A stretch of DNA of 64,000 nt, taken from an uncultured Nitrososphaeraceae archaeon. Its GTDB lineage: Archaea; Thermoproteota; Nitrososphaeria; Nitrososphaerales; Nitrososphaeraceae. The stretch is taken from NCBI GenBank assembly GCA_963765895.1, contig CAVXZB010000023.1, forward strand, positions 128,001 through 192,000, in the 5' to 3' direction. Shown here piece after piece: positions 1 to 64,000 of this stretch; position 1 is the first letter of the stretch, and every line of letters begins with the position of its first letter. The translations under genes were made by a program, and so were the position numbers. The notes beneath the pieces were generated by a model that had not been told where the DNA came from, ran no database searches, and saw only the letters and a list, made by a program, of their open reading frames with translations.

Positions 1-319
1 TTTATGGGTCTAAATGGATAGTCTCTGATAGTGGCAGACTTTGGATTAAAAGATATGGCTTTTCAATTAGATGACTCCTATACGATTGATTACCGATATA
101 CTCAGGGATCTTAGTCAAGTTTGTTCTCGAATATATTTTTAGGCTTTGACCTACTGCGCATATTATTCATGTGTCCGAAGCTTACTATATGTTCATAGCC
201 CAAAGGCGACATAATTCATAGTTTAGATGCCTATCCCAGTCTAATTGATATTAATAGCACGCCTATTGTAGGCTGGTTCCAGTGACTAGTGTCGTTGAAT
301 TATCTTGAACTATCTTGAA

Positions 320-1892
320 TTATCTCATGTTCTTCACATATAGTAATGGCTCGTTGGTGACCTGAGAGGACCCAGTGAAGTATCCATGACCATCTCCGTC
401 GCAAGTAGTTGAAGCACTTGATGCGGAACTGGTAAGTGCGCTTTTTACTTCAGCTGGTGATGCATTTGGATGGGATGCCTTATAAAAGAGCAGCTGCCCC
501 AGCAACATAAGGAGCCGCCATACTCGTTCCACTTAATGTGGTATATGAGCTACCATAATAGGTTGATAAGATATTCACTCCAGGAGCGGCAATTGTTACC
601 TTGGGGCCATAATTACTAAATGTTGCAAATGTATCATCGTTGCCATACTGTGTAGCGGGGCCCAGTCCACCACATCTCCCGTCGCTATCGGCAATTGCAC
701 CGACGGCTATTACATTGGGGTTTGACGCCGGAGAAAAAGTAGAAGCATCCTCTCCACTGTTTCCAGCAGCAGTCACAAATGTAATTCCAGCAGTTACAGC
801 ATTATTTACCGCTGAATTGAGTGCGGTAGAATCGCACTTACATCCAAAACTCATATTCACAACATCAATTTCCTTGGCATGCTCTGTGATGTAATCTATT
901 CCAGCTATGACATCTGATAGTGCACCTGCTCCACTTCTGTCCAAGACCTTAACTGCCCAAAGTCTAGCACCTGGTGCTACACCAACTACGCCAATGGAGT
1001 TGTCCATTGCTCCTGCTATTCCCGCGACATGCGTTCCGTGACCATTGTCATCGTTAGCAGTGGAAGTCCCGGCGACAAATGTCTTTTGAGCATAAACATT
1101 CAGATCAGGATGGTTCATGTCTATGCCGGTGTCTAAAATCGCAATATCAGCGTTCACTGAGCTGCCTCTTGCTCTTTCAGATGGTGTTGTGGTGTTGGGG
1201 ACATTTGTATTGAGTGGACTAGCCCCTATTCTTTCTATTCCGGTCGGGACAATCTCGGAAAACATGCGCACCTTTTGATCCTGCTCCACCGTCTCCACTC
1301 TTGGGTCATCTTTTAGACTCGTCAAAAGATCTGGATTGTCGCCTACCTTTATGGTGTATCCACTTAAAGCATGACGATAAATATTGAGGATTTCTGCACC
1401 TCTACTTTTGATCTCACTAGCCATAGCTCTCATTTCTTTAATGTTTGAAATATCGGATTCTCCAGATGTAGACAAACTATTTGCCTCCTGCTTGAGGACT
1501 ACAATATACTGACCACCTATTTCCTGACGTGCTTCTTTTTGCAGAGTGAGCCTTGATGATATAGAATTCTGAAAAATATCTGTAGTGTTTAACGTTGGAT
1601 CTTTTTGATTATCTATTGATGTCTTATCCAGATTTGGAATTGAGCTAGGCATGACCTCTTGTACAGATGGCGCGACAGAACTGCTTGAAAATACTGTAGC
1701 ATCAGGATATTCTGATGACGGTAAATACCCTGATCTAGTGAATGAGATGCCTTCCTTCAGTTGTTTATCAGGAAATTGGTCTTGAAAAGCAAAGGCCGAA
1801 TAGTTCCGAGAATAGCCTATGATACTAAATGATGTTGAAAACAACGTGACTGCCAAGGCAAAAAAAAGCGCAGTCTTACTAATACAATTCAT
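320..1892 (-). CDS. Secreted subtilisin-like S8 serine protease with I9 propeptide (one frameshift near 485)
   Basis: Signal peptide and I9-type YIVVLK propeptide. Catalytic motifs ILDTGID, HGTHVAG, GTSMAAPYVAG. C-terminus YKASHPNASPAEVKSAL continues in ORF 320..532 after one extra T in a T run. Confidence 0.93.
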
Positions 1893-2353
1893 TCCTATTT
1901 ATGCACAGCTAATCCGTATAAATGAAATGTGACGGATAGTACCTGTTATTTTCTAGACACGAATTCTACTCTATAAAATTAGAACGTTTCCTAAGTAATC
2001 TATGCCTTCGTGGCCCACCCACCAACAATATATATTTGGAAGCCGTTAGGCAAGATCCAGTCAAAATGCTAAAATTAGTATATTTAACGTAATATTACCA
2101 GACGATATTGCATATTTGTGTCAGCTTACAAATACTGATTAAGATTGTAAGGCAATTGGGGTGAATGAAAGTTTCCAGAATGTTCACACAGTCTTGAATT
2201 ATATTATGTTAGAGATCTTGATTATATATAACAAACTAGGTTGCACCATAAAATCCAATGCAATAAAATTAGAATTGTTTACCTTAAAGTCTCTTTTCTC
2301 TTCGATCATGCTAAATAAGATACTGAAGTTCGATTGCCAATGGTCTGGCTACC

Positions 2354-2692
2354 TCACCTCTTAATTAGCTGTAATGCCAAGCCCTGCTGGTTTAGGTTAA
2401 CCTCCAAAGACTTTATCTTGCTCCTATAATAAAGGATCTTTTTCCCCTTGACATCGAATTGAATTTTCTCGATTGAAATTAGACCAGATTTCTGTAATTT
2501 TTGGATTTTCTTATACGTGGAGCTCAAAGGCAACCTGTATTCGCAGCATATTTCGGATGCAGTTTTGGGCGAATTCATTGTCGACGTTATTATACTGTAT
2601 GTCACCTTGTCGGCAATCTCTCTTAACATAAGCAGGACATTAGAATCATCATTTGGAATATACCTGTGTGAGTCTATCATGTTCATGTTCAT
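2354..2692 (-). CDS. ArsR-like winged-helix transcriptional regulator
   Basis: PKTASEIC...LPLSSTYKKIQKLQKSGLI...GKKILYYRS wHTH pattern typical of archaeal ArsR-like proteins. Confidence 0.8.
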   Translation of the reverse strand: MNMNMIDSHRYIPNDDSNVLLMLREIADKVTYSIITSTMNSPKTASEICCEYRLPLSSTYKKIQKLQKSGLISIEKIQFDVKGKKILYYRSKIKSLEVNLNQQGLALQLIKR

Positions 2693-2698
2693 GTCTTA

Positions 2699-2727
2699 TT
2701 AGGTTACACTAATTAGGTTTACCTAAT
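2699..2727. promoter_or_regulatory. Tandem palindromic operator (DtxR/IdeR-box-like) between TATA box and start of the wHTH gene
   Basis: TTAGGTTACACTAA followed directly by TTAGGTTTACCTAA. Minus-strand TATA (TTTAAATA) at about 2727-2734. Confidence 0.6.
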
Positions 2728-3059
2728 ATTTAAACGATGTACCATATGCAACATGGCTTTTGATACTCCTTATCATAATAAAAAAAGAAGGTTTGAAAAT
2801 GGATCTAGGAAAGGAATTAAATATGCATCACTTACCATGTAATAAAAGCATTGGAGAAAATACGAATAGACGTAGAAAAGAAATGATAAATAGGTATATT
2901 ATATTTTGTTGTTGTAGGCACAGGAAAAGATCTCTATTAACTACCTACTCGTCTATACGTCTTTAGGCCGAACCCACAGATCCAGATCGTACTCGGAAAA
3001 CCAAACTAATGATTTGCTTAAGATAATTACAGAACAGGTATCTCGTATTTAAACTACTA

Positions 3060-5758
3060 CTATTTCCTCTCGATATCAGCCATAGACTTTCTTGCACTTT
3101 CGATAGCCTTTGTTTTCCTTGGTTTAATCGCCAATATGTACACTGACCCTGCTATATAAACAGCAAGCAGGATTAGTTGAGCTACCACTGATTCAAGTGT
3201 AGGATGGATGCCAGTCATTTCTGCCAAATTTATATCAAATCTGGGAACGATCCCAATGAGACTAGTCGTCGAAATATACCCAATTTCCTGAAGTGAACGG
3301 ATTGCATTACCCAAAAATGCTATTGACATATACGCACCTACTGCCATAGTCAAACCAAACAATATTCGAAGAGGCAATTTTTTACCCAGTCTTCGAATAA
3401 CAAACACTATACCAATAATTATCGCCAGTCCGGAGATGAATCCAGCTATCACGTACCATTCCATATACTTTGCAAATGACAGCATAGCCTGATAAAATAG
3501 GACAGTCTCAAAACCCTCTCTATAAACGGTAAAGAAAGAAAGCATAATAAATACTATGACGCTACCAGTGGTAGTTGCCTTCCACACTTTTGCCTTTACA
3601 AATTCTATCCATTTTTTAGTTTCAATTTTATTCAGGACCCAGAAGCTAACCCAGAATAAAATTGCGACTGCAGAAATACCAGCTACTGCCTCAATAATTT
3701 CCCTACTTGCTCCTGATATTTCTATAATATATTGCGCAATAGACCACGTTGCAGCGGTTGCAGCAATGGCGACAAGAATACCATAATAAACATGCTTCTT
3801 AAACTTATTATTTCTGGATGCTTCCAAATAAGTCAGGATTGCTCCTATGATCAATGCTGATTCCAATCCTTCTCTGAATATTATCGAAAATGATGTAGAA
3901 AATGCAATCCCAGGTGCCACAACCCCAGTTCCTGATACTAGTCTCTCAGATTCATCCAGACCCTGTTTTATCTCAAAAACCTTGCTCTGAACCTTATCGT
4001 ATGGGGCGTGTACTTGAATTAGGTTTCGTAACTCGGCAAATTTTATTTCCATATCTAAGGTAAAGTCCGAATTAATAGGTCTTAATGGAATTTCTACACT
4101 TTCGTAGTTATCCAAATAAGCTGATCGAGATGTCAAGAATGCCTCATTATAATCACCCTTTTTATATATCGAAAGCATATCATCTAACTTGGACCCGATC
4201 TTGTCCACATCGTTTCGAACAATTCCTTTAGAGGATTCATCTGCCTGTCCTATACTCCGTCTATCTCCAGTATATACTCCAAAACCTTTGCTAAGAGCCT
4301 GAATGTTAGTAAGGTTTCTCTCGTTTGCTCCAATACCAGTGTTCAACGATCGAAGTGCCGCGGATGAAAGCTTACTATTAGAAGAGGAAAGGCCGCCAGA
4401 TATGGTTGAATCAATCTGCGATTTGCTTTTAAGAAGAAATTCCGCCTTTTTCAGGTTCTCGAGTATACCATTCACGTAGACACTAATTTTGCCTAGTGGG
4501 GCTTTCTTGGTAATCATTTCTCTAAGGTGTTCTCTCATTGCTAATTCAATGTCGATCTTAAGTTTATGATCGTACTTGTCGATTGGAGCTTCAAGATATT
4601 CAAAGTTATCCAAGTATGCCGTAACAACAGTATCATCGGCCTGGGCATAGTTTCCAGTCTTGATGTAGGCAATAGAGTTAGCTGAGATCAGTTCGGATAG
4701 TTGAAAAGTATTTAGCATTTTGATCTTGAGGTTGGTTTTTAGCGGAATTGGTAGTAGAATTTCCAACGCTATTCCCATTCGTATTAGTTTTGCCAGGATT
4801 AGTAGATGGAGAGGTTGTCAGCCACGGAGCAAGATCATTTTCTAATTCGGAAATCACTCTTGAAACCGTCTGCTTATCGGATCTTTTCACAACATTATTA
4901 GTGAGCTGAGTGTATGCTAATTTAATTTCAGAGTTCTTGTTATTATTCAAGGAAGCAGATGTATTCCCATAATTTAATTGGGATACATGAACCAAACCTA
5001 TCGCATTCTGATAATCAATATCAGTACCACCAACGTTTCGCTTGGCACCATTGGTGTTGTAATAGTTCGCAGTTCTTGTAGATGGTACCTGTTCAGGTGC
5101 CTTATTGGTTGATTGAGGCTGGCCTACGTTGGATAATTGATATGATCTATTTGCATCAAATAATAAGAGCGCCGCCGTTTGAGCAAGCAGACCATTACTT
5201 TTATCGGTTTTAAGTACCGGTCCCAGTATCTGATCATAGATTATGATCAGATCAGACCGAACCTCGATCAAGTTTCTCTTTGCAGTATCTAGATCCCCCG
5301 TTTTAATTGAGAACGTGATATCAGTCAATTCCGACTCGAGTTGCTTTGCCGAATTTGAAAAACCAGTCTTTTCGAGAATATTTTTGATAGATGGAAATAT
5401 GACGGAATGTGTAATATACGAGTGAGCAAAAGCCATATTCCTGTCTCCTGTTATTAGGCTTTGTTCAGCCAACATTAACTGCGTCCGGATCCTATCAAAG
5501 TTTGTCATTAAGATAATCGCGTCAGTATCATTAACCGCACCCTTCGATTTCCCTAATACCGCACCAGTATAAGCTGCCTGCCATAGGTCTTAGTTCAATC
5601 GCAGAACCAATATTCAGGGCACGGGCTCGATTCTCGAATATAGAGTATACAACGAGAATATTTGATATTAGCAGGAAAGCCACAATGATCCTACTAATCT
5701 GAGATCTTTTATGCCTGGTCAAATTCGAGTTGTTGGGTGTAGGGGTCTTTATCTCCAT
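3060..5758 (-). CDS. ftr1: Ftr1-family high-affinity iron permease with long extracellular N-terminal region (split over ORFs 5531..5758, 4678..5508, 3060..4778 by two frameshifts)
   Basis: Two RExxE motifs (FREGLES, YREGFET) in a multi-TM C-terminus. N-terminal anchor helix in the first ORF. Repeated AYLDN(F/Y)E helical domains. Frames join with single-base indels near 5590 and 4685. Confidence 0.9.
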
Positions 5759-5867
5759 GTTGTCCGGTCACTCAAGCTGCTAATTCCATATCATCCCCCA
5801 AGTTTAATGGGAACAATATTGCATTATGAGGTTCTCTATTATTGATACCTCTTATAAATTCTAGCTC

Positions 5868-5887
5868 CATTCTCTAGGTTGAGAATG
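5868..5887. promoter_or_regulatory. Palindrome ATTCTC-N6-GAGAAT upstream of the ftr1 TATA box
   Basis: CATTCTC-TAGGTT-GAGAATG. Minus-strand TATA TTTATAAG at 5851-5858. Confidence 0.6.
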
Positions 5888-6249
5888 CTTTACTACACAC
5901 CTCACCATTGGTAATTGAAGTGGAGGTGTAGCCTTACAGGGAGTCCTACTATGCACAATTGAAATATAGACATTAGGTTCGGCCAGATTTATTTATCAAA
6001 GTCGAAAAACGCTGTCCGCTAGAGTTAATATTTATTGATTTGAGTATCAACATTACGACAAATAATTAGGGTAAAGTAAGCATTTAGTAGAGCGGACCCA
6101 AATTTAAGCATGTCTTTTCAAATAATGCAAATATCTATTCTACTAATGAACCAGACTTTGCTAATATTCGAGTTTACCAGATGGATAGCAATTTGGGTTT
6201 ATCCTACCGTGGCCCCTTTAGGCAGTCGTGGATTTATAAGCGCAATTCT

Positions 6250-6267
6250 CCTCTCGGATGTGAGAAT
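6250..6267. promoter_or_regulatory. Degenerate ATTCTC-N6-GAGAAT site upstream of the DUF2024 gene
   Basis: CCTCTC-GGATGT-GAGAAT. TATA-like TTAAATA at 6280-6286. Confidence 0.45.
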
Positions 6268-6308
6268 CATCCAAATAAATTAAATATCGTCTTTGTACAG
6301 TCCTATTC

Positions 6309-6569
6309 ATGGATTGCGCAGTATATGATACTTATGTAGAGAAGAAAGATGGCAAAGTGATGCATTTTGATGTGATTGTTGAGAAGAGTACGCCGCATGA
6401 AAGGGCAATCGAATATGGCAAAAGCTATTTGGAGAGTGTAGGCCAAGGAGGTCAAAACATGACCCAGGAAGAATGCCAATTTTGTCATATTCAAAGAGCG
6501 CCAGATACAGTTGAGAAGGAGATATCCTCTAGTGGATATTATATACAAGAGATGGAAGGCTGCCAATAG
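6309..6569 (+). CDS. DUF2024 family protein
   Basis: VYDTYVEKKDGKVMHFDVIV, CQFCH and YYIQEMEGC motifs characteristic of DUF2024. Confidence 0.88.
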   Translation: MDCAVYDTYVEKKDGKVMHFDVIVEKSTPHERAIEYGKSYLESVGQGGQNMTQEECQFCHIQRAPDTVEKEISSSGYYIQEMEGCQ

Positions 6570-6837
6570 ATAAGAAAAATAAAACAAAAATTCATTTTTT
6601 GAGTTAAATCATTCAGTTAAGTCCTATTTTTTATAAATAATATCTAACTTTAGACTTTTCTATTATCAACTACTTCAAAATTTATTTGCTGCATTTCTAT
6701 AGCGAATTACAAGGTAGGTTGGTGATGGCAAAGCAAAGAGGAAATAAAAATGTATCAAATTAAATGTATTCTTATATAATTAAGAACACAGATCGCGTAA
6801 TTGAGGCACGCATACCAAACTTTGGTACTTCGCTAGT

Positions 6838-8133
6838 CTAATCAGTGATCTTTATGTCGTATTGCAATAGCAGACTGTCCAAGTACCTCTGGAATCTTCC
6901 GTTAGATATTATGTCGTCTGAATAGATTCCCAGGGCGATCACTCTCCCCTTTTCATAACCAAGTTCATAGGAAGCGACTATAGGCTTTGCGTGAAATAAA
7001 GATTCAGGAACCGAGGCATTGTAATTCAGGAGGACAATATCTCTAGGATTGGTCACATATTGTTCTTCGTGAGGCTTATATCCAAATGGATCATTAACAA
7101 ATCTGCTTACACATTTATAACATAAGTAGTTGCTACCCACCCACTGCGATGTTTCGCTTTTCCATCTCTCATTGATGCTTTTCCACGCAGATCTCCCGTT
7201 AAATGTCCACCCATGTCCTTTTACCAATGTTACATTTTGACTATTTCTGTCATATTTTACCTGAGCAAAGAACACATTTCCATCCAAAATAATCATAGTC
7301 CCCCCATGTACAACAAATTGTTTTAGGTTATTATATTCTTGTTGGGTAACATATTCTTGATGTCCCAGAATTATTACATCGAAGGCATTAGTATCAGTCG
7401 TATCCTGATTCTTTTTAAAAATTGATCCCTCATCTACGTCAGCATCTGACATTACTGTAATATTGGAATCTTGTGTCAACCATTTGAGATTACTAAGCAA
7501 ATTAAGCATTGTAAAAGCTGATTTGGCCGACGGAGAGGTCAAATTGGTGTTGGTACCAATCACTTTGCTTGAGAGCAGTTTTAGATCGCTGGTCACATTG
7601 ACCTTTGGCAGTGTTTCACCATACTTTTTGTAAAACAAATAAAAAGCATGATTATAAGCTGCCGTTGTAAAAGTGGGATTAATAAGAGCAATCCTTATGC
7701 CGGCGCCGAACTCGTCGGTGTGTGTATTGTTATCTGGGGTTGATAACTCTCTCTTGTCTTTGGAGAAGGTATAATAGGCGTTACTATTATTTTCACCCTT
7801 CCTTCCCATATTCGTGACATTGTTCTTTTCTGAGCCGATAGTCGAAGGTGCGCGTGACGAGAGATTGGAATTATCACCGTTCCTCATACTCTCAACTACT
7901 GACAGCGGCGAGTCTGGCTTGTGAATATATGACGAGTTAGAAATACTTTCCGGCTTTCGTAATAATAGCAAATGATTTAGAGTTGTATTTCGTTGTTCAC
8001 CACTGATATTTTGTGCAAAACCTGGTCTGATCTGCGAGAACCCTGTTTCACTCTGGATAAATATGAATGCCAAAGTCAATACTATAGCAATTAGTGGCAT
8101 ACCTATCCTAACTATAAAAGAAGAATTTTTCAT
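6838..8133 (-). CDS. Exported protein with N,N-dimethylformamidase beta-subunit-like (GATase-like) domain
   Basis: N-terminal TM/signal helix and low-complexity linker. PTFTTAAY, DVIILGHQEYVT and GGTMIILDGNVF motifs. Confidence 0.65.
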   Translation of the reverse strand: MKNSSFIVRIGMPLIAIVLTLAFIFIQSETGFSQIRPGFAQNISGEQRNTTLNHLLLLRKPESISNSSYIHKPDSPLSVVESMRNGDNSNLSSRAPSTIGSEKNNVTNMGRKGENNSNAYYTFSKDKRELSTPDNNTHTDEFGAGIRIALINPTFTTAAYNHAFYLFYKKYGETLPKVNVTSDLKLLSSKVIGTNTNLTSPSAKSAFTMLNLLSNLKWLTQDSNITVMSDADVDEGSIFKKNQDTTDTNAFDVIILGHQEYVTQQEYNNLKQFVVHGGTMIILDGNVFFAQVKYDRNSQNVTLVKGHGWTFNGRSAWKSINERWKSETSQWVGSNYLCYKCVSRFVNDPFGYKPHEEQYVTNPRDIVLLNYNASVPESLFHAKPIVASYELGYEKGRVIALGIYSDDIISNGRFQRYLDSLLLQYDIKITD

Positions 8134-8311
8134 TTATCTATCATGCAAACCTTCCACTTTTCGACTTCCATGCTAACGTTACAGATTCATGATTCTTCAA
8201 ATTCTTTGTCTATGTCTCTTTTCTACCATCGGCATATCTATTCAAGTGTCCCGCTCATTAAACTTGCAGATCGGTAAAGATCTGCACGTCTTATAATTAA
8301 AGAGTGGTGCG

Positions 8312-8329
8312 ATTCTCATAGTTGAGAAT
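8312..8329. promoter_or_regulatory. Palindrome ATTCTC-N6-GAGAAT upstream of the 6838..8133 gene
   Basis: ATTCTC-ATAGTT-GAGAAT. Minus-strand TATA-like TTAATTATAA at 8291-8300. Confidence 0.6.
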
Positions 8330-8562
8330 TATTACATAGTACCAATTGACATATATTTTATAAGCAAATAGTGAATTGCGAGATCTAATGAATTTAATAT
8401 AATCGACCAGACAGGCTTACAAATCGTAGCTATTTGACAGTATATCCAAATATCAAGTGAACAAATATACAAAAAGGATCAAGCACACATGTTTCAAAAT
8501 AAGACTGATCAGAAGTAAAAAATTAAGAGATAAGAGGTGTTCAAACTACTAAAATATGCTAG

Positions 8563-9294
8563 CTAGTACTGCATAGTAGCTATTTTAGACGTTTGATCGG
8601 GTCTATATTTATTCCAAAGTAGTCCAAAGAATATCCCAATCAGAGCAAAGAATATTGCCATGGTGACTCCAGTCAAGATTCTAAAAGTGTTGACCACACT
8701 CATTGGTATTTCAATTTTATCTGGATTCGGCGGCCAAGTAAGATACATTGTGGCAATCGATATCAAATACAATGCTGGTACAATATACGAAATATTATTA
8801 ACTCTCCTGAACTTGAAGAATATGACACCCATGGCAACAGCTACTATTACTGACGTTATTTGATACGTAGTGTATAGATGTTGTCTCAGACTAATAGTAT
8901 CAGGATTCCCTACAGCTGGAGGATTCGGCGGGTACTTGCTAAATGGAACTAGATAAATTGCGAGATACATCAGTCCCACTAAAAGAATCGCCTTCTTTCT
9001 ATCATCAGAAAATGGCAGGTATTTTCTAACAAAAATATAGGTAATTCCTAGTAAACCTCCGTATGCCATTCCTATAAATGCCCCTGCGGCAAACGTACCT
9101 GACTTTTGCCATATCCTGTAAGAATTTAATGCACCAAAATCAACTTTTTCTCCTTTGGCAATGTCTTTCTGAGTTTCAAAATTAATCGCCTTGTCAGTTG
9201 AGGGTTCCACCACGAATAAATTTATACCCGCTAAAATCTCGCCTGCTATAATGCCAGAGACAAGAGAGATAACAATGAAAAGAAGAGTTCTCAT
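8563..9294 (-). CDS. cbtA: CbtA-family putative cobalt transporter subunit
   Basis: VEPSTDKAINFE, VPFSKYPPNPPAVGNPDTI signature, multiple TM helices, directly downstream of cbtB. Confidence 0.9.
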   Translation of the reverse strand: MRTLLFIVISLVSGIIAGEILAGINLFVVEPSTDKAINFETQKDIAKGEKVDFGALNSYRIWQKSGTFAAGAFIGMAYGGLLGITYIFVRKYLPFSDDRKKAILLVGLMYLAIYLVPFSKYPPNPPAVGNPDTISLRQHLYTTYQITSVIVAVAMGVIFFKFRRVNNISYIVPALYLISIATMYLTWPPNPDKIEIPMSVVNTFRILTGVTMAIFFALIGIFFGLLWNKYRPDQTSKIATMQY

Positions 9295-9328
9295 ATAATC
9301 ACTACTGTCATGTTTTCAAAAAAAGAAG

Positions 9329-9548
9329 TCAGTGACATGGAAATCCTGATTCATGTCTTATATCATGTACGAATTCGTGTAGCCACATATTATCGTACGC
9401 AGATTTACCCTGTACTAGACTAAAAATCTGACCAGTATCATATCCTACTGCAAACAAGCTAAAAAGTGACTATTCCGGCTAATATGCCTACGCCTATGAT
9501 TGGAACTTGTCGTCTATGGATTGTTCTTTGATCTTGGCTAAGACTCAT
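9329..9548 (-). CDS. cbtB: CbtB-family putative cobalt transporter small subunit (not in ORF track; one extra base in run at 9461-9465)
   Basis: Manual translation MSLSQDQRTIHRRQVPIIGVGILAGIVTF/SLFAVGYDTGQ...WLHEFVHDIRHESGFPCH*, carrying the CbtB HExxHDxRH..GFPCH terminus. Confidence 0.9.
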
Positions 9549-9855
9549 TCTCAGTATTGTAGAAATTGTTAATATATAAAGTCTTGTATAGTTTATCCAA
9601 CATAGATATGGCTTGATTAGTCAATATACTTGCGGAGATTTTCATAACAAAAACTAGTAAGTTATCATTGAGACGAAGTGAACAGCTTTAACACAATGAG
9701 ATGTGTGAAAACATCACAACATTTAGCATGTAATATCCAATAAAGCGAGCAAGCTCATGCAGATAAGAATAGAGTCATTGCCATCACTTTAATACAAAAG
9801 AGAGTGACCATGGCTCTTCTCAATCGTCTTTAGGCTCTGCTGCCTCCCTGTGAAA

Positions 9856-10115
9856 TGTTAAAGCCATTCGTACTTCTGAAATCAAGAAAGGTATGGATAG
9901 CGGTAAGTATTGTCGTCATTGTTGTAGTTATTGGGTCCCACTCTTGTGGGATCGTTTTCAAATACTACCAGAGCTGCCCCTATTTTTCAATTGAGAACGA
10001 TAGACGGAAATCGCATATCGTTGACATCATTTAGGGGAAAGCTTGTAAGACTCTGGTTTATGGCAGCTTGTCCTACATGCGTAGGCCAAAGTGAAGCACA
10101 AGGTTTTATCATATT
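9856..10115 (+). pseudogene. Truncated membrane-anchored redoxin (TlpA/ResA-like)
   Basis: TM helix, then APIFQLRTIDGNRISLTSFRGK..WFMAACPTC. Frameshifted, and similarity is lost shortly after the CxxC. Confidence 0.65.
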
Positions 10116-10560
10116 TCTAACTTATGCATTAGAAGTGGATATCATGATGACCATAATATCGACACTACGGGGCATCTCAAATCAGAAATTTGCTAGGCAT
10201 ATCCAAAAAAATTGGCGCATAATATAAACACAATAACTAGCGTGAATCTAATTGTAGCAGGAACCTATCTGGTTTATTATAATATAGTAATCTGTAAATT
10301 AATAGTGGCATAAGTTCAAGATCGTTAGGTTCTCACATAGTTAATCAATTGAATACAATCTTAAGATAACATTCAAAGAAATGGATAATTGATTTACCCC
10401 TTAAAGATGTCTACCAAACGTACCAAAATACTACCTCATCCTTTGAATGGGACATTCGCTCAATTGACTTATCCTATCAGTTACTAATTAAAGGTTTCAA
10501 TTGACATCAAGTAGGTCGATCTCATTAATTCGTCTGACAACTAGGCTCCGCATATCTTTT

Positions 10561-11208
10561 TTACTCAGCATGGTTTTCGTGATTCATGATTGTCAATAAT
10601 GCTGCACTCTTAGAAGCTAGCTCAGCAGTTCTTGGATCCGATTCATCGCTGCCGACTATTATTACGTCGCCACTTTCAGGTATCAAACTCGTGACCAGCA
10701 ATTTGTATATTCGTATTTCATTTCTTAATGAATCATATCCAGTAAGAGGGATTACAAATTTTCGATCGATATATAATAGAGTCGTGGCTCCCAATGCCCC
10801 CATTTTTACTGCTGCATCTCTTTGTTCGATTCCGGATTTTATTCCATAGTCGAGATGCTTTACTAACACACCATAGTTATATTTGCCCAATGCGACAGAG
10901 CATTTTGGAATGACGCATTCTGTAGGGATGGAAGCATGCAACTGTGAAAAGAGATCAACGCCCTTTTCGGATAACTTGGTTCCAGTATTACTAGTGAATA
11001 TCAAGTCTTGCATTTTCAAGTGTTTTACTAAAGTCTTGATCGACCCTTCACCTAAATTAAGTTCCTTGCAGAGCAATCCCCTACTGATATGACCCTTATA
11101 ATGCATTAGCTGCAACGTTTTAAATATATGTGCCATATCATAAGAAAGAATCCTACTCGGCGCATATCTGCTTGATATTTCTTGTAAGGTCTTAACGTAA
11201 GTATGCAT
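10561..11208 (-). CDS. DUF4443-domain winged-helix protein (putative regulator)
   Basis: ISRGLLCKELNLGEGSIKTLVKHL wHTH; GIEQRDAAVKMGALGATTL C-terminal domain. Confidence 0.8.
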   Translation of the reverse strand: MHTYVKTLQEISSRYAPSRILSYDMAHIFKTLQLMHYKGHISRGLLCKELNLGEGSIKTLVKHLKMQDLIFTSNTGTKLSEKGVDLFSQLHASIPTECVIPKCSVALGKYNYGVLVKHLDYGIKSGIEQRDAAVKMGALGATTLLYIDRKFVIPLTGYDSLRNEIRIYKLLVTSLIPESGDVIIVGSDESDPRTAELASKSAALLTIMNHENHAE

Positions 11209-11763
11209 TCTTGTCCTATCGATAATATTATTACCTTCGCATATTAATTTATTTCAAGAATTTATCCAACGTTGCATCTTTTCTGCCTGAATTTTTAGGG
11301 ACTTTCTTACATCGGATTTAGTCGTACAAAAATCGTGAAATTAATTTTATTCGACCAAACTAAAGTAATCTGTTGAATAGTATCTTTAGAAGTTTTAATT
11401 GCTTTAGATCTAGCCAACCAACCGATGAGAATATTGAAAACTATACTGAGTAGCATAATTTCGTATATCTACAAAAGAGTTTAAACATAGAGTAGGATAG
11501 GATGACTGATTTTGATGAATTTATGTTAAGGAGTTTTGATATTCATTAGAGATTCACCGTCATTAATATGATAGACACTTTGGAATAAGGAGATTTGAAT
11601 TGGGGGCAATCTAGGCAGCATCAGTTGCCAGTTTCATTGGAATCTACCTGTTTGTCTTGACAGTACTCAATTTTGTTCAGAAAAGATACAGCTAGACAAT
11701 AAGTATTTCATCATCGGCAAGACATTAGTAATCAATTAGCAGGTTCCCATTTTAAATAATAAT

Positions 11764-12312
11764 TTATTTATGATGCCTTCTATCAGTCTTGAGTAGAACT
11801 ACCCTGGATGTGGTTTTCAAAGAGGAACTTTTTACACTGGTTTCGATCCCACAACTGACGTCAAGATTATAATGGTTAATTAGATTTTGAGTTATTCGCT
11901 CTAGGCAATATTGAAGTACTTTTAGCTCGTCGTCTGAAATGTCCTTGGTCAAAATTTTTTTGACCGATATGGCACATTCAAACATTGGGTCTAGCAAGGA
12001 TTCGGCTCTTTCAGTAAGATAGAGTCTATTTATACGTCTATCATCAGCGTCCGTTCGTCTTTTCACAAGTCCCTTCCTCTCTAATCGGTCGATCAGTGGT
12101 ATGATGGATGATGCATCTAAACTCAGTTTGTTTGCAATTTCTCTCTGAGTGACTCCGTTTTGGAGGCGAATGATATTAATTGCTCTCCATTGAGCCAGTG
12201 TAACACCTACCCTATTCTGTAATTCTAAATCGAAGGCCTGTTGAACCGTCTTCGATGCCAAAACAATTTTGCGTCCTAAACTACTTTCATAATCGTACTT
12301 GGTTAGTGTCAT
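11764..12312 (-). CDS. MarR-family transcriptional regulator
   Basis: TLAQWRAI...TQREIANKL...IDRLERKGLVKR...DRRINRLYLT. Confidence 0.92.
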   Translation of the reverse strand: MTLTKYDYESSLGRKIVLASKTVQQAFDLELQNRVGVTLAQWRAINIIRLQNGVTQREIANKLSLDASSIIPLIDRLERKGLVKRRTDADDRRINRLYLTERAESLLDPMFECAISVKKILTKDISDDELKVLQYCLERITQNLINHYNLDVSCGIETSVKSSSLKTTSRVVLLKTDRRHHK

Positions 12313-12406
12313 TTAATAATAATAAATATAGTATCAGATCGGATATAAAACATTTTAAGACTTATATATTATTATAGTGTATACAATAATTTGACATCCA
12401 GTTATA

Positions 12407-12529
12407 TTGTATACTAGTCAGAATCACCATGAGGAAAACAACAGCTCTTATACTTGTGAAGAATGTGCAAATTCATTTGACAGTAAGTCGGAATTAGCTG
12501 ACCACATTCATCGGATGCATGGCCTGTGA
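12407..12529 (+). CDS. C2H2 zinc-finger microprotein (40 aa, not in ORF track)
   Basis: TTG start; YTCEECANSFDSKSELADHIHRMH fits C-x2-C-x3-F-x5-L-x2-H-x4-H. The start codon is uncertain. Confidence 0.75.
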   Translation: MYTSQNHHEENNSSYTCEECANSFDSKSELADHIHRMHGL

Positions 12530-12579
12530 GCTTCGATACATAATAGCGTCATCGTATCAGAAATATTTGTGTGTGACCC

Positions 12580-13824
12580 ATGATTGGTGGCTAGATAATA
12601 AATAAACCATTTTCTACCTCAAGAATTCTTGTAATAGGCTTGGGCCAACTTGGTTTACCAGTAGCAAAATACATCAAGGATCGACGGGATTTGATACATA
12701 TGGTTATGACATAAGTACAAAAGCAATGGATCGTGCACAGAAAATAGCTGGAATAAAAAGGATTGGAGATAGTAATAATAACAATAATAGCTCCAGAAAT
12801 AATGGTAATAGTGCTAGTGTTAGTGTAAGTAGTAGTAGTAGTAATAATAATAATAATAATAATAATAATTATGATGGTAATACTTCCGTTGCATATTATT
12901 TTAGTCAGTTTGATGTCTTTATCATCTGTGTTTCTACACACAAACCAGATGACATGTTTTCTCCACAAATAGATGGTCTATTATCTATAGTTGAAAAGAT
13001 ATCAAAAGAAGCAAAGAATGGAGCACTAGTTTCAATAGAAAGTACTATTCCAAAAGGTACATCAAAGAAGGTATTTGAAATGCTTAATCATAGACTGCAT
13101 GTAGCTCATGCACCTCATCGCTGGTATGCATTAGAACAAGAAGAACACGGTGTCAATCAACTACGAGTACTTGGTGGAGTCTGTCAATGCTGTCTAGATG
13201 TAGCTATGGAGTTTTATGATGGTAGAGTACGAATAAATGGAGAAATAAAGGGTCAAGCATACGGAATAGAAATAGAATCAGAAAAGAAAGGCAATCTAGA
13301 TAATAATAATAATAATAATAGATAAAGAAAATAGTGAAAATAATAATTATGATAACATCGTCATAGATGAAGATGAAGAAGAAGAACAACTACAGCAACA
13401 ACAGGCTACAATAAATCCACACAAAAAGAGCTTGGATATTCGTATGCATGCAGTACCTCAAATAGAAATTGCTGAAATTACAAAGATTGCTGAAAATGCT
13501 CACAGATATCTACAAATAGCATTTGCAGAAGATCTATATCTTTACTGTCAAGCAAATAACATAAACTTTGCAGAACTACGAGATGCACTAAATACAAAAT
13601 GGAATGTGAATATACTTGAACCAAGAGATGGAATAGGTGGTCATTGTCTACCAAAAGATACTAAAATGTTCTTACAATCTTCCAAGTCAATAAGAAGTAA
13701 GATATTGGCGTCAGCAATAGAGGTAGATGAAGATTATAGAAGGTATAGACAGAAGAGGATCACAACTCTCGACCACTATAGTATCTATTCATTACATAAG
13801 GATAGACACAAACTATGCACTTAA
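12580..13824 (+). CDS. Short NDP-sugar dehydrogenase-like protein (UDP-glucose/GDP-mannose dehydrogenase family) with low-complexity inserts; frameshifted
   Basis: ILVIGLGQLG Rossmann motif at about 12625, IICVST, SIESTIPKGT, AEITKIAENAHRY, GIGGHCLPKD. Frame breaks near 12590, 12685 and 13325. May be a pseudogene. Confidence 0.75.
12772..12880 (+). repeat. (AAT)n/(AGT)n microsatellite encoding poly-Asn/Ser
   Basis: agtagtagtagtagtaataataataataataataataataat visible directly; a second (AAT)n tract at about 13300-13320. Confidence 0.9.
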
Positions 13825-14460
13825 TCCTATAATAAGTTGAGACTTACGGATTATGCTTCAAATTTGCTTGGTAGAGTGTATAACCAATGCGTAGTCCAAT
13901 TTCCATCGAAATACCAATTCTAGTCTTTCATTTAAAACTTGTACGCGTATCTACCGATGTTTAACACCTGGATTCAATATTTATTCAGGATTTTAACGAA
14001 TCAATATCCGACAAGTATTAAAAACTGTCCAGTCTGACTGTCAATCCACTTAACATGATATCTCCTGGAGTTAATGCAAAAATATTACCGGATGGCTCCA
14101 AATGCAGATATAGATTAGCCTTTTGTGGAGTCCCAATGTCGAATATTGCGTGTCAAATCTAGTAAAGAAGACCAAGCCATTAAAAAGCCACAGTAGATAA
14201 ATTGTTGCAGGATTAATTGCAGTTCACGGAGGCGCACATTGTGCAAGCATTAGCGTAAAACTATTCTTTCCGGACCTCTTTGTGATTATATAATACATAT
14301 TCGTTCGCTACCGAATGGGTCTAGTACAAACATTTATGGCGAGAAACAAGAATATTGTCCCATCTCGCTAAGCCATTTACTTAAGTGGAAACTGAACGCA
14401 ATACGCAACATATTGCGGACATTTTATGTGGTATCTATCGGATAACGACTATTTGACAGA

Positions 14461-15141
14461 TTAACCAGAGCTCTTGCTGCTGGTCAATTTAAACGAATCA
14501 ATCATTTTTTGTACCGTAGAAAAATCGGAATCAAATTTTGATGGTGAATTCTCATATGTGATGAAGTATACCTTATTTCCGACCATTGTTCCCATCTCTA
14601 ATCCTTTGATATTTTCGCCCTGGTCTGTAAATGAATATATAACTTTGTAGGCGGGAGAGCCAGCTAAGGTAACGCCGTTAAGTGTTGGTTCGCTTGCTGT
14701 GTAATTCTTTAGATCTATTTTGTTGTCAGATATAGAGTCAGACACATACTGTTTTAGGTTCTCGCTGGAATCAACCTTGTCCATCGATACATCGAACGTT
14801 GCTGAGGAACTAGTATCCTTGGGTGAGAACGTAGCTATGTCAGTACTTGAATCACCACTATTATCATTCCCTTCTCCAGGACTCGAACTCCAGCTAGCTG
14901 GGTATTGAATATTTACGCCATACGAATCATTTTTGTAGGTTAAGAGTCCTGGAGGGTTGCTGCTGACGTTGGGAGTGGAGGCTGCAAAAACCGTTCCAGC
15001 TAACTTGTAGGTCATGTTACTAGTTGGTATGCCAATAATGATTAACGTTAAACTAAGGGCACACAGGATGAACAGAACATGTCCGTAATAACGGCTTTGG
15101 AGTTTAACTTTTAACCCATGATTACCTAAAAACAATTCCAC
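14461..15141 (-). CDS. Exported PsbP-related protein
   Basis: TM/signal helix; TYKNDSYGVNIQYPASW, TLAGSPAYKVIY, KVYFITY, VQKMIDSF. Confidence 0.8.
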   Translation of the reverse strand: MELFLGNHGLKVKLQSRYYGHVLFILCALSLTLIIIGIPTSNMTYKLAGTVFAASTPNVSSNPPGLLTYKNDSYGVNIQYPASWSSSPGEGNDNSGDSSTDIATFSPKDTSSSATFDVSMDKVDSSENLKQYVSDSISDNKIDLKNYTASEPTLNGVTLAGSPAYKVIYSFTDQGENIKGLEMGTMVGNKVYFITYENSPSKFDSDFSTVQKMIDSFKLTSSKSSG

Positions 15142-16136
15142 TTAGATCTACTACAAATGAATGAACTTCTTTTTAAATTTTAGGGAACAATAATCTGGGC
15201 CTACAATTAATCCAAATAATACTGGAGATTAATTATCAGTTGAAAAAATACGTCGAATCTTAGAATTATATGTAAGGTTTGGATCTCTCCACTGGATCTG
15301 TTCTTATATTTATGTCGATCTAAGACAGACCATTAAAAATACAAATGTACCAGAGGCATTTCGACTCTCAAGAACCTGGAGAATTTTAATATTCATGACT
15401 AAATATTACCCGCGAACTAACGGATTTGATGTCTGCAATGCGTCGAACGCCACAGATAGTAGTTATATATAAATGTGCAAATACCTAGAGTAAAGCCGAA
15501 CGAATAATATTAAAACGGAATGCGACAATATTGGCATATGCGGCATATGCGATAAGCATCAAGATCATGATGTTATAGATATGCAAGTAAATCAGGTTAG
15601 GTTATTAAACGTAGGCATACCGTTTGGGAGAGAATCTACATTAAGGGACTGATTCAAAATGCACGAAGTGATTCAGGTTTATTATTGGCCGAAGTAATCG
15701 AAGTTGTTAAATTCGGTCATTCAGTAAATTATAAAAATCCCGAGATCTGATTCACTTCTACAAATATTGCAATTTTTCAAATAGGATAATGGAAAAGATG
15801 TCATATGTGAGCAAAGTGATGTTGATTATAGAAATTCATATGCCTATACAGAGGTCAATACAAGTACCAAATTATCTGATCTACTTGAAAAATTATGATA
15901 AGTCCTGTGAAATAATTGCTTCGTGATTGCTGAGCAAATTTCGTAACCTTTCTATTATACAGAACAAGACCGAGGCATATCATTTGTTCGATATCATATA
16001 TTTATTGATACCAGTACCAAACTTTCATATGCAGTAAATAGTCTATTTCTAAGGACGTATTGCACAAGTTTATTCCAGCTCGAAAAGCTATTTATTTGAT
16101 ATTGTCAATGGCTGCATAAGAAGAGTAATGAGCTAA

Positions 16137-16592
16137 ATGATATTTGAAAGGTTAACGCAATATGGGCCTTTCCCGCTACGAATCCTAGCGGGAGTTGCAT
16201 TTATAGCTCACGGTCTACCTAAGCTTTCTAATATCTCAGGTACTGAGCATTTTTTTGCCAATATGGTAGGTTTGCCAGCCTCGCTGGCTCTTCCCATAGG
16301 ATTGCTAGAAGTAGTAGGAGGCATTGTATTACTATTAGGACTGTTGACAAGGATTGCATCAATTCTTCTCATGGTGGAGATGATAGGATCAACAATCGTC
16401 GTCAAGCTACCGAAAGGATTTGTTGGGGGTTACGAACTCGATTTGTTGTTGATGGCTTTGACAATAAGCCTTATACTCACCGGACCAGGCAGATTATCAA
16501 TCGAGTGGAATATCTTACGTAGAGAGATATTTCCTAGGGGAAAGCAGATGATATTACAACAAAAACAAGGACTGTCCAGAGTTACATCGTAA
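16137..16592 (+). CDS. DoxX-family membrane protein
   Basis: LRILAGVAFIAHGLPKL, LEVVGG, GLLTRIA, GYELDL, GPGRLS. Confidence 0.92.
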   Translation: MIFERLTQYGPFPLRILAGVAFIAHGLPKLSNISGTEHFFANMVGLPASLALPIGLLEVVGGIVLLLGLLTRIASILLMVEMIGSTIVVKLPKGFVGGYELDLLLMALTISLILTGPGRLSIEWNILRREIFPRGKQMILQQKQGLSRVTS

Positions 16593-17395
16593 AATGTAGT
16601 TCAAATATGATGGGAATCTATGGCAGCATCTTGAACTGACATTTCGTACCAATTCCAATAGGGACTTTAACATGGATTTTGAACGCGAACCTTGGGGAAT
16701 TCCTCCCGCCATACTTTTAAAAGGATATAAAAAGACAGAACGGAAGCTATGAGTTTTGATCATAAATCATTTTATATTGTGGAAACACAGAGATAGCGGT
16801 TTTATATGGTGTTAGATTCTATATGAGTAAATCAGAGAATGAAAAGATTATTACTATATACAAACGTTGAAAAATTCGAGATTTTATTTTTCTGTAAATG
16901 TACAGCCTTAGGCCCTATTCCTCTGCCTAGGATATTTAAAACTATAGGCGCGTCATTTTACTCTACAGGAGAAAGATATGTTGTTGGTTCAATTTAGATC
17001 CCTTTCACAGCTTTAAGTACCATTGAAGAATTGCGCTGTCGCCACCAGATATCCATGTGAAATTAGCCTAGAAACTGGAATCATTATGCGGATATCAGAA
17101 GTTACTATCTATCTGAGGTTGTGGTAGAACTTAGTTTACTGAATTAATTCGGACCTCCACGTCGACGATGTCGAACTATCAATCTTGGATTTCTCACTAA
17201 AGCCTACTCTACAATACATAGGCTTGTACGTCCTGATAACATGTAATGATTTATTTGGTCTGTTTTTCTATGACTCGTACGTTGTATTATTATCGTTAAG
17301 GTAGTAGATTAAATAGATAGCCTATTATTGAGGGAGATAGAAAATTAATAAAGTATCAATTCAATACGAGGTCTATTTGATCCAGATGTGATTTT

Positions 17396-19033
17396 ATGAA
17401 AGAAGACACTTTTAACAACAAGAAAAATCAAGGAGATAACAAGTTGGGACGTGAGTCATCATCAGATATAAAATCCAGTGTAATAGAACCCACTAAGAAT
17501 ATTAGGACTTCCGTTTGGATTACCATTGCCGTTCTAGGATCTACCATTCTTATCACGATGTATGGTGAGACAATGCTATTACCAGCAATCAGAGATATTA
17601 TACGAGAATTTAATATTTCTTATAGTACATCTTCATGGTTACTTACAGCATATCTCATCTCTGGTGCAGTTGCAACGCCCATCGCCGGCAAGTTGTCTGA
17701 TATATATGGGAGTAAAAAAATGGTTCTATTGATACTAATAATCTATATTACAGGAATTGGTATTGGAGGATTCTCAACTGATCTATCCATCCTTCTTCTA
17801 GCTAGGATAATTCAAGGAATAGGCATTTCCATGTTCCCGATAGCCTTTGGCATAATTCGAGATCAATTACCTAGAGATAAGCTTGCTATAGGAGTTGGTG
17901 TATTTAGCTCAATGTTTGCTGCAGGATCTGTGGTAGGACTAGCCGTTGGTGGAAACGTTATTCAGACTTTTGGCTGGCATGCGACATTTCTTTCAATAAT
18001 CCCTTTTGCAATCAGTCTCTGGATAATTATAAAAATAATCATACCTCATGACAAAAGAGATGCATTAACAGAACCTGGAGACAATAAGTTAAGAACAAAT
18101 AACGATACTGTCAATAGTAAGCTCAGTCCTAGCGACGTTGATATTGTTCGTAGACATAGCGTAAGGCTAGGCCTTGATATAACAGGAGCGATTGCACTGG
18201 CTGCTACGATTGCCTCATTTTTACTAATGTTAACCTATATAGGAAACAGCAGTTACAGTGGCAATAATGGCTCAGCATATCCTACACAGATCATAATAAT
18301 ATTGCTTGCACTATTATCCCTAGGCTCATTGTTTCTATTTATTATCATAGAAAGAAGGGCACAGACACCATTAATTGAGCTTAGTTTAATGCGGAATGGA
18401 ATACTTCTTCCTGCCAATATCCTTATCTTGATTTTTGGAATGACTATGTTTATGGTCTACCAAACTATTCCGATAATGGTAAGAAGTCCACATCCTTTCG
18501 GGTTTGGCGGAAATGCGGTCGAAAGTGCAATGGTACAACTCCCATTCATGATAGTATTTTTGATATTTGCTCCTGCATCTGGATTTATAGTATCCAAGAT
18601 CGGCAATCTTAGACCCACTATTGCAGGTACCATTATAATGACAATCGGTTTTTTCATGCTGTATACGATTCACTCTACAGAATTAACAATTGCCATAGAC
18701 CTAGCTATAGTAGCTATTGGAATTTCTGCAATACAAGTAGGCGCTTTTAATATCACTATGGAGTATACTCCTCGCCAATTTAGCGGAGTATCACTTGGCG
18801 TGTCCGTAGTATTGGTATTGATTGGAAGCGCGATCGGACCCGTTATTGCGGCAACGTATATGCAGACTCATCAGTCGCTTGCAAGAGGAGTCATCAGTGG
18901 TTTCTTTCCTTCACCGATATCATATAATCTGATATTCCTTACTGCATCCTTGATTTCAATTATATCTATTGGGCTCGTCCTGGTATTAAGGCATAAGATG
19001 GTACAAGCTGCAACTGCAGCAGTAAAGTCATAG
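17396..19033 (+). CDS. MFS transporter (DHA2-like, about 14 TM)
   Basis: Motif A GKLSDIYGSK, ARIIQGIG, many TM helices. Confidence 0.93.
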   Translation: MKEDTFNNKKNQGDNKLGRESSSDIKSSVIEPTKNIRTSVWITIAVLGSTILITMYGETMLLPAIRDIIREFNISYSTSSWLLTAYLISGAVATPIAGKLSDIYGSKKMVLLILIIYITGIGIGGFSTDLSILLLARIIQGIGISMFPIAFGIIRDQLPRDKLAIGVGVFSSMFAAGSVVGLAVGGNVIQTFGWHATFLSIIPFAISLWIIIKIIIPHDKRDALTEPGDNKLRTNNDTVNSKLSPSDVDIVRRHSVRLGLDITGAIALAATIASFLLMLTYIGNSSYSGNNGSAYPTQIIIILLALLSLGSLFLFIIIERRAQTPLIELSLMRNGILLPANILILIFGMTMFMVYQTIPIMVRSPHPFGFGGNAVESAMVQLPFMIVFLIFAPASGFIVSKIGNLRPTIAGTIIMTIGFFMLYTIHSTELTIAIDLAIVAIGISAIQVGAFNITMEYTPRQFSGVSLGVSVVLVLIGSAIGPVIAATYMQTHQSLARGVISGFFPSPISYNLIFLTASLISIISIGLVLVLRHKMVQAATAAVKS

Positions 19034-19275
19034 TTATTTAGTACCTGTAGGAACATCGAAAATCAATGGTCCATTGCGCAGAGAACATACATCATAATCC
19101 TTCACTTATTGTCCACCTCTGAAATCGCTTGAAATAAGTGTGGACAAGTAGGAATTCAGATTTAGGAGAAAATGCAATCTACTCCTATAAATCCACGTTC
19201 ATAGATTAGCCGAAACATTTAGTCTCCAGTCACTTTGAACCTAGATGAAAAACATATCTGTTAGTGGTGGTGATA

Positions 19276-20208
19276 TTAATGCTTGTGTAAGTGCTCATCA
19301 GTATGTATATGTGGATGTGTATGTTTCATCAAGCCATGTGAATGCAAATGATAAGCCTTACGAATGAACGCATATAAGGAACTAATACCAAATGCACCAG
19401 CCCCGAACAGGACGATTGTAGCACCAGACGCAGAATCAAAAAAGAAGCTGGTATACATACCCAGGAAGGCTGTCCCAATACCAATCACGGACGAGAGAAC
19501 AATCATCCTAAGGAAATTGTTCGTAAGCATTCTAGCAGAGATTGCTGGCGCTACGATAGCTGCGGCTAGCAAAGTTACCCCGATACTATTCATTGAGGCT
19601 ATTACAACAAGAGCAAGAACTAGTGCAAAAGCCATTTCAAGGATTTCGGTTCTTATCCCATACACTGTGGCAGTTTCGCTATCGAACGAGACAAATAATA
19701 ACCTCTTTTGGAAGAAAAAGATAAAAATGACTGTCAGTATTGAAACTAGGATAATAACTATTAGGTCTTGATCGGATATACCAAGGATGTTACCAAATAG
19801 AATAGCTTCAAAGTTCCGATGAAAGCTCTGTGCGGCAGTAATGAATAGCACTCCTATCGCAAATCCAGCTGTTGTTACGACACCAATTGCAGCATCAGCC
19901 TTTATCTTTCTGCGTCTACTAATTTCGTTTATAAGTACTGCAGATAGAAATCCCCAGATGGCTGCTCCAACGTAATAATTAAAGCCAACTACATAACTTA
20001 CTACCGCACCTCCAAATACGGCATGAGACATGCCATGACCGATGTAGCTCATGCCGCGCAACACAATATAAACTCCAAGCAGTCCACACGTGCCTCCTAC
20101 CAGCACGGCAGCAGCGATTCCCCTTGTAAAAAACTGGTACTGGAAGGGGGTTAGGACATCCATGAGTTTATCACTCCGAGGCTCGATTGTTGTAAAGCCC
20201 ACTGCCAT
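19276..20208 (-). CDS. Zn/Mn-type ABC transporter permease (ABC-3) with His-rich tail
   Basis: GHGMSHAVFGG, DAAIG, LFGNIL, ASGATIV; C-terminus HLHSHGLMKHTHPHIHTDEHLHKH. Confidence 0.92.
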   Translation of the reverse strand: MAVGFTTIEPRSDKLMDVLTPFQYQFFTRGIAAAVLVGGTCGLLGVYIVLRGMSYIGHGMSHAVFGGAVVSYVVGFNYYVGAAIWGFLSAVLINEISRRRKIKADAAIGVVTTAGFAIGVLFITAAQSFHRNFEAILFGNILGISDQDLIVIILVSILTVIFIFFFQKRLLFVSFDSETATVYGIRTEILEMAFALVLALVVIASMNSIGVTLLAAAIVAPAISARMLTNNFLRMIVLSSVIGIGTAFLGMYTSFFFDSASGATIVLFGAGAFGISSLYAFIRKAYHLHSHGLMKHTHPHIHTDEHLHKH

Positions 20209-21116
20209 TAGTGTCTACAGGTTCGGAGATCGGAATAATATCATCATTAACCAGCAAATTGTTGGCATCTACTGCCAATCCATATGTTTTTAACAGATTA
20301 TCTGATGTGAGGGATTTATTTGGCGGTCCTTCTGAAATAAGGCGCTTATTAATACACACCACCCAGGGGATACGTTTACCTAGACCAGTAACATCATGCG
20401 TAGTCAGAATTATTGTCATTCCCTTCAAGTTCAAATCAGTTAAAATGCCAAAAATTTTTTCTCGAGTATTGTAGTCTACCCCTGACGTGGGTTCGTCTAA
20501 TATCAGAATTTCTGGATTGCCTATTAACGCTCTGGCTAGAAAAACTCTTTGTTGTTCTCCTCCTGAAAGCTCTCTGATTTGTCTCTTTGCATGCTCAGCT
20601 ATTTCTAGACTGGTAAGCATTTGTTTAATTTTTTCTTTGGTATTTTTATTAAACCATGGATAAATACCCGAGCGATTCCATATGCCCATACCGACCACCT
20701 CAGTCACTGTAACTGGAAAGTTCCAATCAACGCTTTCGATCTGTGGGACGTAGCCAATCGAAAAACAAGGCGTTATCATAAAATTCTTCATAGGATCCAC
20801 CATAGATGAAATCAGTGAAGTTAAGGTAGATTTACCTGTTCTGTTGTTATTCCTATTTCTAGAGCTAAAACTGATATAACCATGCCATGGTCTATGAAGT
20901 CCTATAACAAGCTTCAAAAGAGTTGATTTCCCCGAGCCACTTGGTCCCAATAAGCCAAGGAATCTACCTTTAGGTACGTCGAGGTCTATTCCTTCAAGTA
21001 CCTGGCACATGTGGCTTATAGCCAAACTCCAGATTTCTTATTGTTAGTATAGTTTCAACCTTGCCTGGGCTCGGTTCTATCTTGTCATTATTAAAATGCG
21101 CTGGTTTATAACCCAT
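20171..21116 (-). CDS. Zn/Mn-type ABC transporter ATPase (5' end frameshifted near 21000)
   Basis: GPSGSGKST, GYVPQ, LSGGEQQR, ILDEPT. Upstream frame MGYKP...ILTIRNLEFGY from ATG at 21116. Confidence 0.9.
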
Positions 21117-21254
21117 ATTTCAGATCATTCTTGATGTAATTTATCAGTGATGACATGACCAGTGTTGTAAACATATTAACTGATGATTAGAATGCTTTAG
21201 GAAAATTTGCCTGTCATGCATATTGTGTGGTCCAGGGTTAGTCATTAGATCTTA

Positions 21255-22331
21255 TCAACCATTGCCATGTAAGTATGTGTTGGCAGGATTTATGCTAGTT
21301 AAGGCATTTGTGTTACCACCGAGAGGTATTATCATATCTTCCATATCTTTCAGCATCATTCCCACGTATGTGTGATTGGAATAAGTTGGTTTTCCAGGCA
21401 GGACATCATCGGCCAATGAGGCGACAGATTTCACATTCCCATCTTTGCCAATTTGATCCATTACCTTGCTTGGAAAAACCTCTGAACCAAATATTGCTGA
21501 CACTTTCTCATTTCGTATTTGATCTATCAGTCTTGCTACCTCCTGTGGCTTTGGTTCTCCAAAGTCAGACGGCTGTACTGCACCTATCACGATCATGCCA
21601 TATCGAGGTGCAAAGTATGCCCACGAATCATGATAAGTTAACAATTTCCTATTCGAAGGTGGTATAGTTTGGACAGCATTTTTTATCCCTTCGTCCAATT
21701 TCTTTAATACCGTTATATACTTGTCTGCGTTGGACCTGTAATATACAGCATTTTCTGGATCCATCTGGATTAACTTATTTCTGGTCAGATTAGCATAAAT
21801 CATGGCATTTGCAACATCTAGCCAAAGATGCGGATTAGGATCCCCCTTTCCTTTTGGAAAGCTAAAATCGTAAATCCATTGGTTTCGGTTTATGGTATTA
21901 TCTGCAAGCTTAAGGACTTGCCGACTTGGATTGTGTGCTCTTGACGCGTTTGAAACCTTTTCCACTCCCGACTCCAGATGCAATCCATTAATTATTACTA
22001 GGTCTGCATTCTGTATCTTGACTGCACCAGAAGGGGTCAGTTCAAAAGTGTGAGAGTCAACGCCATCAGGTATTAGTTGAGAAAGTCTAATCTTGTCACC
22101 TCCTATATTCTTCACAATGTTTGCAATAGGAGCAACTGATGTAACGACGTTAAGCATTTTAGTACTTGCAGATTTTCCTGCCTCGGTTAAGCGACTTGAA
22201 TTAAGAGTAACCGTGAACAAACTGCTTTTTAAGTTAGGTGTCATTATCGAATTTGCAATGGCGGAATGACCAACAAGTATTGATATTGTAGATAACATAC
22301 CAATCGTTACTATGAGTCTACAAGATAGCAA
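21255..22331 (-). CDS. TroA/ZnuA-family metal ABC substrate-binding protein
   Basis: DSHTFE, NGLHLE, PNPHLW, YHDSWAYF metal-ligand motifs; N-terminal signal. Confidence 0.93.
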   Translation of the reverse strand: MLSCRLIVTIGMLSTISILVGHSAIANSIMTPNLKSSLFTVTLNSSRLTEAGKSASTKMLNVVTSVAPIANIVKNIGGDKIRLSQLIPDGVDSHTFELTPSGAVKIQNADLVIINGLHLESGVEKVSNASRAHNPSRQVLKLADNTINRNQWIYDFSFPKGKGDPNPHLWLDVANAMIYANLTRNKLIQMDPENAVYYRSNADKYITVLKKLDEGIKNAVQTIPPSNRKLLTYHDSWAYFAPRYGMIVIGAVQPSDFGEPKPQEVARLIDQIRNEKVSAIFGSEVFPSKVMDQIGKDGNVKSVASLADDVLPGKPTYSNHTYVGMMLKDMEDMIIPLGGNTNALTSINPANTYLHGNG

Positions 22332-22353
22332 TTTATATTTGGTGGAGAACCGA

Positions 22354-22383
22354 AGTATTAATAGTTTTATATTTAGTAATATT
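22354..22383. promoter_or_regulatory. Widely spaced inverted repeat over the ABC operon TATA box (candidate NikR-type operator)
   Basis: AGTATTAATA-N10-TAGTAATATT (8/10 complementary) flanking minus-strand TATAAAA. Confidence 0.4.
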
Positions 22384-23050
22384 CACTATTAATTTAATTG
22401 CAAATATTAGTATTCTTCCCCATCCCTATGACTAGTTAGTGACATAACATAAAACTAGACATAATGAGACCTTAATGGCAACTACAAGTTTCGATGATAG
22501 TTGCAGCCAAATTTGATCATGTGAAGGATAGCAATAGGTTCTGTCTGAAGGTTATCGATCCATATAAAAAAAGTTTTTGGCCGCAAGCTGAAATCAATAC
22601 TAAGTAGGATCAAATTTCCAGTCCCGTGTAAATCGGTTTTTGGTAGCATGATGCCTATCGTTTTATTCATCAAAATAAAAATTTCTTGTGGCTGGTAGCC
22701 TATTCGTAATTTTATATTCGCAATGCGTAGGATCTACAAAACAAAATTTGTATTATATGTGAATGTGATTTAATTAATTGTATAAGGTTGTATGCTACCT
22801 CGAGACATTCGATATTAATGGGCTGCATGTGCGTAGCTCTGGCTCAAATCATCTAAAAGTGAGGTCTTGTTATAGTTTACACAGTGCATAATAATGCGAG
22901 GTCCTTCCGATGAGACAACTAAAGGTACAAAGTAGTCCGATAAACTAATCTTCAATTTTATTTGTTAAACTGGATTTTGCATAATGTCGAACAATATAAA
23001 ACCATGTCAAGTACTATTTTCGTAGTCGGTTCAAAAATTGAGTTTTGTGG

Positions 23051-23518
23051 TTAAAATGTGGTTACGAAGTGGAGCTTTAGACTTTTTATACCTCGGTTTT
23101 CTGACAAATACTTGGTTAATTCTTTTATCTTTTTAATTTCTCCTCTTACCATGATAGTTTCCAAGCAATTGTCACCCTGTAGATGTACGTGTGTAGTTGC
23201 GCCTATAATATCTTGATATTCGTGTTGGACCTGTATCGATTTTTCATCCTGATTATAGACATGATTGTCATAGACTATTATAATTGCACCAGCCCCATAC
23301 CGTTTATCGCCAGTATTCCAATCATAATCATTCACAAATGAATGAATTGCGGTCTGGAGCGCTTTAGATCTGTCAGTATAACCAGATTTTAGCATACTCT
23401 TATCAAATTCCACTAATAATTTTGTAGGTAATGACATACTTATTCTAGTGACTGGTTCTCTTTTCTTATGATCGCTAAGTAGATATCTCTTCTTCAAATC
23501 CCATTTCATATTATACAT
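23051..23518 (-). CDS. nikR: NikR-family ribbon-helix-helix metalloregulator
   Basis: RISMSLP..LL.EFD, YTDRSKA, QHEY, HVHL...NCLE nickel-site residues. Confidence 0.85.
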   Translation of the reverse strand: MYNMKWDLKKRYLLSDHKKREPVTRISMSLPTKLLVEFDKSMLKSGYTDRSKALQTAIHSFVNDYDWNTGDKRYGAGAIIIVYDNHVYNQDEKSIQVQHEYQDIIGATTHVHLQGDNCLETIMVRGEIKKIKELTKYLSENRGIKSLKLHFVTTF

Positions 23519-24481
23519 ACAGGAATTTTTAATGTTTTATGATAGAAACGGATTATTTCTTTTTATTCTTGGCCCTTACTGGATCTAAGGTATTAATTTT
23601 GCAAAAATCAATATTTGTCATTCAATAATAGCCAGCGAGCAATTGGAACGAGGACTCTCCACATCCACTTAGGAGGTTTGACCTTGTTTCTGTGCTTAAT
23701 ATATTGTGAAATATCTTCTGCATTGAGGAATATCGACAAAATTAAGGCATGATAGAAAAAATAACCTCCAATTGTTTTTGAAATACTCTGCTATAAGGAC
23801 TGAATTCGTACCGGGGACAGCAAAGCCTACGCATGTCTAGCATTACTCAACACTATCTATGATAAGATAGTGAACCACTCTCAAAATTGGAAGAGGGATA
23901 ATCCAGTGCGATTATAATGACCTAATTTCTATTATCAATAAAGGTCAGAAACATATTAAACAATACTCTGAGTTAGTAACTTCTATAGAAAGTATATCAC
24001 AATAGGAAAGTTCAGCTGCGTGGAGTTCGCAGTGGAGTAACTTAAAATCTAAGATGTGACAAGATGCTTTAACCTCTATGAAATGATAATATCGTTGTAG
24101 GAGTTGAGACGTCGACTAGGCAGAAATTAAATGAGGTGATCAGTAAAAATAAAACCTACAAATAATGATCTACCATCACAACGATAGCGAGATCTGGAGA
24201 ATAGTTATGATTCCAATTCATTATAACTAGATTCGGAAATTTGATGCCTGCCCATTTAATCCAATCTTATACTGTGTAGAATCTATCGATTAAAAAGTTT
24301 AATGTTGTCACTTTATGGATTCTGAATATATTAGAAGCAAGTCAAAAGATAACTATTGATTCGAATCGAGTCTAATATTATATAGGTTACCGCTACTATA
24401 CAAAATAGACGTGTAGATTAAGTTGGCTTAACTCTGGATATTACATCCATTTGCGATATTTGAAATGATATTCTAATAAAA

Positions 24482-25039
24482 TTATGTGCTAGATAGTAAT
24501 TTTTCCGCCTTGTCGAGGTTAGTATTAATCTTTCCAATTAGTGTTTTGATATCATCGACTGGCACCTTATGTTTGATCTGCTCCCTTAGATCTCCTCTCA
24601 TCATAAATTCAGTATTTTGTTTCAATGTTTTGTCATGCTGTTGTAATGGTCCTTCCACAAATTCAAAGTTATCTAGATATGCCTTTGTTGCAAGCGCTAG
24701 AGCACCAGTATAATTCTGTCTTTGGTATATATCAACGGTTTGCTTTAATAGTTGTCGCACATTCGTAATATATTGAAGTGTCTTGATATTTGAACCAGAT
24801 TTAGTCCCAATTGACGAAGCACTCTTAATTTGACTTGAATTATTCTTTGCAAAACTACTGTTTGTAGTAACGCCCACTCTAGTATCTGCTGCATATGCCA
24901 ATCCAGTGTGAGTATTTGATGAGGGAATCAGTGGCGGCTGAGATAGTAAAGTCGTACTTATTAATAGTGTCAAAGAGATTATCGTTATTGTGACTGTTGC
25001 TACACTACTCCTATTTAATAGACCAAATTGTTCATTCAT
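24482..25039 (-). CDS. Exported protein consisting of one Ftr1-extracellular-type AYLDNFE helical domain
   Basis: N-terminal hydrophobic helix. NYTGALALATKAYLDNFEFVEGPL...MMRGDLREQI aligns by eye with NYAQADDTVVTAYLDNFEYLEAPI...AMREHLREMI of the Ftr1 in this window. Confidence 0.8.
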   Translation of the reverse strand: MNEQFGLLNRSSVATVTITIISLTLLISTTLLSQPPLIPSSNTHTGLAYAADTRVGVTTNSSFAKNNSSQIKSASSIGTKSGSNIKTLQYITNVRQLLKQTVDIYQRQNYTGALALATKAYLDNFEFVEGPLQQHDKTLKQNTEFMMRGDLREQIKHKVPVDDIKTLIGKINTNLDKAEKLLSST

Positions 25040-25087
25040 GATTTAACGAAATGAAGATAATGTAAAACGTATTTAATCCAAGCGATG

Positions 25088-25105
25088 ATTCTCCATCGCG
25101 AGAAT
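25088..25105. promoter_or_regulatory. Palindrome ATTCTC-N6-GAGAAT upstream of the stand-alone Ftr1-domain gene
   Basis: ATTCTC-CATCGC-GAGAAT. Minus-strand TTAAATA at 25070-25076. Confidence 0.6.
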
Positions 25106-25228
25106 AAAAGGAATAAGCAATGAATCGATGAACTGAACAAAGTGATGAGAACAGTCACTCTTATTTTTTTAATACATCTAATTCTATTGATTGTTTAAAA
25201 AAGAGATGTGGTTCTAGGCTAAGATATA

Positions 25229-25252
25229 TTAGATTAGATTAGATTAGATTAG
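25229..25252 (+). repeat. (TTAGA)n pentanucleotide tandem repeat
   Basis: ttagattagattagattagattag. Confidence 0.85.
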
Positions 25253-26049
25253 TTGTATTGGAGAGTCGAAGTGATCTCGTTTCGCTTAGCCAAAACTTTA
25301 GGCAAATCCATACCTTGGCTAGTCCAAATTAGTAATATCTGTTGGGAACCCGTCCTCTTTTGTCGCCCACGTAGGGTCGCAAATTGGTGCATACTTTCTA
25401 TATTGAACATCGAATCTGGAGTTGCGAAATATATTTGTCCATCGTTCTGTTGGTTTCATAAAAGCACCCATCGTATCTGTAGTTGTTCTGTTACTCGAGG
25501 ACTGATCTGAAGATGAACTAGAGGGTTGATCGATTGCTTTGATATTTCCTTTCACAATAAAGCCTTTACTATCAGAGGTTACATTAGGATCCGGATATTC
25601 AAATATCGTTTCGAACATAGTAAGGAATATCTTAGGATTATGAATGTAGCAAAGGAAAAAGTATATGCCACTTTGTCTAATGGAGCAATCCTTCTGAAAC
25701 TCGCTGTCTATTCTGTAATTCAATCTATAAGAAACACCCAGAACAGTATATCTCGCTAATCTGAGATAATTATTCATCAGCAAATTACAATATACCATCA
25801 AGTTTATATCAATAATTACATTGCACAGGATTTTGGGATAATGCTAGTAAACGATGTGGCGAAACTTTATGGTAATCTGGCTAAGGATTTGCTAGATGAA
25901 ATTCTTAGCAAATATGATATCACCATCTCACGATCCTCTTTACCATTAATATTGCGAACAAACCTAGGCTGAGCCTCAAAACTTATCTAATGAGTACAAA
26001 TCTATAGTAATGCTTGATTTATACGACTTAGCTAACTTAAGCTCTATAA

Positions 26050-26648
26050 AGATGTGTCTATACCACAAAAATTTTCCATAAAGATCCAGCATATTTTCTG
26101 AACAAGAACTTACTAATAGCTTTATTGCCGGTATGGGTAGCGATACTTCTGATAGTACAATTGAACTTTATGAATCATGGAAAGACGATCCTAATAGAGA
26201 TATGAATACGGTAGCTGTATTAAATATCAATTTTAACCTAAACAAATTAGTTCCTCTTTTTACAAAAATGAGAAATTCTATAAAATGTATACCAAAGCGT
26301 GTTGGAAAGAATGGCACATCCAGCTTTTTAACACCTCTTTGGGATCCGAGCGATGTTTATAAAAGTTCCACTATCGTCTTTCATAATTTAGATGAGTGCC
26401 CCATGGGAAAAGACTGAATAATTGGGTAGCGGTATCTTTGGACAGATATATAACGCATCCTAGTCACCTTAGCAGAAACATCACCTGACTTTGTGGATGG
26501 TGGAGTTATCCCATCTTATTTGGGAGTTAATTCATCATTAACAATTTCAGCACTTGCTTTTAAAATCACAAAAAATGTCGTATCATTATCGAATATTCCA
26601 GTGGAACCAGTTATGATTGGTACAAAAACATTATGCTTTCCTAGATGA
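26050..26648 (+). pseudogene. C-terminal remnant of a GMC/cholesterol-oxidase-like oxidoreductase
   Basis: GMGSD, VFHNLDECPMGKD (compare HPLGGCPMG), then after a stop and shift FVDGGVIPSYLGVNSSLTISALAFKI. The 5' boundary is approximate. Confidence 0.65.
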
Positions 26649-26910
26649 CTCTTTTGGTAGCGATTACCTCATGTATGAATATGAATATGCTATATAACTA
26701 TAGTTTAGAATTTCACATGTAATTATATGCTAGAAAATGCTTGAGACTATATCCTAGTCTCAATGGCTAAGTTCTTTTGACGTCTCCAGCCTCTTGAAAT
26801 ACAGACAATCGATAGATCAGTAGGCGCTATCAAGACAGAACGATAATCAAGCCTTTCTATTTTTAGAATCAACGCATAGTATAATAAACGTCATTTACCA
26901 TTGCATATGA

Positions 26911-27747
26911 ATGAATTTAAGACGAGTCAACTATCCTGTATTCATACTAGTCGGCATCGTTGCATCTGTAATTTCTGTAATATCTGCACCTAATACGACT
27001 AACCCACTGCTATCTTCAGCATTTGCGGCTGGAGAAGTACAACAGAATCAACAACCAAACATAAAAGCATCAAATATTTATCAAACTCATATTATGGCAC
27101 TTGGGAAGAATATTAAAAATCTCATTATAGAAATTCCAAATGAAGGTCACGAGGATCCCACACAACCAAAGGAATTGAGAGTTGTCAATCAGCCTTACCT
27201 TCCTCGGAATGCAATTGTAAATCCTGGTACTACAGTAACATGGTTTAACGCAGATGCTGGTCACAAACATCAAATAACGTTGTTAAATAATAAAACTCAA
27301 ACCGTTGTATATGAAAGCGGTCTCTTCGACAACTTTGCCGCTTCAAAACCAATTAAGTTTAATAATACTGGTGCTTTTGCTTACTCTGGCCCAAGTAATG
27401 ATAAAGCAGTTCCAAACTATAAAATGAATGGAACCCTAACAGTTATCAATCAACCGCTTAGTAATTCATTTAATACTACATCGTCTACACCAGCAACATC
27501 TAATAATATTGATACTGTAAGTACAATTATTGTACCAGCAAAGAAACTTGATAAAGTAAGTTCAGATTTGAGAAATCAGGGTCTTGGAATTGACAATCAG
27601 TATCCATTCAAAAGTCTGCGTGGAGGTGGTGGAACAACTGGAGGAGATAAGAATCAAGTAATGTTAGTATTGACAAGTTCAGGAAAGAGCCTAAATCAAG
27701 TCATATCTGCTTTGAATAAAGTAGAACCTACCATGGGATATTCATAG
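26911..27747 (+). CDS. Exported cupredoxin-fold protein
   Basis: Signal ending AFA; PYLPRNAIVNPGTTVTWFNAD.GHKH...FNNTGAFAY...MNGTLTV plastocyanin-like pattern. Confidence 0.75.
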   Translation: MNLRRVNYPVFILVGIVASVISVISAPNTTNPLLSSAFAAGEVQQNQQPNIKASNIYQTHIMALGKNIKNLIIEIPNEGHEDPTQPKELRVVNQPYLPRNAIVNPGTTVTWFNADAGHKHQITLLNNKTQTVVYESGLFDNFAASKPIKFNNTGAFAYSGPSNDKAVPNYKMNGTLTVINQPLSNSFNTTSSTPATSNNIDTVSTIIVPAKKLDKVSSDLRNQGLGIDNQYPFKSLRGGGGTTGGDKNQVMLVLTSSGKSLNQVISALNKVEPTMGYS

Positions 27748-27982
27748 ATAAATATAGATCGAGAATATAAACAAGTAGAATTTAAAACCTGTGCGTGAAT
27801 ATCAAGATAAGTGGGATTATACTCCTAATTCTGCTCTTTTATTTTAACCTTTTCAGCCTGCAAACATTGTAGATATTATACTGCGCAGGACGAATCCCGT
27901 AGCGTATAAAAGTCTTCTATATGATTGCTATGTACAAATAGGTACCTGAGTGTAATTATTCAAGTCTTTCATACTATCGATA

Positions 27983-28474
27983 GTGGCTGATAAATTACGA
28001 GACATTAAAGAAACTACCTCAGATGCCGCTGAAATTATAAGAGAGCTTGGAAGTCCTGAGCTTCACAAATCACTTGATAAAATAAAAGAAACTGCCTTAA
28101 CTGCCCAGAATATATTGGCCAATCTGCGAGAACCAGAAATGGTAAAAAATATTGAAAATATAAGACTTATGGCCGAGTCGATCGAAGAAACATCAGCCAG
28201 AGTTGAAAAGATGGTAATCGAAATGAAAGCAACCGGAGTAATCGATCAGGCTTCGTCGGCTATCAAATCAGCAAAGAATGCTATAGATTCTATGGGCGAT
28301 CAGAATGGAGTGGGTGAGATGCCCATAGTAATTAAGGAGCTTATTAATTCTCTAAAGAGTCTAATTGATGAATTAAGGCTTGTGTTAGTTTCATCAAAAC
28401 AAAATGGCATTATACACAATGTTAACGAAGTTGTTCAGGAAACTGGCAGTATATACAAGAACTTGAAAGAGTAG
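27983..28474 (+). CDS. Hypothetical helical/coiled-coil protein
   Basis: 163-aa ORF with amphipathic repeats and host-like codon usage. Confidence 0.7.
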   Translation: MADKLRDIKETTSDAAEIIRELGSPELHKSLDKIKETALTAQNILANLREPEMVKNIENIRLMAESIEETSARVEKMVIEMKATGVIDQASSAIKSAKNAIDSMGDQNGVGEMPIVIKELINSLKSLIDELRLVLVSSKQNGIIHNVNEVVQETGSIYKNLKE

Positions 28475-28928
28475 CAGACCATGAGCAATCTTTGAATCAG
28501 CTTTGCAAAGATGATACTCACTATTTGTACCCAGCAGTGATTGTCATCATAGTGCGCATAGATATGCCAGAGTTCCTCTAACAGGACTTGCATACGCATA
28601 GAAAACATGGCAAGATTAATCTAATACAATGAAAAGAGATAGGATAATAATTGTGTTTAACCTTGATCTTGATCCTCGATGGATGACAAATGTAATATAC
28701 TATTCCTTGATCTAGAGCAATTAAAACTGGTGATTTAGGTGCAATGTAGTAAGGTTGGCAAATGGAATTGTCGGCCAGAATCTATTCAGTATTGATCTCC
28801 GATTAGTTACAGTAACGATATAATATACGTAACTCAAACAGATCATAAAGTGACGTATAACTGTATGAATATAGCCCTTAAATGGAACTATAATTAGATT
28901 GAGATTTAGAAGTTGGATTCTCATAAGT

Positions 28929-29687
28929 TCATGTTCTGGAATTCACTACCCCTTCTTTAATAAGTTCTGATCCGATCCCGTACCCAATTAGAGCAATGCC
29001 AGTTCCCAATCCGGCCATTTCAAGTCCCCCTTTCAGCCAATTCTTTTTTGCCATTCGAGATTTTATTGCGCCCACAGTAAATGATGATACTACACTAATT
29101 CCAATAGCTGTTGCAATTGCACTCCCAGAGGATATTAGCCCCGCCTTAACAATGAAATATGGCAAGATAGGTAGTATTCCACCTAGCAAAAATGCACCAA
29201 ACATTACTAGAGCTCCTCTTAAAGGGTTGCCAACTATCTCTAAATTAACACCGAGTTCCTCGGTTAGCATAGTCTTTAACCAGACTTTTTTATTTGAAGT
29301 AATAGTGTTTACGACAGTTTTAAGTACCTCTCCTTGAAATCCCTTCGCTTTGTAAATATCCTCTATCTCGGCCCTCTCTTTTTCCGGAACAGACTCGATT
29401 TCAAACTCCTCCCTTTTGATCTCTGATTCCAGAATCTCGCGTTGTGATTTTACCGCCAGGTAATTTTGGACCGCCATCGCCTTCGCGCCAGTAAACATGC
29501 CAACAAGAGCTGCCAAAATTACCACGTCAGCCGATATCGCAGCGCCACCTACACCAGCTACTATGCCCAGAGATGTATTAACACCGTCTCCAAAACCAAA
29601 TACTAGATCTCTAATATAGCTACTCTCTTTGATATGGGGTTCAATATGTGTTGTATTAAGCATATTTTTTCTTATAATTTTCACCAC
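28929..29687 (-). CDS. VIT1/CCC1-family Fe/Mn transporter
   Basis: IRDLVFGFGDG, Glu-rich cytoplasmic loop, MLTEELG, GGILPILPY. Confidence 0.92.
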   Translation of the reverse strand: MVKIIRKNMLNTTHIEPHIKESSYIRDLVFGFGDGVNTSLGIVAGVGGAAISADVVILAALVGMFTGAKAMAVQNYLAVKSQREILESEIKREEFEIESVPEKERAEIEDIYKAKGFQGEVLKTVVNTITSNKKVWLKTMLTEELGVNLEIVGNPLRGALVMFGAFLLGGILPILPYFIVKAGLISSGSAIATAIGISVVSSFTVGAIKSRMAKKNWLKGGLEMAGLGTGIALIGYGIGSELIKEGVVNSRT

Positions 29688-30342
29688 ATAGTCTATATAA
29701 CTATAGCTTGACGATATAATTCAGCTAAAATTCTGAAATGGGATTAGATTATGGGTTGATAAAGTCGATATAACCTTTTCGTCCTCGTCAGAGGGAAATT
29801 CTTATACATACTTTATCCCCTTTATATCCCTCGTAGACGTGTTTTTCCGATGCTCAATCTAGATCTAGTCATCTCTCTAGTAATATCCTAATGGCTCATC
29901 GAATGCGTAGGCTATTATAATGTCCCACTAATGCATTTACTATCATTCCCATTAACTTGGATAACTGCATAGGTCTTCCTGGTCTAGCATAGGCTCACAA
30001 CTTCATTTCTCTTATTTTGTAGCATCCTAGCCAATGAATTGTGGATTCAGTTGAAATGACTAGGATTATTCCTACCAAATTTGGTGAATGGTTAGGTGAT
30101 TCAAGTAGGATTCTTGTTATCGATCCAACATCATAATATACCTTACGCGTATTCTATCTGTTATTATCATATTATTCCAATACAAACCTACTAAACGACT
30201 TATTCATACCATTATCTTCGATTCATCCTATGGCATCAATTTTTAAATTATTTACATAGCTAATTTTCTTACAGGTAAGACTCGACAGAATCTTGGCTAC
30301 TATTGATGATCGATCAGAGATATAATTGATTCCGACATTTGA

Positions 30343-30453
30343 TTATTTTATCATTAGCGGGGCCAACAAGACAATCAACAGAGTGGATCCAATTAATGCT
30401 ATGAAAAAAAGGCGCTCTTTAGTTATTTTAATCCTTCTCAGGTCTACCTTCAT
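30343..30453 (-). CDS. Possible 36-aa single-TM microprotein
   Basis: MKVDLRRIKITKERLFFIALIGSTLLIVLLAPLMIK*; TATATA about 35 nt upstream. Confidence 0.35.
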   Translation of the reverse strand: MKVDLRRIKITKERLFFIALIGSTLLIVLLAPLMIK

Positions 30454-30599
30454 AAGCCCGGTCTACAAAATAGTGTTGTTGTTTTCAACTATATACCTTA
30501 CTATTTCATGATTATTCGGAAGTCAAGTAGTCTGGGTGTTTTATTTTCAATGTATTTACAAATAGCGAATAAATTCATGGACTTTGACTACATAAGATG

Positions 30600-30935
30600 T
30601 CATTGACTCTTTAATTCTAAAAGAGCCCTGTTTATCAAAGCTGATAGACCAGTATACTTTGTAAGTGATGTAACTAATAATTGAAATTCATGATCATCTA
30701 TGTATCCTTCATCATACTTCATCTCGATGATCTCGTTTTCAGTGTGTACCAAGACCGTTACAAGACAATATCGACCTCGCTTAGGGTCGAAATTCTCAAT
30801 GTATTCTCTTAGTTCTATATGTCTTATCAAATAACCTTGATTGTCAATATTACCGTTTGACAATAGTACAGCAGATCTATATGCCTCAGTTTTGATCCTA
30901 CCATTTTCTACATCGCTTATTTTTTTCATAATCAA
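30600..30935 (-). CDS. Hypothetical protein translationally coupled to the PurF-like gene
   Basis: 111-aa ORF overlapping the upstream stop codon by 4 nt. Confidence 0.7.
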   Translation of the reverse strand: MIMKKISDVENGRIKTEAYRSAVLLSNGNIDNQGYLIRHIELREYIENFDPKRGRYCLVTVLVHTENEIIEMKYDEGYIDDHEFQLLVTSLTKYTGLSALINRALLELKSQ

Positions 30936-32327
30936 TTACGATAATCCAAAAACCGAACCCATTCTGGAAACCATAGATTGTTTTCAGGCAGACCAATCCC
31001 CTTGGCTAGAATAGCTGGTGAATTATAATAAACAGTATCCGCACCGATCTGATTTCCGATTTTCTCATTAATCTGATCAATTGTTGATACCTGGCCTACA
31101 TATTTACTTGCGATCAGATCTCTATTTTGAGTATATAACCCTACTTGTCTCCCATCAATCGTCGGTGGATATGTTACAATGACAGATATTTTTTTGACAC
31201 CTGCATCTCGCAAGTAGTACATTGTTTCCCTGACTGTACTTCCGGTCTGAATGGTCCCTTGGATTATTGCAATTCTCTTGTTTTCAATTAGTTCTTTTAC
31301 CACAAATTTTAGAGATCGGCCTGTGAAAAGCAACTTATTTTTACTTACCTCTTCTGAGAAATCTATCATATGGTCAGAGTCATCATATCTGTCTTTAATT
31401 ATACCCTCTGAAATATCAAAATTCTCATGGTGTTTATGGTATTCATTACTGAATCCTAGGGTCATAGGACGTGTATAATCAGGTTCGGCGTGTGCCGTAT
31501 CAATATCTAACCATTTGGACACAAAGTTGGCTTGTTCTTTGCCAATGTTTTTCCTGACTTGATAAATGCTTTTGCCGTTGATTGTTGCTGCGACATTTGA
31601 TTCCCGTACAAATTCAAATGGATCCATCATTAGGTTTGAATAGTCTAATGTCTCAATAATTTCTAACCCATCTGCATCACTCAGTTTTATCAGCTGACCT
31701 GGTAATACGTCTTTGAATTTTAGATCGATTAGTGAACTTTGGAGAGAATTTTCTGACGCCAGAAGGTACATGCTCTTCCTCTTGTTTGTAGCCATCACAA
31801 GCGGTTTAAAGCCAGGTACCGTTTCTGAATGCATATATAGTGTTTTTTGTCATTAACAACAGATTACCTCGTAGATGTCTATCTAGAAAGTCTACTGCGC
31901 GGTCAGGTCGCTTCTTTTGTAGTAACAGATCAGTAAATATGTAATAGATTTTAAAAAGCGAATCATACTCTCTAGCTGCACCAATGTACGGATGTAAATG
32001 TAACTTTTCGGTATCCACAAAGAAACCGTCAAGAGCTGCACTGATAAAGTTCATACTTTGAAATTGGGGATATCGTTTGGATAAATACCCTAGTCCAATA
32101 CTACCGGACAATTTTTCGAGTCCAACAAACTTCAAAAGATGATCATCTGCAGGCAGCGAACCTTGACCATCAATAAATTTATCATTTGAGGAAATCTTCC
32201 AGTAGGCTTTACCTCTATGCTGAAGCATGCGCATTGAGTGTGCCAGAACATACACAACTTTTGCATTTGATTTCGCATCTATACTAGATACTCCGATTAT
32301 TCCGGCCAAGACTGAATCCTCATTCAA
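30932..32327 (-). CDS. Degenerate amidophosphoribosyltransferase (PurF)-like protein (frameshift near 31810)
   Basis: AGIIG, LQHRG, AFRN.TGFKPL, LASEN, LRDAGVKKI, YPP, IGADTVYY follow the PurF architecture. Catalytic residues are altered. Confidence 0.75.
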
Positions 32328-32837
32328 AACTTCGAAAGGCAGGATAAAAACATTCAGTAGGTGAAGCCCTCACATATACCGCGCTGTAAATCATGGAGTT
32401 GAGATTTGTAAAAGAAAAAGTAGGTTGGATGTCCCAATATCCTCACTTTGTCTTTCATTGTTTCCAAACGGCATGTCATTCCATTAGAAATCTATGCAAA
32501 TGGACGAACTTTAAGAATACGTACAAGCTTACGAATAGCGGGATAAGGTATTGCACAATTCTATTAGTTAATGAACAGAAAAGTTGTCATGTCACTAGTT
32601 TCCTATACTGACTAGTTCAGTCTTGTAGAAATATTAATGATTTACATACATCCTTATCTGATGATCTAGACCTTTAGTTAGATCCATTAAGCTCAGCTAT
32701 TTTTCTAGCACCTAAATCTTAAACCTACCCGTAGATACTGTGACTCTGAGATGGACTTCTACCTGAGTCATCATAAACCAAGAATTACGTTTTAAATAGG
32801 GTGACCATTACATTTACTGGTATGCAAAAGGTTAGAT

Positions 32838-34757
32838 ATGCTAATTGATATAGATCCGAATTTTAGAACTGATCCAAAAGACTATTCCAGAGTCGAGATT
32901 GCGAAAATCAATTCTAATAATCTAAGGGGAAATCTATTCAACGAGTTCAGGAACCGAGATACTGAAAATATATCATGGGAATCTGAACAAATTGCAAAAT
33001 CCCACGGGATTTACTTGGAGTACAACAGAGCAAATACTGGGCGCGAGAAAGACTGGATGTACATGATACGTATAAGTATACCTGGTGGGGGACCAGTAAA
33101 TCATAGACAATGGAATATACTTGATAGGGTAGCTGATTTGTACTCTGCACACTCAATAGATTCCAAATCCGCGGCTGCGTCGAGTCTAAGAATAACAACT
33201 CGACAAAATATCCAGCTCCATTGGATTAAGAAAAAGGATGTTGTCAATACAATAAGCGAAATAGCAAAATCTGGATTTTTTACGATTAATGGCTGTGGAG
33301 ACAATACTAGAAATGTAGTTGGTTGTCCATTATCTAAATCTTCAGGCATTTTTGATTCTAATAAATGGGCGCAAAAAATAGCAAAATACTTTGCACTCCC
33401 GCCATCTGCATATGTTGAAATATTTGAGATAGATCCAAACTATTTGAGAGAGGCTGGGTTATACGAAAGGCATCCTGGAATAACTGGATTTGATTATGGT
33501 CCTAATCAATTAAACCGAAAGTTCAAAATCGCTTTCTCGGCTATCCACAAAGTAGAAGGCAAGAAGTATGTTCCAGACAATTGTGTCGAGCTAAGAACCA
33601 ATGACATAGGAGTCGCTCCGGTCATTAATGATTGTAAAGATGGTTGCCGGAGCGTAGATCGGTTTCAGGTTTACATAGGTGGTGGTCAAGGTCAGCAATC
33701 TGGAAAACCCACTATCGCAGCTCTCAGTGAACCGTTTGGGATATTTACCGAAGAAAACCTTCTCAAGGGCTTAGATGCTATCGTAAGAATCCACAAAGAA
33801 TGGGGAGACAGACAAAACAGGCATTGGGGCAGATTGAAATATGTAGTAAGAGTCAAGGGAGTTGAATGGTTTAGAGAGCAAGTAAGAAATATTGCGGGCA
33901 CTATTTTTGATGCTCCAATATTGGATCATGATTATGGAAAAAGAAATTTACATCTAGGATGGACAAAACAATATGAACCTGCATGTCATGACAAGAATTT
34001 CAAATGGTGGTATGGCGCTTTTATAGAAAATGGGAGATTAATAGATGGTGGACCAAACGGCGATTTGAAGAGTATGATCAAGTATTTACTAAACAAATAC
34101 ACAACAACTCAGCTTTTCACAACCCCCAACCAACATTTACTCTTTTCAAATATTGGTGATAATGAGAGAGACGAATTTGAAAGTGATATGAAGTTATTCG
34201 GTTATGGTCTTCGTAGGGGTTTTACTAATTCAGTTGAAAATATGAAAGGTCCAAGGCCATATTCCATGCTAAGGATGTTGTCAGGAGCGTGTGTTGGAAG
34301 AGACACATGTAGATTAACATATACTGACTCGGAAAAATTCGAGCCCTACCTAATTGATGCATTAGAAGAAAAGTGGGGAGAATTAAATGAATCCATAGGC
34401 GTTACAGGTTGTGAGAAGCAGTGTTATAGACCAGCGACAAAGACAATAGGTTGGGTAGGTACTGGCTTTAACCTCTACCAGTTAATCATAATGGGAACTG
34501 AAGATGGGAAACATCAAGGAGTCCCACTTATGGATCAAGAGACAAATGAACAATACCTTCGTTTTGTACCGCGAAATGCGATTGCTGAAGTTACAGATGC
34601 GCTCTTCGAATTATACTCAGAAAATAAGTCTATAGATGAAAGTAAACCTGGAGAAATGGGTTATTTCTTTAGGAGGATTAGTGCAAAAGGAATAATTTCT
34701 AGTCTAAAGTCGAATCCCAAAACTGTCGAGCTGATGAAGAGGACATTTAAAATATGA
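32838..34757 (+). CDS. Siroheme/4Fe-4S ferredoxin-dependent sulfite (or nitrite) reductase
   Basis: YMIRISIPGG, LRITTRQNIQ, CGDNTRN, RKFKIA; Cys ligands CVGRDTC and GCEKQC. Confidence 0.92.
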   Translation: MLIDIDPNFRTDPKDYSRVEIAKINSNNLRGNLFNEFRNRDTENISWESEQIAKSHGIYLEYNRANTGREKDWMYMIRISIPGGGPVNHRQWNILDRVADLYSAHSIDSKSAAASSLRITTRQNIQLHWIKKKDVVNTISEIAKSGFFTINGCGDNTRNVVGCPLSKSSGIFDSNKWAQKIAKYFALPPSAYVEIFEIDPNYLREAGLYERHPGITGFDYGPNQLNRKFKIAFSAIHKVEGKKYVPDNCVELRTNDIGVAPVINDCKDGCRSVDRFQVYIGGGQGQQSGKPTIAALSEPFGIFTEENLLKGLDAIVRIHKEWGDRQNRHWGRLKYVVRVKGVEWFREQVRNIAGTIFDAPILDHDYGKRNLHLGWTKQYEPACHDKNFKWWYGAFIENGRLIDGGPNGDLKSMIKYLLNKYTTTQLFTTPNQHLLFSNIGDNERDEFESDMKLFGYGLRRGFTNSVENMKGPRPYSMLRMLSGACVGRDTCRLTYTDSEKFEPYLIDALEEKWGELNESIGVTGCEKQCYRPATKTIGWVGTGFNLYQLIIMGTEDGKHQGVPLMDQETNEQYLRFVPRNAIAEVTDALFELYSENKSIDESKPGEMGYFFRRISAKGIISSLKSNPKTVELMKRTFKI

Positions 34758-35116
34758 TAATAGAGAATTAATTTAATCGATTAATTACGGTCATAATACG
34801 GTTGTTCAGCTTGAATTTCTGTTATGTGAGTCGAATCTATATAACAGACACCTGGATTAATAGACTTATTATGTTGCAGTACACCCTATAGATCCAACAA
34901 TGTTTATCTTGCAATAATATCAGATTCAAAGTAACGTTTTGGAATGATGTAGCGAGTAGGAAGCAATCATCTCAAATTAAGCAGCCTAAAGCGTATTTGA
35001 TATGGTCAACTACATTAGAATACTACGTTTACGTTTTAGTTTTTATATAAGTTATTCATAATCATTAGACCTCTAAATCGACTAGATTTATTAAGAATCG
35101 ATTATCGATCATAGAT

Positions 35117-36322
35117 ATGATTATAGGTATAATTGGTAAATCCAATGTTGGTAAATCCACTTTTTTCAATGCTGTGACAGATCTTAGTGTCCAGACTGCT
35201 AATTACCCCTTCACTACTATAGAACCAAATGTGGGCGTTGCATATATTAGGATTGAATGTGTTTGTAAAGAATTTGAAGTCCAGGACAACCCGGTCCACT
35301 CGGTTTGCATTGATGGTGTCAGATTTGTCCCAGTAAAAGTCATAGATATTGCAGGTTTAGTTCCAGGTGCTCACCTTGGCAAGGGTGTGGGGAATAAGTT
35401 CTTGGATGATTCCCGTCAAGCAGATGGGCTGATTCACGTAGTAGATGCTTCTGGATCTACAGATAGTGAAGGTAGGCCGGTCGCCTCCGGGACTGCAGAT
35501 CCCCTATATGATATTAAATTTGTGAAGGAAGAGTTTGATCGCTGGCTTTGTTCCATCGCAGGAAAAGAATGGAACAAGTTCGCAAGGGAGTCTGAAAATA
35601 AGGGGCAAAAGATTGACGTTCTACTTGCAAAAAGACTATCAGGTCTAGCCATTAACGATATGCAAATAACAAGAGCGATTCATCAGTCTAATCTAGATAA
35701 CAAGAAGCCAATTCAGTGGGACGAAGAGGACATTTTGAATTTCAGCAGAATTGTGCGAATTTTATCCAAACCAACTATAATTGCTGCAAATAAGATAGAT
35801 ATCTCTTCTACTGAAACAAATATTATGATTATGAAAGAAAAAGGACATGATAATATTATCCCCTGCGCTGCAGAAGCTGAAGTACTGCTTAGACGAGCAG
35901 CAAAGAATAAAATCTTGCATTACCTCCCAGGTGATCGTTCGTTTGAAATAAGACCGAATACTAATTTAAATGAACAACAGATAAAGGCCCTGAATACCAT
36001 TAATGTACTATTCAAAAAATATGGTTCTACTGGTGTGCAGGATGTGCTAAATAAGCTGTGCTTTGAATCATTAAAACTAATTGCTGTATTTCCTGTTGAA
36101 GACGAATTCAAGTTAACTGACAAGAAGGGAAATGTTTTACCAGATACTTATTTACTACCAGATGGATCGACGCCGAAAGACTTGGCGATGAAGATACATG
36201 CAGATCTTGCGAAAAGTTTTCTTTACGCCATTGATGCCCGAACTAAACAACGATTAGGTGCTGAGTATGTACTCAAACACAGAGACGTAATAAAATTGGT
36301 CTCTACCGCAAGTAGAAGGTAA
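35117..36322 (+). CDS. ychF: Obg-family ATPase/GTPase YchF (archaeal type)
   Basis: GKSNVGKST, NYPFTTIEPN, DIAGLV, NKID; C-terminal TGS domain. Confidence 0.93.
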   Translation: MIIGIIGKSNVGKSTFFNAVTDLSVQTANYPFTTIEPNVGVAYIRIECVCKEFEVQDNPVHSVCIDGVRFVPVKVIDIAGLVPGAHLGKGVGNKFLDDSRQADGLIHVVDASGSTDSEGRPVASGTADPLYDIKFVKEEFDRWLCSIAGKEWNKFARESENKGQKIDVLLAKRLSGLAINDMQITRAIHQSNLDNKKPIQWDEEDILNFSRIVRILSKPTIIAANKIDISSTETNIMIMKEKGHDNIIPCAAEAEVLLRRAAKNKILHYLPGDRSFEIRPNTNLNEQQIKALNTINVLFKKYGSTGVQDVLNKLCFESLKLIAVFPVEDEFKLTDKKGNVLPDTYLLPDGSTPKDLAMKIHADLAKSFLYAIDARTKQRLGAEYVLKHRDVIKLVSTASRR

Positions 36323-36328
36323 CGTTTT

Positions 36329-37348
36329 ATGTATTCGCTTGGTATAGAAAGTACTGCTCATACAATTGGATGTTCGGTGATTAAAGTCAATCCAAAGAAA
36401 TTAGAATCCGACGAAAGATGTAAGATCCTATCGGATGTTCGTGCGGTTTACAAAGCTCCAACCGGATCTGGAATCCATCCTCGCGAAGCCTCTCGACATC
36501 ATTGCGAGAAAGCCCCATATATAGTAAAAAATTCCCTCAGTGAGTCTGGAATCAAGGCTGCTGACCTAGATATGATTGCATATTCAGCAGGTCCGGGTTT
36601 GGGACCATGTCTCAGGGTCGGTGCAGTTCTTGCGCGTACCCTGGCAGCCTTTCATCATAAACCGCTTGTTCCTGTGAATCACGCCTTAGGACATATAGAA
36701 TTGAGCCTAATGCTAACCAATTCGTCCGATCCGGTGGTCCTGCTCGTCTCAGGAGGACACACAATGATTCTTGGATTTAACAACAAGAAATGGAGAGTAT
36801 TTGGTGAGACACTTGATATCACTATTGGACAGCTACTAGACCAATTTGGTAGAGCAATGGGATTTGCCTCACCATGCGGTTCGGTGATAGAGCAGCTTGC
36901 AAGTGAGTCTTCAAGGCGGTATCTCCCCTTGCCCTACATTATAAAGGGAAACGATGTTTCACTCTCTGGATTACTTACTGCAGCCATAGAACGTGGAAAA
37001 GAAAAGAATACCCTTTTGACTGATGTGTGTTACTCATTGCAGGAGACATCGTTTGCGATCCTAACAGAAGCTGTAGAAAGAGCGCTTTCATTTAGTAACA
37101 AAACGGAGGTTTTAGTTGTGGGAGGAGTAGCTGCCAATAAAAGACTCGGACAGATGCTACTGGGCGCCTGTAAGAGGTTATCAAGCAGCCTATTCATCTG
37201 CCCTATTCATTATGCTGGAGATAATGGTGCTCAGATTGCCTGGACTGGTGCAATCGACCACCTTTCAACTGGAAATAGAATCCAAGTAGAACTAGGCAGC
37301 TATTCAACAATCATGGAGATTAGACACAGTCGAGGTCACTTGGAGATA
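36329..37348 (+). CDS. kae1: KEOPS t6A synthase Kae1 (true end in another frame; frameshift near 37295)
   Basis: LGIESTAHT, GIHPRE, GPGLGPCL, NHALGHIE, VSGGHT, GGVAAN, DNGAQIA. The shifted frame gives the expected IQQSWRLDTVEVTWR* ending at 37348. Confidence 0.93.
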
Positions 37349-37362
37349 GCCGAGATAAATAT

Positions 37363-37740
37363 TCACTTACGACTGTGGTCTGACCGCTCATTTGGGTTAT
37401 TATTTCTTTCTAGGTATATTTCCTTCTGTTCTTCGATCAGCTTTACCCATTTATGGATATTAAAAACCCCGAATTTGAATGCCTTGTCATCTATTGTGGT
37501 TATTACTACTTTTTTGATTATAAATCCTTCTGATTTGGCAGAAGATATCTTGTCTAGAGGCAGATCCAAAAGGACTCCTTCAACCTTCTTTGACAATGTA
37601 GCCATCATACCTTCTGTCTTCTCAAAGATGATTCTTTGATTAGTTAGGGTAAGAATTCCATTCTTTAATCTGTCTTCTGCACAATCTTCCTGAAATACCC
37701 TTATCTCTCCCTCCTTAGGATCCGCTTCTGAAGAACTCAT
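37363..37740 (-). CDS. PH/GRAM-like small protein
   Basis: GILTLTNQRIIFE, LPLDKI, terminal WVKLI helix typical of PH folds. Confidence 0.65.
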   Translation of the reverse strand: MSSSEADPKEGEIRVFQEDCAEDRLKNGILTLTNQRIIFEKTEGMMATLSKKVEGVLLDLPLDKISSAKSEGFIIKKVVITTIDDKAFKFGVFNIHKWVKLIEEQKEIYLERNNNPNERSDHSRK

Positions 37741-38504
37741 CGGAACTATATTATTTAGGCGCGTATTATAGATTACGTAGGCCTAGTCTCACAAGTCGGA
37801 TTATAGATGATTTCTGATAAATAAAACGTGATTAGTATTAGTTTTCGATTAGGATTTCCAGTTGAGACAGTGTTAAATACAGGTATGTAATTCTAGTAGA
37901 TACCAAAATCTTCGAAATGGATTTCATAGTAATGTTTACGATACAATTATTTCCCTGTATTCTGTATTGAGGGCACGAAATGTGTTGTTAATAAGGGATA
38001 CCTCTACAGGATACAATAGCTGCTCAATGATACGGAGATAGAAAAGATGAATTTTGTGATGTTATTGATGATTGTGAGAGATAATAAATTTTCGCTCTCA
38101 TAAGAGTAACTTAGATGGATTACACGATATAACTTGAGAGTAGCAATCATATAAAGACATGAATATCACAATTGTCAATTCAATAGTTATCCAATGCTTA
38201 TTCAAACAGCTTTGGATATTGGAATAAATATGCAATAAATATGCAATAGTAGTGAATACCACCATCATTAGTAATAATTATAGTTTAGACATCATGATAT
38301 ACATTGTTACTCAGTGCGGCGCTAACGAAATTCCCTTGTCTATCTTTAGAATATATTGCTTATTTCTAACTTGATTCCTTAATATAGGTGTGAGGAAATA
38401 AATCTAAGGCCATATCCAACACTGATGCACCCCATAAGCCCCTTATTGATATAAGGCTACACTTTGTATAGTATTATTTATGAAACAAATAATCTGTAAA
38501 ATAA

Positions 38505-38762
38505 TCACGATTTAGCTTTCCCTCTTTTTCTTGTCAATAGTGCAGCATTCTTGCGCTCAATCAATCCTTGGTCGTAGCCATAATCAAAATAAATCACATT
38601 TGATGTTTCGTATTCTGGATTATCTATTTCTAATTCTTCGATACTCATTAAAGCATCAAAAGAATTAACGTAACTATGGGATTTCATTAGTAAATTCCAT
38701 CTATGTCTTGTGGCTTGTTTGGCTAGGTCTATTGTTGAAAATACACCGATTTTCATGAACAA
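38505..38762 (-). CDS. Hypothetical protein downstream of the poly-His peptide gene
   Basis: 85-aa ORF, IGVFSTIDLAK...IEELEID pattern; no family recognised. Confidence 0.4.
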   Translation of the reverse strand: MFMKIGVFSTIDLAKQATRHRWNLLMKSHSYVNSFDALMSIEELEIDNPEYETSNVIYFDYGYDQGLIERKNAALLTRKRGKAKS

Positions 38763-38785
38763 AAAATAACATAATTTTTTATTCC

Positions 38786-38800
38786 AAAAAAAGAAAAAAA
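38786..38800 (-). terminator. Archaeal oligo-U terminator of the poly-His peptide gene
   Basis: TTTTTTTCTTTTTTT on the minus strand, 60 nt after the stop. Confidence 0.55.
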
Positions 38801-38859
38801 TGGCTGCATTGTCAGCGTAGTTTATATTGATTATACTCTAGCCTACTGGGGACGTTTTT

Positions 38860-39018
38860 CTAATGGTGGCGATGATGGAAGAAGTGGTGGTGATGGTGGT
38901 GGTGGTGGTGGTCTGAATGTGCGAATGCATTGTTGGTTAGAGCAGGCGCAGTGGCTACTAGAGCTAATGCAGCTATCATTGCAAGTATGCCTATAACTGT
39001 GGTGGTTCGAGTTTTCAA
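38860..39018 (-). CDS. Secreted poly-histidine micropeptide precursor (52 aa, not in ORF track)
   Basis: Manual translation MKTRTTTVIGILAMIAALALVATAPALTNNAFA-HSDHHHHHHHHHFFHHRHH*. TTG start, TATA (TAATATATAA) 23-32 nt upstream, T-tract downstream. Confidence 0.8.
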   Translation of the reverse strand: MKTRTTTVIGILAMIAALALVATAPALTNNAFAHSDHHHHHHHHHFFHHRHH

Positions 39019-39464
39019 CTTACTACAGTATTAGATTTTGTTATATATTAGGTTAAGGTAACAAAGTAAACTGATGCAGTTACCAAATATTAGTATATTC
39101 GACAAATGTACTGCCGGTGACAAATGAGGCAATGAGTATTGTAATTTGTTTCTTTAACCCAATCTCAATCATAAGTTTCACAAGTTAAACTATAATTCGC
39201 ATTTATGATGGGATATCTTATACCTATTGTCACTGCTGTTATCAGTCTACTAGTAAAATAATTTACAGTCAAATACTCCTAACGATATACGTCAACCTAT
39301 GTGTAAGCAAATTACTGTATAGAACATGAGATATCCCAAGAACCGATAGAGAGGACAAATGCATGTTTTCACAGGACTGAATCCGCTCTAAACTCAACAG
39401 TTTGGACCATATAAAATACTATCTACAATGGTTACTTAGCTAGAAATTGTAGGCGACCGTTGTA

Positions 39465-39521
39465 GAATTCAGCCGTCTTAGGGGATGATACTCACCTACC
39501 TATGATATCTCGGCTGAATTC
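39465..39521. other. Long stem-loop 1
   Basis: Perfect 11-bp IR GAATTCAGCCG/CGGCTGAATTC with further inner pairing TAGG/CCTA, GG/CC, TGA/TCA. Confidence 0.7.
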
Positions 39522-39635
39522 GATTTAACGATCGGCTGCTGATTGACAGTCAATATTATAGAGATGGGGTTGGTATTATACATTAGATAACATAGTTAAA
39601 TTTAGATAAATAACATCTTCGTCACAATTATATTT

Positions 39636-39704
39636 TGGCCGTTGGCAAATTGCGGTCAAGGTTTCTACGTGGTGGTGGTACTTGATTGCAAGATCCAACG
39701 GCCA
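39636..39704 (+). ncRNA. Long stem-loop 2, candidate small RNA
   Basis: TGGCCGTTGG/CCAACGGCCA plus TTGCGGTCAAG/CTTGATTGCAA (two G-U pairs, valid only on +). The structure is seen; RNA status is inferred. Confidence 0.4.
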
Positions 39705-40277
39705 CTTCAATTGTTAATTTAAAATTATACAAAGAATATTCAAATAAATTTCTAAATTTGTACAAACTAGCGAACCTAAGATTTTCGATGCTTATGCTAT
39801 CTCCAAATTATCAAAAATGCCGCCAAAATTCATCCAAATGCAAGGAGATGTGGTGCTGAATCAAAATCTGCCACATGTAAGTCTTATCTAGAGATAGCAT
39901 AATCAACATACTTGTAAAACACACAACAGTAGTAAGAGATTCTGCTGCGTCATCCAGAGTGTGAGAGTTTATCTGTGAAGGCAGCTAGTATAAATTGAAT
40001 TTAGAATCTAACAAAAGTTAAACTTAGCCGAAATATTGATCTGGTTTTTATAGTTTATAAGATGCACTTCTGACGGCGTTGGAAAAAGGATAATATTATC
40101 AGACAGAGTTGATAGTTCCTTGATAGGTTTATCCTCACATAGAATAAAACATGGAACTGCGAGACCTGAGAGGTTCTGAATATAAATTAGTTGGCGGATC
40201 AAGTATAGCATGACTATTTGAAATCTTAATCTAGAAACACAATAATTATACATCAGAAAAATCGTCACTATTCATAT

Positions 40278-40892
40278 TTGAATATGGATTATCTAGAGCA
40301 TCTCCGTAATTCAGACCATCGCCTGGCTAAAATTATCGCTGTGATTGGATCATATTCTATAAAGAAAAAGAATGATTCATTTCAAGCATTGATAGAATCT
40401 ATAATCTATCAGCAACTAAATGGACGTGCTGCTGACACCATTTGCGGGAGATTATATGCATATTACGAAAATTCGATCCCAACGCCAAAACAAATTATTT
40501 CGAGCTCAGACAATGAACTAAGAACTCAAGTAGGTCTATCAGGAATGAAAATTATGTATCTAAAGGATCTTGCAACTCATATTCTAGACAATAGGTTGAG
40601 CTTGTTTGACCTACCTAGAATGGAAGATGGAGAAATAATTAGTAGGTTAACAAGAGTAAAAGGCATAGGAAGATGGACAGCAGAAATGTATTTGATGTTC
40701 TTTCTGGGTAGGGAAGATGTATTACCTGTAACTGATCTAGGTTTGAGAAATGCCATGAAAAGAATTTATTCGTTAGATAAGCTTCCTACACCTATGAAGA
40801 TGATTGAGATAGCCAACCCCTGGAGACCATATAGGAGTGTTGCCACGTGGTATTTGTGGAAGTCTTTATCTAATTTTAATAGTATTGGTTAA
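40278..40892 (+). CDS. DNA-3-methyladenine glycosylase (AlkA/HhH-GPD family)
   Basis: SIIYQQL, VKGIGRWTAEM, DVLPVTDLG, WRPYRSVA. Confidence 0.93.
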   Translation: MNMDYLEHLRNSDHRLAKIIAVIGSYSIKKKNDSFQALIESIIYQQLNGRAADTICGRLYAYYENSIPTPKQIISSSDNELRTQVGLSGMKIMYLKDLATHILDNRLSLFDLPRMEDGEIISRLTRVKGIGRWTAEMYLMFFLGREDVLPVTDLGLRNAMKRIYSLDKLPTPMKMIEIANPWRPYRSVATWYLWKSLSNFNSIG

Positions 40893-41354
40893 AGTTGAGG
40901 TGATTCGACACGGACTTAAGGGTGATTTCTAAATATTGCCAAACTTACTAAAGCTTCAAATTCCACGATATTGACTTGATTTCTATCATAATTTTTCTGT
41001 TGTATGTAAGCGACTAGTGTGGCCTGAAATTGCAAGTACAGACTGAATCCAATTGATATAAAGTCCCTGAGCCCATTGTCATGTCTATATTGCTCAGCAC
41101 GTATAAATAATAATACTAATCTCACGCTGAGCCAAATCTTAGGCTACAAACAATCATGTAAAAAAGCATATTTTTGAAATCAACATGGGATTTGTATCGG
41201 TATTATCTAATTTGAAGTGGTGCTATGTATATAAAATCATATTTGTACTAGGAATATCAAATATATATATTATTATTATAATGTTAAATGGTTAGTTACC
41301 ATTGTTAATTAATAAATAAATAGTTATTACAACATTGAAGGCACTAGAAAAACA

Positions 41355-41806
41355 ATGAATAGATTAACAACAATCTCATTTGTTGCAGTTATCGCACTTG
41401 CAGCAATACTCTTAACATCGTCCATGGCACATGTTAGCCCAGTGGTCGCAAAGAAAAGCGGAAGTACCAGCGATAAAAGTGGCAGCAGTGGAAGTAGCGG
41501 TGGCAGCAGTGGAAGTAGCGGTGGCAGCAGTGGAAGTAGTAGTAGTAGCGAGCAGTAGCTCATCTAAAAGCGACTATGATAAATTCCAGAAATGCCTCTC
41601 GGATGCCGCTTCAAGTGGGGGGTCTGCAACCAAATCACAAATAAAGACTTGCTATGGCTCAACCTATGGAACAGGTGGCAGCAGTGGAAGTAGCGGTGGC
41701 GAGCAGTGGAAGTAGCGGTGGGAGCAGTGGAAGTAGCGGTGGCAGCAGTGGAAGTAGCGGTGGCAGCAGTGGAAGTAGCGGTGGCAGCAGTGGCGCTGGA
41801 GCCTAG
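41355..41806 (+). CDS. Secreted Gly/Ser-rich protein with central two-Cys domain (frameshifts inside repeats)
   Basis: Signal peptide, (GSSGSSG)n, SDYDKFQKCLSDAA...QIKTCYGSTY, more (GSSGSSG)n, SGAGA* at 41806; T-tract at about 41870. Confidence 0.7.
41481..41793 (+). repeat. 21-bp coding tandem repeat GGCAGCAGTGGAAGTAGCGGT in two blocks
   Basis: Head-to-tail copies at about 41481-41540 and 41677-41793, with no spacers. Confidence 0.9.
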
Positions 41807-42369
41807 TGACAACACAATAACAATAGATAGCAAGATTTAGATCACAACCATAGTTTTACTATCTACACCTTTTTTGATTTCTAATTTATGCGGCCTAATA
41901 GGTAGTTTGAACGCTCTCCATCTAATCATCTTTTGTAGTTCGAAGAATAATTCAAAAATACAGAACATACTCCCGGGCTAATACAAAATTAAGGTAAACT
42001 GATATTGGTAAGATCATTGCTTGGGATATGTACAATAAGAAACTCTTAATGTCATAAATGTTAAGAAAATGATTATAAGGATTTGACAACGAGAGTGGGC
42101 ATGACCTAGACAGTTTACTATATAACGCCAACGATGAATAATGCTAATCTCAGACTATCAATTTACGTAATATCTGGATTTGTGACTAATTAATGTAAAT
42201 AGACTTTACAGACCTTCTTTTAATAAATATCACGCTGAAATGTGAATAATATGAGATGTGATACGGGTTGGATTATGCTATTTATCTTGTCTTACCGCAA
42301 AAAATCGACAAAATAAAAACGAAAATATTTTTATGTGGAAACTGAAAAGTACAACGCAGTACCAAAGAA

Positions 42370-42543
42370 ATGATGACTGACGACGACATACTTGAAATGC
42401 TGCCTCGACGACATGCAGACTTGCCGATCAAAGACATTACAAATAGAATGGATAATTTGATAATAAGAAGAAAGGTACGAATTGTATTGGATGATTTTGA
42501 TGAACCTTGGTATTTTCGAAATGAAGAAAGAGAAAGGAAATGA
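42370..42543 (+). CDS. Possible small hypothetical protein (57 aa)
   Basis: MMTDDDILEMLPRRHADLPIKDITNRMDNLIIRRKVRIVLDDFDEPWYFRNEERERK*; looks more protein-like than the antisense ORF in the track. Confidence 0.4.
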   Translation: MMTDDDILEMLPRRHADLPIKDITNRMDNLIIRRKVRIVLDDFDEPWYFRNEERERK

Positions 42544-42861
42544 ACTGTCTTATTTGCCTGCAAACGAATTTCAGTATGGCTGAGGCTTAATAGCTGGGGT
42601 TTGATATAATGTGATACCTGACTCTTACAGGACTGAATACAAATGAAAGTATATCAAGTGATAACTCATGACGAACAACAGACAATCGTCTTATTTACCA
42701 TTAGCTATAATCTTTTGAGCTAATGCTTGAGTAGCTCCATAAAAAGTCATTATAACTCATCAGTAATAAAGCAATTTAGTGACGTAGTCATGTAGTTACG
42801 ATTAAAAAAAATTTTGCTGTTTTTCGGCTTAAGTCCGAAGCTAATTAGACCTGAATAAACA

Positions 42862-44676
42862 CTATGGTCTTTCTGAAGGCATTGATAACGGTGCAGCCTT
42901 ATCAACATCTCTTTTTTTTCCTGCCATAATCGCAAAGGCAATAGAAAAAACTGACAATATCGCGGTAGTGAGAAAGATCGAGTTGTATGCTCCGCTTGAA
43001 GGAAATGTTACCGAATTGGTAGCTCCATTTATTTTCAGTATTTGTTGTTGCGATTGCATAAGCATTCCGGCAATTGCAGGGCCAAGCGCGCTACCTATAA
43101 TCCTAATTAGGCTAGTCATTCCAGTAGAAATACCCAAAGATTGTGCGGGAGTTGCCAATATTATAATGTTCATTACCCCCACCGCAGCAAATGATAATCC
43201 TACACTTATAACTGCCAGACCTATCGATACAAATAATTGAGTTGAATGCAACGCATAAATAGCGAAGAATCCAATCGTAGTAATAATAGTTCCCGCAATC
43301 ATGGGTGTTCTTGATCCCATCTTAGATACTATGAAACCAGAGGTAGGGCCAGATATAAGTAATATGATTGAATAAGGGATCTGAATCTTTGTAGCTTCGA
43401 TCACACTATCACCAAATCCTAGAGGATTGGGAGATCTAGCAAGAATTGGTATAGTTTGCATCACCATAAACATTGTCATTCCAATCACTAGCATAACCAA
43501 GTTCCCTGGTAGGATTACTTTGTTCGCCATAAGTTTAAGATCCAACAGTGGTGACTGTGCCCGTCTTTCTACTAAAATAAATCCTATAAATGAGGATATT
43601 CCTAGTATTGCAAAAGAGATAGTTGTCATAGTAGAATAATTTCTATTATTAACAAAGGACCCTGACGACGAAGCAGTCAAATTTTCTCCAGGTGGTTGTA
43701 AGAACGTAAATACGAGCAAAATAGAAACTATTGCGACTGCAAGTGTGACTGCGCCTTTTATATCTAAATGTTGCCTTTTAATTTTATTGGGATCGATCCC
43801 GATGTTATTGTCATTTTTGACCTGATCTAGGTCATCATCCATATCTTTATTGTATTTTTGTATTTGTTTTTGTCTTGGTCTTTGTCTAGAATCGTTGTTA
43901 TTATTGTTCTCACTAGTCAAATCGTTCTTGCTGCCACTATTGCTATCCTTGTCACCGTAATTGTTACTAGCATAGTCGTCTCTATGATCTTTAACATTAA
44001 CAAATTTCCAAATAATGATCAAAAGGAATATGGAAATTGGTATCACAGAAATGAATGTTGCATGCCAGCCGTAATATTGGATTATGCCGCCACCGACTAC
44101 TAATCCTATTACAGAACCACTAGCGTACATTGATGTAATAATCCCTTGACCTATCGAAATTTTATTACGTGGAAATTGAGATCTGATCATAGTATATGCA
44201 ACAGGAAACATCCCCATTCCTACTCCTTGAAAAGATCTAGCAATTAACATGGTGTAGAAGGTGCTTGAAGATGCGGCGACAGTAACGCCTATTGCATAAA
44301 TAACCATTATCATCAACAAAATTTTCTTCCTGCCATATATGTCTGATAATTTCCCAGCAATAGGAGTCATAACCGCCCCAGCCACTAAGTAGATAGTCAT
44401 TAGCCAAGATGAGGCATTATATGAAACATGAAAGTCTCGGATGAGATCAGGAATTGCGGGTATTAGCATAGTTTCAGCATAAGTCACCATCGTTGCAATT
44501 AAACTGAGAATTGCTACTACTTTCCAGGCAGCGGGGGAAATTTTTTCCGATTTTCCTGTATGCTCCGATACCGCAATGGATCTGTGTGATGGTAAGTAAC
44601 TATTTCTGATATTAGTTAAGTCTGGATGCCGACCATTTTTATCGTTATTTATATTATTAATTTTAGCATTCTTCAT
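42862..44676 (-). CDS. MFS transporter (paralogue of 17396..19033)
   Basis: GKLSDIYGRKK, ETMLIPAI, Asn/Asp-rich central loop. Confidence 0.93.
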   Translation of the reverse strand: MKNAKINNINNDKNGRHPDLTNIRNSYLPSHRSIAVSEHTGKSEKISPAAWKVVAILSLIATMVTYAETMLIPAIPDLIRDFHVSYNASSWLMTIYLVAGAVMTPIAGKLSDIYGRKKILLMIMVIYAIGVTVAASSSTFYTMLIARSFQGVGMGMFPVAYTMIRSQFPRNKISIGQGIITSMYASGSVIGLVVGGGIIQYYGWHATFISVIPISIFLLIIIWKFVNVKDHRDDYASNNYGDKDSNSGSKNDLTSENNNNNDSRQRPRQKQIQKYNKDMDDDLDQVKNDNNIGIDPNKIKRQHLDIKGAVTLAVAIVSILLVFTFLQPPGENLTASSSGSFVNNRNYSTMTTISFAILGISSFIGFILVERRAQSPLLDLKLMANKVILPGNLVMLVIGMTMFMVMQTIPILARSPNPLGFGDSVIEATKIQIPYSIILLISGPTSGFIVSKMGSRTPMIAGTIITTIGFFAIYALHSTQLFVSIGLAVISVGLSFAAVGVMNIIILATPAQSLGISTGMTSLIRIIGSALGPAIAGMLMQSQQQILKINGATNSVTFPSSGAYNSIFLTTAILSVFSIAFAIMAGKKRDVDKAAPLSMPSERP

Positions 44677-44695
44677 ATTGATTCACTTGAAGTAT

Positions 44696-45226
44696 CTAGG
44701 TAACTCTGCTCTTTGAATTTAGATTAGCTATTTGAGATTCGACAACGATTTTACGAATCTCGGAGTCTAAGGCATAATGAGTCTCAAGATTCTGATTTAT
44801 TCTCTCCAAAACTAGTTGTGTTATTTCCAGCTGATCCCTATTAATTCCTTCAGTCAAATACCTTCTAAATAGATGTGCACACGAGTGCATCTGCCCTAGT
44901 AATGCTTCGGCCCTTTTCGTAAGATATAATCTGTTGATTCGTCTATCAGTATGATCTGGCCTCCTTAAGACTAATTTCTTTGACTCTAGTCTATCAATTA
45001 AAGGTATAAGAGAGGAAGTATCTAAACCCAATTTATCAGAAATTTCTCTCTGACTAATTCCAGTTTGTGTTGCTAGGGCATTTATGGCTCTCCATTGTGC
45101 CATAGTTATGCCAACTTTATTACGTAATTCTAAATCAAATGCATGTTGAATCGTCTTTGAAACTTGAATAATCTTATGTCCTATATGATTTTCGCTATTA
45201 AGCTCAGCCAGATCATTAAGTATCAT
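44696..45226 (-). CDS. MarR-family regulator (paralogue of 11764..12312), probably co-transcribed with the MFS gene
   Basis: AFDLELRNKVGITMAQWRAIN...LIDRLE...DRRINRLYLT; 19-nt gap to the MFS gene. Confidence 0.92.
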   Translation of the reverse strand: MILNDLAELNSENHIGHKIIQVSKTIQHAFDLELRNKVGITMAQWRAINALATQTGISQREISDKLGLDTSSLIPLIDRLESKKLVLRRPDHTDRRINRLYLTKRAEALLGQMHSCAHLFRRYLTEGINRDQLEITQLVLERINQNLETHYALDSEIRKIVVESQIANLNSKSRVT

Positions 45227-47440
45227 TTGATATCCAATTAGTTGATATGCTATTATATTATATAAGTCTTATTTGAATGCATCGTTTGACTGTTATTGAT
45301 AAATGAAAGAAAGGCATAGAAGCTTTTTTAATATCACTTCAGAACAATATAAATTTGCATCTTTATAGTTAAATAACCTTAATAACATTAACATTCTTTG
45401 GACAGAGTGAAGAATTCAAAAATATATAATAGAATAAGTATAGAATCTGCAATTACAGACGATGGGTATAAAAAGATTGTCGCACTAATTCGAAAATAGA
45501 ATTAAAAGATGAAAAATGTGCCAAACAATTGATTGCTCTGACGGAATTTCTATTGATGCATACCTCTCAACCAAGATGTAAGTTATCACTATATCTACGA
45601 CAAATAAGGAAGATTAAATTGCATGTTACTACAGATAGAAAGAATAAGATCCGAAATAGTGATACCAATAGTAATAACAATGGTACTGTTGATGAGCCTA
45701 AAGTGCTATATGGCTGCTTCGTTGAGTTGGTAAATACTCTCGGAAAGATAAAATGTGCCGAGAAAACAGTTGAAAAGGCCAGATTCTAAACAGCTATTGA
45801 TTGTTCCTAGTCATAACACAAATAATTTATAATGATAATAGCCTCGATTGAGTAACTACCGACAAAAGGGCTTCTCAACATAGGCTTCCTTTTTCATATA
45901 CTAATACCTTTCGTCTGTTGTAATGTGTTGTATGCAAAGGGTAGCTCGATGAATTTATCACCCTTTGAAATACTGGCACATATATTGAAGTCTCATATAT
46001 AGGCACTAGAGAAAAGGATAAAGACATCATCTTTCAGTAACCACATTTTCAGGCTGGGTGATTGGCAGACTAGCATTCATATCAATATATTCTTTTTTTT
46101 GGGCTTCTAATCTGTTCAGCTTATGAATGAGTAAGAGGTTATCAGGTGAAAATCCCAATACCTACATTCGAGTGCATAAAATCTTATGTTGTCAAATCGC
46201 CTAAAGATGTGTTAGGAGAAGACGATTTGTTAGTAGGTGTTACAGTATTCTCCAATATTCCTGAATCATACCTAGAAGCAGACAGAAAAACAACAATGAA
46301 ATTCTTATCACAGTATTATTTTCCAGTTCGATGAATATTGTACCTTTATACCATAGACTGGATCTTGCTAAGTCTGGTACGCTACTAAAGCAGGAAACGA
46401 TTACTGCCGCTTAGAATACATTAAATTATCTGATCAGCAATTTTTTGCGAATGATACCGGTCTTAAAAATGGCATAAAATATGTAAATGATATTGCTAGT
46501 AAATGTAGTCTACAGATCGTACTGAAATGGATAACAACATATCGACTACAATTTCTGCACGCCTATAATGCTATTATTTGATTATTTCTATTCTAAAGGA
46601 ATAGATAATTAATCCTTCCAAAATAACGGCTTAATATATTCTGCCATTGACGTAATATGTTTCTGATGATTAGTTACGGAATTCGAATTTAGTTCACATC
46701 TAAATTCAACTTGTTTACATAAATACCAATGATTACACTCATCACAATAGTGGACATGATCGGATTCATTCATATCCAGTCATTGCCAACAAGATTTCTA
46801 GAACTTTTAATTACACAATGGAGATATCCATGCTCAAATTGTATAGCGTCAAAGACTCCAAATGAGATTCTAAATATATAGATCAAATTAATAATTCAGA
46901 CTACAACAATGATTCCTATATTTATAATATTGCTTAACTATGTTAATCAGCATTAGAGAGATTTCATTATTGAGAACCTGTCTTAGACAGACAAAATATT
47001 GTAGTCTTGTTGGGACGCCATCAGCCGCAAAAATAAACGATTGTAGTTTGTTGGATAATAACATACAATTTTATTATAGTAAGCTTATTGAGTTTATAAG
47101 TTTATAAGTTATATAGTGAACATAATTAGCCTTAGTGGCAATACATGAGATAAGAGACGTTTGACATCGTAGCGCCTGGTAAAAACATATCCAAATATCC
47201 ACGCTACCATATAGTTTTGCTAACTATGAATAGTCGAGAATATTGAAAATCATAGCGGATATGTGGATGTTTGTCAAACGGCCTGCTTGTATATAGCCCC
47301 AGTAGTTACTATTAACTCATAAAAAACTTGATTTATAGTATGACGAATTCCATGATTAAACATAGGTCGGTAATCAGTACATCGTATGTTGCAGATCCAG
47401 AAGTTTTCTGTGAACAAATGCCGGCAAATATAATTCGTTG

Positions 47441-47690
47441 TCATAATTGAAGCAGAATAACTGATGGATTTTCTCTTAGACATCTGTTCTTATTGGAAGT
47501 GGGATTTTTATTTCCTGTGGCAAGTGCAAACTGCTCATTCCTCCTGTCTGGCGGTTGACTATGAAGTTCTGGATGTATGTAATAGCCTCGCTCATTATCT
47601 GATATATCTTTTTCAACTCCAATCCTGTGAGCATTTGCCCAAGGATCCTTATGAATATCGGTAACCTGCCAGGAGACTTTAATACAGAAG
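47441..47690 (-). pseudogene. C-terminal remnant of a tail-fibre-like/surface protein domain
   Basis: Manual translation KVSWQVTDIHKDPWANAHRIGVEKDISDNERGYYIHPELHSQP, matching the recurring KVSWQVTGIRxDP...YLHPELY terminus; no start or N-terminal part. Confidence 0.55.
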
Positions 47691-48109
47691 TTAAAGTTTA
47701 CTCTCCACTTGACTCTATTAGTCTAATAGATTTATTATACTGTAGTAACGTGTCAGGATTTGATACATGGGAACGAATGTATATTGTCTTTTTTGCAATG
47801 CTATGGCGACGCTCAAGCCAACCAAGACAGGTCTATAATGCAAGATGCAATAATGTAGTGCACTTGTATTCGCGAATGGAATGACATCACAGCAAAGAAT
47901 TCAGAGTTCCGAAATTTCGGAGTTACACCTCTACGTGACATATGAGGTAAAACAGAAAACGTACGGTAGTCTTGTCTTTTTTATAAGTAATATCGATCTG
48001 ATATTATAATCATGTTGTCTCACATATACTGATTTTGTATTGTATGGTTGTCGGATCTGAATCGTATCTCTTATAGAGAACTTAATGAGATAAAGTTTCC
48101 AATTTAAAT

Positions 48110-48530
48110 ACATGATACGCACTTTGGAGGGCTTTGGCATTAACCGTTCTGCTCGCCGTGAACGACTTCCGAATCTTTGTAAACTCTAAAGAATGGCCGA
48201 GTTCATGCGGGTGATAGATAAGTCCGCTAGGAATATTCCGGGAGAGCACGTGATAGGGATAGCCCCTTCGTGAACGAGTACAAGGAAGGGAAAATCAGAC
48301 GCGGCGATAAGATTCTTGGGGGTGCTTTGCATTGGGGCCATGTAAAGTGGAGCACGTATTCGTCTAGGCACGCCGAAGGATGCCAGCCTTTCCGGCGGGC
48401 AATGTCGACGTGGACATCGAGATGTTCGGGAGTTCGGGGTTCTCGATGCTCATAATGCACAACGACGTGGAATGCGAGTTCGCGTATACGAAGGTAGTCG
48501 AAGATCAGTAGTGTCAGCACGAGAGAAGGG
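48110..48530 (+). pseudogene. GC-rich degraded coding fragment of unknown family
   Basis: Visibly higher GC than the flanks, GC3-rich codons, several frame breaks. Confidence 0.4.
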
Positions 48531-48859
48531 ATGGACGCTAGTCAGTATGAGGAAACGATTGAAACACTGTGTTCTCAATGACCCCGGTACAGACTGGCTT
48601 CGCATCTCCTGCCATCGACATCTTCAATTCTCTCGGATGCCAATACAGCCCTTGATGCCCGCAGAAGGATTATCTAACTGCCGGATCTCAAGCCTTCCCT
48701 TATACAATGAGGTTATTTATGATTCCACTTCAACTAAAAGGTCTTTTTACGGTAACAAAACCTTCTATTAAGGCAAGGAACGACACGGAAAAAGGTAAAA
48801 TAAGCAGTCCGTCATCAAAAACAATGAGATTATTACAAGCCAATGGGACAATTGTCAAA

Positions 48860-49175
48860 GAATGCCCTTAAGTACGTAAGTAATTGCAGATCTTCAATGC
48901 TACTCGCGCATGGACCGGAGTTCCTGTTATGTAGGAGATAAGGTATATCCAGAAAGACTTACTACAAGCGGAATAACAGATACAAACAGAAAGGAATTGA
49001 AGGTTTATCAGATACCTCAAGAAGACCCTGTAATATCATCTACAAGAAGATAACACCAGAACTAAAAGAGATATCCTTGATCTACGATTAACCAAAAGAT
49101 TTGGATGTAATAGGATCAGGTTCAGATTAAGAAAGATTGTTGGAATCTCGCTAAATACCAGAACCAGACTGAGAA
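48860..49175 (+). mobile_element. IS481-like transposase N-terminal remnant
   Basis: GISRKTYYKRNNRYKQKGIEGLSDTSRRP...ITPELKE/ILDLRLTKRFGCNRI HTH pattern with stops and shifts; no DDE domain. Confidence 0.7.
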
Positions 49176-49177
49176 TA

Positions 49178-49450
49178 CCCATCATTAAGGATCTTCATTG
49201 ATGATGCCTTATCAGAATTTTTTTTATGATCTGGGAATTTTCTTCAGTTATCAGGCAAATAAATTTTATTGATGCATTCTTGTTGGAAGCTCTTAAATAA
49301 TCCACAGTTCCCAGTTTACCAGATCTTACCAAAGCCATACTATTAGGAAAGAGCAATAGGCCTTCGTTTTCTATCGATCGTGCAAGGTCAACATAAACAT
49401 CCCTTGCTTTTTTAGCATCTTGAATAACTTCAAGAAACTCCGATTCAATA
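49178..49450 (-). pseudogene. Internal fragment of a sensor histidine kinase
   Basis: EFLEVIQDAKKARDVYVDLARSIENEGLLLFPNSMALVR..KLG resembles TEVLQDPQITKETFVDMIKSAENEVLLFCPTANAFLR..RIG of the HK at 55.9 kb. Confidence 0.65.
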
Positions 49451-49522
49451 CATTTCTGGATTTCTGTTCATGCTCTGCAAACAAGTGGCCTTCACCACCT
49501 ATGTTTCAGATTCCGGTATCTG

Positions 49523-49675
49523 TTAAGTTCGTACTAATACCATTTTTACTTGCTTGTACATGCATGGCTTTATGGATTTGTCGTGTATCTTGCAGGCCGT
49601 AAAGTGCCACGCTGCTTCAAGTGCAAGGAAAACGGTTACAAAGCCGAGACTGAAGTATGCTATATTTTCTAACAT
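49523..49675 (-). CDS. Small single-TM protein (50 aa)
   Basis: MLENIAYFSLGFVTVFLALEAAWHFTACKIHDKSIKPCMYKQVKMVLVRT; TATA-like CTTATATT about 25 nt upstream of the ATG at 49675. Confidence 0.6.
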   Translation of the reverse strand: MLENIAYFSLGFVTVFLALEAAWHFTACKIHDKSIKPCMYKQVKMVLVRT

Positions 49676-50393
49676 CTCTAGTTTAAGAGGCTTAAAGAAT
49701 ATAAGGCTATTGGACATAATATTTAACAATTGATAAGTATTATATTTGCATTAGTCCAATATTCTAAATTATTAATACACAAACGTTCTGTACACCATAC
49801 ATATGTAAGCACTATTACATGATTCTACTAACGGAGAGCTGAGTAATTCTATCACGAGTGAACTTTTCTGTAATTACTGAGAAGTTGGTTTCATATTACT
49901 CGAAATTAGTTCCTTATTTAGGATCGACTATGATTCTATAAGTTTCAGGTGGCAATATAACACGTAATATAGCTTAACTTTTGGATCAGGGTCTTTATTA
50001 ATTATCAATTAAACCATCTTGATATTGGCTTGATTCGATTAACTTTAACAGACGCGACTTTATTAGGTATGATTATTTAGAATAATTAACATTTGTTAGT
50101 CCCAAGTCTTAATTACTGTTTAAACGTAACATATTTTTAACATGGACTTTATATTTATCTTTTTATATGAGATTATTAATGTATCAAAATTTAAGTCTGC
50201 GTGTTTATACTCCAGAATCATATCGATTCATTATCAGTAATTTTGTACTCAGGCCAGTTTGGCGCTATATGATAAGGAGTATTTATAATGATACCTCAAT
50301 AGCATATCATATAAGCATACTAAAAAGAAAATTGCTAGGTGAGAACAGTAACTGTAGTAACCTAAAACAGAATAAAGAGGTAGCGGTTGTTAG

Positions 50394-51335
50394 GTGAACT
50401 ATATGCAATCTATTCACGCTAAGAACAAGAGCAGAAACGAATTGCTAGTAACGTTAAAAGGGCTAAAATATGGTGCGTTCGCTGGTTTAATTGCAACTTT
50501 ACTCATATCATTGGCCGTTGCGATAGCTGAAATAGCATCTGGTTTGCGTATGGGTACATTTTATTCAATTATTGGCATCACCTTGGGTTTGAACAATGTT
50601 GTAAATGCTGGATATTTAGGATTTGGTCTTCATTTAGTAATTGGCACACTGATAGGAACTGTACTCTGGGGGATCGGAATCAGATGGAGGAAAATACGCC
50701 TTCTTATTCCAGTAAAAAGTTCATTGCTCGGAATAGCAGCAGGCATTATTGTATGGTTAATATTATTTCTCCCAATAACATCCCTTTTAATACAGCCTTC
50801 CATTCAGCGCATAGTTGTAATTTTAGCAATTGCATGGCAAAAGACCATATTGGCTGACCAGCTGAGCCATTCAATAATAAACATTGCGCTTATGGCTATA
50901 GTATTCCACCTTGTATGGGGCGCAATATATGGTTATGCAATGAGCTCGTTACTAAGAATTAGAGTGTATAAAATAAGACAACATTACAAAGATATTATGA
51001 ATATCGACCCGAGGATACGGTTAGTAACGATATGCGATGCAAATGGCAGTATAATTTTTTATCGTCATCGTGAAGGTGTACAGAATTTACTGAGCAAAGA
51101 AGAAAGTAAAAAATCTCTCGAAATGGCTATGGTCGCTTGGAAAGTACGGGATGGATTTTCAGACAAGATCGGTAGGGGAATGTATGTATTGGCCGAATAT
51201 GAAAAAGTTAAACGTATTACTATGCCTTTTGGTGAGGATCTTCTACTCTATTTAACTGCTGAGGTCGGTGCTGATCACTCAATTATCTATAATAGAATCC
51301 GTAGTTTAGAGGCTGGTTTAAAATATTGGAATTGA
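50394..51335 (+). CDS. Membrane protein with C-terminal DUF6659-like (roadblock/profilin-like) domain
   Basis: Four to five TM helices with LHL and FHL His residues, then IDPRIRLVTICDANG...REG...KIGRGMYVLAEYEKVKRITMP. Confidence 0.75.
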   Translation: MNYMQSIHAKNKSRNELLVTLKGLKYGAFAGLIATLLISLAVAIAEIASGLRMGTFYSIIGITLGLNNVVNAGYLGFGLHLVIGTLIGTVLWGIGIRWRKIRLLIPVKSSLLGIAAGIIVWLILFLPITSLLIQPSIQRIVVILAIAWQKTILADQLSHSIINIALMAIVFHLVWGAIYGYAMSSLLRIRVYKIRQHYKDIMNIDPRIRLVTICDANGSIIFYRHREGVQNLLSKEESKKSLEMAMVAWKVRDGFSDKIGRGMYVLAEYEKVKRITMPFGEDLLLYLTAEVGADHSIIYNRIRSLEAGLKYWN

Positions 51336-53108
51336 ATATGCTGACAATAATACTTTACTGTTTCTCTTTATGATACGGACTTTATAATTAATAGCTTTCA
51401 TGAATTAGATCTGAGAGATGACATCCGGACTATCTGTAGAAAAATCTAGGATTTTGAGTCTAAATGGATCAGCTCACCAGCTCTGATCCGGGTTTGAATT
51501 TGAATTGTACTGTGATGGTAGGGATTGAAAGGCGAATGAGTTTTCCTCCATTAGTCGTCGAATGTTTGTTTGGATTGGCCTGTTGTTGCTAGTATTAGTA
51601 TTACTATCTCTTAATTTCAGGTTAAACTATCATTAATAGGGTTCGGAAGCAATTTAGTTGTTCAGTAACTGAGGATTTCATCCTTCCTTAATTGCTATAT
51701 ATTAATTCAATGCTAATTATCTGCTACTTTTCGACCCTGTAGAAACCATGCTAATCTTGGGTCTGTTTCTTGTTATCTGATCGATGAGCCACCAGATGGT
51801 CTGATAATTATGCTATCCAGTATGTTTACTGAGATGTCTGTGATTGATTTGTTTTCCATAATTTTAGCCTGTATATCCATATCCCTCCTTTCTTAATTCT
51901 TATAGTTTTGTACCTTTTTCCGAATTCTAAATATGCAATAAATAAATAGATTACAAGTTAGATACTGGTGAGGGTTGGCTGGAATTATCAGTCCTTCTGA
52001 TACAATTGTCTAGTACCGATTTATTCCAGAAGTGATGACCTTAAAGGAGAATAGGCCTACAGGCCAACCTTCATCGCATCATGTCAGTGAAAATATCGAA
52101 CTGACAGTTTAAAACGAGGGGGATTACAATTATACACTCACCCGTTAACTATACTGTATAATTTGATATATTAAACTAAATCATAGAAGATAAATTCTGA
52201 GTCATTTATTCATCATCCACTACCATAAATATGAATATTAATGGATAAGTTCATACTTCGATAAAGACCATTCAACTTGAACTCAATTATCAACTTAATA
52301 TACACACTGATTTAACAAGCCTTGAATGCCCTATTCTGGATTCTATAACGAAGGCTATATCTGTCACTGGTCGTTTTTACAGTTACATATTTCGTGAGTC
52401 GTCAAAATGTGCACAATACTTCTAACTTAGCGTTCACATATATTCTCAATTGATATCTATATTAAACTTCACTGTATAAGGTCGACCTGTGAAAACAATA
52501 AGTAGACTGTAATCGCTGCAGTAGATATACAGGATGAGCAATCTCAGGGCTACGTAAGATGAGTTGATGGTGTAGCCCCAAAGCGATTTACAAGAACGAA
52601 GCAGGTTTGCAAACAGCTTCTGGGGGTTCCAACCAACATTCATCATTGCCGGCTGTTATTTAAAAAACCAGGAACACCTATTGAGGAGGGAGAGGGCTGG
52701 ATACATAAGCAAGAAATGTTTTGTTCTCTTAGCAGAAGTGAACAGATAACATCTTGAGATAAGAAATATAATGCAGATATGTACGTGAATAGAAAATTAG
52801 CCAATTTAGCCCTATAGATCAAGATATATTGGATGGAACAAATATTGAAAATTCGTGGTTACGCTCTGCTCGCGTAATTCAAGAGATTTAGCGGAAACAT
52901 GCAGCTTGCTAGATGGGGAGGTATATGCAGAAGAGTGGGAATTGCCTTAAACTACTTCAAAAACGAAACAGCAGTGTGCTGTGCAAAATTGGGAAGGAAA
53001 ACACTATCACGGTGGTCAAGATCTCAATCCTTTGAGCCATTTGGTGATCTGTCTCTTGGGAGATCTAAGCTACCTAACTATAACTGTTAACTTTGGATGC
53101 CGCGAGAC

Positions 53109-53975
53109 CTACTTCGAAAAGTTTTTCATAATCATTTTTCGAAACTCTTTATCAGGCATGTTTTCCCTTGCATGTATTAAATTAGCGGCATCATCTCCTA
53201 CGGAATATCTTAGTTGCGGATTTTCTGATGTTACAGCTTGTAGTATAACTTTAGCCACCTCTTCCGGAGAAGATGATGATTCATTTTCCATCATTGACTT
53301 AAAGTTGTCATTTAGGTTTTGACTGAGCGAAAAATATGGGGATTTTGGGTCTAAAGCTTTTTTTGCAGAACTGCTGGAATTCAATATGTTAGTTCTGATG
53401 ACACCGGGTTCAATTATAACTACTCTAATTCCGAATGGCTCAAGTTCAAATGCGATAGATTCGCTTAAGCCTTCCAATGCAAACTTCGTACTGTGATATG
53501 CAGATAAAGCTGGAAGACCTATCCGCCCTCCAACTGAACTCACATTTACAATTGTGCCTGAATTCTGCCTCCTCATGAGAGGTAGAACTTGTTGTGTTAC
53601 ACGTACTACACCAAAAAAGTTCGTTTCAAATTGTGCTTTTATTTCCTCTATTGATGTATCCTCAACCGATCCAAAAAGTCCATATCCCGCATTGTTTATT
53701 AGCACATCGATTCTCTGATCTGCTTTTATTATCTTGACTATTGCATCTTTGACAGATCCGTCATTGTTGACATCAAGTTGAACAACTTGTAATGGTAATT
53801 TTTCTTTTTTGGCAATTTCTGTTATATTTTTTGATTTCTCCAAGTTACGCATAGAAGCGTACGTATTAAATCCGGCCCTTGCTAGCATGAGTGAGGTTTC
53901 AAATCCTATACCGCTTGAACTACCCGTTACAAGAGCGACTTTTTCACCTTGCATATCCAGACTAACATAAAGCAT
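53109..53975 (-). CDS. Short-chain dehydrogenase/reductase
   Basis: TGSSSGIG, NNAG, YHSTK. Confidence 0.95.
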   Translation of the reverse strand: MLYVSLDMQGEKVALVTGSSSGIGFETSLMLARAGFNTYASMRNLEKSKNITEIAKKEKLPLQVVQLDVNNDGSVKDAIVKIIKADQRIDVLINNAGYGLFGSVEDTSIEEIKAQFETNFFGVVRVTQQVLPLMRRQNSGTIVNVSSVGGRIGLPALSAYHSTKFALEGLSESIAFELEPFGIRVVIIEPGVIRTNILNSSSSAKKALDPKSPYFSLSQNLNDNFKSMMENESSSSPEEVAKVILQAVTSENPQLRYSVGDDAANLIHARENMPDKEFRKMIMKNFSK

Positions 53976-54962
53976 GGGTATATACTTTGATAATCATGAT
54001 CTGACCCTAGGCAAATAGGAAAGTTTTGGGCAGATTATTGTTAGTTGCTTAACATTTTCGTGATGATTGGTATCTATCTTCAACCAATTATGTTTTTTGG
54101 TTCTTTCAGTTATAATGGAAGTTGCCGTTAATAGCCTACTAAATTATATGTATCCAAGTCTAGTATTTACTTTAATTCTTTTAACTTTTTTCCACCTGGA
54201 ATGAAATTGACTGAATCTCTAGCAAAATGGTGAAATTGTGGATACTGTCACCTCTAAAATTATTACAAATTGGCCTGCGAGTATCCAGTGTTATCACAAA
54301 TCAGTTTCATTTAATACTATCCTTCAAATTACAGGCTGACCGTTAATTTTTGTTATGTCTGCCATAATGCGTTTAGCTTTCCAGCATCTATTGTCTGTGG
54401 AAATAACACAACGGTGGTCGAAGATTATTATGTATTTTTCAAACCTGTGCTTGTTATAGATCATACAATAGATGCGGAATTGATATGAAAGCCCCTTCAG
54501 GCAAATTAACCGGTCGAATAGATAATTAGAGGTACAATTAGAGGTATACCCATTAGGCCTACATTAATTTGCCTGTGTAGTGTATAATTGCACCTCTGAG
54601 ATGATTGTTATTTATTATTATCTCTTATAGTATCAACGCTGTCTAACCAGATCTGTAAACTGACTGCGTCGTTATATAGCGGACCACGTCCTTATCATCA
54701 GAGCTAACAGCTGTATTTCAAAATTAAAGTCTTAGCTGATAATCAATATACTTACTTAACTGGGTAATTTTGTGAATTAAGGCGCCAAGATGGGGCTATA
54801 CAACCTCTCGCCTAGGGGCATCTAGATTCAGACCACTTACTAAATGGATAAGGCGCTAGCACTGTATTATTATACAGGCGCTACGATATACTATTATGAA
54901 GTATAAAGGTATTGTCTAATTCAACTTGGTAAGTCAGCACAGGCGCGCAGGATTACATTAGA

Positions 54963-55454
54963 ATGGCCGATATAACGCCTTGGAACCGCAACAAAAATTC
55001 TTCTAAAATTTCAAAAAGTGTTGACTCCATTTTTGACAAGCAAAAACAAAATGAATTTAAGCGCATAAATTTAGATAAACATCAATACAAAACTATTCTA
55101 ATTATTGATGACGAACCGGATATTCTCTATACTCTAAAATTAGCCTTGGAAAATAGCAACGAGAAATACCGAATCCATACATACAATAACCCCCTCTTGC
55201 TGTTATCTGAATTTAAATCAAATTATTATGATCTGCTTCTCGTTGACATTAATATGCCATTTATGAACGGATTTGAATTATCCAAAAAGATCTTGGAACT
55301 AGACCTCAATATCAGGATTTGTTTCATGTCTACTGGTGAGATAAATCTGTCTGCTCTTCGAGACGTTTATCCTGGAAGAAGCATGGGATGCTTCATAAAA
55401 AAACCCATCAAGATAAAGAATCTGATAAGGCTTGTGGAAACAGAATTAGATTGA
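54963..55454 (+). CDS. Stand-alone response regulator receiver
   Basis: ILIIDDE, VDINMPFMNG, IKKP. Confidence 0.92.
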   Translation: MADITPWNRNKNSSKISKSVDSIFDKQKQNEFKRINLDKHQYKTILIIDDEPDILYTLKLALENSNEKYRIHTYNNPLLLLSEFKSNYYDLLLVDINMPFMNGFELSKKILELDLNIRICFMSTGEINLSALRDVYPGRSMGCFIKKPIKIKNLIRLVETELD

Positions 55455-55535
55455 GAACAAAGCGAAGGTTTAGTATTACCAAGCGTAAGTTACTGTCATT
55501 TATGTTTACAAAGAGTATTCAAATATTTTTATACA

Positions 55536-57466
55536 ATGAATGGAGTAGGAATTCCTATACATAAAATGGCCCCACTGACCACCGCTGCAGGAGAACGGGA
55601 TGCTGAGAACAAAAAGGTCGATATGGATGTTACACGAGTTTTTTATGGCGAAGAGGCCACCAGCAAGTCTTTGGAAGTTTTTTATAACGTCAAGGAAAAA
55701 TTTGATGCATGTGGAGATTCTATCTCACCGTCCGTTTGCATAGGCTTTGAACCGCTAAAGAAGGCATATCTTGACTTTAAACGAAGAGGAGTCAGGGTAC
55801 GTTTTGTTGCCGACATTAATACGATCAACGTACATTACTGTAAAGAGCTCTTGAATATTGTAACTGAGTACGACATTTAGACGGAATCATGGGCAACTTT
55901 GGAATTTGTGATGGTAGGGAGTATCTTGCTGCTGCAACTATAAAAGAGAAACAAGCGGTTCCTCAACTCATTTACAGTAATGTGAAGGAAGTAATAGAGC
56001 AACAGCAAAATATATTTGAAAGTTTCTGGCATAGGGCCACCCCAGCTGAGGAAAAAATTGCCGAAATAGAAGAAGGTATAGTTGTGGGTACAACAGAAGT
56101 ACTTCAAGATCCACAAATTACAAAAGAAACATTCGTAGATATGATAAAATCCGCCGAAAATGAAGTCTTATTGTTCTGTCCCACAGCCAATGCATTTCTT
56201 CGTGAACAACGCATTGGGATAATCGACCAAATGATCGAAGCGGCTACAACGAGAGGAAATTCCGTAAAGGCAAGGATCATAGTACCTACCAGCGATATTC
56301 TTGATACTATAATTGACCAGTTAAGAAAAATGAAATACAGTAATTTTGATATTCAATGTATAGATTATAGTGAATTTGCTGCAAGCGCAGTTACCACTAT
56401 AACTATTCTAGTAATCGATAGAAAATCAAGCTTGGTAATTGAAAAGCGAGATGATTCTAAAGAAAATTTTGTTGAAGCCATTGGCTTAGCTATTTTTTCC
56501 ACGAGCAATCCAACTGTCCTGTCGTATGTTTCAATATTTGAAAGTTTATGGAATCAAGTAAAAGTCTATGAACAATTAAAGTTGAATGATAAAATGCGGA
56601 AGGATTTCATTAATGTAGCAGCCCATGAGCTGCGAACTCCGATCGTGCCAATACTTGGTCTGTCTGAGATCCTATACTCCAAAATAATAAAGGATAGTAA
56701 TATATCTACAAATGATGATGCTGCGAAATCAAATACGAAACGATATTTAGAAATGTTAGACACGGTAATCAGGAATGCCAACCGTCTAAGTAGACTTACA
56801 GAAGACATACTCGATGTAACGAAAATAGAAAGCCAGGCTCTTAGACTGAAAAAAGAAAGATTTGATTTAGACGATGTCATTGTAAATATAGTTCAAGATT
56901 TTAAGGATCAGATAAAGAATATGAATACGAGCAGCATCAGGAGAGAGATACTGTACGAATCGCTAAAAAGCAATAACAAGGATAGATGTGCTTTTATTGA
57001 TGCCGACAAATCTAGGATATCTCAGGTGCTGTCCAATCTTATAAGCAATGCGATCAAGTTTACAGATGATAAAGGAAGAATTAATATCAAATTGGACATT
57101 GTAAATGATCAGGCGAAATTCAGAAACGGAACAACTAAAGAAACAAGTAAAGAAATTGAAAAAGATGGTAACAGAATTCTTATCGTGACAGTAGAGGATA
57201 ACGGACAAGGTATCGATCCCGAGGTATTTTCTAAATTATTTGTAAGGTTTGTCTCAAAATCATATCAAGGAACAGGACTAGGTTTGTTTATTTCGAAGAG
57301 TATTGTTGAGGCACATGGCGGGAAAATATGGGCAAAAAATAATATTAATGGTTCTGGAGGTGCAGCGTTCTCATTTACGATCCCAGCTTCTAGTATCGGA
57401 AAAAATTCTTTTCAGGAGGATCAGCTGCAAAAATTTTTACTTGAGCAGCAACAAGAACGAAAATAA
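55536..57466 (+). CDS. Cytoplasmic sensor histidine kinase (frameshift near 55868)
   Basis: AAHELRTP H-box, NLISNAIKF, DNGQGI, GTGLGL. ORF 55536..55880 joins via VTE/RHLDGIMGNF. Confidence 0.92.
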
Positions 57467-57483
57467 CATTAGGTAAATTCATT

Positions 57484-57894
57484 ATGACTTCCAAAGATAA
57501 GGATACTAAGAGAAGGAGAAGAAGAAGTAACATGATCCTTGTAGTTGATGATGAACCTGACGCCAATATGACTCTGAGGACCCTTTTAGAAGAGAACGGT
57601 TTCGAAACCAATGCTTACACCGATCCTGTGTTAGCATTACAGGATTTTAGACCTGGCAAATTTGATCTTTTACTCTTGGATATTAAGATGCCTAAAATAG
57701 GCGGATTTGAATTATACCAGAAAATGAAAGAGATCGATAAAGAAGTCAAAGTCTGCTTTGTGACGGCCAGTGAATTATTTTATGAGGAATTTAGAGATAA
57801 TCGAGAAATAGACGAAAAATATTTCATTCTCAAACCTATGAAAAATGAAGAAATGATGAAACGATTCAACAATATATTAGATGAATACGAGTAG
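57484..57894 (+). CDS. Stand-alone response regulator receiver
   Basis: ILVVDDE, LDIKMP, VTA, LKP. Confidence 0.93.
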   Translation: MTSKDKDTKRRRRRSNMILVVDDEPDANMTLRTLLEENGFETNAYTDPVLALQDFRPGKFDLLLLDIKMPKIGGFELYQKMKEIDKEVKVCFVTASELFYEEFRDNREIDEKYFILKPMKNEEMMKRFNNILDEYE

Positions 57895-58084
57895 ATCTAT
57901 TAAAATAGTATTGTATCATACATCATTAAAAGGTATTTTTACAATAGCTTGCTCAGATTAACTAGAAATTGACCACGGAACTAACCGATATAAGCATAAT
58001 AAAACATTTAGCCATATTAATAACAAAAACGCTCGCTGGCTTTATAGAAAATATCCTCAATATTATAAGATTAGTCAATCTATG

Positions 58085-59171
58085 TACTCTGTTGCATGAT
58101 TCTTACGTTATAAGTGATACTTATTTGACCAATTCTCATTTAGCTTTCTAGTGATGAGTATTTATGGTTGATTGGCCTTCCTATAATCAATCACTAGTAC
58201 GACATGGCCAAGTACTCTTTAGATTTTGACGTACTTGATGGATGGGATAATGAATTATCTCAAATGAACCACGGTAAGGTTGGTGAACCTTACAATTACC
58301 CATATTCATTTATGTGGCTACTAGGTTACATGAGAGCATATTTCCATCCATCTACCATATAGACAAACAGAAGGTGTAGTCATAGCTCATGCGAGTAAAA
58401 AAGTTCCAGGCATACCAGAGTATAGTGACCGATTAGTAGACGCATAAACAAACTGGAAATTAAAATCAATGAAAAATTAGGAAATGATATTATGATTGCT
58501 TTAGACAACTGGAATTAAGGTAGCTAATCGTGGAGAATGGATACGACACAAATTAGAAATGGCATGTTAAGAAAAGAAAGGATATCATTAAAGATACATC
58601 TGGCAGTAATGATATACATCAAGAGGGATAAAAAAGAATCTTTGAAGAGGTATAGAAGTAAAAGGAATAGATGATGGCAGAGAAATACCTAAAGAAGTTA
58701 GATATTACAGAGAACTAAAAAGTTATAGAATAATGCTTCTTAGACTAGAAAGGTAATATTAGTAGAGGAGGTATAATTTAAGCAGACGGTATGTACGATA
58801 GCAATAACAATTATTAGATACCTTATCAAAGAACCACATTAAACCTGGTATAAGAGACAAGAAGTAATTCCAAGGTTAGAATTGACTAATTGTCATGCCA
58901 GGAATAATGTCAAATACTAAAACAACTGAAGCAAACCTCAAAAGACTGGAAGATAAAGTAGCGTGAGCTACAACGGAGGTACAGAGTTGATAAGTAGAAA
59001 CAGCATTCTTGTCTATCAAAAGGATGTTTGGTGAACATGTAACCGCTAGAAAGTCTTCTAACATGGTAAAGGAGATTCTTCCTAAAAGACAACCCTGTAT
59101 AACGTGTTCAATAAAATGACATAACCATCGATTCGATAAGTGAAAATCCCCTTAAATCATGCAACAGACCA
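58085..59171 (+). mobile_element. Degenerate IS5-family (IS903-like) insertion sequence with intact ends
   Basis: TIR core TCTGTTGCATGATT (58088-58101) / AATCATGCAACAGA (59155-59168). Direct repeat AATCTATG at 58077-58084 and 59172-59179. Transposase relics MVDWPSYNQSLVR, ISRRINKL, GIKVANRGEW, VETAF.SIKRMFGE. Confidence 0.88.
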
Positions 59172-59615
59172 AATCTATGCATATTGTAGGTATGCGTCTG
59201 AAATGATAATTCCCTGTGTTGTGTGCGTCTAGTCTAGAAGTCAAATGTTCTCCAAATAATATTTTCAGGGCTGATATTATTTTTCATCTTTGATTCGTCG
59301 ATTGTTTGATATTTTGGAATAACCGCATTTCATCTGCTTCTTTTATTTACCATGTATTCAAACTGTACATGTTCATACTGAGCTGAGATTCTAGTGAATA
59401 CATGTAAACTTTCGGTTTCAAATACAAAAGTATAGCAAAAAATTTGCTCAAAACTAGATCATGTGTTATGACGAAATGCCTACAGAATAACATGACGACT
59501 GTCTAATATCAATGCGAAGGAAGTGGATATGTCTAGAATGTAGGGATAGTTTGTATATAAATTAAATTCATGAAGAGATTTATTATAATATGCTCAGCAG
59601 TTTTTCTGCCTCCTG

Positions 59616-60143
59616 TCATTGAGATAAACGTGAAATCTGCGAGACCAATTTGTCTAGATCCTGAGTCCCAATCATGTCATATACGAGTGTTTGGCTTCGG
59701 AATAATTGAATTTCCGTGGGAGAACAGGACAGGAGTGGATAATGGGCAGTTGCCCCCAAAATTCTACCCTGTCCGTTTACCCCATTTTTATGCAGAGATA
59801 GTAATGCCTGGCCAGCTCTATGCCCCTTTACATCAGTACCACACACTATAATATGATGTAAACTTGGATTTTTTATACTGAACTTTATTATCTTATCTAT
59901 TCCCCTATTTTCGGATAGCAATCTGCCAACAATTAATATTTTGTTCATCAAGTTAGAAGTCTTCGCAATTTCTACTAGTAAATTCATACTCGAAAGAGTA
60001 CAAATGGCAATAGAGGATCCGTTTCCAAAGTAACATTCCTGTTTTATCGGTAGGATAATTTCGCATGCTTTCCCGGCGGCACTATCAATTTTCCTTTTTA
60101 CTATAGTGAATACGTCTTCACGAGTCTGTTGCTTAGAATACAT
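59616..60143 (-). CDS. MtrA-like corrinoid-binding domain protein (no membrane anchor)
   Basis: IAICTLSS, SENRGIDKII, NP, IIVCGTDVKGHRAGQALLSLHKNGV, GRILGA..PLL match MtrA. Confidence 0.85.
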   Translation of the reverse strand: MYSKQQTREDVFTIVKRKIDSAAGKACEIILPIKQECYFGNGSSIAICTLSSMNLLVEIAKTSNLMNKILIVGRLLSENRGIDKIIKFSIKNPSLHHIIVCGTDVKGHRAGQALLSLHKNGVNGQGRILGATAHYPLLSCSPTEIQLFRSQTLVYDMIGTQDLDKLVSQISRLSQ

Positions 60144-60472
60144 ACTATTTCCACAGACCTTTGAGGCTACTGCCGGCTTCTATTATATATTCGATGTTCA
60201 TACTACAATATCCGAAATTAATGCAAATGTCTAATCTATTTCTGGCTGGCAATTGGTGTGATGTAATGAAATCGAGTAATTAAATATTCAGCTTCAGCTT
60301 AATACACTGTGGGATTCACGCAAATCTTGCATCAAATCAATGTGGGGCTTGGCTAAAAACTAAATAATTCGCCCCAAAAATTGGTTCGGGATAAATAGCA
60401 GAATACACTCATAAAAATGACCTGAATAGTAAATGTATTATGATAGATATGTGGTTCTGATGCAGGAAAGTA

Positions 60473-61108
60473 TTGCCCCAAACCAAAATAAGGCTGATTA
60501 AAAGAGGTGCGGAGGCTGACATTTTTCTGGTCAGATGGTTTGGAGAGATGGCTATTTCAAAGATAAGAAAGCGCAAGCCCTATCGAAATGTATCATTGGA
60601 TAGCGAGATTCGCAAGAAAAGGACAGTTCATGAGGCCAATATGCTTTCCGCTGCAAAATTAGCGAATGTAACAACTCCGTTCATTTATTTTGTTGATCCC
60701 AAACACGCAGAGATCGTGATGGAACGGGTGGAAGGGGAGAACGCGAAGGATATAGTTGACTCCGAATTAGCGGCAGAAATTGGAAGGTATGCGGCCCGCC
60801 TGCATTCTCGAAATATTATTCACGGGGACCTTACAACTTCAAACTTTATTTTTAATAAGAAGGATTGCAAACTCACCGTAATCGACTTCGGACTATCTTA
60901 TTATTCTCAGCGTTTTGAAGACAAAGCTATCGATGTGCGTTTAATCAAGGAAATTTTCATGAGTGCCTACGCAAATGACTATGAACGCCTTTATTCTAGC
61001 TTTTTGGTAGGTTACAAAGATATTACTGGAGATGGTCTTACGACAGCCAGGATTTTAAGTACGGTTCAAGCGATTGAGAAAAGAGGCAGATATGCAAGAA
61101 TGACTTGA
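60473..61108 (+). CDS. bud32: KEOPS kinase Bud32
   Basis: GAEADI, KPYR, RTVHEA, IHGDLTTSN, IDFGL, EKRGRY. Confidence 0.94.
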   Translation: MPQTKIRLIKRGAEADIFLVRWFGEMAISKIRKRKPYRNVSLDSEIRKKRTVHEANMLSAAKLANVTTPFIYFVDPKHAEIVMERVEGENAKDIVDSELAAEIGRYAARLHSRNIIHGDLTTSNFIFNKKDCKLTVIDFGLSYYSQRFEDKAIDVRLIKEIFMSAYANDYERLYSSFLVGYKDITGDGLTTARILSTVQAIEKRGRYARMT

Positions 61109-61329
61109 ATTATAGAGCTCGAGTAATAATAGATTGAAGTAATTTCTCAAAAGTCCTTTAATATCATTTTCATCAATACGAACGTGGCATGCATACACCA
61201 TTTATCAGCACCTTGTTTCAATTCTTTTTTAAGCCTATGTCAAGAACAATCTAAAGTGACGAAACTGACGTCGAATATGCCGACGAAAGTGACGGTATAT
61301 TTATATTCGCTATAACGACGAGGACCGCT

Positions 61330-62010
61330 CTTGAGAATTCCAATAGCTGAGGAAACAAGACAGGAGGTTGTGATGAAATGGCTTAGCGGATGGGCCAGGG
61401 ATAAAATCGCCTGAGAGATTGGTGTAGGCGCAGGTACTGTAACTAATATTATTGCAAAGTGGACTGAGGAGGTAGGAGACCCAACAGCTGGCTGCACTTA
61501 GGGAGTTGAGCGTAGAAATTCGAAGGGCCGACGAGGTCCGTGGATATATTTCAGGATTTGGATTAGGGATAGCTGCATCTTAACAGGCTAAAGGTAACTC
61601 TCCAGAATGGGGGGAGGCATAATTTTGATATTAATCAGATAGTACAGAAAATATCCAGTAATCAATTGCTATAGTATGAGGAGCAATAGTAGAAATTACT
61701 GAAGCCAGGGATAGCGACAGTTCGGATAGTAATGCGACTAACGTAGTCAAGCAATTTTTCGAACAAATCGAGGAATTCCTGGACTTCGAGTCTAGAATAG
61801 AGTCGCTTAAGAAAAAAAAGGTATTGAAGAGGCACGTAAAATGCTAATTAACGATATACGGGATTTTGTTGAACAGACAAAAAAGGATATAAAAGAGGTA
61901 TCCGAGCTGGCAATTATAGCCATTAAGTTGGCTCAAGAGGACAGGAGTGAAGTGGGCTCAATAACAGCAGAAATATCGCTGACAAGTGAAGTATTTTTTA
62001 AGGATTAAGA
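61330..62010 (+). pseudogene. Remnant of an HTH plus coiled-coil hypothetical protein
   Basis: VVMKWLSGWARDKIA*EIGVGAGTVTNIIAKW HTH with an in-frame stop, followed by broken helical frames. Confidence 0.55.
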
Positions 62011-62126
62011 ATACATCCAGCGTAACCCCACCAAACGAGTGAGCCTCATCTGGCATACGTTGAAATATATTCAGTGGGCTAAACTTTCAGATCATTGTAC
62101 TTTTAATTTGACCTAGCCTAGTTTTT

Positions 62127-62708
62127 ATGGTTGCTATTGGTTTAAAGACTAGGGTGAAGTCGCTTAGCTTTGCTAGTACTAATGAGGATAAGTATATCGA
62201 AGTGAAATCGATTCTTCAGGCACATGATTTGGAGATCGCTTTCTGTAAACTAGATATTAGGGAAATTCAGTCAAATTCGATAGAGGAAATCGCACTTGAA
62301 AAATGCCGATATGCATTTTCAGAGATAAAGAGTCCAGTTATTGTAGAAGATGATGGATTGTTTATCAATAAGCTGAGTGGATTTCCAGGGCAATATTCTG
62401 CCTTTGTTTTCAAGACTATTGGTAACAAGGGCATTTTGGATCTACTTCGAAATTATGATGATAGAACTGCGTGTTTTGTTTCGATTATCACTTTTTGTAA
62501 TGGTCAGACACATCATATTTTTGATGGTAAGATTCACGGAAGGATAAATGAGAATATGACCGAGGGCGGCTGGGGATTCGATCCTATCTTTATTCCTATG
62601 AACAGTAATCTTACCTTTGGTCAATTACATAAGCTTGGAAGAAAGCAAGTATATTCCCATCGATCTATAGCTCTTACTCAGTTTGCGAAATGGTATAAAA
62701 TGCAATAA
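62127..62708 (+). CDS. rdgB: RdgB/HAM1 non-canonical purine NTP pyrophosphatase
   Basis: FASTNEDK, EIQ, EDDGL, GFPG, GWGFDPIF, SHR. Confidence 0.94.
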   Translation: MVAIGLKTRVKSLSFASTNEDKYIEVKSILQAHDLEIAFCKLDIREIQSNSIEEIALEKCRYAFSEIKSPVIVEDDGLFINKLSGFPGQYSAFVFKTIGNKGILDLLRNYDDRTACFVSIITFCNGQTHHIFDGKIHGRINENMTEGGWGFDPIFIPMNSNLTFGQLHKLGRKQVYSHRSIALTQFAKWYKMQ

Positions 62709-62898
62709 ACACAACATGGAGAAAATTAAACGATAAATAGGATGCAGTATATTTATTATAAATAAACCTAATTTATGATACTTAAATTTTATTTATCAGA
62801 CGATTCTATACAATAAACTATAACATAGTAACATGAAATTTGTCTCTCCGAAAATTATTCATAATGCTTATATAAAATGCTATCAACTACATGTCTTA

Positions 62899-63093
62899 AT
62901 GAACAGAAATCTAAAAGTTGCAACATTGGGTGTAATACTAGCAGCAGCATTGGCCTTTGGTATCGTGGCTACAGTCGGTATCGTGACAACAGGAAATCTA
63001 GTTGCTCCAGTACATGCTCAAGGCAACATGAGCGGTGGCGGCGGTAATGCAACCAGCGGCGGCAACATGACCGGCGGCAACATGACGAAATAG
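62899..63093 (+). CDS. Secreted micropeptide precursor with G-N-M-T repeats (64 aa)
   Basis: Likely start MNRNLK at 62899 (TTATATAAAA about 25 nt upstream); signal ending VHA; mature QGNMSGGGGNATSGGNMTGGNMTK; T-tracts downstream. Confidence 0.75.
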   Translation: MNRNLKVATLGVILAAALAFGIVATVGIVTTGNLVAPVHAQGNMSGGGGNATSGGNMTGGNMTK

Positions 63094-63723
63094 AAAGACT
63101 CTTAATTCTTGTTGAATCAGGAATAAGAAACATCCTTTTTTTATTTGACTTTTTTGGAATTATAATAATTCTTGCGTGCTGGAGAAGATTATGAAGCGTA
63201 TTATCAATGATCTTTTTGATCCTGATCAGTCTTCAATCAATATTTTTCTCTCGAAGTTAGCATTTGACGGAGTCCAAGCTTCGACTAGCCAGATTAACGT
63301 AGGTAAAATCCGATACCTTACTTTGTGCTTTGCTGGGTTTTCCGGCGGCATTAATAAGTTCTTTACCATTAAACGTTTGAGGAATCAAGGTTCAAACTGA
63401 GAAATTTCACGTGATTTCCTCATAATTCAGTATATTTAATCTGCTTTATTTAGCTAGCGACTAATTGTGTAAACTGATTGTCCAGCGATTCCTATAGACT
63501 TCTTTCCCATTATCAATATTTCTCTCGGAGATCGATTCCTGCTCGATAAATCGATAGGTAATCAGGATTTGTCCCCTTACAAAATTTGTTAAAATCTTGT
63601 ATAGTGTAAAAATTTAAAAAGAATAAAAATTTAAGATAAAGGAAGATTTTTTCTTCCCCTATCTCATGCAGTTATTAGCTAACTTACCAGCTAATTACTC
63701 TGCTTAACGACCGCCAGTTACGG

Positions 63724-64000
63724 TCATTTCTTTGGTTGTTGTTCACCTGAAACCATGCTGCTACCCTTTGGAGGTACCCAGGTTCCTGATGGATGGTCTG
63801 TATCTGTTGCGTTACTAGTGGCCAGGACTGCAAATGCACCACCCTTTACCACATCAGATAACGCGTGTGTTACTCCAACATAGAGTCCAGGCTGTGGGAA
63901 TGTCAATTCAATCACAGAACCTGATCCTGGTGGAATAGTCCAAGTATCATCGTTCTTGTCTACCGTGCCGTAATCATTATTTTGACCATTACTGCCATCA
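63724..64000 (-). CDS. C-terminal end of a multicopper oxidase / NirK-like protein (runs off the window)
   Basis: Open to the window edge: DTWTIPPGSGSVIELTFPQPGLYVGVTHAL..VVKGGAF resembles the C-terminal domain of Cu nitrite reductases. Confidence 0.7.
   Translation of the reverse strand, partial: DGSNGQNNDYGTVDKNDDTWTIPPGSGSVIELTFPQPGLYVGVTHALSDVVKGGAFAVLATSNATDTDHPSGTWVPPKGSSMVSGEQQPKK

Follow-up and report, generated by a model that had tools for sequence, protein, structure and literature searches.

The DNA segment 38860-39018 is a real gene, as judged from sequence comparison, and its non-repeat part is under purifying selection at the protein level. It encodes a short precursor from which a peptide of 19 residues, 14 of them His, would be exported and released. 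We give an even chance to the interpretation that this peptide is an extracellular metal buffer or sponge.

The window, i.e. the whole stretch of 64,000 nucleotides that was analyzed, corresponds to C23:128001-192000 of a 4.9 Mb genome, which is assembled in 88 contigs, is 88% complete, and has a GC content of 36.8%. Public sequencing runs that hold this stretch are soil, rhizosphere, and plant metagenomes. The features considered below are the following.

38860..39018, minus strand: coding sequence of the precursor, 52 codons, with a TTG start codon (39018-39016) and a TAG stop codon (38862-38860).
38920..39018, minus strand: signal peptide, residues 1-33, predicted from reading of the sequence to be of the Sec type.
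38863..38919, minus strand: predicted mature peptide of 19 residues, which opens with His-Ser-Asp-His and contains an internal Phe-Phe.
39041..39050, minus strand: TATA-like box, conserved in five related loci; its centre precedes the start codon by about 27 nt.
39092..39112, minus strand: imperfect palindrome of 21 bp, located 42-62 nt upstream of the TATA box and conserved in four of five related loci.
38786..38800, minus strand: oligo-T tract (T7-C-T7), a likely archaeal terminator, about 60 nt past the stop codon.
39451..39709, no strand assigned: conserved non-coding block, which accompanies the peptide gene in other genomes.

An earlier note on this DNA had described a gene of 52 codons with a promoter and a T-tract terminator, whose product consists of a 33-residue Sec-type signal with an Ala-Phe-Ala site and, after it, nothing but a His-rich tail (14 of 19 residues) with an N-terminal His. 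Reading of the sequence confirmed these elements and the anatomy of the product; the TTG start codon is absent from that description. The predicted signal begins with an n-region containing Lys2 and Arg4, which is followed by a hydrophobic core, Pro25, a polar c-region, and Ala-Phe-Ala at positions 31-33. The tail is composed of 14 His, two Phe, one Ser, one Asp, and one Arg; it is devoid of Cys. If the precursor is cut after Ala-Phe-Ala, an ATCUN motif is absent, because position 3 of the mature peptide is Asp; His residues occupy positions 1 and 4.

The precursor displays the sequence characteristics of a class I signal, namely a charged n-region, a hydrophobic h-region (about 12-20 residues in this class), a polar c-region, and small residues at positions -3 and -1. 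The leader of class III (type IV pilin-like) proteins is short and charged, and its Gly/Ala end lies directly before the hydrophobic segment, which is kept by the mature protein. By inspection, no Gly/Ala motif was found between Lys/Arg and the core. The conserved small-residue motif of the peptide family is located after the hydrophobic core, unlike that of a class III leader. A crude scan of the genome yielded 307 candidate signal peptides, 56 of which have Gln and 11 of which have His at position +1; His at +1 is therefore not the default of this organism. According to our own reading, five of the 11 signal peptides with His at +1 belong to the set of His-rich family members introduced below.

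Following the positive-inside rule, Lys2 and Arg4 would position the N-terminus inside and the tail outside of the cell, irrespective of cleavage. This orientation would also suit an uncleaved micro-protein that stays anchored in the membrane and uses the His tail on its outer face as a metal antenna or as an accessory subunit of a transporter, a sensor, or a copper enzyme; the existence of several metal transporters with His-rich loops, among them the ABC-3 permease of the window, is in line with such a role. We nevertheless regard an anchored form as improbable. The helix-breaking Pro found throughout the family, the polar c-region, the small residues (Ala) at -3 and -1, and the conserved first residue of the mature part favour cleavage by signal peptidase, and no partner gene is consistently adjacent. 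Export and cleavage of the precursor are thus what its sequence suggests.

Conservation was assessed in genomes of the same genus. A match to the peptide gene was found in all six of the other genomes (E 1e-22 to 7e-8). The earlier note had made its case depend on homologues that keep the frame and the signal peptide, and such homologues exist: the five strongest loci retain the frame, the hydrophobic signal, Ala-Phe-Ala, and a short His-rich tail. One related locus has an ATG at the exact position of the TTG start codon. In four of the five loci that were read, the stop codon follows directly after the His tract; in the fifth (G003), a few residues extend beyond the His run and the stop codon is located inside the match. 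The stop context of the gene studied here is that of its closest relative. The possibility raised earlier that the His tract is merely a linker in a longer protein is ruled out, since all three frames on the strand of the gene are closed by position 38838 and the orthologues terminate at or just past the tract.

The pattern of substitutions argues for selection on a protein. For the first 36 codons, pN/pS values ranged from 0.00 to 0.50 in all 15 pairs. When compared to the gene studied here, 11-12 of 16-21 differences were third-position changes in four comparisons, and three of five in the fifth. In an alignment of 12 family members (A1), the Pro is invariant and both Ala are nearly invariant, and the opening His-Ser-Asp is present in eight of the 12 sequences. 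The length of the His tract is variable among orthologues.

A run of His codons within a very short ORF might also be free of any peptide function, and represent either a regulatory leader of the his-operon type that senses His-tRNA or a slippage-prone open repeat. The differing tract lengths among relatives would agree with this assumption. The metatranscriptome data, in which the repeat was skipped in mapping, speak neither for nor against expression. For these data, the region 36000-42000 was compared with contigs of one DNA run (X1) and of three metatranscriptomes (X15-X17). RNA contigs from relatives cover the neighbouring regions 36000-37800, 38404-38751, 40000-41180, and 41358-41671; clean coverage of 38814-39400 was not found, and the skipped repeat spans 38871-38921. 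A signal in X16 near 38764-38799 was rejected because the match is short, of low complexity, and flanked by long dissimilar ends. In the DNA run X1, the contig ends at 38922, which is the edge of the repeat, and does not bridge the tract.

The absence of a peptide function is nonetheless highly improbable. Purifying selection acts on the protein encoded by the non-repeat part, and the ORF has a promoter of its own and is directly followed by a terminator. Moreover, the next gene downstream is no his gene and varies between genomes, with a break of synteny at 38751. What is typical of a leader of the his-operon type is not found here: the gene has its own terminator, the downstream ORF belongs to no Pfam family, and the signal part is selected as a protein. 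Finally, the 14 His codons are a mixture of nine CAC and five CAT rather than a pure repeat. CAC accounts for 64% of the His codons in the peptide gene, compared to 29% in the long open frames of the genome; this high share is consistent with an expressed gene or with growth of the repeat. ORFs on the opposite strand were also considered and dismissed, as they are Gly-, Trp-, or Val-run frames without a logic of conservation.

The number of His residues has to be read with care. In this assembly, apparent frameshifts are numerous: amoA is spread over three frames, and the genes for a multicopper oxidase, a Cdc48 ATPase, and a short-chain dehydrogenase are each broken up into neighbouring ORFs. 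Such a frameshift-prone assembly calls for caution with respect to repeat lengths. The reservation of the earlier note about the His count is therefore upheld: contigs from reads skip the repeat, the assembly contains frameshifts, and orthologous tracts differ in length. The presence of amoA and the naming of relatives as Nitrososphaeraceae also support the ammonia-oxidizing host proposed there. A search for related loci with a single protein gave two hits, both on contigs titled as MAGs of 'Nitrososphaeraceae archaeon'.

The position of the TATA box predicts a leaderless or near-leaderless mRNA. In combination with the TTG start codon, this may lead to poor translation. T-tracts are found at the equivalent place in related loci, and the 3' UTR is conserved as well. 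The earlier note does not mention the palindrome, which lies upstream of the TATA box, is conserved, and may bind a dimeric transcription factor; given this location, the regulator would probably be an activator. The genome contains one further close copy of the palindrome with two mismatches. It is located on contig C84 at the same place relative to a TATA box and precedes the gene of a secreted protein of 377 residues from an unknown family. We infer from the two copies that the peptide gene and the C84 gene share a dimeric regulator. The gene cluster downstream of the C84 copy gave nothing informative in a Pfam search at E <= 1. A third palindrome-like site (C87:117486) was discarded, as no obvious small secreted gene adjoins it.

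Synteny with the closest relative extends from 38751 to 41393 at 91% identity. It breaks at 38751, just past the terminator, and contigs from reads of other strains diverge at the same position. Within the syntenic segment, the block 39451-39709 has 77-84% identity to its counterparts in three other genomes, one of which (G004) has it at both of its paralogous loci. Its consensus fold consists of long hairpins with 73 pairs, 12 of which show compensatory changes. A search of 37600-42000 against Rfam gave no family match and a single sub-threshold chance match. The block, which looks non-coding, may be a structured RNA or DNA element, and a functional tie to the peptide is a candidate relationship that may exist.

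The peptide gene is a member of a family, which was identified by a scan of the whole genome. The scan yielded 93 stop-to-stop frames with at least six His in 15 residues, and 17 of these have a hydrophobic 12-mer just upstream. By our own reading, 13 of the 17 combine a signal peptide with a His-rich protein; the other four, a loop of an ABC-3 permease and three doubtful frames, were dropped. Eight of the 13 are micropeptides, among which five have at least 15 consecutive His, with runs of approximately 18 to 30 as counted by eye. The remaining five are longer proteins that continue beyond a similar His-rich N-terminus with Ala/Gly/Ser-rich repeats or a small domain containing Cys. Cys residues around the His run occur in just one paralog, on contig C12. 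Two sub-threshold members from a similarity search were added, which results in 15 loci. The genome thus holds about 15 His-rich small proteins with predicted export. In the tails of the relatives, as read by eye, His is mixed with Phe, Tyr, or Trp, at times with little else; for example, the tails of P0043 and P0038 consist of His with Trp or Tyr only. Neither this family nor its aromatic-rich tails are part of the earlier note.

The distribution of the family is narrow. The seven-residue motif of the cleavage site is present in the host genome and in three of the six other genomes of the genus, and outside the genus in one of 194 genomes from 17 other genera of the family. This single match, in G109, lies in a frame of 14 residues and was rejected as spurious. 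A control with the reversed pattern gave no matches. Stretches of eight consecutive His codons were counted on both strands, with overlapping matches included; they occur 123, 85, 116, 86, and 30 times in the host genome, G001, G002, G004, and G006, respectively, with 0-6 occurrences in the controls. The corresponding numbers are 4 for G005 (control 51) and 0 for G003, which is 75% complete (control 2). In 18 genomes from other genera of the family, 0-41 runs were counted per genome, and 16 genomes from 16 other families of the order gave one match in one genome. Poly-His runs are hence common in this genus of the Nitrososphaeraceae and almost never seen in the 16 other families of the order that were searched. 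The same architecture was also recognized, through weaker matches, in a small number of the family's other genera.

In databases, the family is represented by few entries. No Pfam-A family was assigned to the peptide or to the ORFs of the longer paralogs, and a word-index search for homologues with the peptide gave no candidates. A profile of the 12 family members had 14 matches with E <= 0.001 among 1.84 billion representative proteins. Ten of these 14 were looked up and led to 15 cluster members: five are named 'hypothetical protein [Nitrososphaeraceae archaeon]' by NCBI, one is named 'hypothetical protein [Thermoproteota archaeon]', two are a 'hypothetical protein' of JGI, and the remainder are nameless. 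The designation of the gene as unannotated accordingly holds for the exact product, which has no homologue in the word search; it does not hold for several relatives that have been deposited as hypothetical proteins of Nitrososphaeraceae. One of the longer paralogs has 28 database relatives, none with a Pfam domain. Those that are named are hypothetical proteins, except for two that the JGI pipeline labelled RcnA, evidently because of their His content alone.

The genes next to the peptide gene offer no hint at metals. The Pfam-annotated genes at a distance of less than 6 kb code for a sulfite/nitrite reductase, an Obg-like GTPase, Kae1, an HhH-GPD glycosylase, and an MFS transporter together with MarR; among the 17 ORFs compared to Pfam, no metal-related neighbour was detected within 6 kb. 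The downstream ORF, which has no Pfam family, differs between genomes. An abundant small secreted protein rich in Ser and Gly is encoded at a distance of 2.3 kb. The nearest metal gene, located 19 kb away, is the permease of the ABC-3 type (Zn/Mn) with its His-rich loop.

Weak contextual support for a metal function comes from the family as a whole. Six of the 15, the gene studied here not being among them, lie within 6 kb of a metal-linked marker locus. The markers were 13 loci of four families, namely five E1-E2 ATPases, three CDF proteins, one DtxR/MntR, and four multicopper oxidases. The random expectation was 0.48 and none of 20,000 permutations reached six (P = 0.00125 for at least four), values that have to be seen in light of the fact that the marker families were picked after the neighbourhoods had been seen, that two paralogs share one ATPase, and that KdpB, which is among the markers, moves potassium and no transition metal. 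The neighbours comprise the only MntR/DtxR of the genome, a P1B heavy-metal ATPase with ArsR/SmtB, a CDF pump, a multicopper oxidase, and KdpB. A seventh paralog adjoins a GlxA-like radical copper oxidase. The adjacency of MntR and a poly-His gene is kept in two of five other genomes of the genus and missing in three; the adjacency of the ATPase is kept in none of the three orthologous loci examined. Pfam annotation of the 17 ORFs around the gene and of 124 ORFs in 11 paralog regions revealed neither an importer or receptor nor a maturation enzyme of the MNIO/DUF692 type. The single SBP_bac_5 protein of the genome is near no paralog.

The role as an extracellular metal buffer, to which we assign even chances, would follow from these steps. 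The precursor would enter the Sec translocon with its N-terminus in and its tail out, and signal peptidase I would cut after Ala-Phe-Ala. The resulting peptide of about 19 residues, 14 of them His and one a free N-terminal His, would be released into the space under the S-layer and then into the pore water of the soil. There it would chelate divalent Cu, Ni, Zn, and Co by means of its many imidazoles, and a defined N-terminal site might be formed by the amine and the side chain of His1, by Asp3, and by His4. If metal is scarce, the peptide would retain it near the cell; if metal is in excess, the toxicity of the free ion would be blunted. Expression would probably be inducible via the palindrome described above.

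Binding of metal, the identity of the metal, and the regulation are deduced, the first of these from composition and chemistry. Poly-His tags, Hpn from Helicobacter, histatins, and the poly-His-poly-Gly peptides of vipers bind Ni, Cu, and Zn, and Cu(II) sites of the CopC type are made up of an N-terminal His, Asp, and His. Furthermore, His richness is kept among the paralogs while tract length varies freely, which fits a ligand that acts by capacity and not a folded protein. As no importer was seen in the neighbourhoods that were scanned, 'buffer or sponge' is preferred over 'metallophore', the term of the earlier note, in its strict sense, which implies a ligand that is released, captures metal, and is taken up again by a dedicated system in the manner of siderophores. 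Two other chemical roles were dismissed: a peptide that diffuses freely would be an uneconomical pH buffer, and nothing points to binding of haem or other tetrapyrroles.

Chelation does not require the aromatic residues of the tails, such as the Phe-Phe of this peptide and the Trp/Tyr runs of its relatives. They hint at another or an added property, and two further explanations, of antimicrobial action and of self-assembly, draw on them. According to the first, the low pH generated by ammonia oxidation would turn the tail into a polycation that inserts into the membranes of competitors. Membrane insertion is known for histatins, clavanins, and His/Trp-rich peptides, which serve as the model here. 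A conserved signal, a fast-varying mature part, and many paralogs are the usual pattern of secreted effectors, and both the range restricted to the genus and the tails of P0043 and P0038 would suit such a function. However, neither an immunity gene nor a dedicated exporter or maturation enzyme was seen beside the gene or in the 11 paralog neighbourhoods. The tail would be near-neutral at neutral pH and lacks an amphipathic pattern, and paralogs with nothing but 25-30 straight His are unlike known membrane-active peptides. An acid-activated antimicrobial is therefore unlikely.

According to the second explanation, to which we attach the same low likelihood, the peptide is a component of the surface or the matrix, which self-associates in response to pH or metal or sticks to minerals, oxides, the S-layer, or exopolymers, and thus supports attachment or biofilm formation instead of handling metals. 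The composition of His plus aromatic residues would allow for this, the Ala/Gly/Ser-rich repeats or the Cys-containing domain of the longer paralogs resemble structural proteins, and the Ser/Gly-rich protein encoded nearby is another abundant small secreted product. On the other hand, a peptide of 19 residues is unanchored and would diffuse off, and it contains neither a glycosylation sequon nor a sorting signal.

If the peptides bind metal, as the buffer hypothesis assumes, they would alter how much metal soil nitrifiers and the organisms around them can obtain. Ammonia-oxidizing archaea rely on copper enzymes and react sensitively to how much free copper is present; to our knowledge, no means of acquiring or buffering copper outside the cell has been found in these organisms. 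The family of near-pure-His peptides is a concrete candidate for such a function that can be tested cheaply, because the mature peptides are short enough for synthesis. It also illustrates the overlooked content of small genes, as the gene studied here has no database twin and the family has just 14 relatives among the 1.84 billion proteins, all of those with a source name being labelled hypothetical. A more ambitious proposal, which we put forward tentatively and consider rather doubtful, is that the genus sets the speciation of Cu, Ni, and Zn around its cells by a battery of unmodified, Sec-exported poly-His/aromatic micropeptides with N-termini resembling a histidine brace and with a shared palindrome as a switch. 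If true, this would be a gene-encoded and enzyme-free counterpart of methanobactin and the first chalkophore or metallophore system from archaea.

The author of the earlier note knew of no described archaeal example, and the literature searched agrees with this: a full-text search for His-rich or poly-histidine peptides in ammonia-oxidizing archaea, Nitrososphaera, Thaumarchaeota, and archaea gave nothing relevant. The available excerpts of two articles on copper physiology mention no His-rich peptide and no secreted archaeal ligand (PMC7785015, PMC13003922). The sole passage on secretion in these excerpts deals with the methanobactin of methanotrophs (PMC7785015, PMC13003922).

Several known systems share traits with the archaeal peptide, whose own properties are predictions throughout the following comparison. 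Among these systems are Hpn and Hpn-like from Helicobacter pylori, which are likewise small ribosomal products that consist largely of His; the role of Hpn is the storage and buffering of Ni by multi-imidazole binding. They differ in being bacterial, cytoplasmic, and devoid of a signal peptide, whereas the archaeal peptide would be exported, has about one third of the size, and is not related in sequence. The poly-His-poly-Gly peptides of vipers and the salivary histatins are secreted, short, and unmodified, and contain His runs that bind Cu, Ni, and Zn. The resemblance to the viper peptides includes some archaeal paralogs in which the His run is also fused to an Ala/Gly-rich stretch. In contrast, these animal peptides are cut from larger precursors and function in protease inhibition or as antifungals, and histatins carry an ATCUN motif with His at position 3, which the archaeal peptide lacks.

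Methanobactins and bufferins are also ribosomal, exported, and involved in copper handling in organisms with copper mono-oxygenases, and the precursors of bufferins use a Sec signal. However, they need heterocycles derived from Cys that are made by enzymes of the MNIO/DUF692 type encoded next to them, and methanobactin has a receptor; the archaeal tail is free of Cys, and such neighbours were not found in the regions that were scanned. With respect to the histidine-brace Cu(II) sites of CopC, LPMOs, and PmoB/AmoB, an N-terminal His exposed by cleavage, the Asp, and a second His could match the set of ligands. Those proteins are folded domains that bind one defined copper, whereas the archaeal peptide would be unstructured, has about 12 extra His residues, and possesses a site that is deduced. 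Pra1 from Candida and the pneumococcal poly-histidine-triad proteins are extracellular and His-rich as well, and scavenge metal for the cell that produces them. They are, however, large and folded and have a cognate transporter that is adjacent or co-regulated, a partner that was not seen here. Metal-binding peptides and proteins rich in His are thus known as a kind from elsewhere; what is new is a family of unmodified, near-pure-His micropeptides with predicted export in archaea.

A second small secreted-protein gene was recognized by reading the sequence and by means of RNA contigs of relatives:

41355-41806, plus strand: second small secreted-protein gene

Its product begins with a signal peptide having a Ser-Met-Ala end, which is followed by His, by Ser/Gly-rich repeats, and by a short segment with two Cys. 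In this assembly, the frame is interrupted at about 41556 and then near 41715; the RNA contigs of relatives carry indels around these breaks. The depth in the metatranscriptome run X15 is very high over the gene (364–644, RNA contigs of relatives). The stretch is probably a single, highly expressed gene that is mis-framed in this assembly.

Broken frames were also found elsewhere in the source genome G000. The multicopper oxidase, the Cdc48 ATPase and the dehydrogenase are each split into adjacent ORFs, and the amoA matches are out of register with each other:

G000:C24:168102-168652: amoA matches (loci L040-L042), three different frames

The assembly of G000 probably contains many indel errors. 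Alternatively, its amoA could be pseudogenised, which would be notable if true.

A search for runs of His codons located poly-His coding tracts at contig ends of G002, a genome of the same genus:

G002:C131:2-106: poly-His coding tract
G002:C176:13-84: poly-His coding tract

Such tracts seem to interrupt short-read assemblies, and the exported poly-His family is therefore probably under-counted in MAGs. In the L029 paralog (G001:C78, same genus), the TGA stop is followed by six in-frame codons, five of them for His, and then by TAG. Judged from the sequence, the TGA appears to stem from a recent nonsense change, or it may be read through.

Just past the terminator of the peptide gene, synteny breaks sharply at 38751. 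The divergence at this position is common to the closest relative and to the read contigs of other strains:

38505-38762: 85-codon ORF

Because synteny and read contigs diverge there, this ORF may be the 3' remnant of a once longer gene. A further stretch of DNA accompanies the peptide gene in several genomes:

39451-39709, no strand assigned: conserved, non-coding-looking block

The block has two long hairpins and compensatory changes, and is a candidate for a new structured RNA or DNA element; a search of 37600-42000 against Rfam gave no family match for it.

Other secreted proteins of G000 have a predicted N-terminal His:

G000:C84:370000-377000: secreted-protein cluster (L054), adjoining a C2H2 zinc-finger membrane protein
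G000 contigs C12, C63 and C72: three secreted paralogs, each 73-75 aa long, from a scan of candidate signal peptides

In several proteins of the cluster, His is the predicted mature residue 1, and the palindrome upstream of the peptide gene recurs upstream of the 377-aa member. A Pfam search of the cluster at E <= 1 gave no informative match. Each of the three paralogs combines a His as first predicted mature residue with two Cys; they are another small family with a predicted N-terminal His.

A transporter gene is located 19 kb from the peptide gene:

19279-20214, minus strand: ABC-3 family permease

The permease has a His-rich loop; its best NCBIfam match is AztB, and it is also ZnuB-like.
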